DNA from: Theionarchaea archaeon
GTDB lineage: Archaea; Methanobacteriota_B; Thermococci; Methanofastidiosales; SZ-28-30
Reading direction: 5' to 3'
DNA: 64,000 nt
NCBI GenBank assembly: GCA_018992685.1
Contig: JACVGT010000003.1
Span: 128,001 to 192,000 of the forward strand
Positions 1 to 64,000 of this stretch are shown here, piece after piece. The notes under the pieces are model-generated. The model saw only the letters and a program-made list of their open reading frames with translations, did not search any database and was not told the DNA's origin. Both the position numbers and the translations under genes were made by a program. Position 1 is the stretch's first letter, and the number at the start of each line of letters is the position of its first letter.

Positions 1-807
1 CACAACCAGACCACCATGTGGAACGTTAACGTCTATGTAGATACTGCGCAAATTGATCCCACCTTTCTACAACGGTTGGAAATATCTGCTGATGAGGAGA
101 ACCCCATTGATCTGGGCGAAGAAATATCGTTTGGAACTCCAGTCACGGCCACGATAGATATTACAGTGGAGGCCAACTCACCTGCGGGAGAGGTAAGGAT
201 TCCCATTGTTGCTGCGGGTAAGAAGGGTCCATGTTTGAAAGGATGTGAGCCATTTCTCATGCAGAAGTCCACCACCCTGGTCATCAAGAGACAGGACCCG
301 AAACTTGCACTGTTTCTGCCCGAGTCCAGTTTTGAAGTTCTTCAGGGAGAAAATGTCACCCTCACGGTGCAGTTGAGAAACTATGGTGCATCCACAGCAT
401 TCGTAGAAGAGCTGGATGCTGTGCCTGACAGCCAGCTGACCTATAAAATGCAAGATCCACCTCGTCAGATAGAGCCAGGTACCACTCAATCTACCTTCAT
501 GACGGTCTTTACAGAGAATGCGACACCAGGAGCATACTTGATTCAGGTGAAGCTGGTGTACAGAGATGAAATACAGAACAGGTTTACAGACAGTAAGACA
601 GTATATATTACCGTGGTTCAGGAGAGAACCGAAGTGCCCACCATAACCCCAACTCCCAGTTCGTCTCCTACAACTCCTCCTGTGGAAGAACCTGGAATCT
701 CCGCTCAATACCAGTACTTCCTGGCAGGGATGTTTACCGGAGGCAGTAGTTTTGGCATTGCAGTGATGCTGGGCTTATTCCTGAAAAAACGGCGTCCTCC
801 AAAATAA
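1..807 (+). CDS. Membrane-anchored surface protein with CARDB/COG1361-like Ig domain (5' end probably outside window)
   Basis: Frame open from base 1; beta-rich 'GENVTLTVQLRNYG' Ig-like motif, Pro/Thr/Ser linker, C-terminal TM plus KKRR tail. Confidence 0.6.
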   Translation, partial: HNQTTMWNVNVYVDTAQIDPTFLQRLEISADEENPIDLGEEISFGTPVTATIDITVEANSPAGEVRIPIVAAGKKGPCLKGCEPFLMQKSTTLVIKRQDPKLALFLPESSFEVLQGENVTLTVQLRNYGASTAFVEELDAVPDSQLTYKMQDPPRQIEPGTTQSTFMTVFTENATPGAYLIQVKLVYRDEIQNRFTDSKTVYITVVQERTEVPTITPTPSSSPTTPPVEEPGISAQYQYFLAGMFTGGSSFGIAVMLGLFLKKRRPPK

Positions 808-857
808 ATAGGAGGTTGCCGCCGATTTCTGGGCTGAATTGGGACTGCCTGTCACCA

Positions 858-871
858 CAAAGGTTTATATG
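858..871 (+). promoter_or_regulatory. BRE/TATA promoter of leaderless rbcL
   Basis: AAAGGTTTATATG about 25 nt upstream of ATG 892; no SD. Confidence 0.6.
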
Positions 872-891
872 TTACAACTCCTCTCAATATC

Positions 892-2187
892 ATGAGCGGG
901 ATTGATTGGTACAATGAATTCGTGGACATGCATTACACACCAGCACAAGATGATCTTGTTGTTCTCTATTACTTTGAATCACCTGAAGGAATGACTAAAG
1001 AGGAGTCTGCGGGGAGGATAGCGTCTGAGAGCTCAACAGGAACCTGGACAACACTAACAAACCTCCCTCCTAGAATGGAATCCCTCAAAGCCACGGCATT
1101 CGACATTGAAGAACGGTATGTGAAAGTGGCATATCCCAGGGATTTGTGGGAAGATGGGAACTTCTGCCAGCTTAAGAGTGGAATAGCAGGTAATATATTT
1201 GGCATGAAAGGAGTTAAGAATCTACGGCTGCTGGATTGTCGATTTCCCGAGAACTACATCAAGTATTTCAAGGGCCCGATTCTGGGGATGGACGGACTGA
1301 GAAAGAGATGGAACATACCCAAGAGGCCCTTGACTGGGGCCGTCCCCAAGCCGAAGATTGGGTTCAGTGCTCAGGAACATGCAGAGATTGGGTACGAGAC
1401 CTGGATGGGCGGCTTTGATTTTGTGAAAGATGACGAGAATCTGACATCCGTGAAGTTCAACAGGTTCGAAGAAAGGGTAAGGATTCTGGCCAAGTACAGA
1501 GATAAGGCAGAAAACGAAACTGGAGATCGAAAAGGAGCATTCATTAATATTACAGCCGAAACAGAGGAAATGAAACGGAGAGCTAGCCTTATTCATCAAT
1601 ATGGATTTGATTACGTCATGATAGATGCGGTGATTGTGGGCACCGCGTCCCTAATGACCATGCGAGACTATCTCGGAGACCTCGGGATTGCCATCCATGC
1701 ACATCGGGCCATGCACGCAGCTTTTGACAGAAATCCAAAGCATGGAATCACCATGCAGTTTATTGCCAAAGAGATGCGGCTAATTGGAGTGAACCAGCTG
1801 CACTCGGGGACAGCTGTGGGAAAGCTGGTGGGAAATAGGGAGGAGGTCACCTCTGTTGCAGACGTCCTCAGAGAGAAACAGACCCCTGAAAAAGAACATG
1901 TGCTTCTGGGGCAGGACTGGGGTTCAATCAAAAGTGCGTTCCCTGTGTCCTCAGGGGGTCTGCATCCAGGGCTGGTGCCTGATGTGGTTGACATTTACGG
2001 GCCAGATATGATTTTGCTCATCAGTGGAGGGATACATGGCCATCCCAAGGGTACGCGCGCAGGTGCAAGGGCGTCAATGCAGGCTATTGAAGCAGTTATG
2101 GACGGAGAAACGCTGGAGGAGAAGGCCAGAACCTCCCCGGAGCTCAGGTCTGCGTTGGATAAATGGGATCGTCACACGCCCAAATAG
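892..2187 (+). CDS. rbcL: Ribulose-1,5-bisphosphate carboxylase, form III
   Basis: ASESSTGTWT, KPKIG, GGFDFVKDDE, HAHRAMH, GKL, SGG and GGIHGHP motifs all present. Confidence 0.95.
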   Translation: MSGIDWYNEFVDMHYTPAQDDLVVLYYFESPEGMTKEESAGRIASESSTGTWTTLTNLPPRMESLKATAFDIEERYVKVAYPRDLWEDGNFCQLKSGIAGNIFGMKGVKNLRLLDCRFPENYIKYFKGPILGMDGLRKRWNIPKRPLTGAVPKPKIGFSAQEHAEIGYETWMGGFDFVKDDENLTSVKFNRFEERVRILAKYRDKAENETGDRKGAFINITAETEEMKRRASLIHQYGFDYVMIDAVIVGTASLMTMRDYLGDLGIAIHAHRAMHAAFDRNPKHGITMQFIAKEMRLIGVNQLHSGTAVGKLVGNREEVTSVADVLREKQTPEKEHVLLGQDWGSIKSAFPVSSGGLHPGLVPDVVDIYGPDMILLISGGIHGHPKGTRAGARASMQAIEAVMDGETLEEKARTSPELRSALDKWDRHTPK

Positions 2188-2300
2188 CAGCAGGCGTGTC
2201 CAGTAATCAAGGAAGAAGGAAAAGGGCACAGTCCTCCAGTCACGCCTGGCTAGTACAGATTCCACAAAGGCGATTCACAGAGTCCACAAAGCCAGCAGTA

Positions 2301-3302
2301 CTAAAGTGGGATATACTCGATCAATGGTTGGTTATAGGTGGGATACCTCTTCTCGATGCCGATGTGTTTGGTGCAGGTCAGGGGTTTGACCCATGGGACA
2401 GCTTCCTCGATGAGGGCCCAGTGAGTTTCCACTCGCTCTCCCAGAACCTCGACAAAGGTTGTGGGGATATCCACTCTTTCCAGCAGCAGTGTCCTTACTT
2501 GCAGGGCTGCTTCATGGCTGCAACACACAATGACTCCTTTCACCAGCAGTCCGTCTTCAATATCTTCGTATGGTTTACGTATCATTGTTGCTCGACGAAT
2601 GAACCTGTTTCTTAGCTGGGTACTGTCCTTATCGCGAGCGGAACAGTAGTGGACAATCTCATCCTCCACCACCTGGGCAACAGCTTTTCTGCTTTCTTCC
2701 ACAACGCACGAGTCACTGCTGAGTGTGAGCTTCCGTTTTTTCATCTCTTCAACGGTCCGATCTGCATATTCTAGCTCGTTGATGTTGACAAAATGGACAC
2801 CTATTCCCTTGAGGCGCTGTATGAGCCACCGGGTCTCCTTAACTCTCGAAGGAATCATGGGAATTTCCACCCCCACTTCAAACTGGTATCTCAGTGCCTG
2901 ACGGACAACGGAAATGTCAGAAAAATCAGTAAGGTGGAATCGCACCTCATCAATAAGCCCTTCCATCTCCTTGAGTGTGTCATCTCTCACGTGAGATGCC
3001 GTGTAGAGATGAATGTGGTGGTCAGGCCATTCGTTCTTCAGTAATGCTGCATAATGCAGTGTTCTCTCCAACCGTACCACAGGATCGCCCCCAGTGATCC
3101 CTGTTCCCAATGCATTCATAGCCTTGGCCTCTTCCAGCACATCGTCATCACACCCAACAGGTCGTTCATTTGCGTACACGACATCCTTTTGCCACCTCTC
3201 CTCTGAGAGGGGACAGTACCAGCAGGACAACCTGCACACACCGGTGACAAACAACACCATTTTTGCCCCTTTCAGGCACAGGCTACAGCCCGTGGACACC
3301 AT
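2301..3302 (-). CDS. Radical SAM protein (COG2108-like)
   Basis: CSLC plus CRLSCWYC (CX3CX2C), GITGGDP, HIHLYT, DEVRFH. Confidence 0.88.
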   Translation of the reverse strand: MVSTGCSLCLKGAKMVLFVTGVCRLSCWYCPLSEERWQKDVVYANERPVGCDDDVLEEAKAMNALGTGITGGDPVVRLERTLHYAALLKNEWPDHHIHLYTASHVRDDTLKEMEGLIDEVRFHLTDFSDISVVRQALRYQFEVGVEIPMIPSRVKETRWLIQRLKGIGVHFVNINELEYADRTVEEMKKRKLTLSSDSCVVEESRKAVAQVVEDEIVHYCSARDKDSTQLRNRFIRRATMIRKPYEDIEDGLLVKGVIVCCSHEAALQVRTLLLERVDIPTTFVEVLGERVETHWALIEEAVPWVKPLTCTKHIGIEKRYPTYNQPLIEYIPL

Positions 3303-3303
3303 G

Positions 3304-4317
3304 TTATCCCTCTTGAGACTTCAGGGGCTCCGCCTTATCCTCAAGTTCCTTGATTACTAGGTTCAATTCTTGAGCTTTCCTGAGTTTCTCTGCAATGTAC
3401 ATCTCAAACCAGTCAGCAACCTGTAATTTCAGCTGCAACCGATTTACCTCTGTTAAAGATCCTAACTCACGGATGCCCAATTCTGCCAAGAGGCTTGCAT
3501 TCTCTGTGTTCCCCATCTCCAATTGACGGGCAGCTTCAGACAGACTGTCAAGAGCTTTTTCCAGATGCTCCATGTTGGTCAGAGAATCATCTATGTACGG
3601 AATGTCAATGACTCTTGCAGCCGCAGTATAGGCCTTCTCAGCATCTGTAAGATTCTCAATGGCAGACTCATAGGCTGTAAAGGCAAACTGGTAGTCTTTC
3701 ATCTCCAGATGGTCATTCCCTCTGTTCATGTCAGTCATGACAGTCAGAAGGAGTTGTTCTCCCTCCAGATAGCAGGCAGCAAACTCATAGTACATGACGT
3801 ATGACTCGCTCACCGTCTGCAGGACATCACAGCACTCTTTTCGAGTGCTCACGATCTTGAGCTGCAGCTCAACATACTCATGATACTGCCCTGGAAGTCT
3901 CAGTTCTTCACAGGAAGCAAGAAAAGTGTCTGCCCTTTCAAAGGAGGACGAAGCATCTTCAAGAAGAGGAAGAAGACATTGAACGTCTCCCTTCATCTTT
4001 TCTACATACTCCAGTTCAGATCTGGTATGATTTTCTGATTCAAACTGAACTTCTTCTGCTCCAAAGAGTTCCCCCTCCACTGTCTGAAGAATCTCATCAC
4101 CTCTCTGCATTTCTTTGAGAGCAGCCCTCACGAGGTTGTCTGCATCCTCTGTCTCATAGTTCATGAAATAGACAGCGGAAATTCCCAGCACGATCATCAC
4201 TGCGAATGCTGCGATCTTGTCCACAGGAAGTCTTTTCTTCGGTCTGAAATCCAGTCCACAGTGCTCACATCCTGGGCTATCTGCTGGGACATATCGGCCG
4301 CAGTTCGGGCAGAACAT
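3304..4317 (-). CDS. Zinc-ribbon membrane-anchored helical protein
   Basis: MFCPNCG...CEHCG, one TM, long acidic helical domain; ATG 4317 follows a TATA box. Confidence 0.7.
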   Translation of the reverse strand: MFCPNCGRYVPADSPGCEHCGLDFRPKKRLPVDKIAAFAVMIVLGISAVYFMNYETEDADNLVRAALKEMQRGDEILQTVEGELFGAEEVQFESENHTRSELEYVEKMKGDVQCLLPLLEDASSSFERADTFLASCEELRLPGQYHEYVELQLKIVSTRKECCDVLQTVSESYVMYYEFAACYLEGEQLLLTVMTDMNRGNDHLEMKDYQFAFTAYESAIENLTDAEKAYTAAARVIDIPYIDDSLTNMEHLEKALDSLSEAARQLEMGNTENASLLAELGIRELGSLTEVNRLQLKLQVADWFEMYIAEKLRKAQELNLVIKELEDKAEPLKSQEG

Positions 4318-4682
4318 ATTCTGTAACACCAGAGCATTGATATAAAGGTTGTCACATCATCATGTAGCGAGAACAATGCTTACACGTTCATAGCACTCTT
4401 ATCCTCTCAACCAGATCCACGTAGTCTCATCTTTCTTTTGCACGATTCTTCCTATTTTGAAAGATCATGAAGCACTAAAGGGAAAGCAATATCTCAATCT
4501 TGGGATGTATGATTATGTTATCTGGAAATTCCAACAGGCATACTTTCAAGTTTTGATGTGATGATATGTGACTCTGTGAGAATGTGTGACAAAAAGATAT
4601 TTAAGGATATGAAACGTGGTGCTATATATCCGAGCATCCGTATAATTGCAGTTCTTGGGCATGAATTTCGGTCTGAGAGGCC

Positions 4683-5951
4683 TCAGACCTCCTCTTCTCC
4701 GGAATGGCGAGGGACACGTTTAGCCTTCACCTTCATGATACGTACTTTATCAGTCTGGAATACAGCAAAATCCACTCCGTTATAGGTGATTTTTTCGCCT
4801 TCTTCTGGGATATGGCCAAACTGATCCAGCATGAACCCCCCGATTGTTTCAAACCCATTTTCAGGGATGTTCACATTGAGCAGTTCATTGACCTCATCAA
4901 TAGGAACCATGCCATTGATGAGAACAGTGTGATCATCCAGCACTCGTATGGGAATTCGAGTCACATCGTATTCATCAAAGATTTCCCCCACGATTTCTTC
5001 CAACAGATCTTCAATAGTCACGATGCCAGCAGTTCCGCCATACTCATCCACTACGATTGCCAGGTGCACCTTGCTTTTCTGCATTTTCTCTAGCAGCTCA
5101 TCAACTTTCTTGGTTTCAGGAATGAAATACGGGTCCCGCAAAAGATCTCTCAAAACAGTTTTTCCCTTTGTGCGCAGCAGGTCCTTGGCATACAGAATAC
5201 CGACGATGTGGTCCACATTGTCTTCATACACGGGAATTCGAGAAAATCCACTTTTGACAATGAGGTTCTTTGCGTCTTCCAGCGAGGTTTCCACATCCAG
5301 ACATACCATGTCTGTACGGGGGGTCATCACTTCCCTGGCTACAGTGTCTGAGAATTCAAAGACATTATAGATACGCTCCCGTTCCTCCTCTTCTAGACTG
5401 CCTTCTTCTTCTGCAATGGTGAGAAACGTTTTAAATTCTTCTTCAGTCAAGAAAACGCTCTTATCCAGCTCTCCACCTAGGAGACGGGAGACTCCTCTGG
5501 AGATGGCATTCAGGGCTGTGGCCACAGGTGAGAGTACCTTGGTTATAATGTACAGCGGTCTTGAAAAAGTCAGAACCAGGTGCTCCGCATTTTTCACGGC
5601 AAAGCCTTTGGGAGTGATCTCTCCCACCACCAGAATGAGAAATGTCATGATGCCAATGGCAGCACCCACGCCCTGATTCCCAAAAACGGTGATTGCCATT
5701 GATGTGGCAACAGATGAGGCCGCAACATTCACAATGTTGTTTCCAATGACAACCGCAGCTACCACCTTGTCTGGCTCTTCCATCATGCGACGGATTGTCT
5801 CTGCTTTGGAATTCCCTTCCTCAGCCAGGTGTCGTATTCGGATTTTTCGAGAGGAAAGAAAAGCAGTTTCGGAACTGGAGAAAAAAGCAGAGAGTAAGAG
5901 GAGAACAGCAAGACTCATCAATTCGAGCCACAAATATGATATTTCGAACAT
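4683..5951 (-). CDS. CNNM/HlyC-CorC family protein (DUF21-CBS-CorC)
   Basis: [51 protein letters not shown]. Confidence 0.93.
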
Positions 5952-6015
5952 GGTATATCCTGTCCTTTTGTTCTGCCCTTTATTCTACATGAAGGCTTAA
6001 AAACCTTTTCCCAAG

Positions 6016-6891
6016 TTACGTAAAGATGTCGCATCCTTCTTCTGTTACGATTACTGAGTGTTCTGCCTGGGTGACAGGGGCTCCCGTTTTTTCCTTGAGT
6101 ACATGATAGGGGAATAGGATCCCATTCCTGATGAGCAACCTCAGCAAGAATTCTCCTTTCTTGTCCTTTACAACCCACCGTTCTGCAAAGGGAAGTTGAG
6201 GATAGGTATTTTGGATGTGGTGCATCAGTTTTCTGGCAGGCTCCAGTCGCAATGGACGAGGAGCAACAAAACTGAAAATATAGACCTTGTCGTCGTCCAC
6301 CACCCTGCCTGCACCCGTGGTGGCAAAGGGTTCCACCGCGACCACATCTCCTTCCCGCAACTTGACTGTGGATCCATCGTCAAAGTTGGGAATGGAAGGT
6401 GACGCATGGATGGAGTACTGTGACAGACCATGCCCGGTGAGGTTTTCGATGGGACGGAACCCATGAGCAGTAATTGCCTTCTCAATGACTTTTCCGACTT
6501 CACCGGTTGTGATGCCTGCCCGGATGACAGAAAGGGCAGCATCCAATCCCTCCTGGCTTGCTTGTATGAGCTCGTCTTCAGGTTCTCCCACTTTCACTGT
6601 GTAGGCAGTATCTGCTATGTACCCCTCGACATGGCAGCCAATATCAAGAGTGAGGTAATCACCTTTTTCCAGTACGGTTTCATCCTGGGAGGGAGGAGTA
6701 TAGTGAGCTGCAACTTCATTGAGAGAAATATTCACTGGAAAAGCAGTCTCTGCTCCGTACTCTGTGATCTTCCCTTCAATGAAGGTGGCAACATCCAGAA
6801 GCTTCACGCCTTCCTTAATCTTCGCCCTGGATTCCTCTACAACTTTCTTAACAACCTCGCCTGCTTGACGATGCTTTTCCAAATAGTCCAT
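6016..6891 (-). CDS. map: Methionine aminopeptidase type II
   Basis: AFPVNIS, AAHYTP, DIGCHVEGYIAD, NLTGH, EPFAT, QAEH. Confidence 0.95.
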   Translation of the reverse strand: MDYLEKHRQAGEVVKKVVEESRAKIKEGVKLLDVATFIEGKITEYGAETAFPVNISLNEVAAHYTPPSQDETVLEKGDYLTLDIGCHVEGYIADTAYTVKVGEPEDELIQASQEGLDAALSVIRAGITTGEVGKVIEKAITAHGFRPIENLTGHGLSQYSIHASPSIPNFDDGSTVKLREGDVVAVEPFATTGAGRVVDDDKVYIFSFVAPRPLRLEPARKLMHHIQNTYPQLPFAERWVVKDKKGEFLLRLLIRNGILFPYHVLKEKTGAPVTQAEHSVIVTEEGCDIFT

Positions 6892-7206
6892 AAATACACC
6901 AGTATGTCCATTTTTAGTCTGTGTTATAAACTTTTGCCCGAATGATGTGGTGACAACCGATTGACTGTGAAGAGATGTGTCTCACGTTCTCCAGCCATTC
7001 TACCCGGGCCATCAACGGTTCCCTGTAGCAATGCGTTCACAGCCTATGATCCACACCGTGTGAATATCACAGATCACACAATCTGGAGACGCTCTTCTGT
7101 TCTGACCAGAATGTGGAAAACCCGTTACAATGTTGTAAATCTCAGCCACCATACCCATGCGAGTAGAACATTTTTAAGGAGTTGACCAAAGTAAAGTTGT
7201 GATACA

Positions 7207-8073
7207 ATGATTAGTGAGGAAACAATTCAAACCACGGTGGTGGAGTTGCTGAGAAGAGCAGTGACCAAGCTCCCTCCTGATATTGAAGCTGCTCTCAACA
7301 CAGCGTACAAAAAAGAAACCTCTGAAGCAGCAAAGATGCAATTCAAGGCAATCCTGGACAATATCAAGCTGGCAGGAGAGACAACCACCCCCATGTGTCA
7401 GGACACGGGTATACATATCTTTTATGTCAACAAAGGGAACCCTGCTACTGGTAATATTGAGAAAGCCATCAGGGCAGGAGTAAAAGAGGCAACGGAGAAA
7501 ATTCCTCTGCGTCCCAATGCAGTTCATCCTCTGACCAGAAAGAATCCTGGGACTAACCTGGGAGAGAAAATGCCATACATCAACTACACTGTCTCAGATA
7601 ATGACTTCCTGGAGATCCATGTGATGCCCAAAGGGGCAGGAAGTGAAAATATGTCCAAGATGGCAATGCTTAACCCCTCACAGGGAATCAAGGGAATCAA
7701 GCAGTTTGCCCTGGACACCCTGCTCAATGCAGGATCAAAACCGTGTCCCCCTGTGGTACTCGGTATGGGTATTGGGGGCAGTGCAGACATTTCGTTGAAA
7801 CTGGCCAAGCAGGCACTGCTGCGTCCTGTGACCAGTCATCATTCAGAGCCAGATATTTCAGCCTTAGAAGACGAATTGCTGGAAGCCTTGAATGAAACAG
7901 GCATCGGCCCCATGGGGTTAGGAGGTAATACAACCGTCCTGGGACTGAACATTGAGTACGCCTCCTGTCATACTGCTTCTCACCCTGTGGCCATAAATGT
8001 ACAGTGCTGGGCCGCTCGGAGGGCTTCAGCCAGAATCTATGAAGATAAAGTTGACTACGGGTGGTTCACATGA
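7207..8073 (+). CDS. Class I fumarate hydratase / tartrate dehydratase alpha subunit
   Basis: PMCQDTG, KGAGSEN, CPP, GPMGLGG, QCWAAR. Confidence 0.92.
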   Translation: MISEETIQTTVVELLRRAVTKLPPDIEAALNTAYKKETSEAAKMQFKAILDNIKLAGETTTPMCQDTGIHIFYVNKGNPATGNIEKAIRAGVKEATEKIPLRPNAVHPLTRKNPGTNLGEKMPYINYTVSDNDFLEIHVMPKGAGSENMSKMAMLNPSQGIKGIKQFALDTLLNAGSKPCPPVVLGMGIGGSADISLKLAKQALLRPVTSHHSEPDISALEDELLEALNETGIGPMGLGGNTTVLGLNIEYASCHTASHPVAINVQCWAARRASARIYEDKVDYGWFT

Positions 8074-8666
8074 AGACATTGTCTATACCATTGTCTGAGA
8101 AAGATGTGCGGGAATTAAAGCTTGGAGAGACAATCTACCTCAATGGAGAATTCTATACAGCACGCGACGAGGCACACATGACGGCTCTTGAACATGTGAA
8201 AGAGGGAAAGCCTCTTCCAGTTGACTTTAAAGATAAAGCGGTCTTTCACTGCGGGCCCATCATGCGGAAGCTCAACGGGACATGGGAGCTCGTGGCTGCA
8301 GGTCCCACTACCAGTACCCGAATGAACTCACTGGAACCTGAATTCATAAGAACGTTTGGACCGAGAGCCATTATTGGTAAAGGTGGCATGGGGAAGGAGA
8401 CCTCAGAAGCCATGAAAGAGTACGGATGTGTCTACCTGGCCATTACTGGAGGAGCGGCAGTTCTTGCAGCCAGAGGAATAAAGAAGGTCAAAGGTGTGGA
8501 ATGGCTGGAACTCGGAATGCCGGAAGCAGTCTGGATTCTGGAAGGAGAGAACTTTGGACCTTTGATTGTGGCAATGGATGCAAACGGAAATAGTCTCTTT
8601 GAGAACGTAGAAGCACAGGTCAGGGAAAATGCTCAGAAGATTAGAAAGAACCTGGGATTAGTATAA
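8070..8666 (+). CDS. Class I fumarate hydratase / tartrate dehydratase beta subunit
   Basis: TARDEAH, GPTTSTRM, GKGGM, LGMPEA; ATGA overlap with the alpha stop. Confidence 0.92.
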   Translation: MKTLSIPLSEKDVRELKLGETIYLNGEFYTARDEAHMTALEHVKEGKPLPVDFKDKAVFHCGPIMRKLNGTWELVAAGPTTSTRMNSLEPEFIRTFGPRAIIGKGGMGKETSEAMKEYGCVYLAITGGAAVLAARGIKKVKGVEWLELGMPEAVWILEGENFGPLIVAMDANGNSLFENVEAQVRENAQKIRKNLGLV

Positions 8667-8764
8667 CTATCCATTCCTTTTCCCTTTTCATGCCTTTTTC
8701 TTTGGAATGAAATCATACTTCACTTAGTGGGAAGCACAACACAACAATCCTGGACGCATCACGC

Positions 8765-9076
8765 CTATCTGTACACGCTGAACCTGGAAAGCAGTCTGGT
8801 CAATCGCAGTGCCACGTCATGTTCCAATACACCTTCTCTCTGTTTTTCCCAGATGAAGTCTTTCGCCTCTCGAACACCGATTTTTGAAGCTTTTGCATAA
8901 ATTGCACCTTTTACTGCAGATACATTCTGGTCATCGACATCATCAAGAATTTGTGAGAGATTCCATTTGAAATCATCGATTCTTCTCATGTTCAACTTTC
9001 GTACCCTCTTGGACCTCCTGGGCACTCTGCTGGGTGAATATCTGGATTTTGTTCCGCTTGGTCTTGGCCTAGCCAT
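8765..9076 (-). CDS. Small basic hypothetical protein
   Basis: 103-aa ORF with Arg/Lys-rich N-terminus; TTTTAAAG TATA-like box upstream on the minus strand. Confidence 0.65.
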   Translation of the reverse strand: MARPRPSGTKSRYSPSRVPRRSKRVRKLNMRRIDDFKWNLSQILDDVDDQNVSAVKGAIYAKASKIGVREAKDFIWEKQREGVLEHDVALRLTRLLSRFSVYR

Positions 9077-9523
9077 TGGTTCCTTTTCGAGACGGGGCTT
9101 TAAAAGGTTTTGGGCAGGTTCTTCTTTGTATACCGCTTATGTTGAAGTTCTTCTCCCCGATGGGCACACAGAGAGGAATGAATGGGAATTCGGCGTTGAC
9201 GGCCACGTCTTCAGTACCCAATCGTGAAGACAACGTCGGATCAGGCATTGAGAAGCCAGTGTGTTCTTTTCAGGAAGGAGTAGAGTTAACGTTGCCTCAC
9301 AGATGTCTTTCGAGTACCGCGGCCGGCCATCACCATCAAAAGATTCACAACCCCAATGAGAATGAACCCTCCAAGAAGACTGAGAACGAGCAATTCCGAA
9401 GATCGGGCTCACTCCTCCCTGTCCTCATGCAGTTCTTCTGAACTTTATTTTAGGGTAGGGTTTTCATGAACTCTGGTCGATTCTTCTGCAAACTGTTATA
9501 TAGCGTGACGTTCTGTTTCTTCT

Positions 9524-10039
9524 ATGCGTGCACTGTATGTCGGTCGATTCCAGCCCTTTCATAATGGACACCTGGAAATCCTGAAGCGAATACTCAGAGA
9601 GCACCATGAGTTGATTATTATTGTGGGTTCGGCCCAGAATTCCCATACTCTGGAGAATCCCTTTACAGCAGGAGAGCGCATCCAGATGATTACGGAAACA
9701 CTCGATGAAGAGAGGATCACCCAGAGAATATATATCATTCCCGTGGACGACATTCATCGGCACGCAGTGTGGGTGAAGCAGGTAGAATCTCTAACTCCCG
9801 CCTTTGACTGTGTAATCTCCAATGAACCCATAACTACCCGGCTTTTCAGGGAAGCAGGGTACACGGTGAGGAACACAGAGCTCTTGCACAGAGATGAGTG
9901 GTCGGGAACAGAAATCAGGAAGATGATTCTCAATAATGAGCAATGGGAATCATGTGTTCCTCCTGCTGTGGTCAGGGTCATCAAGGAGATTGCTGGAGTC
10001 ACCAGAATACAAGAGCTGGCACACAGTGATACCCTTTGA
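9524..10039 (+). CDS. nadM: Nicotinamide-nucleotide adenylyltransferase (archaeal NMNAT)
   Basis: GRFQPFHNGH, GSAQ, NPFTAGER, SGTEIR. Confidence 0.93.
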   Translation: MRALYVGRFQPFHNGHLEILKRILREHHELIIIVGSAQNSHTLENPFTAGERIQMITETLDEERITQRIYIIPVDDIHRHAVWVKQVESLTPAFDCVISNEPITTRLFREAGYTVRNTELLHRDEWSGTEIRKMILNNEQWESCVPPAVVRVIKEIAGVTRIQELAHSDTL

Positions 10040-10583
10040 TGTGGCGGGATTTTTCCTCTTCATGTGGCTGATTCAGATCCTTCTAAACTGCAAATGATTC
10101 GTAAAGAAAGATCAGTGGCCGAAGCAGAAGAGGTGCACGCCAGGGATCAGGTGGTTGCACCTGCACACCTGATGTTGCTGCTCCTCTAGTTTCACCGAAA
10201 AAACGTGGAAAGTACGGTTTCTCAGTATTTGAGGTTATCTGACAGAATCAACATATTTATCCTTCTTCAATTAGACATAGCCTCGTCCTTAAGCTCACGA
10301 TCACGATACGGAGGACAGTGAATTTTTTCGATGGCTTCCAGATTGCTTCTCTGGGTTGGATGTGAAATTACGGGGTGAAGAGTATCATTAACACGATAAA
10401 GAGGCCTTGATCTTCTCTGTCAATGCGTGCACAGCAGTATCTTCATAGGGCAACCCATGGAAAGTCTTTTAAGTGTGCAATGCAACACTATACTGAGAAC
10501 ATCAAGAGTGTTTCCAGCAATTTTTTCACCGAAAAGTTTATAAAGGGCAACTTACTATCTAAGTAGTAACTTAACCCCATGAG

Positions 10584-13500
10584 GTGAATATTATGACCAT
10601 GAGCTTGAAAGGAAAGGTAGTTACAGGTCTGTTAGCGTTCCTTCTTATTATTAGTGTAGTTGATATTGGCGCATATGTGGCTGCACCTACCATAAAGTCC
10701 CCTAGCATTGGTTCCACCGGAGTAAGCTGCACGCCCCTTCTGAAGTGGGATGCAGTCGTAGGAGCTTCTAGTTATGAACTGCAACTCTCGAAATACACTA
10801 CTTTCACCAGCAACCTTGTTGATAAGTCACTCAGTACCAACTCCTATCAGGTTGTTACTACTCTTGAAGCATCCACCAAGTACTACTGGAGAGTGAGAAC
10901 TGTGAGTTATGACGATGTGAGTGTATGGGCTACTGCCTATTTCACCACAGGTACATGCGGTGGAGATGGAAGCACAACAACGCTTTCTGCTCCCACGCTG
11001 GTGTCTCCAGCGAATAATACGTCCTGGACCCAGAATCTATATCCTACTTTCCAGTGGCAGGCCGTTACCGGTGCCACTAGCTATACGATTCAGATTTCCC
11101 GCAGCACGGACTTTTCAAGTACTTACAAGGAAAAAGAAGCCACAGTGTACAACACGTATTATATTATTGATACTGCCTTGACCAACTGTTCCAGCTACTA
11201 TTGGAGGGTACGGGCTCTGAACAGTGATGGTGCAGGAAGCTGGTCAAGTACTTGGAAGTTCACTATCCTGTTTCCGCCGAGCCAGCCCATACTGACCTCC
11301 CCCACCAACGGAGCAGTCGTTACTATTCGGAGGCCAGCCTTCACGTGGGAGAGTTCTACAGGTGCAACGGCCTATACGATAGAAATTGACGGTTCCACGT
11401 ATTCTGTATCCACCACAACCTTCACCCCCTATTCCAACCTCAGTACAGGAGCCCACACGTGGCGGGTGAGAGCAACCAGCTGTGGTGGCGGTCAGAATAG
11501 CGACTGGTCTCAGTCGAGAACCTTTACTATAAACCTAGACGATGTGGTCCTGAAGAAACCCGCCAACAACAGTACCGTTACCACTGCCACTCCAACATTC
11601 GAATGGGGGACGGTGGAAGGAGCCACCAAGTACAAGTTGGAAGTGAGAAAAGATACAGTTGATGGCACAAAGGTGTTTGAAGTTGAAGTGACCGGAACCT
11701 CTTTTACTCCCACAGCAATCCTCAATCCCGGTGTCTACGTGTGGCGGGTCATGTCTTTCATGAATGACGCCTGGACTGGTTCCTGGTCCAGCCAACCCTT
11801 CACGTTCACTGTTGAGACAGCGGGGGCTCTAACAGCACCACAGCTTCAATCCCCCACAAATGGATCGACAGTTGACTTCCCCTTGACCATCCGCTGGTCT
11901 TCAGTGACCAGTGCATACAGCTATACCCTTGAGTATTCCCGCAGTGATGATTTCAGCGACTCCACCTCGGTGACGTTGTATGGAACAGAATACACAATAA
12001 GCTCCGATCTCGAGGAGGGCCGCTGGTACTGGCACGTGCGGGCCAACACCTCTCAGGGAGATTCAGGCCCCTGGTCCACCACGTGGAGCTTCGAAGTGGG
12101 GCTTCCTGTTCCCCAATTGGCATCTCCAGAAAACGGTTCCACTCAGGGAACCTCCTCAGTTGCTTTTGACTGGAGCGATGTTACGGGCTCTCAGATTGAG
12201 GGACAGTTGTACGATCTCAGCTACTATGTGCTGCAGTATTCTACCAGCAGTTCTTTTGAGAGCCAGAGTACCATCAGTATCAGCAGTGTGAGTGGTTCCC
12301 CGTTAAGAGAGTCACGTTACGGGCCCATCAACCTGGGGGATGGTACTTACTACTGGAGAGTTAAGGCCGTCTACGTCAAATATCCTGAAGGCACCCTCCG
12401 TGAGGGCTCATGGTCCACTGCATATTCCTTCACCATTTCCACGGGGGGAACAAGCGTTCCTACACTGGTCTCACCGATTGCTGGCTCCATCATGAAAGGC
12501 ACCAGGATAACGCTTGCTTGGAGCCCTGTGGAGAGCACAGGTATTACGGGTTATGTCCTGGTGTACATGAAAGGAACCAGTACGAACCCAGGTAACCCAT
12601 CTCTCTGGACTGCAGGGTCTTATACTGAGGTCATCATCACGGGACAGGCAACGTCTTCGTATTCAGTGACTCTGGTTGAGAATACGCAGGACAAGCCTTA
12701 CTACTGGTGGGCTGTAGCCACTGTCAATAGCAGTGGCCAGAAGGGAGCCTTTCCATCTCCAATCAACTTTTCAATTGACAATACCCCACCCAGTATTTCT
12801 ACCGTAGAACTTGTTCAGCCAGTGAACACAACACTGGCTACTCGAATTCCCACCTTTACGTGGAGAATTCCCCTTGCTAATTATCAGGATGTGGCGAGCT
12901 GGACGCTAGAATATGCCAGCGATACTCAGCTCCAGGAGAATAGAAGAACGATCTCCGGGCTGACTAACCTTTCCACAATTATTTCAGGAGACAAGGCTTC
13001 CATCTCGTATACGTTGCCTTCTTCTCAGGCGTTGACCAACGGGACCTGGTACTGGCACATATCTGCTGCTGACCCGGCGGGAAATGTGTCCACCTTTACA
13101 GCGGTGGTCAGTTTCGTAGTTAGTGCAGGGGAAGAAGAGCCAGCAAAAGTAGCTCTGGTTTCACCTCCCAATGGATTTGAGGATACTCCCAGCAGACCAA
13201 CCTTTTCCTGGCTTCAGGTTCAGGGCGCTACCACCTATCACTTGCAGGTAGATGGTAACAGTAACTTTTCGAGCCCAGAAATTGATCAGGACAGCCTGGT
13301 GACCACCTCTTTCATGGCTACATCAGACCTCGAACCAGGCACATACTACTGGCGCGTGAATTCTAATGCTCCCAATCCAGAGTGGTCGGACGTGTGGTCG
13401 TTCGCAATTACTGGGGAAGCTCCCCCACAGGTAGTCCTCCTGTCGCCCAGCAGCGGTGCTCAGAATATGCCTCCTACTCCATTATTCCAGTGGCAGACTC

Positions 13501-15176
13501 TGGAGGGAGCCAGCACCTACACTCTGGAAGTATCTACCACCACGAGCTTTTCCACCACCCTGGTTAATAAGTCAGGATTGACTACTACCAGCTGGGGAAC
13601 GGCATCAGACTGGGAGGCTAACACTCCCCCGGAACTGGAGCCAGGTACCTACTACTGGAGAGTTTCCTCAAATCTTTCCCAGACAACCTCAGCCATCTGG
13701 AACTTCACTGTTTCAGAAGAAGAGGGAGGTGGGGCTATCTCCTATACAGTGGTGCTTTCTGACCTGAATGGTGATCCCATTTCAGGGGCAACGGTTGCCC
13801 TCAGCAAGGACAATGAAACTGTAGGAACAACGACTACCGATACCTCAGGACGAGCAGTCATTGGAGATCTGGAAAGTGGAACCTACACCGTGGCAGTAAC
13901 AGCTACCGGGTACTCTGGTTACTCAGAGACCATCAGTCTGTCCTCAAGTACCACCAAGAACGTCACCCTGTATCGGGGCGCTGTGATCCACGGGTATGTG
14001 TACTATGACAACACGCAGAATCCTGCAGCCAATGTAGCAGTAAGGATCTATGATACCGAAACGCAGCTGCAGGTTGTCTCCGACATTACTGATACCAGCG
14101 GGTACTTTGCTGTGGACAACATCACAGACAACAAGACATACTACATCATTGTAGAGAACTATGAAGATCAGAAGAAACAGGGAATCGTCCCTGTGGATGC
14201 TCCCACCACGGCCAATGCCATGACGATTATCGTGAAGACCGAAGGGGAGATCATCGGAGTAATCCAAGATGAGGAGGGAGCCCCTCTTCCCGGTGCAAAG
14301 GTTACTCTGAGAGATAGCCAGGGTCAGTTTGTCAACAGCACCTCATCCAGCAATATTGGGTCTTTCAACTTCAAGGTTACTCCCGGACAATACTATGTGG
14401 AAGTGACGCTACCCGGCTACGAAGACTTCCAGGGTGAACTATTCACCGTGGAGTACAAGGAAGTGGAAGATGTCGGGCTGATCACGTTGTTGTCTAGGAC
14501 AGGAAGTCTCGTGGTCAATGTCCAGAGTGTCGATGGAGAATCACTTGAGGCCACAATCACTGTCAAGGACGAGGCAGGAAACATTGTCGACAGCTTCGCT
14601 GTTTCTGGAACAGCCTCTGTGGAGGTTCCAGTAGGCACCTATACACTGGAAGCAACTGCAGAAGGGTATGAAGTCCAGATGGCAAGTAACATCACCATTG
14701 AATCTGGTACGACAGTGTCTCAGGACTTTACGCTCAGTCCAGCAGCAGGATCAATAAAGCTGTACGTGACTGATATCGCGGGCATGCCTCTTGTGGATAC
14801 AGAAGTGTTCCTGGATGGGGAATCCGTTGGAATAACGGACGATGCAGGAACGCTGGTCATCCCTGACGTCTCTCCTGAGGAGCATACCATCAGTGTGCAC
14901 AAGGAGGGATATGTCGACCACAAAGAGATACAGACCATCAATCCTGGCGAGAGTCTGATTCTGGAACTAGCGCTGGATGAGTCAGGGCTGCCACTACTGT
15001 ACGTTGCCATCCCTGTTGTCATTGCTGGTCTGGCAGGAGCCATCTACTATTTCATGCGAAGCAGAGGTGGTGAACCCACCATGAAAGAGAGAAAACCCTC
15101 AGGAAAGGATAAAACAAGAATCCCAACTGGGGCAAGGAAAGAAGGACTTCCTCGGAGAGCGTTCCGGGGGAGATAA
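10584..15176 (+). CDS. Large cell-surface protein: tandem FnIII-like repeats, carboxypeptidase-regulatory-like and PEGA-like domains, C-terminal TM
   Basis: Signal peptide; about 9 repeats P-L-SP-NG...F-W...Y-L...YYWRV; 'G-P--GA-V-L' domains; TM plus basic tail. Confidence 0.85.
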   Translation: MNIMTMSLKGKVVTGLLAFLLIISVVDIGAYVAAPTIKSPSIGSTGVSCTPLLKWDAVVGASSYELQLSKYTTFTSNLVDKSLSTNSYQVVTTLEASTKYYWRVRTVSYDDVSVWATAYFTTGTCGGDGSTTTLSAPTLVSPANNTSWTQNLYPTFQWQAVTGATSYTIQISRSTDFSSTYKEKEATVYNTYYIIDTALTNCSSYYWRVRALNSDGAGSWSSTWKFTILFPPSQPILTSPTNGAVVTIRRPAFTWESSTGATAYTIEIDGSTYSVSTTTFTPYSNLSTGAHTWRVRATSCGGGQNSDWSQSRTFTINLDDVVLKKPANNSTVTTATPTFEWGTVEGATKYKLEVRKDTVDGTKVFEVEVTGTSFTPTAILNPGVYVWRVMSFMNDAWTGSWSSQPFTFTVETAGALTAPQLQSPTNGSTVDFPLTIRWSSVTSAYSYTLEYSRSDDFSDSTSVTLYGTEYTISSDLEEGRWYWHVRANTSQGDSGPWSTTWSFEVGLPVPQLASPENGSTQGTSSVAFDWSDVTGSQIEGQLYDLSYYVLQYSTSSSFESQSTISISSVSGSPLRESRYGPINLGDGTYYWRVKAVYVKYPEGTLREGSWSTAYSFTISTGGTSVPTLVSPIAGSIMKGTRITLAWSPVESTGITGYVLVYMKGTSTNPGNPSLWTAGSYTEVIITGQATSSYSVTLVENTQDKPYYWWAVATVNSSGQKGAFPSPINFSIDNTPPSISTVELVQPVNTTLATRIPTFTWRIPLANYQDVASWTLEYASDTQLQENRRTISGLTNLSTIISGDKASISYTLPSSQALTNGTWYWHISAADPAGNVSTFTAVVSFVVSAGEEEPAKVALVSPPNGFEDTPSRPTFSWLQVQGATTYHLQVDGNSNFSSPEIDQDSLVTTSFMATSDLEPGTYYWRVNSNAPNPEWSDVWSFAITGEAPPQVVLLSPSSGAQNMPPTPLFQWQTLEGASTYTLEVSTTTSFSTTLVNKSGLTTTSWGTASDWEANTPPELEPGTYYWRVSSNLSQTTSAIWNFTVSEEEGGGAISYTVVLSDLNGDPISGATVALSKDNETVGTTTTDTSGRAVIGDLESGTYTVAVTATGYSGYSETISLSSSTTKNVTLYRGAVIHGYVYYDNTQNPAANVAVRIYDTETQLQVVSDITDTSGYFAVDNITDNKTYYIIVENYEDQKKQGIVPVDAPTTANAMTIIVKTEGEIIGVIQDEEGAPLPGAKVTLRDSQGQFVNSTSSSNIGSFNFKVTPGQYYVEVTLPGYEDFQGELFTVEYKEVEDVGLITLLSRTGSLVVNVQSVDGESLEATITVKDEAGNIVDSFAVSGTASVEVPVGTYTLEATAEGYEVQMASNITIESGTTVSQDFTLSPAAGSIKLYVTDIAGMPLVDTEVFLDGESVGITDDAGTLVIPDVSPEEHTISVHKEGYVDHKEIQTINPGESLILELALDESGLPLLYVAIPVVIAGLAGAIYYFMRSRGGEPTMKERKPSGKDKTRIPTGARKEGLPRRAFRGR

Positions 15177-15196
15177 TTTCTCTTTTTTTATTACGT

Positions 15197-15234
15197 AGAG
15201 GAAAAAGCCATACTTATCACATCTCAGGGGAAAT
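15197..15234 (+). repeat. Imperfect ~38-bp direct repeat, copy 1
   Basis: agaggaaaaagccatacttatcacatctcaggggaaat vs copy at 16627. Confidence 0.75.
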
Positions 15235-15432
15235 ATTCTTTTCCTGCTGAACCAATGATTGTCTCTTGAGATAATACGTGGTTCAATACAGGTCTTTCAA
15301 GATCCCCGTATAGAGACTCCTTACTCCTCTTCTTATGGTCTCTTATTCTGTGCAGGAATCAAGTTTGCACAAGAGAGTGTAGACCCAAAATTCTTAGGAT
15401 TTGAAATCTATCAAGAATGGAGGTGACAACCA

Positions 15433-16545
15433 TTGAAAAACAGGACAACCATGATCTTCGTATCGTTTACAATCGTGGGATTTCTGGTGGTGAGTCTGTT
15501 GACCATGTGAAACGCTCTAGCCGGTGAGAAGGACGGGATCTGCACTTCCAGGATAGGTTCTGAAGGAACGAGTGATAGACTGGAAATTCCTCCAACGTAT
15601 GACGGCGTCATCTCCTCTGGTGAGTGGTGTGACGCATATGCGCAGCGGATTGAACTCAAGAGTGCCAATGGCAGGACAGTAGGTGCAGTAAGATATTTCA
15701 TGTACGATGAAGGCCGGGTTTACTTCGCCCTGGTAGTTGGAGGGGAAAGTGAAGAAGTCTATCTGTGGATAGGCCAGGATGAGAGTCAGGCATTCCAAAA
15801 AGGAACCGATATAAAGAGATGCCAGAAATCTGACAACTACAGGGCTACAGATTGGCAGTACAGGGAACTCTATATCTTTGTGGAAGATGAACAACAGGAC
15901 ATCGAGGGGATGGGACGGTATGATGATGTGACAGACAGGACAACAGTAGAACTTGTCATCCCTTTCGATTCTGGAGACGTAAACGATTATAGAATAGAAC
16001 TGGAACCCGGTTTTACTGTAGTATATGGGTCTATTCTTGATGGAGAGTACGCCAAAGCGGAATTAATAGTCTTCCAGAAAGTAATTGCTGAGAATTTGGC
16101 AAGGAAAGCAGAAATGCTGGAGGAATCGGCAACATCATCTGAAGGAGAAGAACTCTGGGAACAGGCTGAGGAATACTGGGAAGAGGAAGCCAGAGTCTGG
16201 GAACAGGTTGAAGAATACTGGAGAAGAGAAGCAGACGAATGGGGAAAATCAGCCTCATACTGGAGAGAAGAGAAGGAATCTCAAGAAGAAGACGGAAATC
16301 AAGAAGGGGCGGACAGGGCTGGAAGGTGTGCAGAGATAGCTGATAGAGAGGCAGAGAAAGCCAGAGAGAATGCAGAAGTAACCAAGGGAAATGCAGAGAA
16401 AGCCAGAGAGAATGCAGAAGAAGCTAAGCGAAATGCAGAGGAAGCCAGGAAAAGAGCATCACGGGTTGTTCTCTGTGTTATTACTATTGTTCCGCTTGGA
16501 GGAGGTGCAGTACTAGTCATTGTTATATTCCGGAGAAGGCGATAA
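15433..16545 (+). pseudogene. Secreted DOMON/CBM9-like protein with coiled-coil stalk and C-terminal TM, interrupted by in-frame TGA at 15508
   Basis: SD GGAGGTGA, TTG 15433, signal peptide MKNRTTMIFVSFTIVGFLVVSLLTM*NALA, then PPTYDGVISSGEW in frame with ORF 15700..16545. Confidence 0.7.
16351..16420 (+). repeat. Intragenic 28-bp repeat with 42-bp period (AEKARENAE heptads)
   Basis: gcagagaaagccagagagaatgcagaag at 16351 and 16393. Confidence 0.8.
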
Positions 16546-16626
16546 CCCCGTCTGATCGGGTGGTACAGGGGGTTATCTATACATCGGACGAGATTCCAAT
16601 AGTAGTATGAAACAGAATAAGAGAAG

Positions 16627-16663
16627 AGAGGAAAAACCCGTGTTTATCACATCTCAGGGAAAT
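16627..16663 (+). repeat. Imperfect direct repeat, copy 2
   Basis: agaggaaaaacccgtgtttatcacatctcagggaaat. Confidence 0.75.
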
Positions 16664-16835
16664 TAGATGTATGCCGATGTCGTAAAAGGTTCTATTGCAG
16701 GTAAATCCTCATAAAGCATCAAGACTCTTTCAAGAGTCGCTCGCTCGCATGATCCTCTGGTACCAGGGTTCCTCCGTATATCAAATCAGACTCTAATGGC
16801 AATATAGTAACAAAAAAAGGAGAAGGAGTATAAAT

Positions 16836-17177
16836 TCACACTTTTTCTACTGTTCCCTTTTCTGCATCTACTTTCAGGCGATTTCCTGTCTCAAACTGGG
16901 AAATATCAATGTGATCCACGCAAGGGATTTCCTCATTGACGATGGCTCTGGGACCGACACCATTTTTCTCCAGGCCGTAGATGACGTATGATCCCACGGT
17001 AGACCCCTTCCCTCGAGGAAATACCAGTATCTTCCCTGTGACTGTCTTACCTTCCAGAGGATGTCCTTTTTCAATGACCATCCCTGTCTTAGGGTCAATG
17101 CCTCCGTAGAACCCAATGGGCTCAGGGGACACGATGGCTTCCCCTTCTGCCTTTCCAGGAGATATCATTCTACCCAT
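16836..17177 (-). CDS. Aconitase X small (swivel, DUF126) subunit; phosphomevalonate dehydratase small subunit
   Basis: GGIDPKTG, HPLEG, FPRGKGSTVGSY; appears to carry an internal deletion. Confidence 0.88.
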   Translation of the reverse strand: MGRMISPGKAEGEAIVSPEPIGFYGGIDPKTGMVIEKGHPLEGKTVTGKILVFPRGKGSTVGSYVIYGLEKNGVGPRAIVNEEIPCVDHIDISQFETGNRLKVDAEKGTVEKV

Positions 17178-18364
17178 CAGAGCACCTCCTTCACCAGAGA
17201 TTCTGTGTCTTTGAAGACCACTTTCTGCTTGCAGAAGCCGGGCAAATACTGGGCTGCTTTCCCGGAGTTACAACCAGTTACTTTGTATCCCATGGCTTCA
17301 ATGGGTGACACGACCATGCAGGTATCTGCCACGATGCGTCCACCTGCTTTTTCAATAGTTTCTGTGTAACCCATGCGGTTGGCTGCTTCCTTCATTACTC
17401 TGGAAGTACAGACCCACAGAGGTTTCTTCAAGGCCTTCCCTTCTAGCAGAGAAGCTATGTGCTGAATATCTTTCAGCGAGGCATGAGGACAGCCAAGAAT
17501 GACAATATCAGGGGGTTCTCCTGAGTTTAATGCATCATAGGTTTCCTCTATCTCTTTTTCTGTAACAGAAATCTTCTCGATGTTCTCTGTCTTCTGGAGA
17601 TGGGCCTCTGGAGTCAATCCTTCAGCGTAGTACAGAGCCACAGCACCTGATGCCGCCATGGCGGCGCCCAGTGCCTTCAGGTTGTCAGTTGTTGTCCATT
17701 CAGGAAGTCCCCTATAGTACGGGATCTTATCCTTGACTACCTTTCCGATGTGCCAACCCAGTGCTCCGAAATCTGAATCTTTCTCAAGCCGTGCAGAGAC
17801 ATCTATCACAAAATGAGGAGCTCTGTTTTCATCCACATGGAGACCGTAATTGGGTGTCTTTCCCAGGAGCGCTGCAGCCAGTGCACTGGGACCTCCTTCC
17901 CTGTTTGTCCGGGCAGAAAGCACTGAATTGGCAAAGGATACAGCTGATGATTCTGACCAGGCTATGTGTTCTCTGAACCGGGGCAAGTTGCCTGCGAGGT
18001 ACGGGGTACAGGTAGAGGTTACAATGATACCCATGGTCTTGAATGCGTTCATGATCCGCAGTTGCTCTCCTGCAAAATCTGCAGGGAATCCTACAATATC
18101 CCAGTCTTCGAGATCCATTCCTGCAGGGTTCAAAAAGGTCAGAACCTTCACTCTGGCCCCCTTGGATGCCAGGTCTTCCAGAAATTCAGTCCCAGGATCC
18201 CCAATTGACTTGTAGCTCACGCCTGCCACCTGGACGGATCCCACGGGGATCATTTTGTCTGCCCCATAGATGTCGCCCAACCGAGAAAGCAGGCGCATCA
18301 TTCTTTCCAGCACGGGGCCCTTTTCTCCATTTAAGATGTTTTCTTCTTCTTTGGTCAAATACAT
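17177..18364 (-). CDS. Aconitase X large (DUF521) subunit; phosphomevalonate dehydratase large subunit
   Basis: GVSYKSIGD, TCTPY, WSESSA, RTNREGG, GCPHAS, DTCMVVSP, NSGKAA. Confidence 0.93.
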   Translation of the reverse strand: MYLTKEEENILNGEKGPVLERMMRLLSRLGDIYGADKMIPVGSVQVAGVSYKSIGDPGTEFLEDLASKGARVKVLTFLNPAGMDLEDWDIVGFPADFAGEQLRIMNAFKTMGIIVTSTCTPYLAGNLPRFREHIAWSESSAVSFANSVLSARTNREGGPSALAAALLGKTPNYGLHVDENRAPHFVIDVSARLEKDSDFGALGWHIGKVVKDKIPYYRGLPEWTTTDNLKALGAAMAASGAVALYYAEGLTPEAHLQKTENIEKISVTEKEIEETYDALNSGEPPDIVILGCPHASLKDIQHIASLLEGKALKKPLWVCTSRVMKEAANRMGYTETIEKAGGRIVADTCMVVSPIEAMGYKVTGCNSGKAAQYLPGFCKQKVVFKDTESLVKEVL

Positions 18365-18672
18365 GTTACCAACTCCTTACAATTCCTCACAATGATCTCA
18401 ATTTCTGCTTTTGAAGCATTATCAATGTGGATGCCCCCCACAGCCACACAGGTGACCTTGTACTTCTCACTCGCCTCGCGTGCGATAGGTTCTAAAATTA
18501 GGTAATCATAGTGCGTTCCCAGCCTTACCGTGATGATGTCTTTTCCTGGTTCTCCTACCACAACGCTGCCTACATGCGGCCGTTCGCCCCCACCCAGGAT
18601 ATACAGTCTATCCACGCCAATTTTCTCTTCCTTTAGCCACACCTTGTATCTCCCTTCACCTGAGGTAATCAT
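18355..18672 (-). CDS. LpdD-like prenylated-flavin chaperone (PAC4-like fold)
   Basis: IG-D....GG..PHVG, HYD, GGIHID motifs resemble LpdD as I recall it; sits directly downstream of ubiD. Confidence 0.72.
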   Translation of the reverse strand: MITSGEGRYKVWLKEEKIGVDRLYILGGGERPHVGSVVVGEPGKDIITVRLGTHYDYLILEPIAREASEKYKVTCVAVGGIHIDNASKAEIEIIVRNCKELVTCI

Positions 18673-19969
18673 TGAGATCGACATCCGTATAGGATACCTT
18701 CTGATATTTCTCAGGGTCAACTCCCGGGGGTATGGTAGCATCTAACCCCACTTTGGCTGTTTTGGTTTTCTTCCCTGAATGGTCACCACTGGGATCAAGA
18801 GAGGAACCGGGCTGATCTGGATGTACAACAAGATCACGGTGTCCCTGAAACCTGGTAGCAATGGCCCACTCCACAGCGTAGGGATTATAAATATCCACAT
18901 CCTCATCCACGATAACCACGTGCTTCATGGACCCATGTCCCTTGAAGGCTGCTTCGATGGCATTTCTTGCATCATCAGGCCCTTTCTTTTGAATCTGGAC
19001 AATCCCGTGCAGCCATGAACCCCCACCTAACGTGACCAGCACATTCTTACAGCTAGCTACCTTTGATACCTCATCGTAAATGGTGGGTTCTTTGGGCATC
19101 CCCATGAGGATTTTATGTTCCATTCTCCCGGGTATGAGTACCTGCCACATGGCATCTTTGCGATGTGTGATACAGTCGATAACGAATACAGGTTCCTGTC
19201 GTTCAAAATCTCGAGTTTCAGTGAGGTCTACGAAGGGCCCTTCTCGATCAAGGTCACGGGTAATCCTCCCTTCCAGGACGAACTCAGATTCAGCAGGTAC
19301 TTCGAGGTTCTTGGTGCGACATTTCACCAGCTTTGTTTCATCCAGTGCATTGGCAATGGAAAGCTCATCAGTACCTGGAGGGGGTCCCAAAGAGGCAGCA
19401 ACCATGATGGGGACACTATTCCCCACGCAAATCGCCATTTCCAGGTCTCCTTCCGTCTTATCGTAAGTCGTGCGGGTCTGCCTCTTAGGAATCAGCCGTG
19501 CAGTACATGTGTTCTTCCCAATCTGCATGATCCTGTGGTAACAGGCATTTCTCCCCGTCTCAGGGTCTTTGATGATGGCTACTGTGGCTGTCCCATACCG
19601 TCCGCCATCGCCAGGCAGGTGGAATAGCATGGGGATTGCATCCAGGTTCACCTCATCTCCCTGGAGGACCACATCCTGACAGGGGGCACTTGAGACCATT
19701 TCAGGTTCTTTTGGGCCCCTCAAAGCTTCTACAAGTTTTATGAGAAGACCTTCTTTGGTAGTACTGAGAGCGCGGGCTATGATATCTCTGTCTGACGTTA
19801 TGCCCCCAAACAAGGGGAATTCAAACCCTTTCACTTTCTCAAAGATGGTGGGCTTTTCGCACAGTGTGTTGAGGATATTGGCTACCTCGTATTCATGACT
19901 TACTGGTCTTGTTATGCGGACCAGATCTCCCGTTTGTTCCAGATTCTTCAGGAATTCTCTCAGGTTCAT
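18656..19969 (-). CDS. ubiD: UbiD family decarboxylase; likely trans-anhydromevalonate phosphate decarboxylase
   Basis: DGGRY, YHR, EGPFVD, EH..LMG.P.EP, KHVVIVDEDVD, EWAIATRFQ, SSLDPS; context with mvk and acnX. Confidence 0.9.
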   Translation of the reverse strand: MNLREFLKNLEQTGDLVRITRPVSHEYEVANILNTLCEKPTIFEKVKGFEFPLFGGITSDRDIIARALSTTKEGLLIKLVEALRGPKEPEMVSSAPCQDVVLQGDEVNLDAIPMLFHLPGDGGRYGTATVAIIKDPETGRNACYHRIMQIGKNTCTARLIPKRQTRTTYDKTEGDLEMAICVGNSVPIMVAASLGPPPGTDELSIANALDETKLVKCRTKNLEVPAESEFVLEGRITRDLDREGPFVDLTETRDFERQEPVFVIDCITHRKDAMWQVLIPGRMEHKILMGMPKEPTIYDEVSKVASCKNVLVTLGGGSWLHGIVQIQKKGPDDARNAIEAAFKGHGSMKHVVIVDEDVDIYNPYAVEWAIATRFQGHRDLVVHPDQPGSSLDPSGDHSGKKTKTAKVGLDATIPPGVDPEKYQKVSYTDVDLNDYLR

Positions 19970-19982
19970 ACTATCACCTTTA

Positions 19983-20909
19983 TTACACTCCAATTTTTGT
20001 CTTTAAGACTGAGAACCCTTTCTTTTTAATGGCCTTGGAGACCTTTTCTTGCAGCGACTCACCCGGGGTTAGGGCAACCATGTACCCGCCAAGGCCCCCT
20101 CCTGTCATTTTGGCACCGAAAGCACCTGCCTTCCTGGCAGTCTCTACGAGTGCATCCAGGTCGCCATTGGATACTTCTATTTTCTGCAGTAGTTGATGAT
20201 TGACATTCATGAGTCTGCCGACTTCTTTCAGGTCAGAGGATTCCAGAGCTTTCCGCGCGTCGTACGCTATATTTCGAGCTCGGCTGAATATCTTGTCATA
20301 CTCTTCGGGGTTTTTTTCCCTGCGTTCTTTCACTCCCGCCACTGCTGCTTTGGTGTTGGCAACGGTTCCTGTATTGCCCATGACAATTTCTACAGGTTGA
20401 GGGATTTTCATGAGATCAAAGGTGTTGGGTTCTCCTTTTACAAACCAAATCATTCCACCATATGTGCTGGCTGTATTGTCAACTCCTGAGGGTGTCCCAT
20501 GGTATCCTTTTTCCCCTTCGTAGGCGATTTCGTTAATTCTGTCATCATCCAATCCCATGTCAAATAACTGATTGAGTGTCCTGGCAATGGCAGTACAGCT
20601 GGCAGCAGAAGCTCCCACTCCAGATGCAGCAAATAGGTCACCTTTCAGTGTTATTCTGAGGTTCGCATTCATTGAAATATCCATGGCCCCGAGTATTCTT
20701 CGCAAGGAGTCTTCTTGATGTTCCTTTTTCTCTTCCTTGTAACCAGGGGTAGCCGGTCTGTTATCAATGAGCTGGATACCACCGGAATCAGTTTTCTCTG
20801 CAATGGCGACAGTTGCATCACTGATTGCTGACACAATAGATGGGATGCCATACACCACAAAGTGCTCATTAAACAGAATACATTTTCCGTAACCTTTCCC
20901 TTCTGCCAT
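19983..20909 (-). CDS. mvk: Mevalonate kinase
   Basis: GKCILFNEHFVVYG, GVGASAA, HGTPSGVD, GAKMTGGGLGG. Confidence 0.92.
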   Translation of the reverse strand: MAEGKGYGKCILFNEHFVVYGIPSIVSAISDATVAIAEKTDSGGIQLIDNRPATPGYKEEKKEHQEDSLRRILGAMDISMNANLRITLKGDLFAASGVGASAASCTAIARTLNQLFDMGLDDDRINEIAYEGEKGYHGTPSGVDNTASTYGGMIWFVKGEPNTFDLMKIPQPVEIVMGNTGTVANTKAAVAGVKERREKNPEEYDKIFSRARNIAYDARKALESSDLKEVGRLMNVNHQLLQKIEVSNGDLDALVETARKAGAFGAKMTGGGLGGYMVALTPGESLQEKVSKAIKKKGFSVLKTKIGV

Positions 20910-21258
20910 GTTCTCACCTAATAATTCGTTCTTAAAGCATAGGGACTCTCATATTTAAGGTTTTGTATAAACCTGTTTCGCCAAATGCCGAGAAGAATCA
21001 GACTGCCGTCTGCTCCTTCCAGCAGTCTGGACGGTGTTGAAAAACCCGTGCAATTGAGACAACACCAAGAAGAGAGCGTCTGAATTCGAGTATCTTATTC
21101 CTAGAATCTGAATGCCCTATTCTGGCAGAGGTAGGCTTTCACGGAGGGAATCAAAAGAAATGAGAAATTATGTCTTTCTCTTGATTTGTGCTTTTCTCCT
21201 CGAACAGCGTGTCGCAGATTCGTTAGAAGGTTTATATGTGAAGAGACAGACCTTTCTC

Positions 21259-22053
21259 ATGGATATTCCACCTGCTGTGAGCCAGCTGACAGAATACTGC
21301 AAGAATGTGTACACCCAGGCAGAGAGTGTCATTCACCAATGGGGACACATCTGGAGGACCACCAGAGGTGCAGTCTGGTTCGTCAGGACCACCGGAGGTT
21401 CACAGAGAGAACAGCTGCTGGCATACGTGGCAGGGATTCTCCATGATATCGTCCGTCCCATTACTGAAGAAACCTGTCATGCACAGGCCAGCGCGGATAA
21501 AGCATTACTCGTCCTCAACGGCTACCTCGAATTCACCATATCCGAACGGGAGGAGATCTACAATGCCATAAGGGACCATAGAAGACCAGTATCCTGGAAA
21601 ACTCGTGTGCATCAGAGCGTATACTTGTCGGACAAGGTACTTGAACACATGGGTGCATACCTGGACTTCAGGGGCGCTGTGTGGGCAGGGGAGCTCTCCA
21701 GAACCGATCTTAGAGGTCTGGAACCGGTGGACGCTGTCATCACTTATTACCGGAAGGCATCGCCAAAGTTTCTGACTGGCCTTTTTCCCGACCATGTGAA
21801 GAATCTGGTGGAATATCAAGTGGAGTGGAACAGGAAATTCCTTTCTGCACTCGAGAGAGGAGAAGTATGGGCCTGCCAGATGGCAGAAACCTTCTTCAAC
21901 AAAGGCAGACAAAAACACGAATTCGAACATGCCCTGCAGTCTTTCAACCCTCACGACAGAAAGCAGCAGAAGTGGACCCATGAAATGAGGACCTACGTCA
22001 CAGGTCAAAAATTCTCTCTGTTCAAAACCCTGATAGATCACAAGAAAAACTAG
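21259..22053 (+). CDS. HD-domain metal-dependent phosphohydrolase
   Basis: HQWGH, GILHDI, DH, SDK; ATG 21259 chosen because it follows AGGTTTATATG. Confidence 0.75.
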   Translation: MDIPPAVSQLTEYCKNVYTQAESVIHQWGHIWRTTRGAVWFVRTTGGSQREQLLAYVAGILHDIVRPITEETCHAQASADKALLVLNGYLEFTISEREEIYNAIRDHRRPVSWKTRVHQSVYLSDKVLEHMGAYLDFRGAVWAGELSRTDLRGLEPVDAVITYYRKASPKFLTGLFPDHVKNLVEYQVEWNRKFLSALERGEVWACQMAETFFNKGRQKHEFEHALQSFNPHDRKQQKWTHEMRTYVTGQKFSLFKTLIDHKKN

Positions 22054-22059
22054 GAGAAA

Positions 22060-22902
22060 TTATGTAACTACTGCACTTCCATATCCAACAATGAGACTTT
22101 TTTCTCCTGAAATATCATATGAAGTTCTGTACTCCAGAATTTTGGCGTTTTCCAGCCCCAGATTCCGACACGCAACAATCATGGCTGCAATACATCCATA
22201 CCCGCACGCAGTTGTTACACTAGCTGCTTCATGCACCTTTTCCGGAGACATCTCCTCTATCCCTCCCAGTATGTCTCCATCTGCTTTTTTCATCCACTCC
22301 AAAGGATCTTCTCTGGTGGGGAGGAACCCATAATACGAACCAAAGTGAGTCAAATCGCTGGAAGCCACAATCCCCACGTTCTTCCCGTGGACAGCTTCTG
22401 CAATCGCTATCCCCACTTCTCCAGCAGTTTCGTTATCCTGCATGGCCATACAAATCGGGACAAACCTGGTACCCCCAATATACTGGATAAAGGGGACCTG
22501 GACCTCTATTGAATGTTCCCGGGAGTGTGCTGTGGTATCATCATCCATGATATCACACAGGGCGAATATGTCTCTCGCCAGCACCTCGTCGATAGCCAAT
22601 GGTCCAAACGGACTCTCCCACGTTCCTGCAGTCACAATGGCCACACCTGATCCAATTCCAGCATGGTTGGGGCCTAAAACCACAAAGGTGTCAGGTGAAT
22701 GCTTTCTGAACTCCACATACGTATGAGCTGCTACCTGCCCTGAATATTCATATCCTGCATGTGGAGCGAGCCCTCCCATCACAGAGGGCGTTCCGGGTTC
22801 AGGCAGTCCTCCAAGTGAGGAGAAGAAGGTGTCCAACGTTTCGCGCAATCGAGATTCAGAACCAGGGTAAAATCCGCCAGCTGCAACAGGTCTTCTAATC
22901 AT
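22060..22902 (-). CDS. MEMO1 / AmmeMemoRadiSam protein B
   Basis: PVAAGGFYP, PHAGYEYSG, GPNH, EHSIEVQ, SSDLTH, CG, VGY. Confidence 0.93.
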   Translation of the reverse strand: MIRRPVAAGGFYPGSESRLRETLDTFFSSLGGLPEPGTPSVMGGLAPHAGYEYSGQVAAHTYVEFRKHSPDTFVVLGPNHAGIGSGVAIVTAGTWESPFGPLAIDEVLARDIFALCDIMDDDTTAHSREHSIEVQVPFIQYIGGTRFVPICMAMQDNETAGEVGIAIAEAVHGKNVGIVASSDLTHFGSYYGFLPTREDPLEWMKKADGDILGGIEEMSPEKVHEAASVTTACGYGCIAAMIVACRNLGLENAKILEYRTSYDISGEKSLIVGYGSAVVT

Positions 22903-22999
22903 GGAGTATTGTGCTCAGAAGTCTTTAAATAATTATCCATCTGCACATGCGAATGAACCATGCGTCTCTCTTCAACCCAAAGAAGGCACCTGTTTCCTC

Positions 23000-23596
23000 C
23001 TATTCCTTTGTTTCGAAATCTTCTAGAGGAGGCATTTCTGAGTCGTCCTTTAAGGTTCCGTTGGCCTTTAACATCTCCCGAGCCAGCAACCAGTACACCA
23101 GGGTCAGTGCTTTTTTTCCTTTGTTGTTCGTGGGAATGACAATATCCACATTGGTCAGCATGTTCTCTGAGTCACACAGAGCCACCACGGGAATGCCTAC
23201 GGTGGTTGCTTCTTTCAAAGCCTGGTAGTCTGCTCTGGGGTCAGTGACAATCAGTACATCAGGCTCCACAAAGTGATCACAGTTGGGATTGGTCAGACTC
23301 CCTGGGATAAAGCGTCCTGCCACTGCTTTCGCCCCCGTCCATTTGGCAAACATCTCCACTGGTTTCATTCCGTATTGTCTGTTGGAAACCACCAGAATCT
23401 GAGGGGGGTTGAATTTGGCCAGGAACTTACCTATTTGACCAATTCGAGTATCAGTGGTCTTCACGTCCAGGACGTACAGACCGTCCTGTCTGACCCGATA
23501 GATGTATCTTTCCATGTGTCGATTCTTCTGTTGTGTACCAATATGAATGCCTGATGCAAGGTATTGATCCAACGAGATGAGGAGTTCTTCGTCCAT
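23000..23596 (-). CDS. rps2: 30S ribosomal protein S2
   Basis: [30 protein letters not shown]; SD AGGTGA. Confidence 0.96.
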
Positions 23597-23624
23597 AATT
23601 TCACCTTTTGCAAACATGAGGGAA

Positions 23625-23725
23625 TGGGGCCGCCGAGATTTGAACTCGGGTATCCAGCATTTTGGTCACAGATTCTATCTGTAAACCCCAAGCTGAGAGG
23701 ATGGACCAAGCTACCCTACGGCCCC
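23625..23725 (-). tRNA. tRNA-Pro(GGG) with 26-nt intron at 37/38 (23660-23685)
   Basis: GGGGCCG/CGGCCCC acceptor stem, TTCAAAT T-loop, bulge-helix-bulge TTGG/CCAA with GGT and AAT bulges. Confidence 0.92.
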
Positions 23726-23735
23726 ATTTCACGAG

Positions 23736-23936
23736 TTACCCGTGAGTTTCATACTTGAGGATTTCATCCTGAAGATCCACATGAGTGAGCATCATGCGTC
23801 TGCAGCAGTACCGCTCCAGGCCCAGATCATCCATAATCTGTTTGGGAGGCTCTCCCTGGGACACCCTGCGTGAAAACTCCTCCCACAAATGACCAATGGG
23901 TTTCCCACAGGTAAAGCAACGGACAGGAATGATCAT
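23736..23936 (-). CDS. rpoN: RNA polymerase subunit N (Rpo10)
   Basis: [12 protein letters not shown]...RYCCRRM. Confidence 0.96.
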
Positions 23937-23940
23937 TGAA

Positions 23941-24345
23941 TCACCGGTACGACTTCTGCTTCTTTGCCCTGGGCCCTTTGCTGGAGGCATTGGGCTTGTG
24001 GGGTTCTGTTCTCCTGAAATCCCCTTTCAGCATGGTTCTATCATAGTCCAGGTAGATTTCCCGCAGGTCCACGTCCTGGGTCCACTTGACCAGTCCTCTG
24101 GCAACAGCCATGCGCACTGCATCTGCCTGTCCCATGAATCCGCCGCCTTTTGCATCAATGTTGATATCCACTTTGTCAGGAATGTCACCTGCTAGAATGA
24201 GAGGCTCCATAATCTTCAGTCTGGCTATTTCTGGCTTCACCAGAGGCAGGGGGACATTGTTTATGCGCACCCTTCCCTTCCCTTCTTTGAGAACAGCCCT
24301 AGCAATAGCTTCTTTGCGCTTGCCTGTGGATTGCACGATCTTCAT
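23941..24345 (-). CDS. rps9: 30S ribosomal protein S9
   Basis: [23 protein letters not shown]. Confidence 0.96.
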
Positions 24346-24764
24346 TTGCTCACCTCGTATCCCAGAAAGTGGGATATTTCACCTATTGTAACAAAGCTGG
24401 AGGTTCTCTCCAAGATGCTATCAATGGGTACTTCATCTGTCTTTTTATACTTTTCCGGTACTCCAGTGAAAACCTGCAGGTTTTTCAGAGCCTTTCTTCC
24501 CCGTATCCTGCGAGAAGGAAGCATTCCTTTGATGGCCCGCCGTACGATGCCTTCAGGAGTCCGGGGGAAGTGGGGACCTCTCCAGGGGTTGGCAATATCT
24601 GCCCGGTCAACTCGCTGCTTGTATCTACGAAAGACATAGTCCTTGCTCCCTACTATGACTGCTTTCTCTGCTTTGACGATGGTGACTTCTTCTCCTTCCA
24701 GCAGTTTCTTTGCCACAAAGGACGCCATTCTTCCAAGAATCAGGTTCTCTGCATTGATGATCAT
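24342..24764 (-). CDS. rpl13: 50S ribosomal protein L13
   Basis: [28 protein letters not shown]. Confidence 0.96.
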
Positions 24765-24768
24765 AGTA

Positions 24769-25128
24769 TCACTCCAGAATCCTAACTCCCCTCCCCTGGG
24801 GGTTCTCTTTCAATAGTTCCGGTATGGTCAACGTTCTTCCTCTTGCATTGATCTGTTCTCGTGCACTCTGAGAAAAGGCAAATGCAGAAACAATCACTGC
24901 GTGATCCAGAACACCAGCTCCCAGGACTTTTCCAGGGACAATTACTGTTTCTCCTTCCTTGGTATGTCTGTTGATCTTGGAAAGGTTAACTTCCGCTTTA
25001 TGTCGGGTAGGTCTTGATAATCGTTTTGAAATATCAACCCATAGAGGAACATTATTCTGATATCCCTCTGCCTTCAGTAGCTTTATTAGTGATACGAGGT
25101 TGGGATTTGTCTTTTGAATCTTCTTCAT
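24769..25128 (-). CDS. rpl18e: 50S ribosomal protein L18e
   Basis: KTNPNL, EVNLSKI, VPGKVLGAG; SD AGGTGA before ATG 25128. Confidence 0.95.
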   Translation of the reverse strand: MKKIQKTNPNLVSLIKLLKAEGYQNNVPLWVDISKRLSRPTRHKAEVNLSKINRHTKEGETVIVPGKVLGAGVLDHAVIVSAFAFSQSAREQINARGRTLTIPELLKENPQGRGVRILE

Positions 25129-25138
25129 GTACTCACCT

Positions 25139-25170
25139 TCTGAACTCTTTCGCATTTCTGCTCGCTCAGA
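25139..25170 (-). promoter_or_regulatory. Structured 5' leader of the rpl18e operon (K-turn-like hairpin)
   Basis: UCUGAGC-GA-GCA-GAAA-UGC-GAAA-GA-GUUCAGA between TATA (25192-25200) and SD. Confidence 0.5.
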
Positions 25171-25404
25171 CAGTCTTGTGAGTATTGTTGCTTTTATAAA
25201 GCTTTTGGTTATAACTGGGTCCAGTGGAGGATTGAAATCCTTTTATTCCAGGATCACAGGCTCTTCCCCCGGATGAGGTGTGCTGGATTATTCTTGTCTG
25301 AAATCCAGTGGATACCTGAGGATACCCTGTATTGAATTATAGTGTGCTTTCGTCAGTTGTGTAAATTGAATCTGCTTGTGGCTGAATTCCGGTTTTAAGC
25401 GGGG

Positions 25405-26085
25405 TTAGGAATCAGATACTGCCTTGAGAACTTCATCTGTGAATCTGTCTTCGGGGAGGGCACCCTCAAAGCTGGCAGTTTCATTGATAACAATTTTGGG
25501 GACTGCCATCACATGGTATTTCTGGGCAAGATGAGGGAATTCCACAGATTCCACCATGGCTGCCGTAATATGATCCGATTCCACTGCAAGTTGATGGGCA
25601 GTGCTGACGGCCTGCGAACAATAGGGACAGGTCAGTGTGGTAAAAACTTGGATTGAAACATCCTTGGTTATCCCTTTGATCTTCTCTTTGGTGGTGTCCT
25701 TCAGGCGTGTCGTGCCCTGAGACACAGCCAAAATGGCCAGTATCAGCGGCGTGAACTCATACCCTGAGGGTATGCCATAGAACCTGACTCCGGGATCAAT
25801 GTGCCTTCCGTCTTCAGTCCTTATTACAGCAATGGCAGGAATCTTATCAATGGAATATTCCTGTGCCTTCTGGGCATCTTTCTGAAAATCGTTAATTTCA
25901 AGGCTAATTTTCGGGGATAGCTGGGCCACTTCTGTGAGAATGGTACGGGTTTCTTTGCAGAACTGACATTCTGTCTCCTGAGTAAAAAAAACCAGAGTTA
26001 CTGGATTCTGTAAGGCTTCAAAATGCTTCTGTATCTGGATTTTGTCTTTCTCCTTGAGGAATTCCTGTTGTTCCTTTTCTGGCAT
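25405..26085 (-). CDS. Protein disulfide oxidoreductase (PDO, two thioredoxin folds)
   Basis: CQFC, GIPSGYEF, CPYC, VPK, FEGALPE. Confidence 0.9.
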   Translation of the reverse strand: MPEKEQQEFLKEKDKIQIQKHFEALQNPVTLVFFTQETECQFCKETRTILTEVAQLSPKISLEINDFQKDAQKAQEYSIDKIPAIAVIRTEDGRHIDPGVRFYGIPSGYEFTPLILAILAVSQGTTRLKDTTKEKIKGITKDVSIQVFTTLTCPYCSQAVSTAHQLAVESDHITAAMVESVEFPHLAQKYHVMAVPKIVINETASFEGALPEDRFTDEVLKAVSDS

Positions 26086-26159
26086 GGGCTCACCGTCTAA
26101 CAGGTAGGAAAGAACAAATATATACCTTTGGACTCTTAGACCTTCGAGTTGAATACGCG

Positions 26160-26657
26160 CTACATGAACCGCTCAAATCGTTCTTTCTTCGCCTTGCAGA
26201 TGGGACATACCTCAGGGGGCTCATTCCGTGCACACAGGTATCCGCACACCCGGCATCTCCACACAGGCAGTGTCAGACTGTTTTTATGGTTCAGCTCTTG
26301 GATCCTCTCCCCGGGCGAGGGACGCCGCTCGGGTATGGGAGCCACCTTCTGCTCACCCCTGACCACAGCCTTTGACACATACAGTCCACAGTAGCAGGTA
26401 CCATAGTCTGTTAAATCTCTGTCCCGGTAGTCGCAGGGACATATTATGTCCAGATCATCACGGTAATTCCCGGAGGCCAGTCGGCAGGGGCAGGCCCCAT
26501 ACCCGTACCTCTTTTCGTTGACCAGTAATCCTTGTACCAGTTCCATGGTGACCTCAGTTTCGGGATTCAAGTCGTATCCTCCCTGCCCTGCTTCTCTGCC
26601 CAGTCTCTGGTATAAATCTTCAACCTCTTTTTCAGTCACGGTGGTGTCTCCATTCAT
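26160..26657 (-). CDS. Ferredoxin:disulfide (glutaredoxin) reductase: FTR catalytic domain plus rubredoxin
   Basis: CPCR, CPC, CYC, then WRCRVCGY...CPIC. Confidence 0.9.
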
Positions 26658-26669
26658 GGAACTATCTCC

Positions 26670-26951
26670 CTATTTCAAAACCTCCTTGATATCATCTTCC
26701 TTGTACCCTACAATGCACGTTTCATTATTGATTACCAGCGTGGGAAATGAGCACTTGGGATTCCACTGCTTTATTTCATCCATCACGCCTTCTCTTTCTT
26801 CACCATGAAGTAGATCTGCATCCACGTAGTAGTATTCCACGTGTAGGTCATTGAGGAGTTTCTTGGTCTTCTTGCACCAAACACAGGTACTCAAAGCATA
26901 GAGCAGCACCTGGCCCTTGTTGTCTCCTTCTACATGGTTCATCTTGGTCAT
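26670..26951 (-). CDS. Glutaredoxin (NrdH/methanoredoxin-like)
   Basis: LYALSTCVWCKKT, NP..SFPT. Confidence 0.88.
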   Translation of the reverse strand: MTKMNHVEGDNKGQVLLYALSTCVWCKKTKKLLNDLHVEYYYVDADLLHGEEREGVMDEIKQWNPKCSFPTLVINNETCIVGYKEDDIKEVLK

Positions 26952-27086
26952 GGCCACACCTCTCTTTATGGTATGTACACCTACACAGATAAAGTCTTCC
27001 CGTAATTCCAGATCTACCCTCTCCAAGTCCGAGGGAGTATTCTTCCAGGTTCTCGATGCATGCAATACCACTACCCGAGGAACCAC

Positions 27087-28568
27087 TCACGTGCTGGCTC
27101 CTGGGCTCCTTCTTGATAGTACTGTTATGAGGTCTCTTTTCTGTTCCGGCTCTACAATGTCCAAATCCACACCAACTGTTTTGTCATCAAGAACAAGTTC
27201 GATCCTGGATTTCCAGGGCAGAAATTTGGTATCAAGAACTTCATCCCATGCAATGATTTGAGGATAGAAAAATGAAAACAAGATAACTTTTTCTTCTGTG
27301 ACACGGACAGAGGGGGTTTCTCTGTACCAAAAAAAGGCCAAGAGGGAAATAGTATACGGCAGCAGTGAGATGAACCATGAATAATCCCTGTAGTGACAAA
27401 AATCATGGAATCCCAAACATGCATAACTTGCAGCACATACCAAGACAACTGCAGAAGCGTAGGAACCCCGTTTAAAATCCCTGCCTTTTCCGGGAGAGAG
27501 TGAATCACGGAGGGACCACTTCTTTACTGCGAAGAAGGAACCGATAAGAGCTGCCATGAGCATCCCCCCATAGAGACAGTCAAAGAAGAACGGCATCTTC
27601 AGAATTAAAGGAAGTGGTGCGGCAGGAACTGTGGAGATATACCTGCCATGAATATCAGAGCTCTCGTCTTCTTTTGCTTCCATCCATACTACAAGATCGC
27701 CATAGACTGCTGGAGATGACTCCCAATCGAGACCCGTTGCAATCCGCAACTCTTCATTCGTTTTCAGGTCTTGTCCACAGATTTCTTGGCCTCCTCCTGT
27801 ATTCGAATACTCCAGCCACACCAGTGTGTCTCCGTGGACTGTAAGAGAGTATTTCCGGGAGCGAAATGACGGGATTTCTGACTTCTTTTGAGTCTCGAGG
27901 TTGTAGGAATACAGATTGGATGAACCAGCCCAGAAAATGTCATCACCATCTATCACGGGATATCCAGAGATATCTGAATTCTCCGTGATGCAGAATTCTC
28001 TGGTTGTGGCCAGATCACATGCATAGATTCCAGATTTGTTTCTCCTTTCACACCACACAATGTAAGAATCGAATGTTACTGGGTAGTATTGATCATGAGG
28101 GCCTGCCGCAACTTCCAATTCTTTTCCTGTTGAGAGATTGTATGCATAGATGTTCCAGGTTCCACTCCTGCTATCTTCCCACACCACGAAGGTCTGGCCA
28201 AGAGCAGGATTTCGCTGATCCTGAACGTCTGTTGTAATCTGAAACTCCTTCTTGGTTTTGATGTTGTAGCCGTAGATGTCTTTGTTGTTGTTCCTTTTGT
28301 CTAGCCAGACCACCAAATCCCCATAAATACAGGGAGATTCCTGGTCACTGAGGTCAGATGTGATCTGGAATTCTTCTCCTGTAGAAAGGTCATACCCGAA
28401 GATGTCCCAGTTCCCATTTCTATTGTCCGCCCATACGATAGTCTCTTCATAAAGCGCGGGGTCCTTCTGGTAATACAAGTCAGATGTTATGGCAATCTCG
28501 TTCCCAGTCTGAGCAGGAAAGATCAGGAAGACTATGGACACAGCTGCAGCCAACATGTTCATTTTCAT
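27087..28568 (-). CDS. Secreted beta-propeller repeat protein with C-terminal TMs
   Basis: Repeats 'Q..P.I.G..VVW.D.RN.N.DIYGY.L.T..EF.IT'; signal peptide; 3 TMs. Confidence 0.8.
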   Translation of the reverse strand: MKMNMLAAAVSIVFLIFPAQTGNEIAITSDLYYQKDPALYEETIVWADNRNGNWDIFGYDLSTGEEFQITSDLSDQESPCIYGDLVVWLDKRNNNKDIYGYNIKTKKEFQITTDVQDQRNPALGQTFVVWEDSRSGTWNIYAYNLSTGKELEVAAGPHDQYYPVTFDSYIVWCERRNKSGIYACDLATTREFCITENSDISGYPVIDGDDIFWAGSSNLYSYNLETQKKSEIPSFRSRKYSLTVHGDTLVWLEYSNTGGGQEICGQDLKTNEELRIATGLDWESSPAVYGDLVVWMEAKEDESSDIHGRYISTVPAAPLPLILKMPFFFDCLYGGMLMAALIGSFFAVKKWSLRDSLSPGKGRDFKRGSYASAVVLVCAASYACLGFHDFCHYRDYSWFISLLPYTISLLAFFWYRETPSVRVTEEKVILFSFFYPQIIAWDEVLDTKFLPWKSRIELVLDDKTVGVDLDIVEPEQKRDLITVLSRRSPGAST

Positions 28569-29030
28569 TGTACTCTGCCATGGTCTAGGAAGTATATAAC
28601 ACTTATCGTGTACATATATGCATATATAGCTTCGATAGCGCAAGGACTGATTCTTGACGGAAGAGGAATGACGTTCTCCAAAACCCATTATACTCTCAGA
28701 TCAGGATGCTCGTCCTAGACAAGGAGAGGAGTAACGTATGTCATGGCAACGACATACTCTGAACCTCGACCATGCCAGACACCAACGTGTATGAGCTGAC
28801 AGGATCCTTTTCTGGGCAGGAATCGAGACCGGGTCATGGGCCGGGACTTCAACCAAAAGGGTGGTGAGTTGATGATTTTCTTTTTAATTCTCCCAAAACA
28901 TCATTCTGCGGATTTTCAGGACCATGTGGCACAGGCAAGGCAACTACCACCACACTGACCCCAGAATTGATGCATCCTTCAACATTTCCAAATAGAAAAG
29001 CATATAAACTTCTGTGATACAAAAAAAGAG

Positions 29031-30935
29031 ATGATGCTCAAAAAGAGAGTCTGGATTGCCTTTCTTGTAGTGGTTCTCATTCTATCTTTGATTCCTGTCT
29101 ATGGAGACCCTGCTGAACCAAGAAACGACATTAGCACAGCAGATACCAGAGTCTTCGATCTCATAAATAAGCTTGACTGGGGCTACGGCAAGAATGGAGA
29201 ACATCGCCAGAGTCTGCTGATGGCTGGCCATCTCCTCTGGATGGCATATCAAGATGAAAACTGGGATGACAAGGACCCTCAGAAACCCAAGGGACCTCTG
29301 GAAAAGGCCTTCATTCTGGGCGCAATAGATGATGCCTTGGAAGCGTTGAACCGATTCTCAAAAGACAGTCAGGGAAAGCCGCGGCGTCTCGATGCTGATG
29401 ATGGTGTAAACACCGCGTTCCACCAGTGGGTGGCTGAAATCATTGAAAGGCTGGAAAGCGCCAAGAAAGAACTGGAAAAAAACTTCTATGGGACTCCTCA
29501 GCACCTGAAGGATGCTCTCAAGGGACTTGTGGACATCTGGTCAGGGAAATCAGAAGCTTCCAGCAGTGCAAAGAAGGCAGGCGAGGACGCGCAGGAAAAC
29601 CTCTGTCAGTGGGATGCAAACCCACAGCCCTCACCTGGAACTACTCCCACTCCTCCGTGGACACCGCCCAAAAAAGACGGAAAGCCGGTGCCAACTAGGG
29701 TAGGTGGAGATGAGGTACCGGTACCAAAACGCAGGCTGCACCTGGATCTTCAGAAACTTCTCATTGAGATCTTCAAGAAGAACGAGAGGAATATCAGGAA
29801 CCTCCCCAAGTGGCTCGAACGAAATCCGACTAACATGAAAGACCATGCTGGCACTGTAGCAGATGAAGCCCTCAAGCTGCTGAAGATTCTCAGGGCAATT
29901 GCCCGATTATTGGATGTCCCCTTGAAACCCATCGCATTGTACAAGAATGTTTACGTGTACACAGACCCTCAAGGAGGATGGGGTCGGTTTCCAGGAGGGA
30001 CGCCCGTGTCAACAGGATCGGCTGGCGCAGATATTGAGACAGTCATTGTGGATTCAAGAGGACCGGATTTATCTGTGTACTTTGCAATGAACGGGACTGT
30101 AGAGGAAAAAGACGGAAAGGAAATCAGTTTGCTCATTGATCGAGATTCTGATTCCAGTACTGGCTCTAGTGAAGCCATCTATGGCGGACTGGGGATAGAC
30201 ACATCCGTGGGATTGTACTGTTCAGCCTCCTCTCCTGCTCAGTGGAACCTGCAAGTGTGGGAGATAACAAACGGGGAATGGGTCATGATTGAGGAACTGG
30301 ATTCCTCTCTGTGGGACATATCAGACAATGTGGTGGAGTTCACTGTACCTGATTTTGAGGAAATGCTGGGAATCGAGACGCACTTTTTCAGCTGGATAGC
30401 AATGGCCTATGAGGACGGTAATGTAGATATGGGCCCGGATGAACCAGTTATATCCTTTTCTCAGGTGTTGCCTGAAGCTTTCAGCGTGCTGGCTCAGGGA
30501 GCAGACTATGATCTCAATCAGGATTTCGCCAGGTACTTCTCTGAGTATACTACAGATACTGATGCTGTATTCAAGGTTCACCTGGGAGGTTCTGCCATAC
30601 ACGAAGGGTTGTGGAGGAAGTACGGTGCCTTCTTCATGAAGGACGAGGGAGGACATTATTCCAGAATAGTCTACGAAGAGGAGGAGTACCAAGGTGCATG
30701 GGGAGAGGTAGACTACTGCATTCTGGTCTTTGAGGTGACCCGAGAGGGCATAGCAGTGAACGTTGCAGGTATTACCCGTTATGGAACGAGGGGTGGACTG
30801 CAGTGGTTAATGGAACACTGGGACGTTGTGACGCCATCTGAGGAGGCCCCGTTGGTGTTGATCTTGGAGTGGGCTGACGAAAACCACAATGGGTCAGTAG
30901 ATTCTGAGGAAACAGTGGAGATCAAAGTGATCTAA
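29031..30935 (+). CDS. Secreted multidomain protein with S-layer-like C-terminus
   Basis: Signal peptide, helical N-domain, PT linker, 'TDP.G...DI' beta domain, 'LGG...AGITRYGTR' tail. Confidence 0.7.
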   Translation: MMLKKRVWIAFLVVVLILSLIPVYGDPAEPRNDISTADTRVFDLINKLDWGYGKNGEHRQSLLMAGHLLWMAYQDENWDDKDPQKPKGPLEKAFILGAIDDALEALNRFSKDSQGKPRRLDADDGVNTAFHQWVAEIIERLESAKKELEKNFYGTPQHLKDALKGLVDIWSGKSEASSSAKKAGEDAQENLCQWDANPQPSPGTTPTPPWTPPKKDGKPVPTRVGGDEVPVPKRRLHLDLQKLLIEIFKKNERNIRNLPKWLERNPTNMKDHAGTVADEALKLLKILRAIARLLDVPLKPIALYKNVYVYTDPQGGWGRFPGGTPVSTGSAGADIETVIVDSRGPDLSVYFAMNGTVEEKDGKEISLLIDRDSDSSTGSSEAIYGGLGIDTSVGLYCSASSPAQWNLQVWEITNGEWVMIEELDSSLWDISDNVVEFTVPDFEEMLGIETHFFSWIAMAYEDGNVDMGPDEPVISFSQVLPEAFSVLAQGADYDLNQDFARYFSEYTTDTDAVFKVHLGGSAIHEGLWRKYGAFFMKDEGGHYSRIVYEEEEYQGAWGEVDYCILVFEVTREGIAVNVAGITRYGTRGGLQWLMEHWDVVTPSEEAPLVLILEWADENHNGSVDSEETVEIKVI

Positions 30936-31076
30936 CCTGGCGATGTACAGTGGAATGGGAGGAGACCTGCACCACCAAAGGTGAACAGAAAGTATGGAGT
31001 GTTCTGTTTCATCCCCCCCTTGTGGAAATCCTTAAAACATACAGGCCACCAGGAGTTATCAAGAGATGAAGATCCA

Positions 31077-32054
31077 ATGCAATCTGTCATTGAAACTCAA
31101 TCCCTGACCAAAATCTTCAACCAGAAGACCATAGCAGTTAATGATCTCTATTTAACAGTTCCTGAGAACTCAATCTACGGATTTCTAGGGCCAAATGGGG
31201 CCGGAAAGACCACCACGATCAAGCTGATGCTGGGATTGATTCGTCCATCTGCGGGATCCGTCCGCATGTTTGGTGCCCCAGTGAGAATGGATTCTTCAGA
31301 TGTGAGACGGAGAATTGGCTATTTGCCCACACAGCCCGGGTTCCCTGATGCCATGACTCCCATAACCTATCTGGACTTCATTGGCAAAGTGTTCGGCATT
31401 CCCAGACAGGTTCGGATACCACGGATCACGGAATTGATTCGGAGCGTTGATCTGCTGCCTCTGTCTTCTTCAGAAATCAAGAGGTTCTCCACCGGTGAGA
31501 TTACTCGAATCGCAATGGCTGCATGCTTGATAAACGATCCAGAACTCCTCATACTGGATGAACCAACGCTGGGACTGGATCCTATAGGGCGGGCATCCAC
31601 GGTCAAACTCATCACAGAGCTGGGAAACAGGGAAGGAAAGACCGTCTTTGTTTCTTCTCACATTCTGGCTGACATCGAACGGTTCTGTACCCATGTTGGC
31701 ATCATAAACAGTGGCAAGCTCATATTCAACGGGACTGTTACTGAAGTGAAGAAACTCATCAGAACCAATACGGTGGAATTACAGGTTGAAGGCAAAACAG
31801 AGTCATTTCTTTCAGAATTGGAAGCGATTCCTCATATTACGAATGTACAATCACTCAGGCACGCCATAAGGATTAGCATTGATCCTCAGTACCACTCTGA
31901 GACACTGTTGGACATTTTCAAGATCTTGATTGAGAGGAACCTCGAGTTGGTCTCCCTCAATTTGGGATCCGAAACTCTTGAAGAAGCATTTCTGGATTTG
32001 CTGGAGGAGGAGAAGTCACATGGATTTTTACGAGCAATCTCAAGAAGGGCGTAG
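31077..32054 (+). CDS. ABC-2 type transporter ATP-binding protein
   Basis: GPNGAGKTT, FSTG, LILDEPT, SSH. Confidence 0.92.
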   Translation: MQSVIETQSLTKIFNQKTIAVNDLYLTVPENSIYGFLGPNGAGKTTTIKLMLGLIRPSAGSVRMFGAPVRMDSSDVRRRIGYLPTQPGFPDAMTPITYLDFIGKVFGIPRQVRIPRITELIRSVDLLPLSSSEIKRFSTGEITRIAMAACLINDPELLILDEPTLGLDPIGRASTVKLITELGNREGKTVFVSSHILADIERFCTHVGIINSGKLIFNGTVTEVKKLIRTNTVELQVEGKTESFLSELEAIPHITNVQSLRHAIRISIDPQYHSETLLDIFKILIERNLELVSLNLGSETLEEAFLDLLEEEKSHGFLRAISRRA

Positions 32055-32778
32055 TATTCGACATCATCTGGAGCGAAATGTCTTTCTGGTCTTATTCAAT
32101 CATGAGATACGATCAGGATTCAGGAATCCTCTACAGAGGGGATGGATTGCTGCGATCCTCTTTCTTGGATCACTTCTTACTCTTGGTAGCAAGAACCTGG
32201 AGGCCATCAGTGCGCTACTGGTTCTGTTCATCTTTTTCGGGAGTATTGTCACACTTGTACTTTCCTCATTTTCTATATCAGGGGAGATAAATAGAATTGC
32301 AGACTCTCTGTTAAGCAAATCAGTGAAGCGCTGGGAATATGTACTCTCCAAGACGGTATCACAGGCTGTGATTGTAGCAGTGGTATACCTGCTGGGAGTC
32401 TTGCTGCAGGTAGGAATCCTGTGGAGACTTAATTTCCTCCCAGAACTCTTGGATTATGGGAACCTATTCTTCTTCATTATGCTTGTGGGACTTGTTCTGA
32501 TATTCTTTTCTTCTGCTGGCGTGATGTTTTCTTCCTTGTTTTCGAGAACAGTGCTCTCACTTCTTTCAGGGTTCATTGTGTGGTTTCTCCTCGTATTTCT
32601 CTTCCTGGCCACGGGGTGGAACTTCATGTACTCACCAGTGGAGATTTTTGAGCATTTTCTGCCCATCCTGGAGGGTTCGTGGGATGTTGAATTCTGGAAG
32701 ATAATCCTCTTCTATGCGGGTTCTTCGTGTGTGTTCTCCCTTGTTTCGTTATTGTGGTTCTACCAGAGGGATCTGTGA
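32020..32778 (+). CDS. ABC-2 type transporter permease
   Basis: About 6 TMs, ISGE...LLSK...EY..SK motif; overlaps the ATPase gene. Confidence 0.85.
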   Translation: MDFYEQSQEGRSIRHHLERNVFLVLFNHEIRSGFRNPLQRGWIAAILFLGSLLTLGSKNLEAISALLVLFIFFGSIVTLVLSSFSISGEINRIADSLLSKSVKRWEYVLSKTVSQAVIVAVVYLLGVLLQVGILWRLNFLPELLDYGNLFFFIMLVGLVLIFFSSAGVMFSSLFSRTVLSLLSGFIVWFLLVFLFLATGWNFMYSPVEIFEHFLPILEGSWDVEFWKIILFYAGSSCVFSLVSLLWFYQRDL

Positions 32779-33062
32779 AACCGTGGATTCTGAACATTGT
32801 GGGTGATACACTGAGCATGAAGGATGCAGCTCCCCAGAAATTGACAGAGTGTGGTGATACACACAAGGAATGGTGAAGAGCAGCGATTGGCGGGCAGCCC
32901 CTCCCTCATCGGGTAGGAAGACGAGTGGGTCCCAGCCTGATCTTGAAAGAATTCCTCGGCTCTGCTCTGAAAGAAAAGTATGTTACGATTCAGAAGCAGC
33001 GAGCCTACTAGAAGAGAAAGCAGAAGATAAGTAGTTGTTCTCTGTTCATTTCAGGCTCAAAT

Positions 33063-33878
33063 TCATCCATGAGCCAGTTCTTTTGTGCCAACAAAGATTC
33101 CATATCCAAAATAGTCAAACACGTTCAATGGTATTTTCGTTGCCTCTATTGTCATCTCTTTGATTACTTTTCTGTAGACAGGGTCTGTGAAGAACAGCGA
33201 GACGAGTCTCCCCCATGGTTTGATTACGTCTTTGAGACTTACCATCTTGAGTTCATTGCTGAACTGGGAGAGATATGCAGTCTTGCGGGGACTCGCTACA
33301 ACGACATGTAGTCCGGCTCCTTCTAACAGTGTTTCCCAACCGTCAGGTGACTCTGGCTCAACTCCCATTATTCTGGAGAAGGACTTCACAAGACTATCAG
33401 GGGGTGGAGTTATCCAGGTAGTCTCATTGATCCCAACAAATCCTCCTGTTTTGACCACACGTCCATACTCACTCATTGCTCTTTCCTTGTCAGGGACAAA
33501 TGCGGTGACAGACTCACTCACAACAGCATCGAACTGATTATCTTCAAAAGGGAGATTCATAGCATCTGCCACCTGGACCTCAACCGCCTCTTCAACACCT
33601 TCCTCTTGTGCTCTTTCCCTCGAACGAATTACCATCTCTTCTCGAATATCCACTGCTGCAACGGTACAACCATAGGTCTTTGCCATGAAACATGCTGCAC
33701 TTCCTACGCCGCATCCAACGTCCAGCACATACGAATCTCTTCCAACATGGCATGATTCAGCCAGATCCTGCGTGGCTTCCAATCCACCCATGTGGTTTGT
33801 AATTCCCAGTAAGGATTGCAGCTCAAAATATGATTTCTTCAGATCTACCTGCTGGCTAAAACCCTTCGTTTTCATCAC
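33063..33878 (-). CDS. Class I SAM-dependent methyltransferase
   Basis: HMGG, VLDVGCGVG, LPFEDNQFDAV. Confidence 0.9.
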   Translation of the reverse strand: MMKTKGFSQQVDLKKSYFELQSLLGITNHMGGLEATQDLAESCHVGRDSYVLDVGCGVGSAACFMAKTYGCTVAAVDIREEMVIRSRERAQEEGVEEAVEVQVADAMNLPFEDNQFDAVVSESVTAFVPDKERAMSEYGRVVKTGGFVGINETTWITPPPDSLVKSFSRIMGVEPESPDGWETLLEGAGLHVVVASPRKTAYLSQFSNELKMVSLKDVIKPWGRLVSLFFTDPVYRKVIKEMTIEATKIPLNVFDYFGYGIFVGTKELAHG

Positions 33879-33945
33879 CTTCTGTATGAGGTTTTAGCAT
33901 TTAAATCTTTGTTTGAAGAACACATGAATATGTATTCACATATTT

Positions 33946-33965
33946 CTGACCTGACCTGACCTGAC
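33946..33965 (+). repeat. (CTGAC)4 microsatellite
   Basis: ctgacctgacctgacctgac in the intergenic region upstream of the methyltransferase. Confidence 0.7.
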
Positions 33966-34288
33966 TGTCTCCCGTTCTCTATGACTCTGGAACGTGCAGG
34001 AACGATGATGTTCACTTCCACGACGTGAAATGTAGCTCCATTCAAAGTCTCTTGGAACCGCATGTCAGGTTTGCACTATTTCGTGCAAACCCAGCGTATT
34101 TATCTCTGTACATCATGCTTCTTGTGGAAAGTGAAATGCCTTTCGGCGCAGGGAACAAGGTCTTTCACCGCTTTTCCTCCTTTTCCTTTTTTTTGGGCTG
34201 TCTTCAATCTAGCCGGCATCTGCCTCTCCAGGTGAACCTTCTTATCAGACATCAAAACAGTTATATATACACGTGTAAAGGGTGATAT

Positions 34289-34765
34289 ATGTTAAAGAAG
34301 AAAGGAGTCAAGATTACGGAGAGACAATACGAATTGGTGAAGATGTTTGAGAAACAGGGTTCAGTCCACAAAGTATGCACAGTTACCACCAGCCAGGCAG
34401 ATCTCTCCAAGAAACTGGGCATTACCAGGCAGGCATTACATACACATCTCAAGAGTCTGAAAGATGAAGGCCTCATCAGAACAGGGAGAGGATTCATCGA
34501 TCTCACAGAAAAAGCTCTGGAATTTCTGGAAACCAGAACAGGTGAAGCCTACATCGTCATCAGAACAGACCCTCAGAGAAGAAGAGAAGTTCTCAACAAT
34601 GTGTCCCAACTGGAATTTCACAAATTATGCAGGACCACGGGGGATGCAGATATCATTATTACAGTAGAAAGAAAGAATTTGGACAACGCTATAGAAGAAA
34701 TTCAGAAAATGGAAGGAATAAGAGAAGCTACCACCCATATCCTTTTGGAATGCAGATGGGAGTAA
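34289..34765 (+). CDS. Lrp/AsnC family transcription regulator
   Basis: HTH SQADLSKKLGITRQAL, RTGRGFI, C-terminal RAM domain TTGDADI. Confidence 0.85.
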   Translation: MLKKKGVKITERQYELVKMFEKQGSVHKVCTVTTSQADLSKKLGITRQALHTHLKSLKDEGLIRTGRGFIDLTEKALEFLETRTGEAYIVIRTDPQRRREVLNNVSQLEFHKLCRTTGDADIIITVERKNLDNAIEEIQKMEGIREATTHILLECRWE

Positions 34766-34795
34766 CTCACGGTGCCTTCAGACCTCTGCGTGTCG

Positions 34796-35389
34796 TCAGG
34801 ATTTCTTGAGCAATTCCCGTATTCTCTTTCCCATACTCTCACAGGTTTGAACGGCCAGAGGATCTTTCTTCACAAACCGCCATCCATCATCTTTCTGCAG
34901 GCTACCAGCTACAAAGAACCCTTCTGAGACGGGATCTTCACAGGTGCCAAATACCAGCATCCCGTGCCCGAGAGCAAAGTTTACGAGACTGGAAGCCACC
35001 ATTTCCTGACCACCATTTCTCAGTCCCGCGTGGGTAATAACTGCACAGTATTTGTTCTTGAGTCTTGTACTCTGCATTTTCATTGTTCTGGACCGGTCAA
35101 TGAAGGTCTTCATCACGGCGGGAACTTGTCCAAAGTAGGAGGGTGCACCCAATATGATGCAGTCCGCCTCAAGCAACGCATGTTCAATTCTGGTCATGTC
35201 ATCCTCTTTGGGGCATCTGCGTTCTCTCACACAGAGATCGCAACCATCACAGTTCTGTATCGTGTACTCTGATAGATAGATAATGTCAGTTTCAATGGAG
35301 GGGTCTTCCACTGCTGAGAGGACCTCCTCTACCAAGAAGGATGTATTCCCTTTCTTTCTGGGACTTCCCACGACACCAACTACTTTCAT
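34796..35389 (-). CDS. Iron-sulfur flavoprotein (flavodoxin family)
   Basis: GSPRKKGNT, CDGCDLC.....C, P.YFG, RNGGQE. Confidence 0.9.
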   Translation of the reverse strand: MKVVGVVGSPRKKGNTSFLVEEVLSAVEDPSIETDIIYLSEYTIQNCDGCDLCVRERRCPKEDDMTRIEHALLEADCIILGAPSYFGQVPAVMKTFIDRSRTMKMQSTRLKNKYCAVITHAGLRNGGQEMVASSLVNFALGHGMLVFGTCEDPVSEGFFVAGSLQKDDGWRFVKKDPLAVQTCESMGKRIRELLKKS

Positions 35390-35579
35390 GCAGTATGTGT
35401 TCTTCTAATTCTTTTAAATGTGTCGTGTTGCACCTGCAACACTGATGAAAAGAGTCATCGGAGCCCGCCGGGCAGAACAACAAAACACTCTTGGAACCAG
35501 GGTCGGCACATATCTCTCGGGCTCCTATCTCATCTTATCTTTAGAAACATTTATATGAGGAGACTGCATAGGAGGCCCA

Positions 35580-35828
35580 ATGAAAATGTGCTGGGAACTC
35601 AATGAGGGCTGCGTGTGCAAATGGATGCACCCCTCGGAAGCACCTTGTCCAGCGTTCAGGGATCGAAAAGGATGCTGGGAAATCGATTGGATTGGTATTA
35701 TTTCCAACCTGCCCCCCGATAAAAGAGAATACTGGAAGAAATTTATGAAGAAGTGTGCAGGCTGTCCCGTCTATCAAGAACACAAGGAAGAGAAGGACCA
35801 GACATTAGAGAAGGTTGAGTCATTATAG
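35580..35828 (+). CDS. Small Cys-rich 'two-CW'-like protein
   Basis: CWE...CPA...CWE...CAGCPVY; SD AGGAGG and TATA upstream. Confidence 0.7.
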   Translation: MKMCWELNEGCVCKWMHPSEAPCPAFRDRKGCWEIDWIGIISNLPPDKREYWKKFMKKCAGCPVYQEHKEEKDQTLEKVESL

Positions 35829-36015
35829 CAGGCGATGCTGCGGCGAGCGGGGAGAGAATTTTGGAATCGTCTAAAATAGAGGTAGCGAATTCTTCATGAA
35901 AATCGAGGATTGAGTTTTTCATGACTTCCTGGTTTTCTGATCTGCCCACATGTATTAGAGGGACATTCTCATCTGCGACTCTTTCACGTTAATTCTCCGG
36001 CAGATCTCCTCAGAA

Positions 36016-37608
36016 CTACAACATCCCCTTCATGGCCAATTCCTGCCGCAGGTATTTGAACGGCAAACTTCCTGCCCGGAGCAGAACGTCATGAAATGCT
36101 TGTTCCGAATAGGCCTTTCCCAGGTGGTTCTTAACGTCTTCTCGCAGTTCCAAAAGCATGTGCTTACCCAGAAGGTAGCTCAGGGGATAACCTGGGGTCT
36201 GCGTGTATCGCTTGACTTCTGCTTTCGCTGTGCTCAGTGACATTCCTGTCTCTCTCCGTAAGAAGGTCAGGGCCTGATCAAAGGTCATTGTCCTGCAGTG
36301 AAGACTCACATCTATGACAATCCTCACAGCCCGAAAGATAATGTCAACCGTCTGGACGAATTGGATTCTTGGGTCCCCAAGCCCATGATATCGCATGATT
36401 TCTTCGCAGTAGTGGGCCCATCCTTCAATAAATTCAGGTGCAGTGCTGAGCTGTCGTACAAGAGAAGAATTCCGACTGGCCCAGACGGCCTGCAAATGGT
36501 GTCCAGGATAGGCCTCATGGACAGACGTATTCACGATGGAGGACTTATCATGTTCGGTGAGAAGGTGATCATCCACAGGAGTGACGAAGTAGATTCCCAT
36601 TTGATCATCTTCGAAGGGTGCGGGGGGGAAATAAGCCGCTGTGGGGACTATGTGTCGCAAAAAGACGGGAGTTTCTTCCACAACAAGGCGTTCTCCCCGG
36701 GGTAAGGAGGCTATCTGTTCACTGGTTACCAGGTCACGTACTTTCTCGATGGCTTCACCATACTGTCTGAATGCATCCTGGAAGGTGGAAGGATGGTCAT
36801 CTCGTATCTGAGTCCTCACCTGCTCAACTGACAGCTGGGGGTCGATCCTGGAAGCCAGTATCTTGAGGTGCTCTTTTTCTTTCAAGAGGTACTCCTCCCC
36901 GAGATGAAGGATTTCATCTGCAGCCATTCCCAGCTCTCTGACCTCGAGCAACCTTTCAAAGAGAGGCCTTCCGAGAGTGGGTTCTCCTTCACAGAGTAGT
37001 TCAGACAGCCATTCCACATAGGAAGATAGAGCCTCAGCTGTCCTCGCAGAAGCTTCATCCAGATCGTCGGTCTCCACACCCTTTTGTTTCGCAGTGGAAG
37101 AGATGACCTGAAAGAAGAGAGGAAGAACAGTACACGATTCAACAGCCATGTCCCGCCATAATGCAGCAGGTGCAGAAATTCGACTCTTGATCTCCCTAAT
37201 GAATAAGGGACACTGCTGTAACCGGGCAGTGATAGACTCCAGCCGAGTTTCAAAAGGCGCGAATTCCCGGGAAAACAAGGGCACGATAGCATAACCGATG
37301 ATTGATGCACAATCAGGATCCCTTTCCCACATGCGAATTTCCTGCTCCTGGAAGAGATATTCTCTGGTAATTGAAATCATCAGGTCATAGTCAATCTGTT
37401 TCTCCCGTGACAGGTCTTTTCTGTCTATCACCTGCATTCTCTCGAGGTGTTCCGAGACTCCTTCAATGAAGACGGAATGAGATTCTCTGGTTCCAGAAGG
37501 CATTTTCTTATCATACTGATGCAGTCCAAATCCAGTGGCAAGGTCAGGCCTGAATTCCATAAGAGAGTAGAAGGCGTCACGTACGGCGCTATCGAATTCA
37601 TCATCCAT
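36016..37608 (-). CDS. DUF885 family putative metallopeptidase
   Basis: HEAYPGHHLQ, EGWAHYCE, R.VID..LH, EVKRY, PG..LSY..G. Confidence 0.9.
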   Translation of the reverse strand: MDDEFDSAVRDAFYSLMEFRPDLATGFGLHQYDKKMPSGTRESHSVFIEGVSEHLERMQVIDRKDLSREKQIDYDLMISITREYLFQEQEIRMWERDPDCASIIGYAIVPLFSREFAPFETRLESITARLQQCPLFIREIKSRISAPAALWRDMAVESCTVLPLFFQVISSTAKQKGVETDDLDEASARTAEALSSYVEWLSELLCEGEPTLGRPLFERLLEVRELGMAADEILHLGEEYLLKEKEHLKILASRIDPQLSVEQVRTQIRDDHPSTFQDAFRQYGEAIEKVRDLVTSEQIASLPRGERLVVEETPVFLRHIVPTAAYFPPAPFEDDQMGIYFVTPVDDHLLTEHDKSSIVNTSVHEAYPGHHLQAVWASRNSSLVRQLSTAPEFIEGWAHYCEEIMRYHGLGDPRIQFVQTVDIIFRAVRIVIDVSLHCRTMTFDQALTFLRRETGMSLSTAKAEVKRYTQTPGYPLSYLLGKHMLLELREDVKNHLGKAYSEQAFHDVLLRAGSLPFKYLRQELAMKGML

Positions 37609-37756
37609 AGCTTCCCTGTATTTGACACTATAAAAGTATTTACTTTGGGTTGTTCAGCATTAATTACTGCACAGATCTTGGCATCGTAATGCTTATAAGG
37701 AACAGAGGCGTAGAATGTCAGCAACGCGTTCTTTGTCTCGTAAAGGAGGAATTGTG

Positions 37757-38113
37757 ATGAAACATACCATATGTCACATTGAATGGTCTTCAACAGATCT
37801 TGAGAGAACAAAAAAGTTTCTTTCTGGGCTTTTCGAATGGGAATTCGAATATTGGGGAGAGAACTACTTGCTATTCAGCCCACCTGAGGGTGTGGGGGGA
37901 GGAATAGCACAAGTGGAGAACGTCAATCCGGGTGATTCTCCTCTGATTCATGTTGAAGTGGATGAGATCGAGCCATACCTAGAAAAAGCGAAGCAGCTGG
38001 GTGGGTGTGTGGCAGCCCCAAAGACAGAAATTCCTACGGTAGGGTGGTATGCAGTCCTCACCGACCCTGATGGGAATCTGGTAGGTCTCTTCCAAGGGAT
38101 AAAGGAAGAATAA
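37757..38113 (+). CDS. VOC/glyoxalase family protein
   Basis: CHIE, LF.W, GG, DPDGN.VGL; SD GGAGG. Confidence 0.88.
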   Translation: MKHTICHIEWSSTDLERTKKFLSGLFEWEFEYWGENYLLFSPPEGVGGGIAQVENVNPGDSPLIHVEVDEIEPYLEKAKQLGGCVAAPKTEIPTVGWYAVLTDPDGNLVGLFQGIKEE

Positions 38114-38301
38114 TTCCCTTTTTCTATTTTTACGTCCACAAAATGAGGAAGCAGATTGTTATCTGTGGTGTTTCTCTCTCTGTTGCAGCATTGTGAATGG
38201 TTCTGAAGACTGGTGCTAACTATGGAATGGCGTTCTGACGTGAATGGGACTCCAGGTGTGTCATGAACAATGTTTAAAAAGGGTGGACCGCACTCTTTCC
38301 C

Positions 38302-38520
38302 ATGTGCCTTGCAATTCCTGGCAAAGTCGTAGAGATTTCTGGGTCAGAGGGTACGGTAGATTTTGGCGGTGTCAAACAGAAGGTACGAATAGATTTGATA
38401 CTGGATTTGAAGCCGGGTGACTATGTCATAGTTCATACGGGGTTTGCAATCGAGAAGCTGGACGAAAAGGACGCTCTGGAAACTCTGGAATTGTGGAAAG
38501 AACTTGCAGAATACATGTGA
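38302..38520 (+). CDS. hypC: Hydrogenase maturation chaperone HypC
   Basis: MCLAIPG, GDYVIVHTGFAI. Confidence 0.95.
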   Translation: MCLAIPGKVVEISGSEGTVDFGGVKQKVRIDLILDLKPGDYVIVHTGFAIEKLDEKDALETLELWKELAEYM

Positions 38521-38524
38521 TTTT

Positions 38525-39583
38525 ATGGTAGGAATAGGGTCAATGCTTGACGACATACGTGGCATAGCTTCTTCCCTGCCACACACCAAGATCATGCACG
38601 TATGTGGGACCCATGAACAGAGTATCGTCCAGTACGGGCTGCGTTCTTTGCTTCCTGATACGGTGGAGATCATTGCAGGACCCGGATGCCCGGTGTGTAT
38701 TACACCCAAATATGACATAGACACTGCAGTGTTTTTGACCAAGAAAGGGATGGTGGTCACCACGTTTGGGGACATGTACAAGGTTCCGTCCACAGAGTCA
38801 CTGTCCGATGCGAAGTCCAGGGGGGCAGATATTCGAATTGTGTACAGCATCAGCAATGCAGTGGAGATGGCAAGAAGAAATCCAGGAAAAGAGATCGTCC
38901 ATTTTGGGATTGGGTTTGAGACGACAGCACCCACGACAGCACTTGTGGTGAGAGATGCACCGGAGAATTTCTCTGTGCTGTGCTGCCACCGATTGATACC
39001 TCCTGCACTCTTGTTCCTTCTGGGACTGGGTGCTATTGACATTCAGGGGTTCATCAATCCAGGCCATGTTTCTGCAATCATTGGATCGAAACCCTACAGG
39101 GTGATATCTGAAAAATATAGGATTCCTCAGGTGGTGGCAGGGTTTGAGGCTGAGGATCTTGTGAGGGGTATCCTGATGCTATTGAACCAGTTACGAGAGG
39201 GAAAGGCAGAAGTTGAAAACGAATACACCAGGGTTGTAAAAGAAGAGGGGAACGTGGTAGCCCAGAAGGTCATGGAGGAGGTTTTCGAGGTAGTGGATGC
39301 TGATTGGAGAGCATTGCCCAGGATTCCGGGTTCTGGATATGAGTTATCGGAGAAGTATGAGGAGCAGAACGCGCGACGGAAGTTCGAGGATTTGCTGGAG
39401 GATTTTGTCTTTGAGGATAGCGAGCCCAAGGGATGTCGGTGTGGTGAGGTTCTGCGGGGTCTGGTCTATCCTGAGGAATGTCCTCTGTTCAGGAAGGTGT
39501 GCACTCCTGTGAACCCTGTGGGGCCATGCATGGTATCCAGGGAAGGTTCCTGCAGCATCAAATATCGGTATGGTCGGGAATAG
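38525..39583 (+). CDS. hypD: Hydrogenase maturation protein HypD
   Basis: CGTHE, GPGCPVC, GFETT, PGHVS, CMVSREGSC. Confidence 0.95.
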   Translation: MVGIGSMLDDIRGIASSLPHTKIMHVCGTHEQSIVQYGLRSLLPDTVEIIAGPGCPVCITPKYDIDTAVFLTKKGMVVTTFGDMYKVPSTESLSDAKSRGADIRIVYSISNAVEMARRNPGKEIVHFGIGFETTAPTTALVVRDAPENFSVLCCHRLIPPALLFLLGLGAIDIQGFINPGHVSAIIGSKPYRVISEKYRIPQVVAGFEAEDLVRGILMLLNQLREGKAEVENEYTRVVKEEGNVVAQKVMEEVFEVVDADWRALPRIPGSGYELSEKYEEQNARRKFEDLLEDFVFEDSEPKGCRCGEVLRGLVYPEECPLFRKVCTPVNPVGPCMVSREGSCSIKYRYGRE

Positions 39584-39615
39584 GAGAATCAGTTATTGAT
39601 TTGACTGTACTGGGA

Positions 39616-39990
39616 TTACTGGTCTGGTTTTTCAATTCGTATGGACTTGATGTTTAGTTCTCTTCCTTCAGTGATCTCTAGGTCTCTGCTTCCACATTCA
39701 CATTCAATGACTGGGAAGATGTAATGATCGTCGGGTGTCCTGTCCCATCGGAATTCTCTCCCACATTTCTTACACGTGAGTTTTGAGGGCTTGGAAGTTA
39801 TATTGATAAGAGCTCCTTCTGCCAGAGTGTTTTCGATAACGAGTTCCAGGCAGAACTGGAACTGTTCAGGATTCAGAAAGAGGAGTTCACCGATTTCTAT
39901 GTTGATTTCATGGATCTTGGTGGCCTGTTCTTCCTGTGCTTTCTTCAGGATGATATCAACCACTGAGGTGGCCATGGATAGTTCATGCAT
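39616..39990 (-). CDS. hypA: Hydrogenase nickel chaperone HypA
   Basis: MHELS, CKKC, CECGS, GREL. Confidence 0.93.
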   Translation of the reverse strand: MHELSMATSVVDIILKKAQEEQATKIHEINIEIGELLFLNPEQFQFCLELVIENTLAEGALINITSKPSKLTCKKCGREFRWDRTPDDHYIFPVIECECGSRDLEITEGRELNIKSIRIEKPDQ

Positions 39991-40512
39991 TGATGGTACT
40001 GTTTGAAGATGGTTAAAAGCGTTTCTGTCTGGAGGGGTGGTAAGAAGAATGTGTTACAGAGTCTACTTAACTTTCCCATCCATCAGATCATACTCAAAAT
40101 CGGCACTCCTGAATTAGGCGCTTTTTCACAAAGAAAAGCTCGTTAAGAGCACCTCTTCACGTAGCAGCTAATTTTCTTGTTCTTCCTTTTGTCACTCAGC
40201 TGAGGAATTATGCTTTTGAGTGAAATTGTCACCTTCTTAGCGAGATTTTGTTACATTCCCTATTGATTCAAATTGATGCTTTGAGCTATCTCGGCCAAGG
40301 CCAGAGTCCTTTTTCTCTACTCATACTTCAAATGGGGCATTGAATGCCAGATCACATAAGACGAAAATTATGACCCAAAAGTTTATAAATAATGATTCAT
40401 CTAATCATGCAGGCAAACTTCGGGCCGAGGAGGGATCTAGATCATATTCAGAAAGAAGGTTAGAGAACAGAAGACAGTTCTCCAGAATGAGGATGAACCT
40501 TTTGGAAAGTTC

Positions 40513-43500
40513 ATGAAAGGCTATTTTTCTCTTCGAAACAGCAATATCTTCGTTTTTATGTTGTTGAGTGTAATACCAGCTGCTCTTTGTCAGTTATTGT
40601 ACACTAAGCTCAATGTCATACATGTTAAGGGAATCATCTACACGTTTTTCTTCAGATTTAATTATGCATCTTTGGGAATTCCTGTTGAACAGGATTATCT
40701 AGTTCAAGCGTTTGTAGTCCTGTTTTTCCTGAATCTGGGATTAATTGCTATAAAGATAATTGGATGGGGTCTATCAGGTGAGGAGAAAGATGTTATTGTA
40801 TCTGATTCTGAAAAGTATTTCTTTCTGGCAATGGTCGCACTGTATGTCCTTATTCTCGTTTTGGCGGGCCCTCCTTTCTTGACTTGGATCTTCATCCCAC
40901 TCTTGGTACTCCTTTATATGTTGACTAGAACGTCCAGCAAAGTGGTAATCTTATTCACACTTCTGCTTCTTAATCTTATTCTTTTCGCCTTCTATTATAG
41001 GCATTTTGACTTCAACGTTGTGATTGGAGGCAGACAAGATGGAATTCTGACTTTCATGGCGAAGATAGGTTTTTCCTGGCTCTATATTCTGCCCTACAAT
41101 TTCTTCATATTCTTTCCTCTGGTAATCGCCACCTATTTCTTGGATTTTCGCTATCCTGAGAAGTATATTTCTTCGTTTTTTGATGTTGTCTTTCACGAGA
41201 ACATGGTCGCTGTTTTTGTGGGACTTCTTCTGAATGTGACTCTTTCAGTTATCCCCCTCTTTATTGTGATGATTCAACCAGACACTTTCATTGATCCGTC
41301 AAGAGGGATAGTAGAAAGGATGATTTTCACCGTTCACAATACTTTTGCTCAGGAGGAAAGTAAGGGCTTAGGGATCTTTGAAACAATTGCACTATTACAT
41401 TTCTGGATAGGTTCATTCACTCTGTGGTTTACACCTTTCTTCGTGAGTTTTGCCCAGCTTGAGACCAAATTCGAAGCGAGTTTTGATAGAAATCTAAGGG
41501 AAACTATTCAGAAAATGAAGGATCACATCGTCATCATTGGATTTGGCAATTTAGGGAGGAAAGTCTGTTCTGACTTGATTGAAAGAGACGTAGTCTCACG
41601 TAAGAACGATACTTTCGAGATATTTACTCCTGATTTGGAAGTAAGAAAGATATGTAGATCACTTCTTGTTGTAGACTCAAAAGACCAGCTCTTCGATCGT
41701 GTCCACACCGATCCAATACTTCAGAATGTTGGCGTTGCTAGAAGAAGGATAGGAGTTGCAGGGGAAAGAGAAGATATCTTGATTCCGGCGATTATTGGAG
41801 ATATAAATAGCGAAACGACTAGAGAAAGTGCTCAATTGAAAAGGTCAAAACTCTTCATATCAGCTCCTTCTGACTATACTGCGACATTCATTCTTTCTAA
41901 GTTCGCGAACCGCAACAACTTGAGTAGCATAATATCTGTTGAGGATAGCGCTCAAAAGGACTATTTTTCTCCAAAAGTGACTGCTCATGATACTTTTCTC
42001 ATTTATCCGGCTTTTCAGGAAGGTGTTTCACTGGGTAGAATTGTCTCTCTTTGCTATTTCAGGATCTTGGAAGAGAAAAAAGAGTCTGAATCCGGAAGTC
42101 TCAACATTGTGATCTGTGGAGATGGGAAACAGATTCACTATATTATGGAGACATTCTGGATGGAAACCGAAAGAACAGGTCTGGCCAATCAATGGATTTC
42201 TAAGACCGCAGAGGATCCAAAATCACCTAAGAGAGAAATATATGATCTCCCAGTGACTATCCTGACAGAAAGTGTCGAACTTGAAAAGAGGAGCAGGAAG
42301 AAGAAAGATCAGGAGGACGAGGCACAGAGAAAGATTGTAGAAATCATTAGACGATCATCCCTTGTTGGAGGGAATGACGCCCACATAAGGGTAGATGTTA
42401 TCCTTGATTTTCCTGATAGATTAAAGAGGATAGAGGAGATTATTGCTTCAAAAGAGCCGGAAATTATAGTGGTTACTTCAAATAAGATTCAAGATGTTTC
42501 CAGAATATTCCACGAATGGGTAGTAGCCATAGAGAGATATAACTCGTCAAAGGACAGAAGCTATAAGCCAGCCATAATTGTGGGAGTTCTTGGAAATGAA
42601 TATGAGGAAGTTCAGGACATTCTACTATACTACGCAAAGATGGAGCCTGAATCAGGTCTAAAATTTCCTATTCAGTTCTTGGACGCAGCCGTTAGAGTTT
42701 ATGATGATTCTACTGAAAAGATCGGGGGTTTGGCACAATCTTTTGCCAGAAAAGGAAACCTCAAGCATGACGACAGAGTTGTCGGAAAGGTCATGGAACC
42801 TTTTGCTCTTTATTGTTGTGTGGAGGATCTTCCCGGGAGTTTGGGAGATGTCCTTGCAAATCTTTCAGGCGTTGAGTTTTCTGATGCAATTCTCAATAAA
42901 GCAGAAAGTACTCTGTCCATGCATCTTTGTAGGTTTCAGGGTTGTTCTGGTGTTCACAATTATTCATTTTTTGCGAATGCTGAATTGCATGATGCGGGTA
43001 AAAAGCAGAAAAAAGGAAAAATATTTTGTAGTTTATTTCAGAGCGAGAGTGGAGACCCGGAGAGAAGGAGAAAGACGAAAGAATCCATAACAAAGTTGTT
43101 GAAGGTTGAGTGCGTGACTGGAGTGTTAGGCACTATGTCTGGATTACTTCGACTCCGGAAAATCTGTTATTGCTGTGATCGCAGAATAAATTGTTCTATC
43201 GCTTCTTACTTACGCAAGATTGAGAATCTGGTGAAGAACAGAGACTATTACATCAATTTAGAGAAGACCAGAAAACTACCTGAGGGAACTGTGAAGAAAG
43301 AACTTGAAAGGTTCTTTGTGAATCCAGATTTCCACTGTTCCGAGATAAACAAAGAGAAGTATCTGGAATTGCCAAGAGCCACGATATTGGTCTGTTGTAG
43401 ACATTCAAAAGTCACAGGCTCACTTTCAACTGCGATCAACAATCTGCTCCTAAAGAAAGTAGAAAGGACAATCCAAGATGGGAATGATGTTGCAGACATT

Positions 43501-43896
43501 ACCTACTTAAGATCCTATGAATGCTATAATCCTTCTCTGACTCACATAGAATTTTACGGAAACTGGATTAGTGTGAAGAACGAAGAAAGGGACACCATCC
43601 TCAAGAGCGATGGAGTTATCGATTCTGTCTTCCTCAATGTTGTCACAAGAAAGGAGGAGTGGTCTCACTATGCAAGAACACTTTGCCAATCATTGAACAA
43701 AATCTACAACAACGAGTCATACGAACTTTGGACAGATAGTGCAGATTCTCCAAATATATTTGCTGTAATCCGCAAAGCATTCATAGAAGGAAGATGTTCC
43801 GATGATCAAAGCCCAGGGAAAGCACGTCTTAAGTGTAAAAAGCAGAAATGTATAGTCCATGACAAAATGAGACTGCTAGAGGACAGATTGGAATGA
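40513..43896 (+). CDS. Large multi-TM protein with RCK/TrkA-N and ACT-like domains (channel-like); true start may be 40441/40444
   Basis: About 8 TMs, MKDHIVIIGFGNLG, second NIVICGDG, EDLPGSLGDV; visibly AT-richer than neighbours. Confidence 0.7.
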   Translation: MKGYFSLRNSNIFVFMLLSVIPAALCQLLYTKLNVIHVKGIIYTFFFRFNYASLGIPVEQDYLVQAFVVLFFLNLGLIAIKIIGWGLSGEEKDVIVSDSEKYFFLAMVALYVLILVLAGPPFLTWIFIPLLVLLYMLTRTSSKVVILFTLLLLNLILFAFYYRHFDFNVVIGGRQDGILTFMAKIGFSWLYILPYNFFIFFPLVIATYFLDFRYPEKYISSFFDVVFHENMVAVFVGLLLNVTLSVIPLFIVMIQPDTFIDPSRGIVERMIFTVHNTFAQEESKGLGIFETIALLHFWIGSFTLWFTPFFVSFAQLETKFEASFDRNLRETIQKMKDHIVIIGFGNLGRKVCSDLIERDVVSRKNDTFEIFTPDLEVRKICRSLLVVDSKDQLFDRVHTDPILQNVGVARRRIGVAGEREDILIPAIIGDINSETTRESAQLKRSKLFISAPSDYTATFILSKFANRNNLSSIISVEDSAQKDYFSPKVTAHDTFLIYPAFQEGVSLGRIVSLCYFRILEEKKESESGSLNIVICGDGKQIHYIMETFWMETERTGLANQWISKTAEDPKSPKREIYDLPVTILTESVELEKRSRKKKDQEDEAQRKIVEIIRRSSLVGGNDAHIRVDVILDFPDRLKRIEEIIASKEPEIIVVTSNKIQDVSRIFHEWVVAIERYNSSKDRSYKPAIIVGVLGNEYEEVQDILLYYAKMEPESGLKFPIQFLDAAVRVYDDSTEKIGGLAQSFARKGNLKHDDRVVGKVMEPFALYCCVEDLPGSLGDVLANLSGVEFSDAILNKAESTLSMHLCRFQGCSGVHNYSFFANAELHDAGKKQKKGKIFCSLFQSESGDPERRRKTKESITKLLKVECVTGVLGTMSGLLRLRKICYCCDRRINCSIASYLRKIENLVKNRDYYINLEKTRKLPEGTVKKELERFFVNPDFHCSEINKEKYLELPRATILVCCRHSKVTGSLSTAINNLLLKKVERTIQDGNDVADITYLRSYECYNPSLTHIEFYGNWISVKNEERDTILKSDGVIDSVFLNVVTRKEEWSHYARTLCQSLNKIYNNESYELWTDSADSPNIFAVIRKAFIEGRCSDDQSPGKARLKCKKQKCIVHDKMRLLEDRLE

Positions 43897-43915
43897 ATGT
43901 CCCAAGAAGTCTTGG

Positions 43916-44230
43916 CTATAGACAGTTTTGCTCAATGAACTCCTGCAACTCTCTTTTTGACTTGACGGCAACCTCTCGAATAAAAGGTTCCCCATTCTTG
44001 AAGATTATGAAAGTGGGGAGTCCTGAAATATCATACTTCTGAGCAGTATATTTGTTCCTATCTACATTTAATTTGCAGATCTTTACTTTTCCTTTGTATT
44101 CTTGTTCCAGTTCCTTCAACATATCCTCAATTGCCTTGCAGGGTAGACACCATGAAGCCCAGAAATCCACCAGTACAGGTGTATCACATTCCAAGACCTC
44201 CTTCTCAAACATCCTGTCAGTAATCTCCAT
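43916..44230 (-). CDS. trxA: Thioredoxin
   Basis: VDFWASWCLPC, LPT. Confidence 0.92.
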   Translation of the reverse strand: MEITDRMFEKEVLECDTPVLVDFWASWCLPCKAIEDMLKELEQEYKGKVKICKLNVDRNKYTAQKYDISGLPTFIIFKNGEPFIREVAVKSKRELQEFIEQNCL

Positions 44231-44238
44231 CTATCCAC

Positions 44239-45747
44239 CTACCTGTCCAGTACAGGTCTATACCCCGTATCTTCCCTCGTCCCAGGCTCATACACTTCAA
44301 GAATGTCAGATTCCTTCTTGAACCCATCCCACCTCGTTCTTGGCATCACCAGGTGTACCTTCTCCTCAATCCTTTTCTTAATCTCCGGGCGTATCAAGAG
44401 CTCCACCATCCTCGAAATCTCCTTTTCCAGTGGTACCTCCGGTTCAAACCCAAACGTGTGAGGAAGTTTCTTCGACACTACCTCCAATGGGTGTTTATCT
44501 GCCTCCACTCTCGGATTCTCCACCTTCTGTATCCTCACATCCAGCCCCGCTTTCCTCCCTGCCTCAGCCACCGTCTCTGCCAGTACACTCAATTTACATA
44601 ACCCTGAAACCTGGTTCACCACATCATACTGTCCTGGCTCAGGGGGCGATACAATCAGCCGCACCATGCACTCCATAGCATCCTCCAGAGCAATGAACCC
44701 TCGAATCTGTTCCCCTGTTCCATAGATCGTCAACGGCATCCCCACGACGACCTGGGCCACAAACCGATTCACCACAGTCCCGAACCATTCATCCACATCC
44801 AATCTCGTGCGCAGCCTCGAATCCTCTGCTACTTCATCCGTGTGGACCCCATAGATCACTCCCTGCATCACATCATACGACCTCAGCCACCAGTACTTAC
44901 AAGCTTCATACACATTAAACGTATCCTGCACTTTACTCACATGATAAAATGATAGTGGGTCCCGGGGTGTCAACTCACCCCCCAGGCTCCATTCCCTGTT
45001 GTCCCATTTCATGACTGCATCTGCAGGAAAAATCCCCTCAAATAATGGTCTGCCCGTCAGAGGGCTCCCGTACTCGCCCATGGTACCCAGCTTTATTAAA
45101 CACGTTTCCGGGACGACCTCTTTGATCAGAAACAACAGCCCAAGAGTCCCCAGAACATTGTTCTCCTGCACACGTACTGCATGGTTGCAGTCCACCATAC
45201 TGTATGGTGCAGACGGTATTTCCGCATAGTGGACAATTGCTTCTGGCTTGACCTCTTCAATGAACTCTTTCATTTTTGCCCTATCCAGAATGTCAGCCCT
45301 TCTAAAATTAATATTGACACCCAGGACTTCTCTGGCCACATGCAATCTCTCTGTCATTCGTTCAATTGGAACAATAGTATGTGCACCCTTTTCCATGACA
45401 CAATCCCTGCGCAGAAAATTGTCCACCCCGCTGACCTTGAACCCCAGTCTCCCCAGCTTTAGCGCCAGGGTCCATCCCAGATACCCATCAATGCCCAGGA
45501 TCATGACTCGCATATTCTTCAACATCAGCCCGTATTGGAAAGGAACCCATTCCGGGCACTCCTCAAAGGTAATGGAGGGTTCAAAATGGCCCAGTTCTGG
45601 TCTCCGGCCACACTCAATGACAATCATTCCTTCTTCAACACTTTTGATATTTTCCATGGACTGTCCACATGCCCTGAAATCTACATTTCCTTTGAAGATG
45701 GCTGCAGGACAGTTCCAGCAGGTTTTTTCAGCATTATGAGCTTTCAT
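44239..45747 (-). CDS. UDP-sulfoquinovose synthase (SqdB/Agl3-like) with Cys-rich N-terminal extension
   Basis: GIDGYLGW, PSAPYSM, KLGTMGEYG, YHVSK, QGVIYG, FGTVVNRF, NPRVEA. Confidence 0.85.
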   Translation of the reverse strand: MKAHNAEKTCWNCPAAIFKGNVDFRACGQSMENIKSVEEGMIVIECGRRPELGHFEPSITFEECPEWVPFQYGLMLKNMRVMILGIDGYLGWTLALKLGRLGFKVSGVDNFLRRDCVMEKGAHTIVPIERMTERLHVAREVLGVNINFRRADILDRAKMKEFIEEVKPEAIVHYAEIPSAPYSMVDCNHAVRVQENNVLGTLGLLFLIKEVVPETCLIKLGTMGEYGSPLTGRPLFEGIFPADAVMKWDNREWSLGGELTPRDPLSFYHVSKVQDTFNVYEACKYWWLRSYDVMQGVIYGVHTDEVAEDSRLRTRLDVDEWFGTVVNRFVAQVVVGMPLTIYGTGEQIRGFIALEDAMECMVRLIVSPPEPGQYDVVNQVSGLCKLSVLAETVAEAGRKAGLDVRIQKVENPRVEADKHPLEVVSKKLPHTFGFEPEVPLEKEISRMVELLIRPEIKKRIEEKVHLVMPRTRWDGFKKESDILEVYEPGTREDTGYRPVLDR

Positions 45748-47011
45748 TGTACCACCCTAAACATTCAGTGAGTATGGGGACTACGTTCTCTACGGTGGGA
45801 CTCTCAACAGGAGTGCAGTCCCCCCGAACGAAAACAAAAGCATCCTCCTGAGTGTGTTTTCCAGGCAGGATATCTCTGTCAAGTGGCGCCCCGGATAGAA
45901 TGCCCCCCTTTAGATTGACACCTCGGGCAGGCATGAGCACCAGATCAGGCCCTGCCTCCGTGTAGGGGCCATGATATATTTGGGGATTCTCATGGATGCA
46001 GGATATGGCTTTCTGCCCATTGATTTCCAGGGATTTTAATGTATAACACAATTCTGAAATCACTGCCTCTTCTTCTCCAGGTTCCACATACCCACGTGGG
46101 TACTTTCCCTTCTTGTTGATGTAAATCCTTCCGGGGTCCAAGGCAAAGGCCCTACTACCTTCCTGAATATTGTTGTACCCCTTTCTGGGGTCTTTTTCAC
46201 TGCGCAGGAATCCTGCTTCTTCCAGGATACAGTTGACATTCAGGTTATACTGTGTCTGCTCCATCCCGTGATCGGACAAGATGATAAGTGCATCATCAGG
46301 ATTTAATTTCTCCCCGAATTCCCTGAGAGCTTCATCAATGCGAGAGAAAAACTGAAGAAACTGCCCGCGATATTTGTGTGATTCATCCTCATAGGCATCC
46401 CATAAAAAGTGGCCAAGCCTATCGCTCCCTGTAAATACTACCATGAACACATCCCACTTGATCCTTTCCCACAGATAGTGTGAGAAGGCTACTCGTGATT
46501 CTAATGCCTCAAATAATTCTTTGAAGAGAATCATTGGGAATTTCCGCGCCTTCTTAGTATCTATGTCGACCGTATAGTTGAATTCATTCAAAACCTCCAG
46601 AAGATTGCTGGGATAAACGGCACGTTCCAGATCCGGGGAAATGAATCCAGAAACGAGGACCCCGTTGAGAGAAGACGCAGGGTATGTGGAAGGGACGTTG
46701 ATGATGCAAAATTCTCCCTGCTTCTGCCAGAAAGGGCTAGCCTTCAGCCTTTTAGAGTTGGGAAAAGAGAGGGTATATGTGGAGGGAAAGAGCTCTGTGA
46801 ATCCGTACACACTGTGTTCTCCTGGGTTTTTGCCGGTAATGATGGAGCTCCACGAGACGGATGATACTTCAGGAATTGAAGATGTCATCTGAGTGAATGC
46901 GCCTGTTTCCCGAAGCTCGCCGAAGTAGGGCATGACACCTTGCTGTGATAGTTCGTCCATGAGTCTGAAAGGAACACCATCGATTCCTATGATGACAGCT
47001 CTCTTGTTCAT
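45734..47011 (-). CDS. Alkaline phosphatase superfamily / nucleotide pyrophosphatase-phosphodiesterase
   Basis: IGIDG, WSSIITGKNPGEH, DRLGH, SDHG, GKH. Confidence 0.88.
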   Translation of the reverse strand: MNKRAVIIGIDGVPFRLMDELSQQGVMPYFGELRETGAFTQMTSSIPEVSSVSWSSIITGKNPGEHSVYGFTELFPSTYTLSFPNSKRLKASPFWQKQGEFCIINVPSTYPASSLNGVLVSGFISPDLERAVYPSNLLEVLNEFNYTVDIDTKKARKFPMILFKELFEALESRVAFSHYLWERIKWDVFMVVFTGSDRLGHFLWDAYEDESHKYRGQFLQFFSRIDEALREFGEKLNPDDALIILSDHGMEQTQYNLNVNCILEEAGFLRSEKDPRKGYNNIQEGSRAFALDPGRIYINKKGKYPRGYVEPGEEEAVISELCYTLKSLEINGQKAISCIHENPQIYHGPYTEAGPDLVLMPARGVNLKGGILSGAPLDRDILPGKHTQEDAFVFVRGDCTPVESPTVENVVPILTECLGWYNESS

Positions 47012-47405
47012 TCACTTTTCTTATGCGTACACCTTTAAAAGGTTTACTACAAAATGGAGTAACTCCTGAGTGAGGGAGTTATTGTCTTTCGTAGTATCAA
47101 GTGGAAGAGGGCCACAGGTTACGGAGGCCTCCACACTCAGGAGGAATGGGGTCACAGTCCGACGATGCGAGCCTCCCCGGGTTGACACGCTCGATACTTT
47201 TGAACCCCCTTCATGATCCTTGTCTTCCCACTCTTTTTATCGTTGATGGGTTGTCTGGGATAACCATGATTGAGACATCTCAGACGTGATCTCTTTCTTT
47301 TGTGACTGCTGCAGAGAACATACTCTTGGAGGTACGTAGTCGTATTTTTCCGCCGCTCTTGGGCAAGCCTTAATACAGGCACGGAATGGTAGCACCGGGG
47401 GAATT

Positions 47406-48089
47406 ATCATTCCAATTAAAGACCTACCCAAGTCAGAACGACCCCGTGAGCGGCTGGCTCAACTGGGAGGTGACAGCCTTTCTCTCCAGGAACTTCTGGC
47501 CGTTGTGCTGGGAACAGGTACCAGAAATGGACAGAATGCAGTAGAGGTAGCTTCGCAGCTTTTGAAGGTATTTGATGGTAACTTAGGCTCTCTTTTTTCT
47601 GCCTCTGTTGAAGAACTTTCTGTAGTAGAAGGGATAGGGTTTGCCAAAGCCTGCAAAATAAAGGCAGTGTTTGAATTGGGAAAACGGATTATCTCCTATT
47701 GCAGGGAAGAACGCCCACACATTCAGTCCTCAATAGATGTTGTGAGTCTAGTGCTCCCCCACATGACATATCTAACGAGAGAAGAATTCAGGGTTATCCT
47801 CCTGGATTCCAAGAACAGGGTGATTGCTCATGAAATCGTGTCCGTGGGTTCACTGGACATGACGGTGGTCCATCCCAGAGAGGTCTTTCGTCCAGCAGTT
47901 TCTCATGCAGCAGCTTCCATCATTCTGGTACACAACCACCCTTCAGGTGATCCGACGCCTTCTCAACACGATATCCTGCTCACTCAGGATCTGTGCACCT
48001 GTGGGAAAATCCTGGACATAGAAGTCGTGGACCACATCATTGTTGGACGCCCCGACTATGTCAGTTTGAAGTACCGGGATCTCATGTAG
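47406..48089 (+). CDS. radC: RadC / JAB-domain protein, probably with a non-AUG start
   Basis: IKDLPKSERPRERL...LS.QELLA lies in frame upstream of the called GTG 47505; HPREVF, HNHPSGD, DHII. Confidence 0.9.
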   Translation: MIPIKDLPKSERPRERLAQLGGDSLSLQELLAVVLGTGTRNGQNAVEVASQLLKVFDGNLGSLFSASVEELSVVEGIGFAKACKIKAVFELGKRIISYCREERPHIQSSIDVVSLVLPHMTYLTREEFRVILLDSKNRVIAHEIVSVGSLDMTVVHPREVFRPAVSHAAASIILVHNHPSGDPTPSQHDILLTQDLCTCGKILDIEVVDHIIVGRPDYVSLKYRDLM

Positions 48090-48279
48090 GGTCAACTCAA
48101 CCACGAATGGATAACTAGTTCAGCCCTTTGTACACGCTGTGGAGACATAGATGGTCAAGAGTTACTTCTTCCAGAAAGGGAGTGCTGTCCTTCCCGGACT
48201 GTTTATGCTGTCTTCAAGAGATATGACACTGCAACGCATCGGAATCCAAGGAAAGCTTTTTTAATGGGGAGATTAGGGT

Positions 48280-48957
48280 GTGACGATGACCCACGATCTG
48301 GAAGAGATGTTCAAGCATTTACATACAGGAGAGAGTATACAGACTGAGTTCTATCCATATGCTGGAATACGACATTCAATTCGCAAGAGAAAGGGAAAAA
48401 TCCTAATCAGAATCAGTGATACTTTCTCGGAGGCTCCACAGGATGTCCTACTGGCTCTGGGGAGGATTCTACTGGCAAAATTGAATAAGAGTCACGTTTC
48501 GAAGAAGGATCGGACTGTGTACAATCAATATGTGGCAAGTGAGGAGCTGCAGGACAGGGCGACTGCCATCCTTTCAAACCGTAAAAGAGCAGTACGCATT
48601 ATGAAAGGGAACCATAGAAGTCTGGCAGACAGCTTTCAGCGGGTTAATGCAGCATACTTTGGCGGATCTATGGAGAAGCCTACCTTAACCTGGGGGATAA
48701 AGAGAGCCCACCGCACTCTGGGGAGGTATGACCTGCAGAGAGACATCGTGTTTCTCTCCCCCGTTCTTGATTCATATGAGGTGCCTGAAGAATTCCTGGA
48801 TTTCATTATGTATCATGAACTATTGCACAAGAAACACGGCCTTCGGGAAAAAGGAGGGAGGATCTGGGCTCATACGCGACAGTTCAGAAACGATGAAAAG
48901 AGATTTTATAACTATGAGCAAATGAAGAAGATAATGAGTCAGATAGCGAAAACGTAG
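48280..48957 (+). CDS. SprT-like / M48-like zinc metalloprotease
   Basis: F..VN..YF, LGRY, MYHELLH, H...FR..E. Confidence 0.82.
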   Translation: MTMTHDLEEMFKHLHTGESIQTEFYPYAGIRHSIRKRKGKILIRISDTFSEAPQDVLLALGRILLAKLNKSHVSKKDRTVYNQYVASEELQDRATAILSNRKRAVRIMKGNHRSLADSFQRVNAAYFGGSMEKPTLTWGIKRAHRTLGRYDLQRDIVFLSPVLDSYEVPEEFLDFIMYHELLHKKHGLREKGGRIWAHTRQFRNDEKRFYNYEQMKKIMSQIAKT

Positions 48958-48994
48958 CCCTGAGAGCTGGAAAACGGGGCTGAGGGTAGAGGAA

Positions 48995-49304
48995 GGAACG
49001 ACGCGCTCGATGATGGGGGCTTCCTCCTGTACTTACAGTACAGCCTTTCTCCCCCCCGCTACCCCTCAAGCATCCGACGTTCCTACTACCGCTGCTTCCT
49101 TCCGGACCTGACGGGATTCACAAGATAAGGAAGATTGATCCACCTTCCTCCGAAAGGGACCTCTTCTTCCGCAGATCAAGAGGGACGAGAGTTCATAGTC
49201 GGGACAGCACGCAGTTGCAGAATTCCGCCGTCGCTCATCGAGCTTCGGCCCCTGCTTAAAGACCATTCAGGTTACAGGAACGGCCTACCTTCCCGGCCTA
49301 GTCA
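48995..49304 (-). ncRNA. ffs: Signal recognition particle RNA (7S)
   Basis: Helix 8 CCGUCAGGUCCGGAAGGAAGCAGCGG, helix 6 CCUUC-GGAG-GAAGG, Alu UGUAAC, helix 5 GCUCGAUGA/UCAUCGAGC; TATA upstream; ends approximate. Confidence 0.92.
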
Positions 49305-49473
49305 TATCTTCTATCCTCTTTGACTTATAAAGGTTATCGAACCGGCAGTGATTTGCAGCTGACAGATGGCCATCATCTACGATTCCTGTTTCTTGAGGCT
49401 GAAAGTGGACTTTAGCCATTTGGCTGCAGAATTGCTTCAAGTATGCTTATAAACCAGGAGGAAACTGTATGTC

Positions 49474-50757
49474 ATGGACTACAAGGTAATCCACGATTCT
49501 TTACACGGGTCCATTAAACTGGAAGGTATATTCCTCGAATTGATGGATGCACCTGAGCTGCAGAGGCTTCATCATATCCGCCAACTGGGAATGGCATATC
49601 TCGTATTCCCTGGCGCAAACCATACCCGCTTCTCGCATTCCTTGGGCACATATTTCATAGCTTCACAGATTGCAGAAGAGCTGCAGTTGTCTGAGAATGA
49701 TCAGAGAATAGTCGCTGTGGCAGCCCTCCTTCACGACATCGGTCACGGCCCCTTTTCGCATACACTGGAATACGCATTTCATTCTCTTCACAGAATCAAC
49801 CACACAGATCAGACATCCAGGATCATAACAGGCGAGATAGATATTATCCCTCAGCGCCCTCACGTGGAAAGGCACACTATCGCCCAAATCCTGGAGGACT
49901 ATGACACCCACCCGAAGGAAGTGAGTGAACTCATTCAGGGTATGAAGGTTCCATATGAATGGACGCTGACTCCCTGGCTGGAAGATAATCCTCAAAAGGT
50001 CAGTCCTTTGACCCAGATTATTCATGGAGAAATAGATGCAGATCAGCTGGACTACCTGCTGCGGGACTCCTACTACACTGGTGTAGCCTACGGAGTAGTT
50101 GATCTCCCCTATCTCTTGCACACGCTTGAGTTGCATAATACTACCCTGTCCATCAACCCGAAGGGCGTGGAAGCTGCAGAAGCCCTGCTTGTAGCCAGGT
50201 CTCTGATGTTCAGTTCGGTGTACTATCATCATGCAGTACGCATTGCAGAAACTATGCTCACCAGAGCAGCAGAAGATACCCTTGGAGAGCACCCAGAAAT
50301 AATGGCCATGTCGGACGGGGAATTCTTTGCATATTTGGAAAAAGGAACACCATACCAACGGGATTTGGCTGCCCGGTTAAGGTACAGGAATCTTTTCAAG
50401 AGAGTGTACATGGTCTCTGCAGAAGAATCTGAATATCCATTACAGGATGTCATAGCAGAATTGTCAGATTCAGAATCTCGAAAAGAGAAAGAACACACTC
50501 TCTGCAGGAAGGCAGGCATCCCCCAGGGATTTGCCTTGATTGACATTCCAGAAAGAGATATCTCTCTTTCTGAGCCTCGCATGGCACGGCCCAGTATTCT
50601 GGTGTATGATGGAGAATTCAGACGGCTGTCAGAATACACCCCTACAGCAGCAGCGCTTCAGAAAAGGAAAGTCCCCTCCTGGAGCCTCATGGTATCCTCG
50701 CCCCCTGAGTATGTGAAAAAGGTGAGAAGGGTCTGTGACAAAGTCATTTTCAGTTGA
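49474..50757 (+). CDS. HD superfamily phosphohydrolase (COG1078, dNTPase-like)
   Basis: RL..IRQLG, HTRFSHSLG, LLHDIGHGPFSH, DADQLDYL.RD, VYYH. Confidence 0.92.
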   Translation: MDYKVIHDSLHGSIKLEGIFLELMDAPELQRLHHIRQLGMAYLVFPGANHTRFSHSLGTYFIASQIAEELQLSENDQRIVAVAALLHDIGHGPFSHTLEYAFHSLHRINHTDQTSRIITGEIDIIPQRPHVERHTIAQILEDYDTHPKEVSELIQGMKVPYEWTLTPWLEDNPQKVSPLTQIIHGEIDADQLDYLLRDSYYTGVAYGVVDLPYLLHTLELHNTTLSINPKGVEAAEALLVARSLMFSSVYYHHAVRIAETMLTRAAEDTLGEHPEIMAMSDGEFFAYLEKGTPYQRDLAARLRYRNLFKRVYMVSAEESEYPLQDVIAELSDSESRKEKEHTLCRKAGIPQGFALIDIPERDISLSEPRMARPSILVYDGEFRRLSEYTPTAAALQKRKVPSWSLMVSSPPEYVKKVRRVCDKVIFS

Positions 50758-50800
50758 ATGAACCCTTTGTGGGTCCATTCTCCGCTGTGAACAGCGAGAG

Positions 50801-50851
50801 AGGAAAAAAAAGGAAAAAAAAGGAAAAAAACGCAGCACAGCCAAGTACTGC
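50801..50851 (-). terminator. Hairpin plus triple U-tract terminator on the minus strand
   Basis: GCAGUAC/GUGCUGC stem followed by (TTTTTTTCCT)x3. Confidence 0.6.
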
Positions 50852-50894
50852 AAACAACAAAATTGCTTTTGATTCTCCTTATTTAAACTTTTTG

Positions 50895-51143
50895 CTGGCC
50901 AACCTCTTCTTCTGCGGCGGTTGAGTGTTGCCTGCAGTGAAGAGACACCCTAGGGACGTTTTGTCGGGTGAAAGCCAGATAGATGTTCTGACGTATAGAT
51001 ACGCGTACCTGAGAATCAGCGAGGAGTCATTTGGAGGACGCCCTCTGTGACAAGACACAGCCGATAGTATGAGATTGAGAACGACACCCGTCCGCCGGAT
51101 ATCCACACTCTCCAAATGGCCCCTCTTGACAGAAGGCCACCAG
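50895..51143 (-). ncRNA. Putative structured non-coding RNA, family unknown
   Basis: 16-nt helix 51021-51036/51110-51125, closing helix 50895-50906/51133-51143, terminator downstream, no convincing ORF. Confidence 0.35.
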
Positions 51144-51406
51144 TAGATCGACATGTAGAACATTTCTGCACACTATTTGCAAGATTCACAATGTAATTAT
51201 CATGAGCAAGTATCCTCTTTGAGAAGTTAAACCTCTTTTTTATATGAAGTTCAATGAAACAGCGTTTTGACTATTTCATTCATCCTATATTACCTCTACC
51301 GATTCACCAATTGGTGAGAGGGAATATAAAAGTTTGCTCCATGTGGGGAGCGGTAAGACCTTTAGAGAGATTTCTGACCACACGGTCAGGAAGATAAAGA
51401 GAATAG

Positions 51407-51940
51407 TGTACCCTTTTCTGGAACTACCTGGAAGACATAGTTTATGAGCCATCGAAAATAGCTATAGAATATCCAGAAGAACCTCCCGAAAAAGGAAGTT
51501 CACATTATGGATGGATGATATTCCCCTACGTTAGGTACAATTTGAGGACTGGTTACACACCCATCGTGAAGAAGTTACATATAGCTTTTGATTCTTTCTG
51601 CAAGGGAATTGACTATCTATTAAATATATCTACAGTATTATTACCTTATTACCCGTTAGGATTCAAGTTATACTCACAGCAGTTTCTCGTTTTCTGGTCG
51701 GACTACGAAGATTTACTATGCAAGTCTTTTAGTTTTCTACCGTGCCACACGTCAATTACCAAGGCAGATGATGCCATATTTGTATATGTAAGTGTTGAGA
51801 AAGGGCTGCTTGAAAAAAGGTTACTTCAATTCTGTTTTAAGATGAGTGATATGGGATATATTGACCGCTTTTGGAGTTCAATCCCCATATATCACCGGAT
51901 ACCTGATGAGCATGGACTAACCAGGACTTCCACCACCTGA
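51407..51940 (+). pseudogene. 5'-truncated hypothetical gene fragment
   Basis: Frame open from the stop at 51404 with no start codon until ATG 51515; protein-like, AT-rich. Confidence 0.45.
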
Positions 51941-51977
51941 ACCTCCATCTCCACATATACTACTATCTTGAATCCCC

Positions 51978-52038
51978 TTCAATAGTTCAAGTGGGATTAT
52001 GTTCAATAGTTCAAGTGGGATTATGTTCAATGGTTCAA
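51978..52038 (+). repeat. 24-bp tandem repeat, 2.5 copies
   Basis: ttcaatagttcaagtgggattatg x2 plus ttcaatggttcaa. Confidence 0.85.
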
Positions 52039-52165
52039 AGGGCCAATCCTTTAGAAAGTTCATACATCTTCACCTCACTGCTACTTTACAGAACTGATTA
52101 AAAATATTTGGGTAATAATTGCGTAAAAAACTGGAAGTTAAATGTGCATATTTATTCCACTGTAA

Positions 52166-52297
52166 TTGACTAAAGCAATCTATGAGACATCCTGGTTCAA
52201 AGCTATTGTTGTATGGATAGCGTACATCATAGTGATTGTGATTGTTTTGGTGATCCTGGCAGTCCTTGGAATTGTAGCAGGGCTGGTTTTTCTGTAA
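52166..52297 (+). pseudogene. 3' fragment of a paralog of the membrane protein at 59148..59489
   Basis: KAIYETSWFKAIVVWIAYII vs KYVYATSWGKAVITWILYII. Confidence 0.7.
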
Positions 52298-52335
52298 GTG
52301 CCCATATCCTTTCTCTTTTCATCTACTTCCTCTCA

Positions 52336-53028
52336 TTACACTGGCTGTTCTTCCAGTACGAAATTCATGAGTTTCATCTCAGCTTTACGCAAGTGCTCCC
52401 ACGCTGTGCTGGTGCTGATCCCCATGTCAACAGCTATGGTCTTGATATCAGTTTTCCGGGGAAATGAATAGTATCCGTGTTCAAAAGCAGCATGGATTAT
52501 CTTCCGCTGCATTTCTGTGAGGTGAACGTCACCTGAAAGCGGCCAGGACCACTTCAGGAAGGACATTTTTCTGGCGTGATCATTGCGCACAATTTTCTTT
52601 ATCTTGTATTCCAGGTTCGCCTTGGTGAGGAGATCGAAGTACTCCTGCAGTGATACGTCTTTGTACACAATCCCCGAGATCACTTCCTTTTCCTCCTGGA
52701 CTATGATTGGATAATCAAGGATAAATCCCATTTTGTTGGTCTCTCTGATGACGGAATTTGCCTCAGGTCCAATGATGTACCTCAACTTGGTAATGTTTTC
52801 TGCACTGACGACATCAATGATGGTGACGTCGTCTGGAACATGAGAAATGCACTGCTGGACCTCATGATTGTGTTCAGCCTTTGAGAATTTCACTGATAAT
52901 TCAATGTACACACTCCCATCTTTGAATACGTCTGCTCGATCTATGAGACATGTCTTGACATGATCCAACCTGGAGACTCTGTTGCACAATCCTCCTGTGT
53001 GGTATATGTTTAGACGAGCATAATACAT
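52336..53028 (-). CDS. Bat-type (HTH_10) transcription regulator
   Basis: LTEMQRKIIHAAFEHGYYSFPR...EHLRKAEMK. Confidence 0.88.
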   Translation of the reverse strand: MYYARLNIYHTGGLCNRVSRLDHVKTCLIDRADVFKDGSVYIELSVKFSKAEHNHEVQQCISHVPDDVTIIDVVSAENITKLRYIIGPEANSVIRETNKMGFILDYPIIVQEEKEVISGIVYKDVSLQEYFDLLTKANLEYKIKKIVRNDHARKMSFLKWSWPLSGDVHLTEMQRKIIHAAFEHGYYSFPRKTDIKTIAVDMGISTSTAWEHLRKAEMKLMNFVLEEQPV

Positions 53029-53387
53029 TACGTCTACTTTTTCTTCCTTGTTTTTAAGGGTTTCCCGGATTCAATGTTAATTTGAGAAACCGGAGCTATT
53101 TTTAGTTGGTAGAAATAAAGGAGATTCTTTATTTCGAAAGAATCCCAAAAAATAAAAGAAGTATCTTTTACCTTATATTACAAGAACTCTGTTCATTGCT
53201 GGGTAAAACTACTATCAAGAACCGTGAGACTTTTCCTTTCAGGAGTATCATTATTTTCATGAAGTATTCTGGTGCATAGTCCAGCCTCTTTCGTCACGTC
53301 TTCGTGTGATTTTGCCTGCAAATCCACTAAGAATGAGTCAGATGGATTATTCAGGCAGCTTTCGTTCTGAAATGGACAGTCAAGGAA

Positions 53388-54653
53388 CTACCAGGCCATG
53401 TTATAGTGGGTTTTCATCAGTTCCACGAATTTGTCCCACTCTCCTCCCACAGGATCAGGTAGAGAAAAGTGAGTCTCAATAACATCCGGGTCTTTCAATC
53501 CTCCACCTGTGATTACGCTTACTACAGTGTCTTGGGCATCTATATGTCCCGAGTCATGCAGAGTTTTGGCCGCAGCAATCGCAGCAGCAGAAGTTGTGCT
53601 GGCATAAATACCCTCGTGAGTCGCCAGGGAGAAGACGGCTTCCAGAATGTCACCATCTTCTACCGTAAGGGCCACACCCCCTGAGTCTTTTACAGCTCTG
53701 TAAGCCTGGTAACCCACCTGTGGCACCAGAATGTGCTTGGCAATGGTGGGGGCAGTTTCAACTCTCTGGATGCATTCTGCACCGCTGGTGAGGGTCTTGG
53801 TAAGAGATCCCCCAGCAGATGACTCAACAGCCACCATCTGGGGAAGTGCGTCAATGAACCCTGTGGTATAGAGATCCTGGAACCCTCTCCACACGGCAAA
53901 CAGCCCAAATCCCATTCCAGTGGGAACGATCACATAGTCTGGAACATTCCATGAAAGCTGTTCGCAGATTTCAAATGCCACAGTTTTTCTCCCTTCTTCA
54001 CTGTAAGGATCTCCTGTGGGTGATCTGGTGTAGCTGCTGACGGGATGTGCATGCAATGTGTCCACGCATGTTTTCATGAGGACATACCTGTCTTCGTATT
54101 TCTTCAGGTAGACCACCTTTCCACCATACGAGAGGGTCTGCAAGATGGCCTGCATGGATTCGTCCTGGTTTTCAAAACTGATTACCTGGAGACCGGAGAC
54201 AGCCCCGTACGCTGCCGCTGCAGCAGCAGTATTTCCCCCTCCCGCGATGAGATGGCGGGATCCGAACTTCCTTGCCACGGTAGCTCCCACAGCAGCCGAT
54301 CTGTCCTTGAACGTGTGGGTGGGATTCCTTGATTCATCTTTAGCACACAAATGATGGAGTCCAAGGGCTGGGCCCAGTTTCCTGCAGGGCAGAAGGGGGG
54401 TTCCTCCCTCTCCCAGAGTAAGACTCGATTCAGGGTCAACAGGAAGGAATTCCTGCCACTTCCATACTCCCTGCACGCACCTTTTCTTCAACACTTTCCT
54501 AGATACAGTCTCTTTTATCTTCTCGTAATCATAGTCGACAACGACGTTTGATTGAAACCGATCCGTCTTGCAGCGTGGGCACCCCTCGAACATCCGCTCC
54601 AGTGGGTACTGAGCTCCACAATGCAAGCATTTCAGCATACGCTCATACATCAT
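53388..54653 (-). CDS. Threonine-synthase-like PLP (fold type II) enzyme
   Basis: LGEGGTPL, KDESRNPTHTFKDR, EG.KT, PTG.G, TGGGLKD; usual ASTGN replaced by AGGGN. Confidence 0.85.
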   Translation of the reverse strand: MMYERMLKCLHCGAQYPLERMFEGCPRCKTDRFQSNVVVDYDYEKIKETVSRKVLKKRCVQGVWKWQEFLPVDPESSLTLGEGGTPLLPCRKLGPALGLHHLCAKDESRNPTHTFKDRSAAVGATVARKFGSRHLIAGGGNTAAAAAAYGAVSGLQVISFENQDESMQAILQTLSYGGKVVYLKKYEDRYVLMKTCVDTLHAHPVSSYTRSPTGDPYSEEGRKTVAFEICEQLSWNVPDYVIVPTGMGFGLFAVWRGFQDLYTTGFIDALPQMVAVESSAGGSLTKTLTSGAECIQRVETAPTIAKHILVPQVGYQAYRAVKDSGGVALTVEDGDILEAVFSLATHEGIYASTTSAAAIAAAKTLHDSGHIDAQDTVVSVITGGGLKDPDVIETHFSLPDPVGGEWDKFVELMKTHYNMAW

Positions 54654-55719
54654 TCTTCCTCCTTGAAACCATGTCCACGATCTCCTCAGGAGCCATTCCG
54701 CTGAGTCCCAAGCGCTCACATGTCACTCCCCTTTCCCAGTAGTCAGTACCGTCAACCACTGACCAAGCCCCAACCAACATTCTGGCACCAGGAGCTGGAA
54801 TCTTGAGCATATCACACAGGGAGACGAGTGGAACAAGGCCATAGATTAATTCTTCCCGGACATAGCTCAAAGGATCTGGTAACACGTACTCACGGACGGC
54901 CTCCCAGTTCTTGATTGTCTGATAGGTCGTCTCTCCCTTCACTGCGTAATAGTCCTGAATCATTGTGGCTGCACTCTTGAGATCCAGCCCCAGAGTATGG
55001 CACAGGGCCAGCCGTTCTGAATCCGCAGCGTCCACAGCCCTTGCAACTCTGGGGGATATTCCCTCCGAATAGAACCAGAAGGTTTCAGAGTCCTCTTCTA
55101 CACGGTTCATGTTGAAAAGAGCAATTGGCACGTGGATCACGGGGTTATAATTTTCAAGGCTGGTTTCCAGAACACTTCGCCCCGGAACGAGTTGCGGCAC
55201 ATAGGCATGGAGCTTCTCATACACAGAATTCAGTCTATCTGGAGGGTAGGTTGCCATTCTCACAGTACTCTTTTCTCCGGAAATACGGACGTGACCTGGT
55301 TCCACCACTCTGCAGGCCAGTGGCAACAGGGTCGTTTCTGCTATTGTGACGTCAGTTCGATCAGATTCTCTTAAGAGATGCTGGAGTCTCAGGGCGGCCC
55401 AGTATCCAGTGAACACGACAATGACTGCATGCTCCTGAAGATAGGGGAGACTCTGTTCTACCAATGACTCGTGCCCTCCAGCTCGTGCAGTGACCAGTAC
55501 ATAGGGAACATTGGAAACGACAGTTTCAAGATCACACGACGCTGCCTGTATTGCAGCCTCTCCTTCCAGGATTCCTGATACCTTCAGTCTGCGAGAGCCG
55601 GCAAGGGAGGCAATCCTTTCTGGGGTTCTGTTGTAGAGAAAAAGATCGTGGCCTTTGAGGGCTAGATAGCCAGCAATCCCCTGCCCGGCACTGCCAGCTC
55701 CCAGGACTGCAAATTTCAC
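54643..55719 (-). CDS. NAD/NADP octopine/nopaline (opine) dehydrogenase family
   Basis: GAGSAG, AET..L..ACR, N.NP.IH, FY.EGI, D.ERLAL, Y..E...YGL; GTG start after GGAGG. Confidence 0.88.
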   Translation of the reverse strand: MKFAVLGAGSAGQGIAGYLALKGHDLFLYNRTPERIASLAGSRRLKVSGILEGEAAIQAASCDLETVVSNVPYVLVTARAGGHESLVEQSLPYLQEHAVIVVFTGYWAALRLQHLLRESDRTDVTIAETTLLPLACRVVEPGHVRISGEKSTVRMATYPPDRLNSVYEKLHAYVPQLVPGRSVLETSLENYNPVIHVPIALFNMNRVEEDSETFWFYSEGISPRVARAVDAADSERLALCHTLGLDLKSAATMIQDYYAVKGETTYQTIKNWEAVREYVLPDPLSYVREELIYGLVPLVSLCDMLKIPAPGARMLVGAWSVVDGTDYWERGVTCERLGLSGMAPEEIVDMVSRRKNDV

Positions 55720-55898
55720 ATAGATTCCTCCTGCAGCCAACATGAGTGGCAATCTTCACTCAGTTGGGATTACCCCTTGTGGCGGAATCTTAAATTATTA
55801 TTGCCTGAATACTTCGGCAAAGTTCTTATAAACAATTGTTCACAAATAATGAGCTAGGATTGGCAGGATTCGCATTCTGTTAATCGAGAGGTGATTCT

Positions 55899-57026
55899 AT
55901 GTCAGATTGTTCAGTTATTGGGATGAATAAAGACGATCTGGACACACCGTGTCTCCTGGTAGATTTGGATGTTGTTGAAAAGAACATTAAGACAATGGCT
56001 GACTACTATAGAAAGAAGGAAGGTGCAGCCCTGCGTCCCCATCAAAAAGGACACAGACTTCCTATAATAGGAAAGAAACAGGTTGAAGCGGGAGCCAAAG
56101 GAGTTTCTATGACCTCTCTGGGTCTTGCAGAGTATTATGCACAGTGTGGATTCTCAGATATCCTGGTGACCAATGAGGTGGCAGGGTATAACAAGATGAG
56201 ACGGGTAGCAACTCTCTCCAAACAGGCAGATGTCACTGTGGGCGTAGATAGTATCGAAAATGCGATGAAGCTGGGAGATGTGGCACGCGAGATGGACACA
56301 GTGATACAGGTAGGTGTAGAACTCTACATGGGAACGGGCACGTGTGGAGTAGACATGAAAGATGCAGGGTCTCTGATAAAGAAGATCACCACGGTAGGTG
56401 GAGTCATGTTCAGGGGTGTCTGGTGGCACCAGGGTTCTCTGGCTGATATTATTAACTGGGAGGAAAGAAAACAGGCCCATTTCAAGACTCTGGATAGGGT
56501 GGCCATGCTGAAGTCAGAGCTTGAGAAAGAGGATATTTCTCTTGAGATTATCAGTGGAGGATTTACGTGTACCTGGGACATCACCCCTGAGTACGGTGGA
56601 CTGGAGAATGTTGAGGTTCAGGCCGGAAGCTATGTATTCAGTGACTGGTGTTCCCACGAAAGCGAAGGGCTCGATGTATTTGACTATGCATTGACTGTCC
56701 TGACCAGATGCATCAGTCGGCCCCAGCCAGATGAGATATGCTTCGATGCAGGCATGAATGCGTGTTCTGATGAACACACTGACAGCTATTTGAATGTCGT
56801 GGGGTTCAAGATCAAAGGCATGGAAGGGATAAAGAGGGTAAAACAGCGTGAAGAATTGTCCATGGTGAAGGTTGAAAAGCCTCCATCAGATATTCGTATA
56901 GGAGATACCGTGGAGTTGATACCTCCTCATTCTGATACCACGGCCAAGCTTCATGACAGGTATTACGGAGTACGCAAAGGGAGAGTAGAAGCTGTTTTTC
57001 CTAACTACGGAAGGGGACTTCTCTAG
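55899..57026 (+). CDS. Alanine-racemase-fold PLP enzyme (D-serine dehydratase / D-threonine aldolase, DSD1-like)
   Basis: LDTPCL.VDL, LRPHQKGH, SGG.T, EVQAGSYVF.D, DAG, IPPH. Confidence 0.87.
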   Translation: MSDCSVIGMNKDDLDTPCLLVDLDVVEKNIKTMADYYRKKEGAALRPHQKGHRLPIIGKKQVEAGAKGVSMTSLGLAEYYAQCGFSDILVTNEVAGYNKMRRVATLSKQADVTVGVDSIENAMKLGDVAREMDTVIQVGVELYMGTGTCGVDMKDAGSLIKKITTVGGVMFRGVWWHQGSLADIINWEERKQAHFKTLDRVAMLKSELEKEDISLEIISGGFTCTWDITPEYGGLENVEVQAGSYVFSDWCSHESEGLDVFDYALTVLTRCISRPQPDEICFDAGMNACSDEHTDSYLNVVGFKIKGMEGIKRVKQREELSMVKVEKPPSDIRIGDTVELIPPHSDTTAKLHDRYYGVRKGRVEAVFPNYGRGLL

Positions 57027-57046
57027 GGTAATGTGAGGAGTGTGTC

Positions 57047-58729
57047 ATGAAGATCACGACTGTAGAAAAAGCGTATGACATTGTGGTAGTGGGGGGAGGA
57101 GGTGCAGGCGCTCAGGCGGCCCTTTCTGCTTCTGCTACTGCCAGTGACCTGAAGATAGCACTTGTTGACAAGGGCATCCTAGGGAGATCGGGGTGCACGA
57201 TTTTAGGCAGTTTTTCCTGCAATGCAGCTCTCGGTTCCGGGGGATCTGGAGATAGCCCTCGGGCACATTTTCTGGACACGATCAAGGAAGGACGATACAT
57301 CAATGACCAATCGCTGGTGAGAGTGTATACTGAAAAGGCACCAGAACGTGTTGTGGCCCTGCACAGAGAAGGTCCCGTTTTTGAAGAGGAGGATGGGGAA
57401 CTGAAGCAGGATATGGTACCTGGACACTCGTTTCCCCGGGCAGTCTTCAACAATCTGCATACAGGGAAGAGTATGATTGTGGCTCTGATGAAACAGGTGA
57501 AGAGAGCCCCTATAGATGTATATGATGAATGCATGATCTTTGACGTGGTGTGTGAGGGCAATGAAATCCGAGGAGTAGTTGCATACGACCTCGCAGGCAG
57601 GATCATAGTCTTTTCATGCAAGGCAGTGATCATTGCAGCTGGAGGATGTGGGCAGCTCTACCCTCACAGTACTACCAGCAGGGGAGCAACAGGAGATGGA
57701 CTCGTCTTGGCCTACAAAGCGGGAGCAGAGCTTCAGGACCTGGAATTCATCCAGTTTTTTCCCACAGCTCAATGTTATCCTCGGCTGTTGAAATTAAACC
57801 CCACCATACCTTCTATGCTGCGCTACAAGGGGGGGTGTAGATTGTACAATGCAGAAGGCCATGAATTCATGAAGGAAAAGAATCCCCAGTGGCGGTTTAG
57901 CGTAACCCGAGACGAGCTGTCCAAAGCTATCTATACGGAAATCAAGGAGGGAAGAGGAACTCCTCATGGCGGGGTGTACATGGATGTCCTCCATCTGACA
58001 GAACAGGAAATCACTGATATATTCTCATTTGCCAACCTTTTTGATGACCTGTTGAAGACAGGCATAGACTTGCGAAAGGATCGAATTGAGACGACTGTTG
58101 CAGCTCATTTTTCCATGGGCGGCATTCGGGTTGATGAGACCTTCGCTACATGTGTTGGCGGGCTGTTTGCTGCAGGGGAAGCTGCTGCAGGGATACACGG
58201 GGCAAACAGGCTGCCGGGAAATGCGTTGTCAGAGATTCTGGTGACAGGGCACGAAGCAGGAAGGAGAGCTGCAGAATACGCACGCAAGACGGAATTCCAC
58301 GAGATCGAGGGAACAGAGAGTGTCAGGAAGATTGAGGGCACCATGGAGAGAACAGGTGACAGTACCCCCATAGCCATGAAGAAGGAGATACAGAGGACAC
58401 TGTGGGAACACGCAGGAGTAGTCAGGAACGAGAAAGGACTCATGAATGGCATAGCAACACTTGAGAGAATAAGAGAAGATATGTCAAGAGTTGAGATATC
58501 CACTGAGACGTTGGTGTGGAATAAAGAACTGGTAGACTTCCTTGAAATGGAGTTCATGGTGGAAATGGGTCTGCTGTTGACCAGAGCAGCACTATTCAGG
58601 ACAGAATCGAGGGGATCCCACTTCAGAGAGGATTACCCTGAGAGTGATTCATCCTGGATAGTAAATGTCGTGCTGCGCAACGGAACCTGTAGAAGGGAAC
58701 CCGTGATGATGGAGGAATCAGATGACTGA
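57047..58729 (+). CDS. SdhA/FrdA/TfrA-like FAD oxidoreductase
   Basis: GGGGAG, RSGCT, TGDG, E..QF.PT, RD, HFSMGG, HGANRL.GN.L, ESRGSHFREDYP. Confidence 0.88.
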   Translation: MKITTVEKAYDIVVVGGGGAGAQAALSASATASDLKIALVDKGILGRSGCTILGSFSCNAALGSGGSGDSPRAHFLDTIKEGRYINDQSLVRVYTEKAPERVVALHREGPVFEEEDGELKQDMVPGHSFPRAVFNNLHTGKSMIVALMKQVKRAPIDVYDECMIFDVVCEGNEIRGVVAYDLAGRIIVFSCKAVIIAAGGCGQLYPHSTTSRGATGDGLVLAYKAGAELQDLEFIQFFPTAQCYPRLLKLNPTIPSMLRYKGGCRLYNAEGHEFMKEKNPQWRFSVTRDELSKAIYTEIKEGRGTPHGGVYMDVLHLTEQEITDIFSFANLFDDLLKTGIDLRKDRIETTVAAHFSMGGIRVDETFATCVGGLFAAGEAAAGIHGANRLPGNALSEILVTGHEAGRRAAEYARKTEFHEIEGTESVRKIEGTMERTGDSTPIAMKKEIQRTLWEHAGVVRNEKGLMNGIATLERIREDMSRVEISTETLVWNKELVDFLEMEFMVEMGLLLTRAALFRTESRGSHFREDYPESDSSWIVNVVLRNGTCRREPVMMEESDD

Positions 58730-59036
58730 AACTGCAATAGTCACCATTTTTAGATTTAATCCAGAAAGAGACGATTGTCCCAGAATGGAGGAATTCGAAA
58801 TACCATTTGACCCGAAAAAGACTGTTCTGGAGGTTCTGCAATACATTTACGAAGAAAAGGATGGATCACTGGCCTTCAGAGAGTCCTGCAGGTCTGGGTT
58901 CTGCAGCACGTGCGGGGTCACTGTTGATGGGAACCGCTGCCTGGCGTGCACAACCTACATGAAAAGAAAAATGACGATAGAACCTCTTGCACATCACAGA
59001 GTACTGAGAGACCTTGTAGTCGAGATGAAGAAGTGA
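58722..59036 (+). CDS. Stand-alone 2Fe-2S protein (SdhB/FrdB N-terminal domain only)
   Basis: LAFRESCRSGFCSTC...LAC, RDLVV; ends there. Confidence 0.85.
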   Translation: MTETAIVTIFRFNPERDDCPRMEEFEIPFDPKKTVLEVLQYIYEEKDGSLAFRESCRSGFCSTCGVTVDGNRCLACTTYMKRKMTIEPLAHHRVLRDLVVEMKK

Positions 59037-59147
59037 ACAATTCTCTCTCTGTAATTTTTCCTGAAGACGCACTCTCTCGGGGGTTGTTCTCTTTGTTTGA
59101 GGAAATCTTTTTAAGGAAGGCCAGCAAAATGACATGAGGTGCAAAAA

Positions 59148-59489
59148 ATGGCAGATTGGACAGCCCTAGGAACCGGGCTTATCATAAACGTGATCCTAGG
59201 GACAATTGTACTGCACTTGGCGGCACGATTTGGGAAGGTTGACGACGCGACCATAGTGAAAGCATTTATGGCTGCATTGATCGTTGCAATATTGGGGCTG
59301 GTTCTTGGCTACGTCTACTATCTGGGCGGAATCATTGCGTTCATCCTGGCAATAGTAGTCATCAAATATGTGTACGCCACCAGCTGGGGAAAGGCAGTCA
59401 TTACGTGGATACTGTACATCATCCTGATGATCGTCCTCCTCATCATTGTTGGATTGATCCTTGGGGTGTCTTACCTTGCACTTGGGTGA
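59148..59489 (+). CDS. Small 4-TM membrane protein
   Basis: Hydrophobic ORF, SD GAGGTG, T-rich terminator downstream. Confidence 0.75.
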   Translation: MADWTALGTGLIINVILGTIVLHLAARFGKVDDATIVKAFMAALIVAILGLVLGYVYYLGGIIAFILAIVVIKYVYATSWGKAVITWILYIILMIVLLIIVGLILGVSYLALG

Positions 59490-59727
59490 CCTGTTTCTTT
59501 CTTTTCCTTTTTTCTTTTCGGTTTTTTCTTTCGTCTCTTTGAGTGGTACGCTGCAGAGGGTCGTTCACCTGAAAAGCACCCGAATTCGGTACCATCGACA
59601 TTTTTGTCCCACGGCATGACAAAAGAAAGATATTTACATGCCATACTGAGTCTCTATGATCACTTAAAAGAATTCAGACTGAAGTGTGTGGGAAAACTCT
59701 TAAGAACCGTTCTTTCAATATCAATGT

Positions 59728-60093
59728 ATGAAACCAGTCTACACAGAGAAAGCACCAAAACCAGTGGGTCCGTACTCACAGGCCGTGAAGAGCAACGGAT
59801 TCCTGTTCGTTTCGGGGCAATTAGGAGTGGACGTCAAAGGAATCACGACGGATACCATAGAAGGTCAGACAGAGCAATGTATCCTCAACATACGAAACAT
59901 TCTTGAACAGGAGGGATTGTCACTGGAGAAAGTAGTCAAGGCTACTGTCTACCTTGCGGATATGAATGATTTTCAGAAGATGAACTCTGTTTATGAGAAA
60001 TATTTTACAGGAAAGCCTGCGCGAGCTGCTGTAGGAGTCTCTTTGCTGAAGAACTTCAAGGTTGAGATCGAGGTTGTAGCAACCTATCAATAA
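59728..60093 (+). CDS. ridA: RidA family enamine/imine deaminase
   Basis: GPYSQA, SGQL, MN.VY, PAR, VEIE. Confidence 0.92.
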   Translation: MKPVYTEKAPKPVGPYSQAVKSNGFLFVSGQLGVDVKGITTDTIEGQTEQCILNIRNILEQEGLSLEKVVKATVYLADMNDFQKMNSVYEKYFTGKPARAAVGVSLLKNFKVEIEVVATYQ

Positions 60094-60237
60094 TGGACCG
60101 GAGCACCTGCAGGAATATTCCTCACGTCCTCCTCCTTTTCATTTTTTGCGAACTGATCCTCCAGGGTTGATGACAAAGAGTTCTCTGGATACAATATGCT
60201 GGAGCGCTCTTGAGAAAACCCGTATATTTCCGGAACA

Positions 60238-61446
60238 ATGCTTTTCAAGATCATCCCTAGTTGGACTACTGGTGGTATTGTGAAAGCTGCAGACCGAACT
60301 GAATCTGTTACGTATGCTATAGGAGATGTGGTAGTTCCTGCACGTGAGCTCCAGAGAAAGGGGGCTGACATCATGTGGCTGAATTTGGGGGATCCTGACA
60401 AATTCGATTTTGACACACCACTTCATATCAAAGAGGCTGCTGTCAAAGCCATGAGTACATACAATGGATATGCAGACTCGGAAGGCCTTCCTGCATTGCG
60501 AGAGGCAGTTGCGTCCAGAGAAAAGAGGAAAAATGGTATTTCAGTTTCTAAAGAGGACGTTTTTATTACAAATGGGACTTCTGAAGCAATTCAGATGATC
60601 TATGGGGCGTTGCTCAATCCTGGAGATGAAATTCTGGTGCCAGGTCCGACATACCCCCCCTATACATCGCTGGCCCGGTTTTTTGATGCAGTTCCCGTCC
60701 CCTATGTGACCGTGGAGAAGGAGAACTGGTCCCCTGATATTGATGACATACGAAAGAGGCTGTCAGATAAGACACGGGCCATCCTGCTGATCAACCCCAA
60801 TAATCCCACAGGTGCTCTCTACAGCAGAAAGTGTGTGGAAGCAATTGCTGGACTGGCAGCTGAGCATGGTGCTGTGGTGATTTCTGATGAGATATACGAT
60901 ACCATGACATTCGAGGAACAGCACTACAGCCCTTCCCGGGTTGAGGATGTGCCTGTTATTGTAATTGATGGAATGTCAAAGGCGTATCTCTCCACTGGAT
61001 GGCGAGTGGGATGGACCGTATTCAATGATCACAACGGAATCCTGGCAGAGATCAAGGATGCCTGTGTGAAGCAACTGCGGCTGAGGATTAGTGCAAATTC
61101 AGTGATGCAGGAGGCCGCAGTTGCTGCCCTGAATGGCTCCCAGGATCACATAAAGAACGTTGCCGAGAAGCTCAAGGAACGGAGAGACTTCATGTACAAG
61201 AGGTTGAATGAGATCGAGGGCATAACAACCCAGAAGCCCATGGGGGCCTTTTATATCTTTCCGAAAGTGGACTGTGAGGATGACAAGAGGTTTGTCCTCG
61301 ATATCCTTGAGAATACACACGTTTTGTTTGTACACGGGTCGGGATTCGGCCCATATGGAAAGGGACATTTCCGATCAATTTTCCTCCCACCCATAGAAAC
61401 CCTGGAAAAGGCCATGAATGCGGTGGAAACTTTCATGACACGATGA
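60238..61446 (+). CDS. Class I/II aminotransferase (AlaA/AlaAT-like)
   Basis: LNLGDP, INPNNPTG, SDEIY, SKAY..TGWRVG. Confidence 0.9.
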   Translation: MLFKIIPSWTTGGIVKAADRTESVTYAIGDVVVPARELQRKGADIMWLNLGDPDKFDFDTPLHIKEAAVKAMSTYNGYADSEGLPALREAVASREKRKNGISVSKEDVFITNGTSEAIQMIYGALLNPGDEILVPGPTYPPYTSLARFFDAVPVPYVTVEKENWSPDIDDIRKRLSDKTRAILLINPNNPTGALYSRKCVEAIAGLAAEHGAVVISDEIYDTMTFEEQHYSPSRVEDVPVIVIDGMSKAYLSTGWRVGWTVFNDHNGILAEIKDACVKQLRLRISANSVMQEAAVAALNGSQDHIKNVAEKLKERRDFMYKRLNEIEGITTQKPMGAFYIFPKVDCEDDKRFVLDILENTHVLFVHGSGFGPYGKGHFRSIFLPPIETLEKAMNAVETFMTR

Positions 61447-61610
61447 TCGCAAGAGGAAGCCGCCTCTTCCCACATGTGAACACTGGGGGCAATGGTTTCA
61501 ATTGAAATCGTCCATGGCCAGAAAAGAGTCGAAATCTCTATCAGATATGTGACAGGTCAAAAAGCCCTCGCTCTTAATTTCCTTTTCCAGGATATGCAGA
61601 ACGCAGCAGG

Positions 61611-62669
61611 CTACATCCTCTTGTTCAGTATGTCACTGATTTCCCGTGTGGCTTTCAATCCACTCCCTGTCAACACGGCTGCCCGTGATTTTGAGGGGTC
61701 TACCTTTCTCAGAGCGGCCATCACAGACGCAGACGTGGGTTCAATGAACAATCCCAGGCTGACAGCTTTCTTCAGGCCTTCAGCTATTTCCTTTTCTGAA
61801 ACAACCACAAGTTCCCCATTCTGCCGGACGATTTTCAGTATCTCCTGCAGTCGCGGCGGGTGTTCCACGAGCAATCCCTCGGCCACAGACTTTTCACATG
61901 TCCTCTCTTTCTCATACAGTGCATTGTACACAGGTGAACACACTTCAGGCTGTACTCCCACCAGGTTGGGGATCCGCTCAATCACATCAGACTCATACAG
62001 GTGCTTGAATCCCAAATAGGCTCCGTAATACAGCGAGCCTGACCCCACAGGTACAACCACGACATCAGGCACGTCCCAGTCGAGCTGCTCGCCAATCTCG
62101 TATGCAATTGTCTTCATTCCCTGTAGAAACCAGGGATTCCACTGGTGAGATGCATAGTACACAGTCTCAGCCCGTTTCAGTGCCTCCTTCCTGGTATCCT
62201 CGCGGGTTCCTTCAACCTTCCTCATGTCTGCCCCGAATGCTTCTATTTGAAAGACTTTCCCCTGCGAAGCATAGGCCGGGACGTAAATCTCAGCCGTGAT
62301 TCCAGCTCTGGCAGCATATGCAGCAATGGAGGCACCCGCATTTCCTGAAGAATCCTCCACAATTCGAGGTATGTTGTGGCGGTGCAGGACAGACATCATC
62401 ACTGTTGAACCTCTATCCTTGAAGGACCCGGTGGGAAAGAAGAAATCAAGTTTGTAATAACAGTTATCAATGAAAACGAAAGGAGTATGTCCTTCGTCAA
62501 AGGATACACGTTTTTCCGTGCCCAAGTAGGGCTGATAACGCCACAGTGATGATCCCTTCAGCTCTCTAACATCAAACTGCTGTTCTTCTAGTACCTCTAC
62601 AGGGCCTCCACAGACACACTTCCAAGCAGTCTCTTCCACTTCGTGACCGCATCGAGAACACACAATCAT
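61611..62669 (-). CDS. thrC: Threonine synthase family PLP enzyme
   Basis: [31 protein letters not shown]. Confidence 0.8.
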
Positions 62670-63571
62670 ACATCCACGTCCAGGCCCAGCTTGTCCTGAA
62701 AGTCTTTATACCTGTTCCGCACGGTCACCTCCGTCACTTTGGCAATCTCTGACACTTCCCTCTGTGTCTTCCTCTCGTCATGTTCAATACTTGAAATATA
62801 CAAAGCAGCAGCCGCAGCACCCATGGGTCCCTTTCCAGACGTGAGACCCAAATCCATTGCCTGCTTCAGAATTTCTACAGCCCTTCTCTGGACCTGTGCA
62901 GAAACTCCCAGTTCAGAAGCAAACCGAGGAATGTAATCCAGTGGGTTGGTAGGTGGGAGCCTGATACCTAGCTCTCTCATAATGTATCGGTAACTACGTC
63001 CAATTTCCTTCTTTTCCACCCGTGCATACTCAGCAATTTCATCCAGGGTTCTGGGCACCTTGCACTTCCTGCACGATGCATACAGACATCCTGCTGTTAC
63101 TCCTTCAATGCTTCTCCCTCTTACTAATCCCTCTTCAATTGCGCGCCTATACAGAATAGCTGCCGCCTCCCTGATATTCTTGGGAAGCTGCATGTGGGAG
63201 GATAGCCGGTTTAGTTCAGTCAAAGCGAAAGCCAAATTACGAGACATGGCATCAGAGACCCTAATCCTCCGCTGCCACTTACGCATCCTGTAAATCTGAG
63301 CTCTTTTTCCAGGGTTTAAATCTCTTCCATGGATGTCTCTATCTCTCCAGTCGATATCAGTAGACAACCCCTTATCATGGATCATGTAAGTCATTGGGGC
63401 TCCGGTACGTTCTCTTTTGTCTCTCTGTTCAGAATCAAAAGCACGCCATTCAGGACCTGAATCCAGCAAGGTTTCCTTCACAACCAGCCCACATTCAGAA
63501 CAGATTACCTCAGCCCTATCATAATCGTGGTAGAGGTTAATACTACCACATTCGGGACATTGGTCATTCAT
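62666..63571 (-). CDS. tfb: Transcription initiation factor IIB
   Basis: [37 protein letters not shown]. Confidence 0.97.
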
Positions 63572-63761
63572 GGTTTCTCCCTCTCTCTCGGAAAAAAGGT
63601 AACACCTTGATCAGACCTTCTAGTATTGCCTGTTTAAATAACTTTCGCTCTATGGTGCAGTGATGCAACTGATTCTGGTAAACAGAGCTGAAAAAGAAAA
63701 GGACACCTTCCATTATTTATTACTCTCAGTGATAAAATACATTTTAAAGGTGGGGTAAGAA

Positions 63762-64000
63762 ATGGATAGCATGACACTGGTACACCTTGGTATTGACAGC
63801 ACTGATTCATTGACCAAAGGGATGTGCACCAGCTACCTGGGTACAGTACTTGCTAAGAGAGTTCTCCGCGCTGGCGCTGTTTTGGCTGATTATCCCAATT
63901 TAATACGCCTGAACCCAAACATCCCGTATAAGACCAGGGGGAATGGGGCTGTAGTCCTGCGGTTGGAGGTTCCAGATTCCCAGGTTCGAGACATGGTGGA
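63762..64000 (+). CDS. tiaS: tRNA(Ile2) agmatinylcytidine synthetase, partial (runs off window)
   Basis: Manual translation: HLGIDSTDS..GMCTSY...PNLIRLNPNIPYKTRGNGAV. Confidence 0.9.
   Translation, partial: MDSMTLVHLGIDSTDSLTKGMCTSYLGTVLAKRVLRAGAVLADYPNLIRLNPNIPYKTRGNGAVVLRLEVPDSQVRDMV

Follow-up and report, generated by a model that had tools for sequence, protein, structure and literature searches.

An octopine dehydrogenase-family protein paired with a threonine synthase-like enzyme in archaea and bacteria: a probable two-step amino-acid conversion

Whether neighbouring genes for an octopine dehydrogenase-family protein, two types of PLP enzyme and a divergent flavoprotein form one pathway, and for which conversion, is the question raised by a 64,000-nucleotide stretch of Theionarchaea DNA (contig JACVGT010000003.1, positions 128,001 to 192,000; hereafter the window). 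The DNA derives from marine sediment. A sequence-only reading had proposed a regulated opine or D-amino-acid pathway made of two divergent units. Genes were called from open reading frames together with Pfam and NCBIfam profile matches (Table 1), and all families named in that reading are indeed encoded at or near the places where it had put them. Its downstream ridA, aminotransferase and second thrC genes are likewise present, but the ORF at 59139-59489 encodes a small membrane protein and is not ridA. The region consists of three adjacent modules rather than a single conserved five-gene unit.

Table 1. Features of the locus, with positions in the window
Feature	Position	Strand	Profile match or remark
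HTH_10 (Bat-type) transcription regulator, 230 aa	52336-53028	-	PF04967 residues 170-221, E 8e-20
ThrCL, ThrC-like fold-type-II PLP enzyme (PALP), 421 aa	53388-54653	-	PF00291, E 7e-56
ODH, Octopine_DH-family NAD(P)-dependent protein, 358 aa, GTG start	54643-55719	-	PF02317, E 4.5e-31, 108 bits
Divergent intergenic control region	55720-55898		two TATA-like boxes and an imperfect palindrome
DSD1-family, BhcC/D-threonine-aldolase-like fold-type-III PLP enzyme, 375 aa	55899-57026	+	PF14031 and PF01168
SdhAL, divergent SdhA/TfrA/NadB-family flavoprotein, 560 aa	57047-58729	+	PF00890 and PF02910
Lone 2Fe-2S protein, 104 aa, SdhB N-terminal domain only	58722-59036	+	PF13085
Small predicted membrane protein, 116 aa	59139-59489	+	no Pfam/NCBIfam match
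RidA-family enamine/imine deaminase, 121 aa	59728-60093	+	PF01042, E 6e-39
Alanine aminotransferase (AlaAT), final gene of plus-strand run	60238-61446	+	PRK08363, 545 bits (cut-off 534)
Second ThrC (ThrC2)	61611-62669	-	PRK06450, 331 bits (cut-off 301)

The ODH and ThrCL genes form the core of the locus. Among 25 other ODH loci, five end within 117 nt of ODH, and in all 20 in which the contig runs past it ThrCL follows directly, as it does in the window. These informative loci belong to archaeal and Ignavibacteria MAGs. The two clades are alike in size (28 clusters at ≥41% identity for ODH, after which identity drops to 35%; 35 clusters at ≥47% for ThrCL), and several longest-contig sizes, as listed, are common to both match lists. 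In the window, the longest ORFs of the two genes overlap; database copies back shorter starts (P0001, 358 aa, for ODH; P0241, 421 aa, for ThrCL), which put the start of ThrCL about 5 nt beyond the stop of ODH. A 209-nt contig from one RNA library spans the junction, a weak hint of linkage. A survey of 133 genomes of the phylum found strong orthologues of the pair in four and a split copy in a fifth. The linkage exceeds chance, and ODH-ThrCL is a genuine conserved pair that recurs in amino-acid-fermenting archaea and bacteria. To our knowledge, neither clade contains a characterised enzyme, and the pair probably catalyses an as yet undescribed conversion of an amino acid in two steps.

ThrCL shares with the solved threonine synthases (6cgq, 2zsj, 1uim and 2d1f) the fold, the PLP lysine (FKDR) and the C-terminal TGxGLKD. 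However, the S-T-G-N-T loop of the canonical enzymes is replaced by G-G-G-N ([AG]GGN across the clade, together with a G-DPYS motif), the Arg of NP[YF]R[LI]EGQKT by Ser, and GNAGN by GQGF or GMGF, and an N-terminal Cys4 ribbon is added. Its top NCBIfam model is PRK08197 (270 bits, cut-off 303), and it falls below every ThrC cut-off. Genomes G134 and G135 encode a separate ThrC above the TIGR00260 cut-off, and G000 has ThrC2, which passes PRK06450. Judged by its scores and motifs, ThrCL is not a housekeeping ThrC orthologue. The missing Arg and Asn are in themselves no proof of a changed function: ThrC2 lacks both, although it passes a ThrC equivalog model, and the wider set of ThrC-like relatives with the ribbon lacks them too. 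What sets the ThrCL clade apart is the GGGN loop and the G-DPYS motif alone.

Among solved structures, the one nearest to ODH is that of N-(1-D-carboxyethyl)-L-norvaline dehydrogenase (CENDH, PDB 1bg6, E 3e-42). The position aligned to the catalytic His202 of CENDH is His in all 28 family members, and an acidic residue of CENDH is conserved as well. Arg292 of CENDH, the carboxylate binder, has no aligned counterpart in ODH; an Arg lies three positions further on in 23 of the 28 members. By the usual rule for Rossmann folds, the lack of an acidic residue at the end of beta2 points to NADP(H). None of the 28 members has Asp or Glu there, and Asn-Arg comes next in 20, so that NADP(H) is the probable cofactor and the reductive direction the expected one; ODH thus looks like a reductase. 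The data fit an imine reductase as well as they fit an enzyme that acts on an opine, as the earlier reading had suggested.

Neighbours of the pair were counted over 26 loci, the window included, among which near-duplicates (L004/L018 and L001/L002/L008) make the counts overstate independence: a class I/II aminotransferase is found in 11, an Amdase/EutA-like protein in 10, a Peripla_BP_6 binding protein in 9 (SBP_bac_5 in 3), the alpha and beta subunits of succinyl-CoA synthetase, above cut-off, in 9 and 8, those of a 2-oxoacid:ferredoxin oxidoreductase (OFOR) in 8 each, an Asp-type racemase above the CuyB and asp_race cut-offs in 8, a class III aminotransferase in 7 and AOR in 6. The OFOR beta subunit scores below the KOR cut-off, and the neighbourhoods vary by lineage. 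The expected co-occurrence in other genomes is thus borne out for ODH-ThrCL, which recurs amid amino-acid-catabolic genes.

Gene linkage, family assignments and motif changes are read directly from the data, whereas the chemistry, its direction and its substrate are inferred. We tentatively favour a scheme in which ThrCL, a threonine synthase-derived PLP enzyme without the canonical substrate site, would eliminate the beta or gamma substituent of an amino acid, which is probably of the Asp/Glu type and carries a hydroxy or other group. The resulting enamine or 2-imino acid would hydrolyse to a 2-oxo acid, and the co-transcribed ODH would reduce the 2-imino/2-oxo product with NADP(H), either acting directly as an imine reductase that yields a plain amino acid, or as an opine synthase once this product has condensed with another amino acid. 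Most carriers could then send the product through the aminotransferase and the Asp-type racemase to OFOR and succinyl-CoA synthetase, yielding ATP, with the pair as an NADPH-consuming reductive arm of amino-acid fermentation.

The same families would also fit a biosynthetic route of the SbnA/SbnB or staphylopine type, which we regard as unlikely. ThrCL would then couple an activated serine or homoserine to the amino group of another amino acid, and ODH would next either split the N-alkyl product by oxidation into a diamino acid and 2-oxoglutarate, or make an opine-type chelator by the reductive addition of a 2-oxo acid. Such replacement reactions are known in ThrC- and CysK-family enzymes, e.g. 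cysteate synthase and SbnA, PF02317 places ODH in the family that includes the CntM-type opine synthases, racemases and 2-oxoglutarate-linked enzymes lie nearby, and the distribution of the pair is patchy and cross-domain. However, the phosphate-holding residues of solved threonine synthases are missing from ThrCL, making an O-phospho donor unlikely, and the probable NADP(H) preference argues against an SbnB-like oxidative step. The neighbours are moreover catabolic or energy-conserving (OFOR, succinyl-CoA synthetase, AOR, uptake binding proteins), and no exporter, nicotianamine-synthase-like or metal-uptake gene is found among them.

We give no greater probability to opine catabolism, in which ODH would split an N-carboxyalkyl amino acid taken up from outside, such as an opine of invertebrates or plants, into 2-oxoglutarate or pyruvate and an amino acid then degraded by ThrCL. 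The relationship to CENDH, the frequent ABC binding proteins, an OFOR and a succinyl-CoA synthetase at hand to burn 2-oxoglutarate and the marine-sediment source all agree with it. However, NAD(P)H-dependent enzymes of the ODH family are mostly synthases. The bacterial route, in the account of it taken from PMC4575208, uses flavin-containing opine oxidases or dehydrogenases. In addition, the NADP-type motif of ODH favours reduction, and the constant ThrC-derived companion would be left unexplained.

The remaining genes were expected to belong to the same pathway, but the aldolase-like gene and the flavoprotein are absent beside most ODH-ThrCL pairs; they are additions seen only in this lineage. 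The aldolase-like gene adjoins ODH only in the window and in two close relatives (L005 and L006), and was not found in four of five other ODH-ThrCL genome handles, two of which (G134 and G003) may be one genome. Its best PDB match is 6qkb (E 1.8e-51), followed by 4v15 (E 2e-39), and its PLP Lys, His and H-x-D motif align with both aldolases. In L006 (63% identity to the window in ODH, 73% in the aldolase-like protein), a RidA gene follows it directly, with no flavoprotein in between. The regulation supposed in the earlier reading is supported: the shared intergenic region holds an imperfect palindrome, CCTGAA-TAC-TTCGGG, flanked by the TATA-like boxes, and L005 and the more distant L006 share a conserved block of ∼45 nt with the window, which favours co-regulation in this lineage. 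The HTH_10 gene lies downstream of ThrCL on the same strand; L005 has an orthologue at the same place (88% identity), and in L003 an HTH_10 protein of equal length adjoins ThrCL (32% identity over 96 aa). Here a BhcC-like D-beta-hydroxy-amino-acid aldolase and RidA would use the same promoter region as the pair.

SdhAL keeps both Pfam domains, the FAD-binding fold, the later active-site His and both Arg of TfrA/SdhA/FrdA/NadB. In contrast, the His that binds FAD covalently in SdhA is absent (RSGCT for RSHT), and that of the HPT motif is replaced by Phe or Tyr (QFFPT, against QFHPT in Methanopyrus TfrA). Scores lie below all cut-offs (TfrA, 460 against 718 bits; sdhA_frdA, 387 against 567; nadB, 317 against 453). 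The altered active site agrees with the proposal of a repurposed Sdh-like flavoenzyme, and by its site and scores SdhAL is not a housekeeping orthologue. The 2Fe-2S gene overlaps its end by 8 nt and also follows it in L005 and L012; in homologues P0193 and P0196, PF13085 is fused to the flavoprotein. PF13085 spans the whole 2Fe-2S protein, and all NCBIfam SdhB/TfrB matches stop at model position ∼100-110: compared with the Cys spacing of SdhB, the translation keeps the four conserved Cys positions but, unlike SdhB/TfrB, has no 4Fe-4S and 3Fe-4S domain. SdhAL has neither a membrane anchor nor an Hdr-like subunit next to it. Both genes lie near ODH only in the window, a sister genome and one metagenome contig; SdhAL has no close orthologue in three other ODH-ThrCL genomes tested and, among the 133 genomes of the phylum, has one only in its own genus. 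A soluble flavoprotein with an altered dicarboxylate site, and its lone partner, would have been inserted in this lineage.

Farther downstream, the scores of AlaAT and ThrC2 exceed housekeeping cut-offs, and the pathway need not include either; membership of AlaAT, which has a 52%-identical paralogue on contig C16, is uncertain. The small membrane protein is covered by exact contigs of 347 and 350 nt in two RNA libraries, was not detected by tblastn in L005 or in the rest of its own genome and probably lies outside the pathway. The housekeeping grade of AlaAT and ThrC2, the restriction of the complete five-gene set to one genus and the presence of NadA in the genome, which means that some enzyme must make iminoaspartate, would suit a chance neighbourhood with separate roles for the four enzymes in threonine synthesis, in fumarate reduction or NAD synthesis, and in glycine/threonine metabolism. 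We consider this very improbable, and for the ODH-ThrCL pair it is already contradicted by the cross-domain linkage. In line with the earlier reading, none of ODH, ThrCL, the aldolase-like protein and the flavoprotein reaches any NCBIfam equivalog cut-off; active-site changes are clade-specific, the promoter block is conserved, and fumarate reduction could be covered by another TfrA-like flavoprotein of the genome, encoded next to TfrB-like and HdrB-like genes.

Among known systems, CENDH and other opine dehydrogenases share the family and two-domain fold of ODH. However, CENDH has Asp where ODH carries an NADP-type motif, and only ODH is always paired with ThrCL. SbnA and SbnB, which make L-2,3-diaminopropionate, are likewise a PALP and an NAD-dependent enzyme that act in succession; their N-(carboxyalkyl) amino acid is tied to glutamate and 2-oxoglutarate. 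SbnA, however, is CysK-like (its model gives only 27 bits on ThrCL), SbnB is an oxidative enzyme of the ornithine-cyclodeaminase family, and the genomic context here is catabolic.

Closer in logic is hydroxyectoine utilisation, in which EutA, EutB and EutC act and where one catabolic cluster likewise combines a PALP enzyme and an NAD(P)H reductase with a protein of the racemase superfamily. EutA is the best NCBIfam model of the Amdase/EutA-like gene (126 against 318 bits), and DoeD belongs to the class III aminotransferase family found here. However, no score comes near its Eut equivalog cut-off, the binding proteins differ in type, and no homologue of an ectoine hydrolase or deacetylase turned up. 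In the beta-hydroxyaspartate cycle, BhcB, a PALP dehydratase, and BhcD, an iminosuccinate reductase, combine a fold-type-II PLP eliminase with an NAD(P)H-dependent 2-imino-acid reductase, as proposed for ThrCL and ODH, and the BhcC-like aldolase (6qkb) and aminotransferase alongside bring all four functional types together in the window. The proteins nevertheless differ: ThrCL belongs to the ThrC and not to the serine/threonine-dehydratase family (the BhcB model gives no match at E up to 0.001), ODH to the Octopine_DH and not to the ornithine-cyclodeaminase family, and the aldolase, not found in most of the other genome handles with the pair, reaches 219 bits on the BhcC model against a cut-off of 690. 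All PALP-plus-reductase analogues that we know of use a reductase of the ornithine-cyclodeaminase family and not of the ODH family. ODH-ThrCL would thus be analogous, but not orthologous, to BhcB/BhcD or EutB/EutC and would follow the same logic.

The gene families named in the sequence-only reading were borne out by ORF and family scans, and corrections concerned only the start codons of ODH, the opine-dehydrogenase-family protein, and of ThrCL, the threonine-synthase-like PLP enzyme encoded after it (see the table of features). The window is part of contig C5 in a genome of 3.03 Mb (45 contigs, 91% complete) and is archaeal, with a TFIIB gene and regulators of the HTH_10 type. It shares synteny with locus L005 of the sister genome, on a contig titled Theionarchaea MAG (protein identity 81-100%), and near-identical DNA was found in marine-sediment metagenomes. 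The window's second ThrC gene (ThrC2) and the TFB gene converge on the plus-strand run from the opposite side. For the small membrane-protein ORF, tblastn found no copy in the syntenic locus L005 or elsewhere in its own genome. For the 141-aa ORF, contigs C22 and C14 carry paralogues of 61-66% identity, and C19 and C6 carry more weakly matching ones; the ORF belongs to a low-G+C stretch (0.39-0.42 over window positions 51000-53500) just upstream of the regulator.

Features of the ODH-ThrCL locus and its surroundings in the window
Feature	Coordinates	Strand	Remarks
ORF, 141 aa	51515-51940	+	no family match
HTH_10 regulator	52336-53028	-	
ThrCL	53388-54653	-	database copy 421 aa
ODH	54643-55719	-	database copy 358 aa
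DSD1-family (aldolase-like) gene	55899-57026	+	starts 179 nt from ODH
SdhA-like flavoprotein	57047-58729	+	
2Fe-2S protein	58722-59036	+	104 aa; 8-nt overlap with flavoprotein gene
Small membrane-protein ORF	59139-59489	+	116 aa, very hydrophobic; no family match
RidA	59728-60093	+	PF01042
Alanine aminotransferase	60238-61446	+	

Alignment of ODH relatives gathered 25 loci, of which 5 lie in species-representative genomes and 20 in metagenomes. A ThrCL orthologue (44-88% identity) directly follows ODH in 20 of the 20 loci in which the contig runs on, the contig stopping at most 117 nt from ODH in the other five of the 25. Of the co-occurrence of five families across genomes that the sequence-only reading had put forward as a check, the ODH-ThrCL part stood, but the aldolase-like gene and the flavoprotein proved only locally linked. 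Among the carriers are MAGs titled Methanomicrobia, 'Thermococci', Theionarchaea and Ignavibacteria, and one database entry in the ODH clade is named Thorarchaeota. The two clades are small and similar in size (28 clusters at ≥41% identity for ODH, with the next relatives falling to 35%, and 35 clusters at ≥47% identity for ThrCL), and several of the longest contigs listed for both are of equal size. Strong ODH orthologues occur in 4 of the 133 genomes of the window's phylum, to which a split copy in the sister genome is to be added; together with the bacterial carriers, this makes the pair a patchy accessory module that crosses domains. Chance juxtaposition of the genes is very improbable beside this conservation. 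A predicted ODH-ThrCL complex scored 0.00, a value that, lacking controls, counts neither for nor against an association. In the sister genome, the ODH match at L005 10001-10973 (G032:C16:11108-12074) is split into residues 1-118/119 and 185/186-358, with the pieces ∼100 nt apart instead of the ∼200 expected, which indicates either a broken gene or an assembly fault.

ODH carries the PF02317 domain (108 bits against a cut-off of 30) and Rossmann-type families at residues 13-163, and its residues 3-344 align with the Arthrobacter opine dehydrogenase CENDH (N-(1-D-carboxyethyl)-L-norvaline dehydrogenase; PDB 1bg6, E 3e-42), its nearest solved relative. We take CENDH His202 to be catalytic, together with the nearby acidic Asp297; the aligned positions are His and Glu or Asp, respectively, in all 28 members. 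At the position of Arg292, which presumably binds the 2-oxo-acid carboxylate, ODH has no aligned Arg, and an Arg is found three positions later in 23 of the 28. In all 28, the end of beta2 lacks an acidic residue, and Asn-Arg follows there in 20 of them. By the usual Rossmann-fold rule, this suggests that ODH would use NADP(H) and act reductively. Genuine opine breakdown by the pair, which the kinship with CENDH would favour and this probable reductive role disfavours, seems to us unlikely. A literature search, with supplementary files outside its reach, returned no paper linking opine dehydrogenase with threonine synthase, and the parts of the archaeal opine dehydrogenase literature that were accessible describe no such pair. 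An ODH paralogue (31% identity) is encoded in a different cluster of the window's genome (contig C1, 169197-173940), together with a MarR-like gene, a 549-aa protein with a B12-binding domain, NAD synthase and a D-Ala-D-Ala-ligase-like ATP-grasp enzyme; in a related genus, 14 of 17 genomes have such a paralogue.

ThrCL scores below every ThrC equivalog cut-off (PRK08197, 270 bits against 303; PRK05638, 192 against 421; TIGR00260, 129 against 167). The PLP lysine (K116) is invariant in the 18 clade members aligned, the FKDR tetrad, which varies in a few of them, aligns with SFKDRG of solved ThrCs, and the C-terminal TGxGLKD motif is retained. Three other motifs are replaced: the S-T-G-N-T loop of solved ThrCs becomes G-G-G-N, the Arg of NPxR[LI]EGQKT becomes Ser in a segment that reads G-DPYS[QE]EG in the clade, and GNAGN becomes GQGF or GMGF. 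We assume that in solved class-I ThrCs this loop, this Arg and the GNAGN Asn touch the substrate or the phosphate it carries; a literature search for ThrC residue roles returned no ThrC paper. Among the best 120 database matches, G-DPYS and the GGGN-type loop, from which one cluster of the clade (P0274) deviates, are confined to the ODH-linked clade; more distant ribbon-bearing relatives keep S-[ST]-[ST]-G-N, and the canonical ThrCs P0327, P0345 and P0360 keep all classic motifs, as P0357 nearly does (GNGGN). Caution is needed in that ThrC2 passes a ThrC model yet lacks the NPxR Arg and the GNAGN Asn. Judged by these scores and clade-specific motifs, ThrCL is not an ordinary ThrC orthologue, in line with the earlier view that it is no housekeeping gene. 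That it is the sole ThrC of its genome is ruled out by ThrC2.

ThrCL relatives (33-37% identity) also occur on annotated rhizobial and haloarchaeal plasmids, adjoining a cysteine-synthase-family gene, a kinase or a Xaa-Pro peptidase, and no ODH was found beside them in the two contexts inspected. On Aminobacter and Bosea plasmids, the ThrC-like genes (34-37% identity) lie beside a cysteine-synthase-family gene and a kinase, joined in Bosea by a Xaa-Pro peptidase and a tripartite tricarboxylate transporter; they seem to form a further, unassigned ThrC-like module. Finally, we noted that the wider ribbon-bearing family annotated as threonine synthase (P0276-P0360) reads DESRNPT[WG]SFKDR, SSTGN and NPYGIEGYKT and is in general without the Arg and Asn motifs seen in solved ThrCs; this annotation may need checking.

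ORFs from all 26 loci, the window included, were clustered and the cluster representatives annotated; since several loci are near-duplicates, the neighbour counts are not independent. The pair stands in a recurrent catabolic setting. Its neighbours are a class I/II aminotransferase nearest to archaeal aspartate aminotransferase (11 of 26 loci), an Amdase/EutA-like protein (10), a Peripla_BP_6 binding protein (9), succinyl-CoA synthetase alpha and beta (9 and 8, both above NCBIfam cut-offs), 2-oxoacid:ferredoxin oxidoreductase alpha, beta and gamma (8, 8 and 6), an Asp-type racemase (8, above the asp_race and CuyB cut-offs), a class III aminotransferase (7), aldehyde:ferredoxin oxidoreductase (6), M29-like and D-glutamate-cyclase-like proteins (4 each), ornithine carbamoyltransferase (3), and OadA/PycB-like and LarA-like proteins (2 each). 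In loci of the Ignavibacteria type, 11 or 12 genes of this set lie on one strand, ODH-ThrCL standing between succinyl-CoA synthetase on one side and the class III aminotransferase and the racemase on the other. A second conserved module of the window's genome (contig C4, 48310-59158), parts of which adjoin ODH in loci L009 and L012, encodes a TPP enzyme, a sodium:solute symporter, a 162-aa unknown protein, M29-like and Amdase/EutA-like proteins, two LysA-grade decarboxylases, a class V aminotransferase and a candidate DapF-like ORF, whose N-terminus we take to resemble DapF. The pair as a missing step of the lysine pathway is ruled out, the genome having DapA and the two LysA-grade decarboxylases beside the candidate DapF-like ORF.

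What stays constant is a PLP enzyme that derives from ThrC but has its substrate site remodelled, and then an ODH-family enzyme that probably depends on NADPH, in a setting of amino-acid transamination, 2-oxo-acid oxidation and energy conservation. The ODH family reduces C=N bonds next to a carboxylate. ThrCL would carry out a PLP-dependent elimination of a beta or gamma substituent, giving an enamine or 2-imino acid, which ODH would then reduce or condense reductively with a second amino acid; in a fermenter, the step would also dispose of reducing power. Elimination followed by reduction is the simplest chemistry in which the two enzymes act one after the other, and we favour it tentatively, at somewhat less than even odds. 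A replacement route, SbnA/SbnB-like or chelator-building, is a doubtful reading of a pair found among catabolic genes. For the elimination-reduction couple, the Asp-type racemase, the Asp-aminotransferase-like protein, OadA, the malate-racemase-like LarA, the KOR-like oxidoreductase and succinyl-CoA synthetase suggest that the substrates are dicarboxylic amino acids of the C4 or C5 type, or sulfonate analogues of these. Cysteate or another sulfonate is a lead given by the linked racemase, which may be CuyB-like (254 bits against a cut-off of 190), but the protein scores equally on the generic Asp-racemase model, and no sulfo-lyase or sulfite-handling gene was seen in the neighbourhoods of the loci.

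The aldolase-like protein combines an N-terminal alanine-racemase-like domain (PF01168) with a C-terminal D-ser_dehydrat domain (PF14031) and aligns best with the BhcC aldolase and D-threonine aldolases. In the alignment, its Lys (PHQKGH), His (WWHQGS) and HSD coincide with their counterparts in 6qkb and 4v15, presumably the PLP Lys, the catalytic His and the H-x-D metal motif of these enzymes, and it reaches 219 bits on the BhcC equivalog, whose cut-off is 690. The beta-hydroxyaspartate cycle couples an aldolase to a dehydratase/reductase pair, whereas here the aldolase-like gene lies beside ODH, divergently, in only 3 of 26 loci (the window, L005 and L006); in L006, RidA (Ribonuc_L-PSP domain PF01042, 133 bits in the window) directly follows it with no flavoprotein between. 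The gene had no match in four of the five other ODH-ThrCL genome handles, two of which (G134 and G003) may be one genome, and a match of 26% identity in the fifth (G133). A complete beta-hydroxyaspartate-like cycle is conceivable in the window's lineage, but this distribution excludes it as the pair's general role.

Between ODH and the DSD1-family gene, a block of ∼45 nt is conserved as far as L006, and the intergenic region holds an imperfect palindrome (CCTGAA-TAC-TTCGGG) flanked by two TATA-like boxes. An HTH_10 gene adjoins ThrCL in the window, L005 and L003. Block and regulator gene together support a joint regulation of both divergent units in this lineage, and to that extent the regulated locus proposed earlier is upheld. 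Metatranscriptomes were available as assembled contigs from two libraries, with most of the region without cover, which bears neither way on expression: exact contigs of 347 and 350 nt (two libraries) cover precisely the small membrane-protein ORF, one contig bridges the ODH/ThrCL junction and one falls within the alanine aminotransferase gene. Given contigs only and possible DNA carry-over, these matches are a weak hint.

The flavoprotein has PF00890 (215 bits) and PF02910 (98 bits) domains and remains below the curated cut-offs for TfrA (460 bits against 718), TIGR01812 (387 against 567), PRK06069 (376 against 826) and the NadB model TIGR00551 (317 against 452.75); by these scores, it is placed between TfrA, SdhA and NadB, over none of their cut-offs. 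As NadA is present in the genome, the flavoprotein may serve NAD synthesis. It lacks the His that binds FAD covalently and reads QFFPT where Methanopyrus TfrA (P0201) reads QFHPT, the His of this motif belonging, we presume, to the dicarboxylate site. QFFPT or QFYPT is found in 32 of the 33 homologues inspected out of 120 aligned, the sole QFHPT being that of Methanopyrus TfrA; the later active-site His and both Arg are retained. Low scores and the exchange of the HPT His for Phe or Tyr agree with the repurposed Sdh-like flavoenzyme first suspected here. Its 104-aa partner consists of the SdhB 2Fe-2S domain only, matching the first ∼100-110 positions of SdhB and TfrB models, and corresponds neither to a full three-cluster iron-sulfur subunit nor to a TfrB with an Hdr-like domain; in two homologues, the 2Fe-2S domain is fused to the flavoprotein. 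Both genes are near ODH only in the window, L005 and, ∼8 kb away, L012. A close flavoprotein orthologue was absent from the three other ODH-ThrCL genomes tested (best match, 38% identity) and, across the phylum, is found in the window's genus only. Elsewhere in the genome (contig C6, ∼104270-108424), the gene for another TfrA-like flavoprotein of 549 aa, extended at its N-terminus by ∼90 aa, adjoins TfrB-like and HdrB/CCG-like genes; this protein may represent a thiol- or Hdr-linked fumarate reductase of the genome and is a more conventional candidate for fumarate reduction than the flavoprotein of the window.

Detrital amino acids are the presumed livelihood of sediment archaea such as Theionarchaea, their uncultured relatives and Thorarchaeota. 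To our knowledge, the compounds used by sediment archaea and their redox balancing are known from annotation only, and a conserved, unassigned enzyme pair inside energy-conserving operons offers a concrete handle on a missing reaction; ODH and ThrCL, both small soluble proteins, lend themselves to expression and assay. Moreover, the ThrCL clade is automatically annotated as 'threonine synthase' and the flavoprotein as 'fumarate reductase subunit A', 'L-aspartate oxidase' or 'FAD-binding protein', misleading names that feed into metabolic reconstructions of the carrier lineages. Taken jointly, the readings would make the pair a reductive couple, so far unrecognised, of anaerobic amino-acid fermenters, in which ThrCL would strip a hydroxyl or other leaving group and ODH would reduce the resulting imine with NADPH; as a whole, the combination has a low probability. 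If true, archaea and bacteria of sediments would have in it an electron sink that works through PLP chemistry and resembles the Stickland reductive arm. In Theionarchaea, the couple with the BhcC-like aldolase, RidA and the aminotransferase would form a non-orthologous, anaerobic counterpart of the beta-hydroxyaspartate cycle, and the SdhA-like/2Fe-2S protein would add a new class of soluble amino-acid or enoate oxidoreductases. As far as our searches reach, the protein families performing the reaction and the altered flavoprotein clade are not described; the reaction logic of the pair is already known. In BhcB/BhcD and EutB/EutC, elimination to a 2-imino acid is likewise followed by reduction, but these systems employ a different PALP subfamily and a reductase of the ornithine-cyclodeaminase family.
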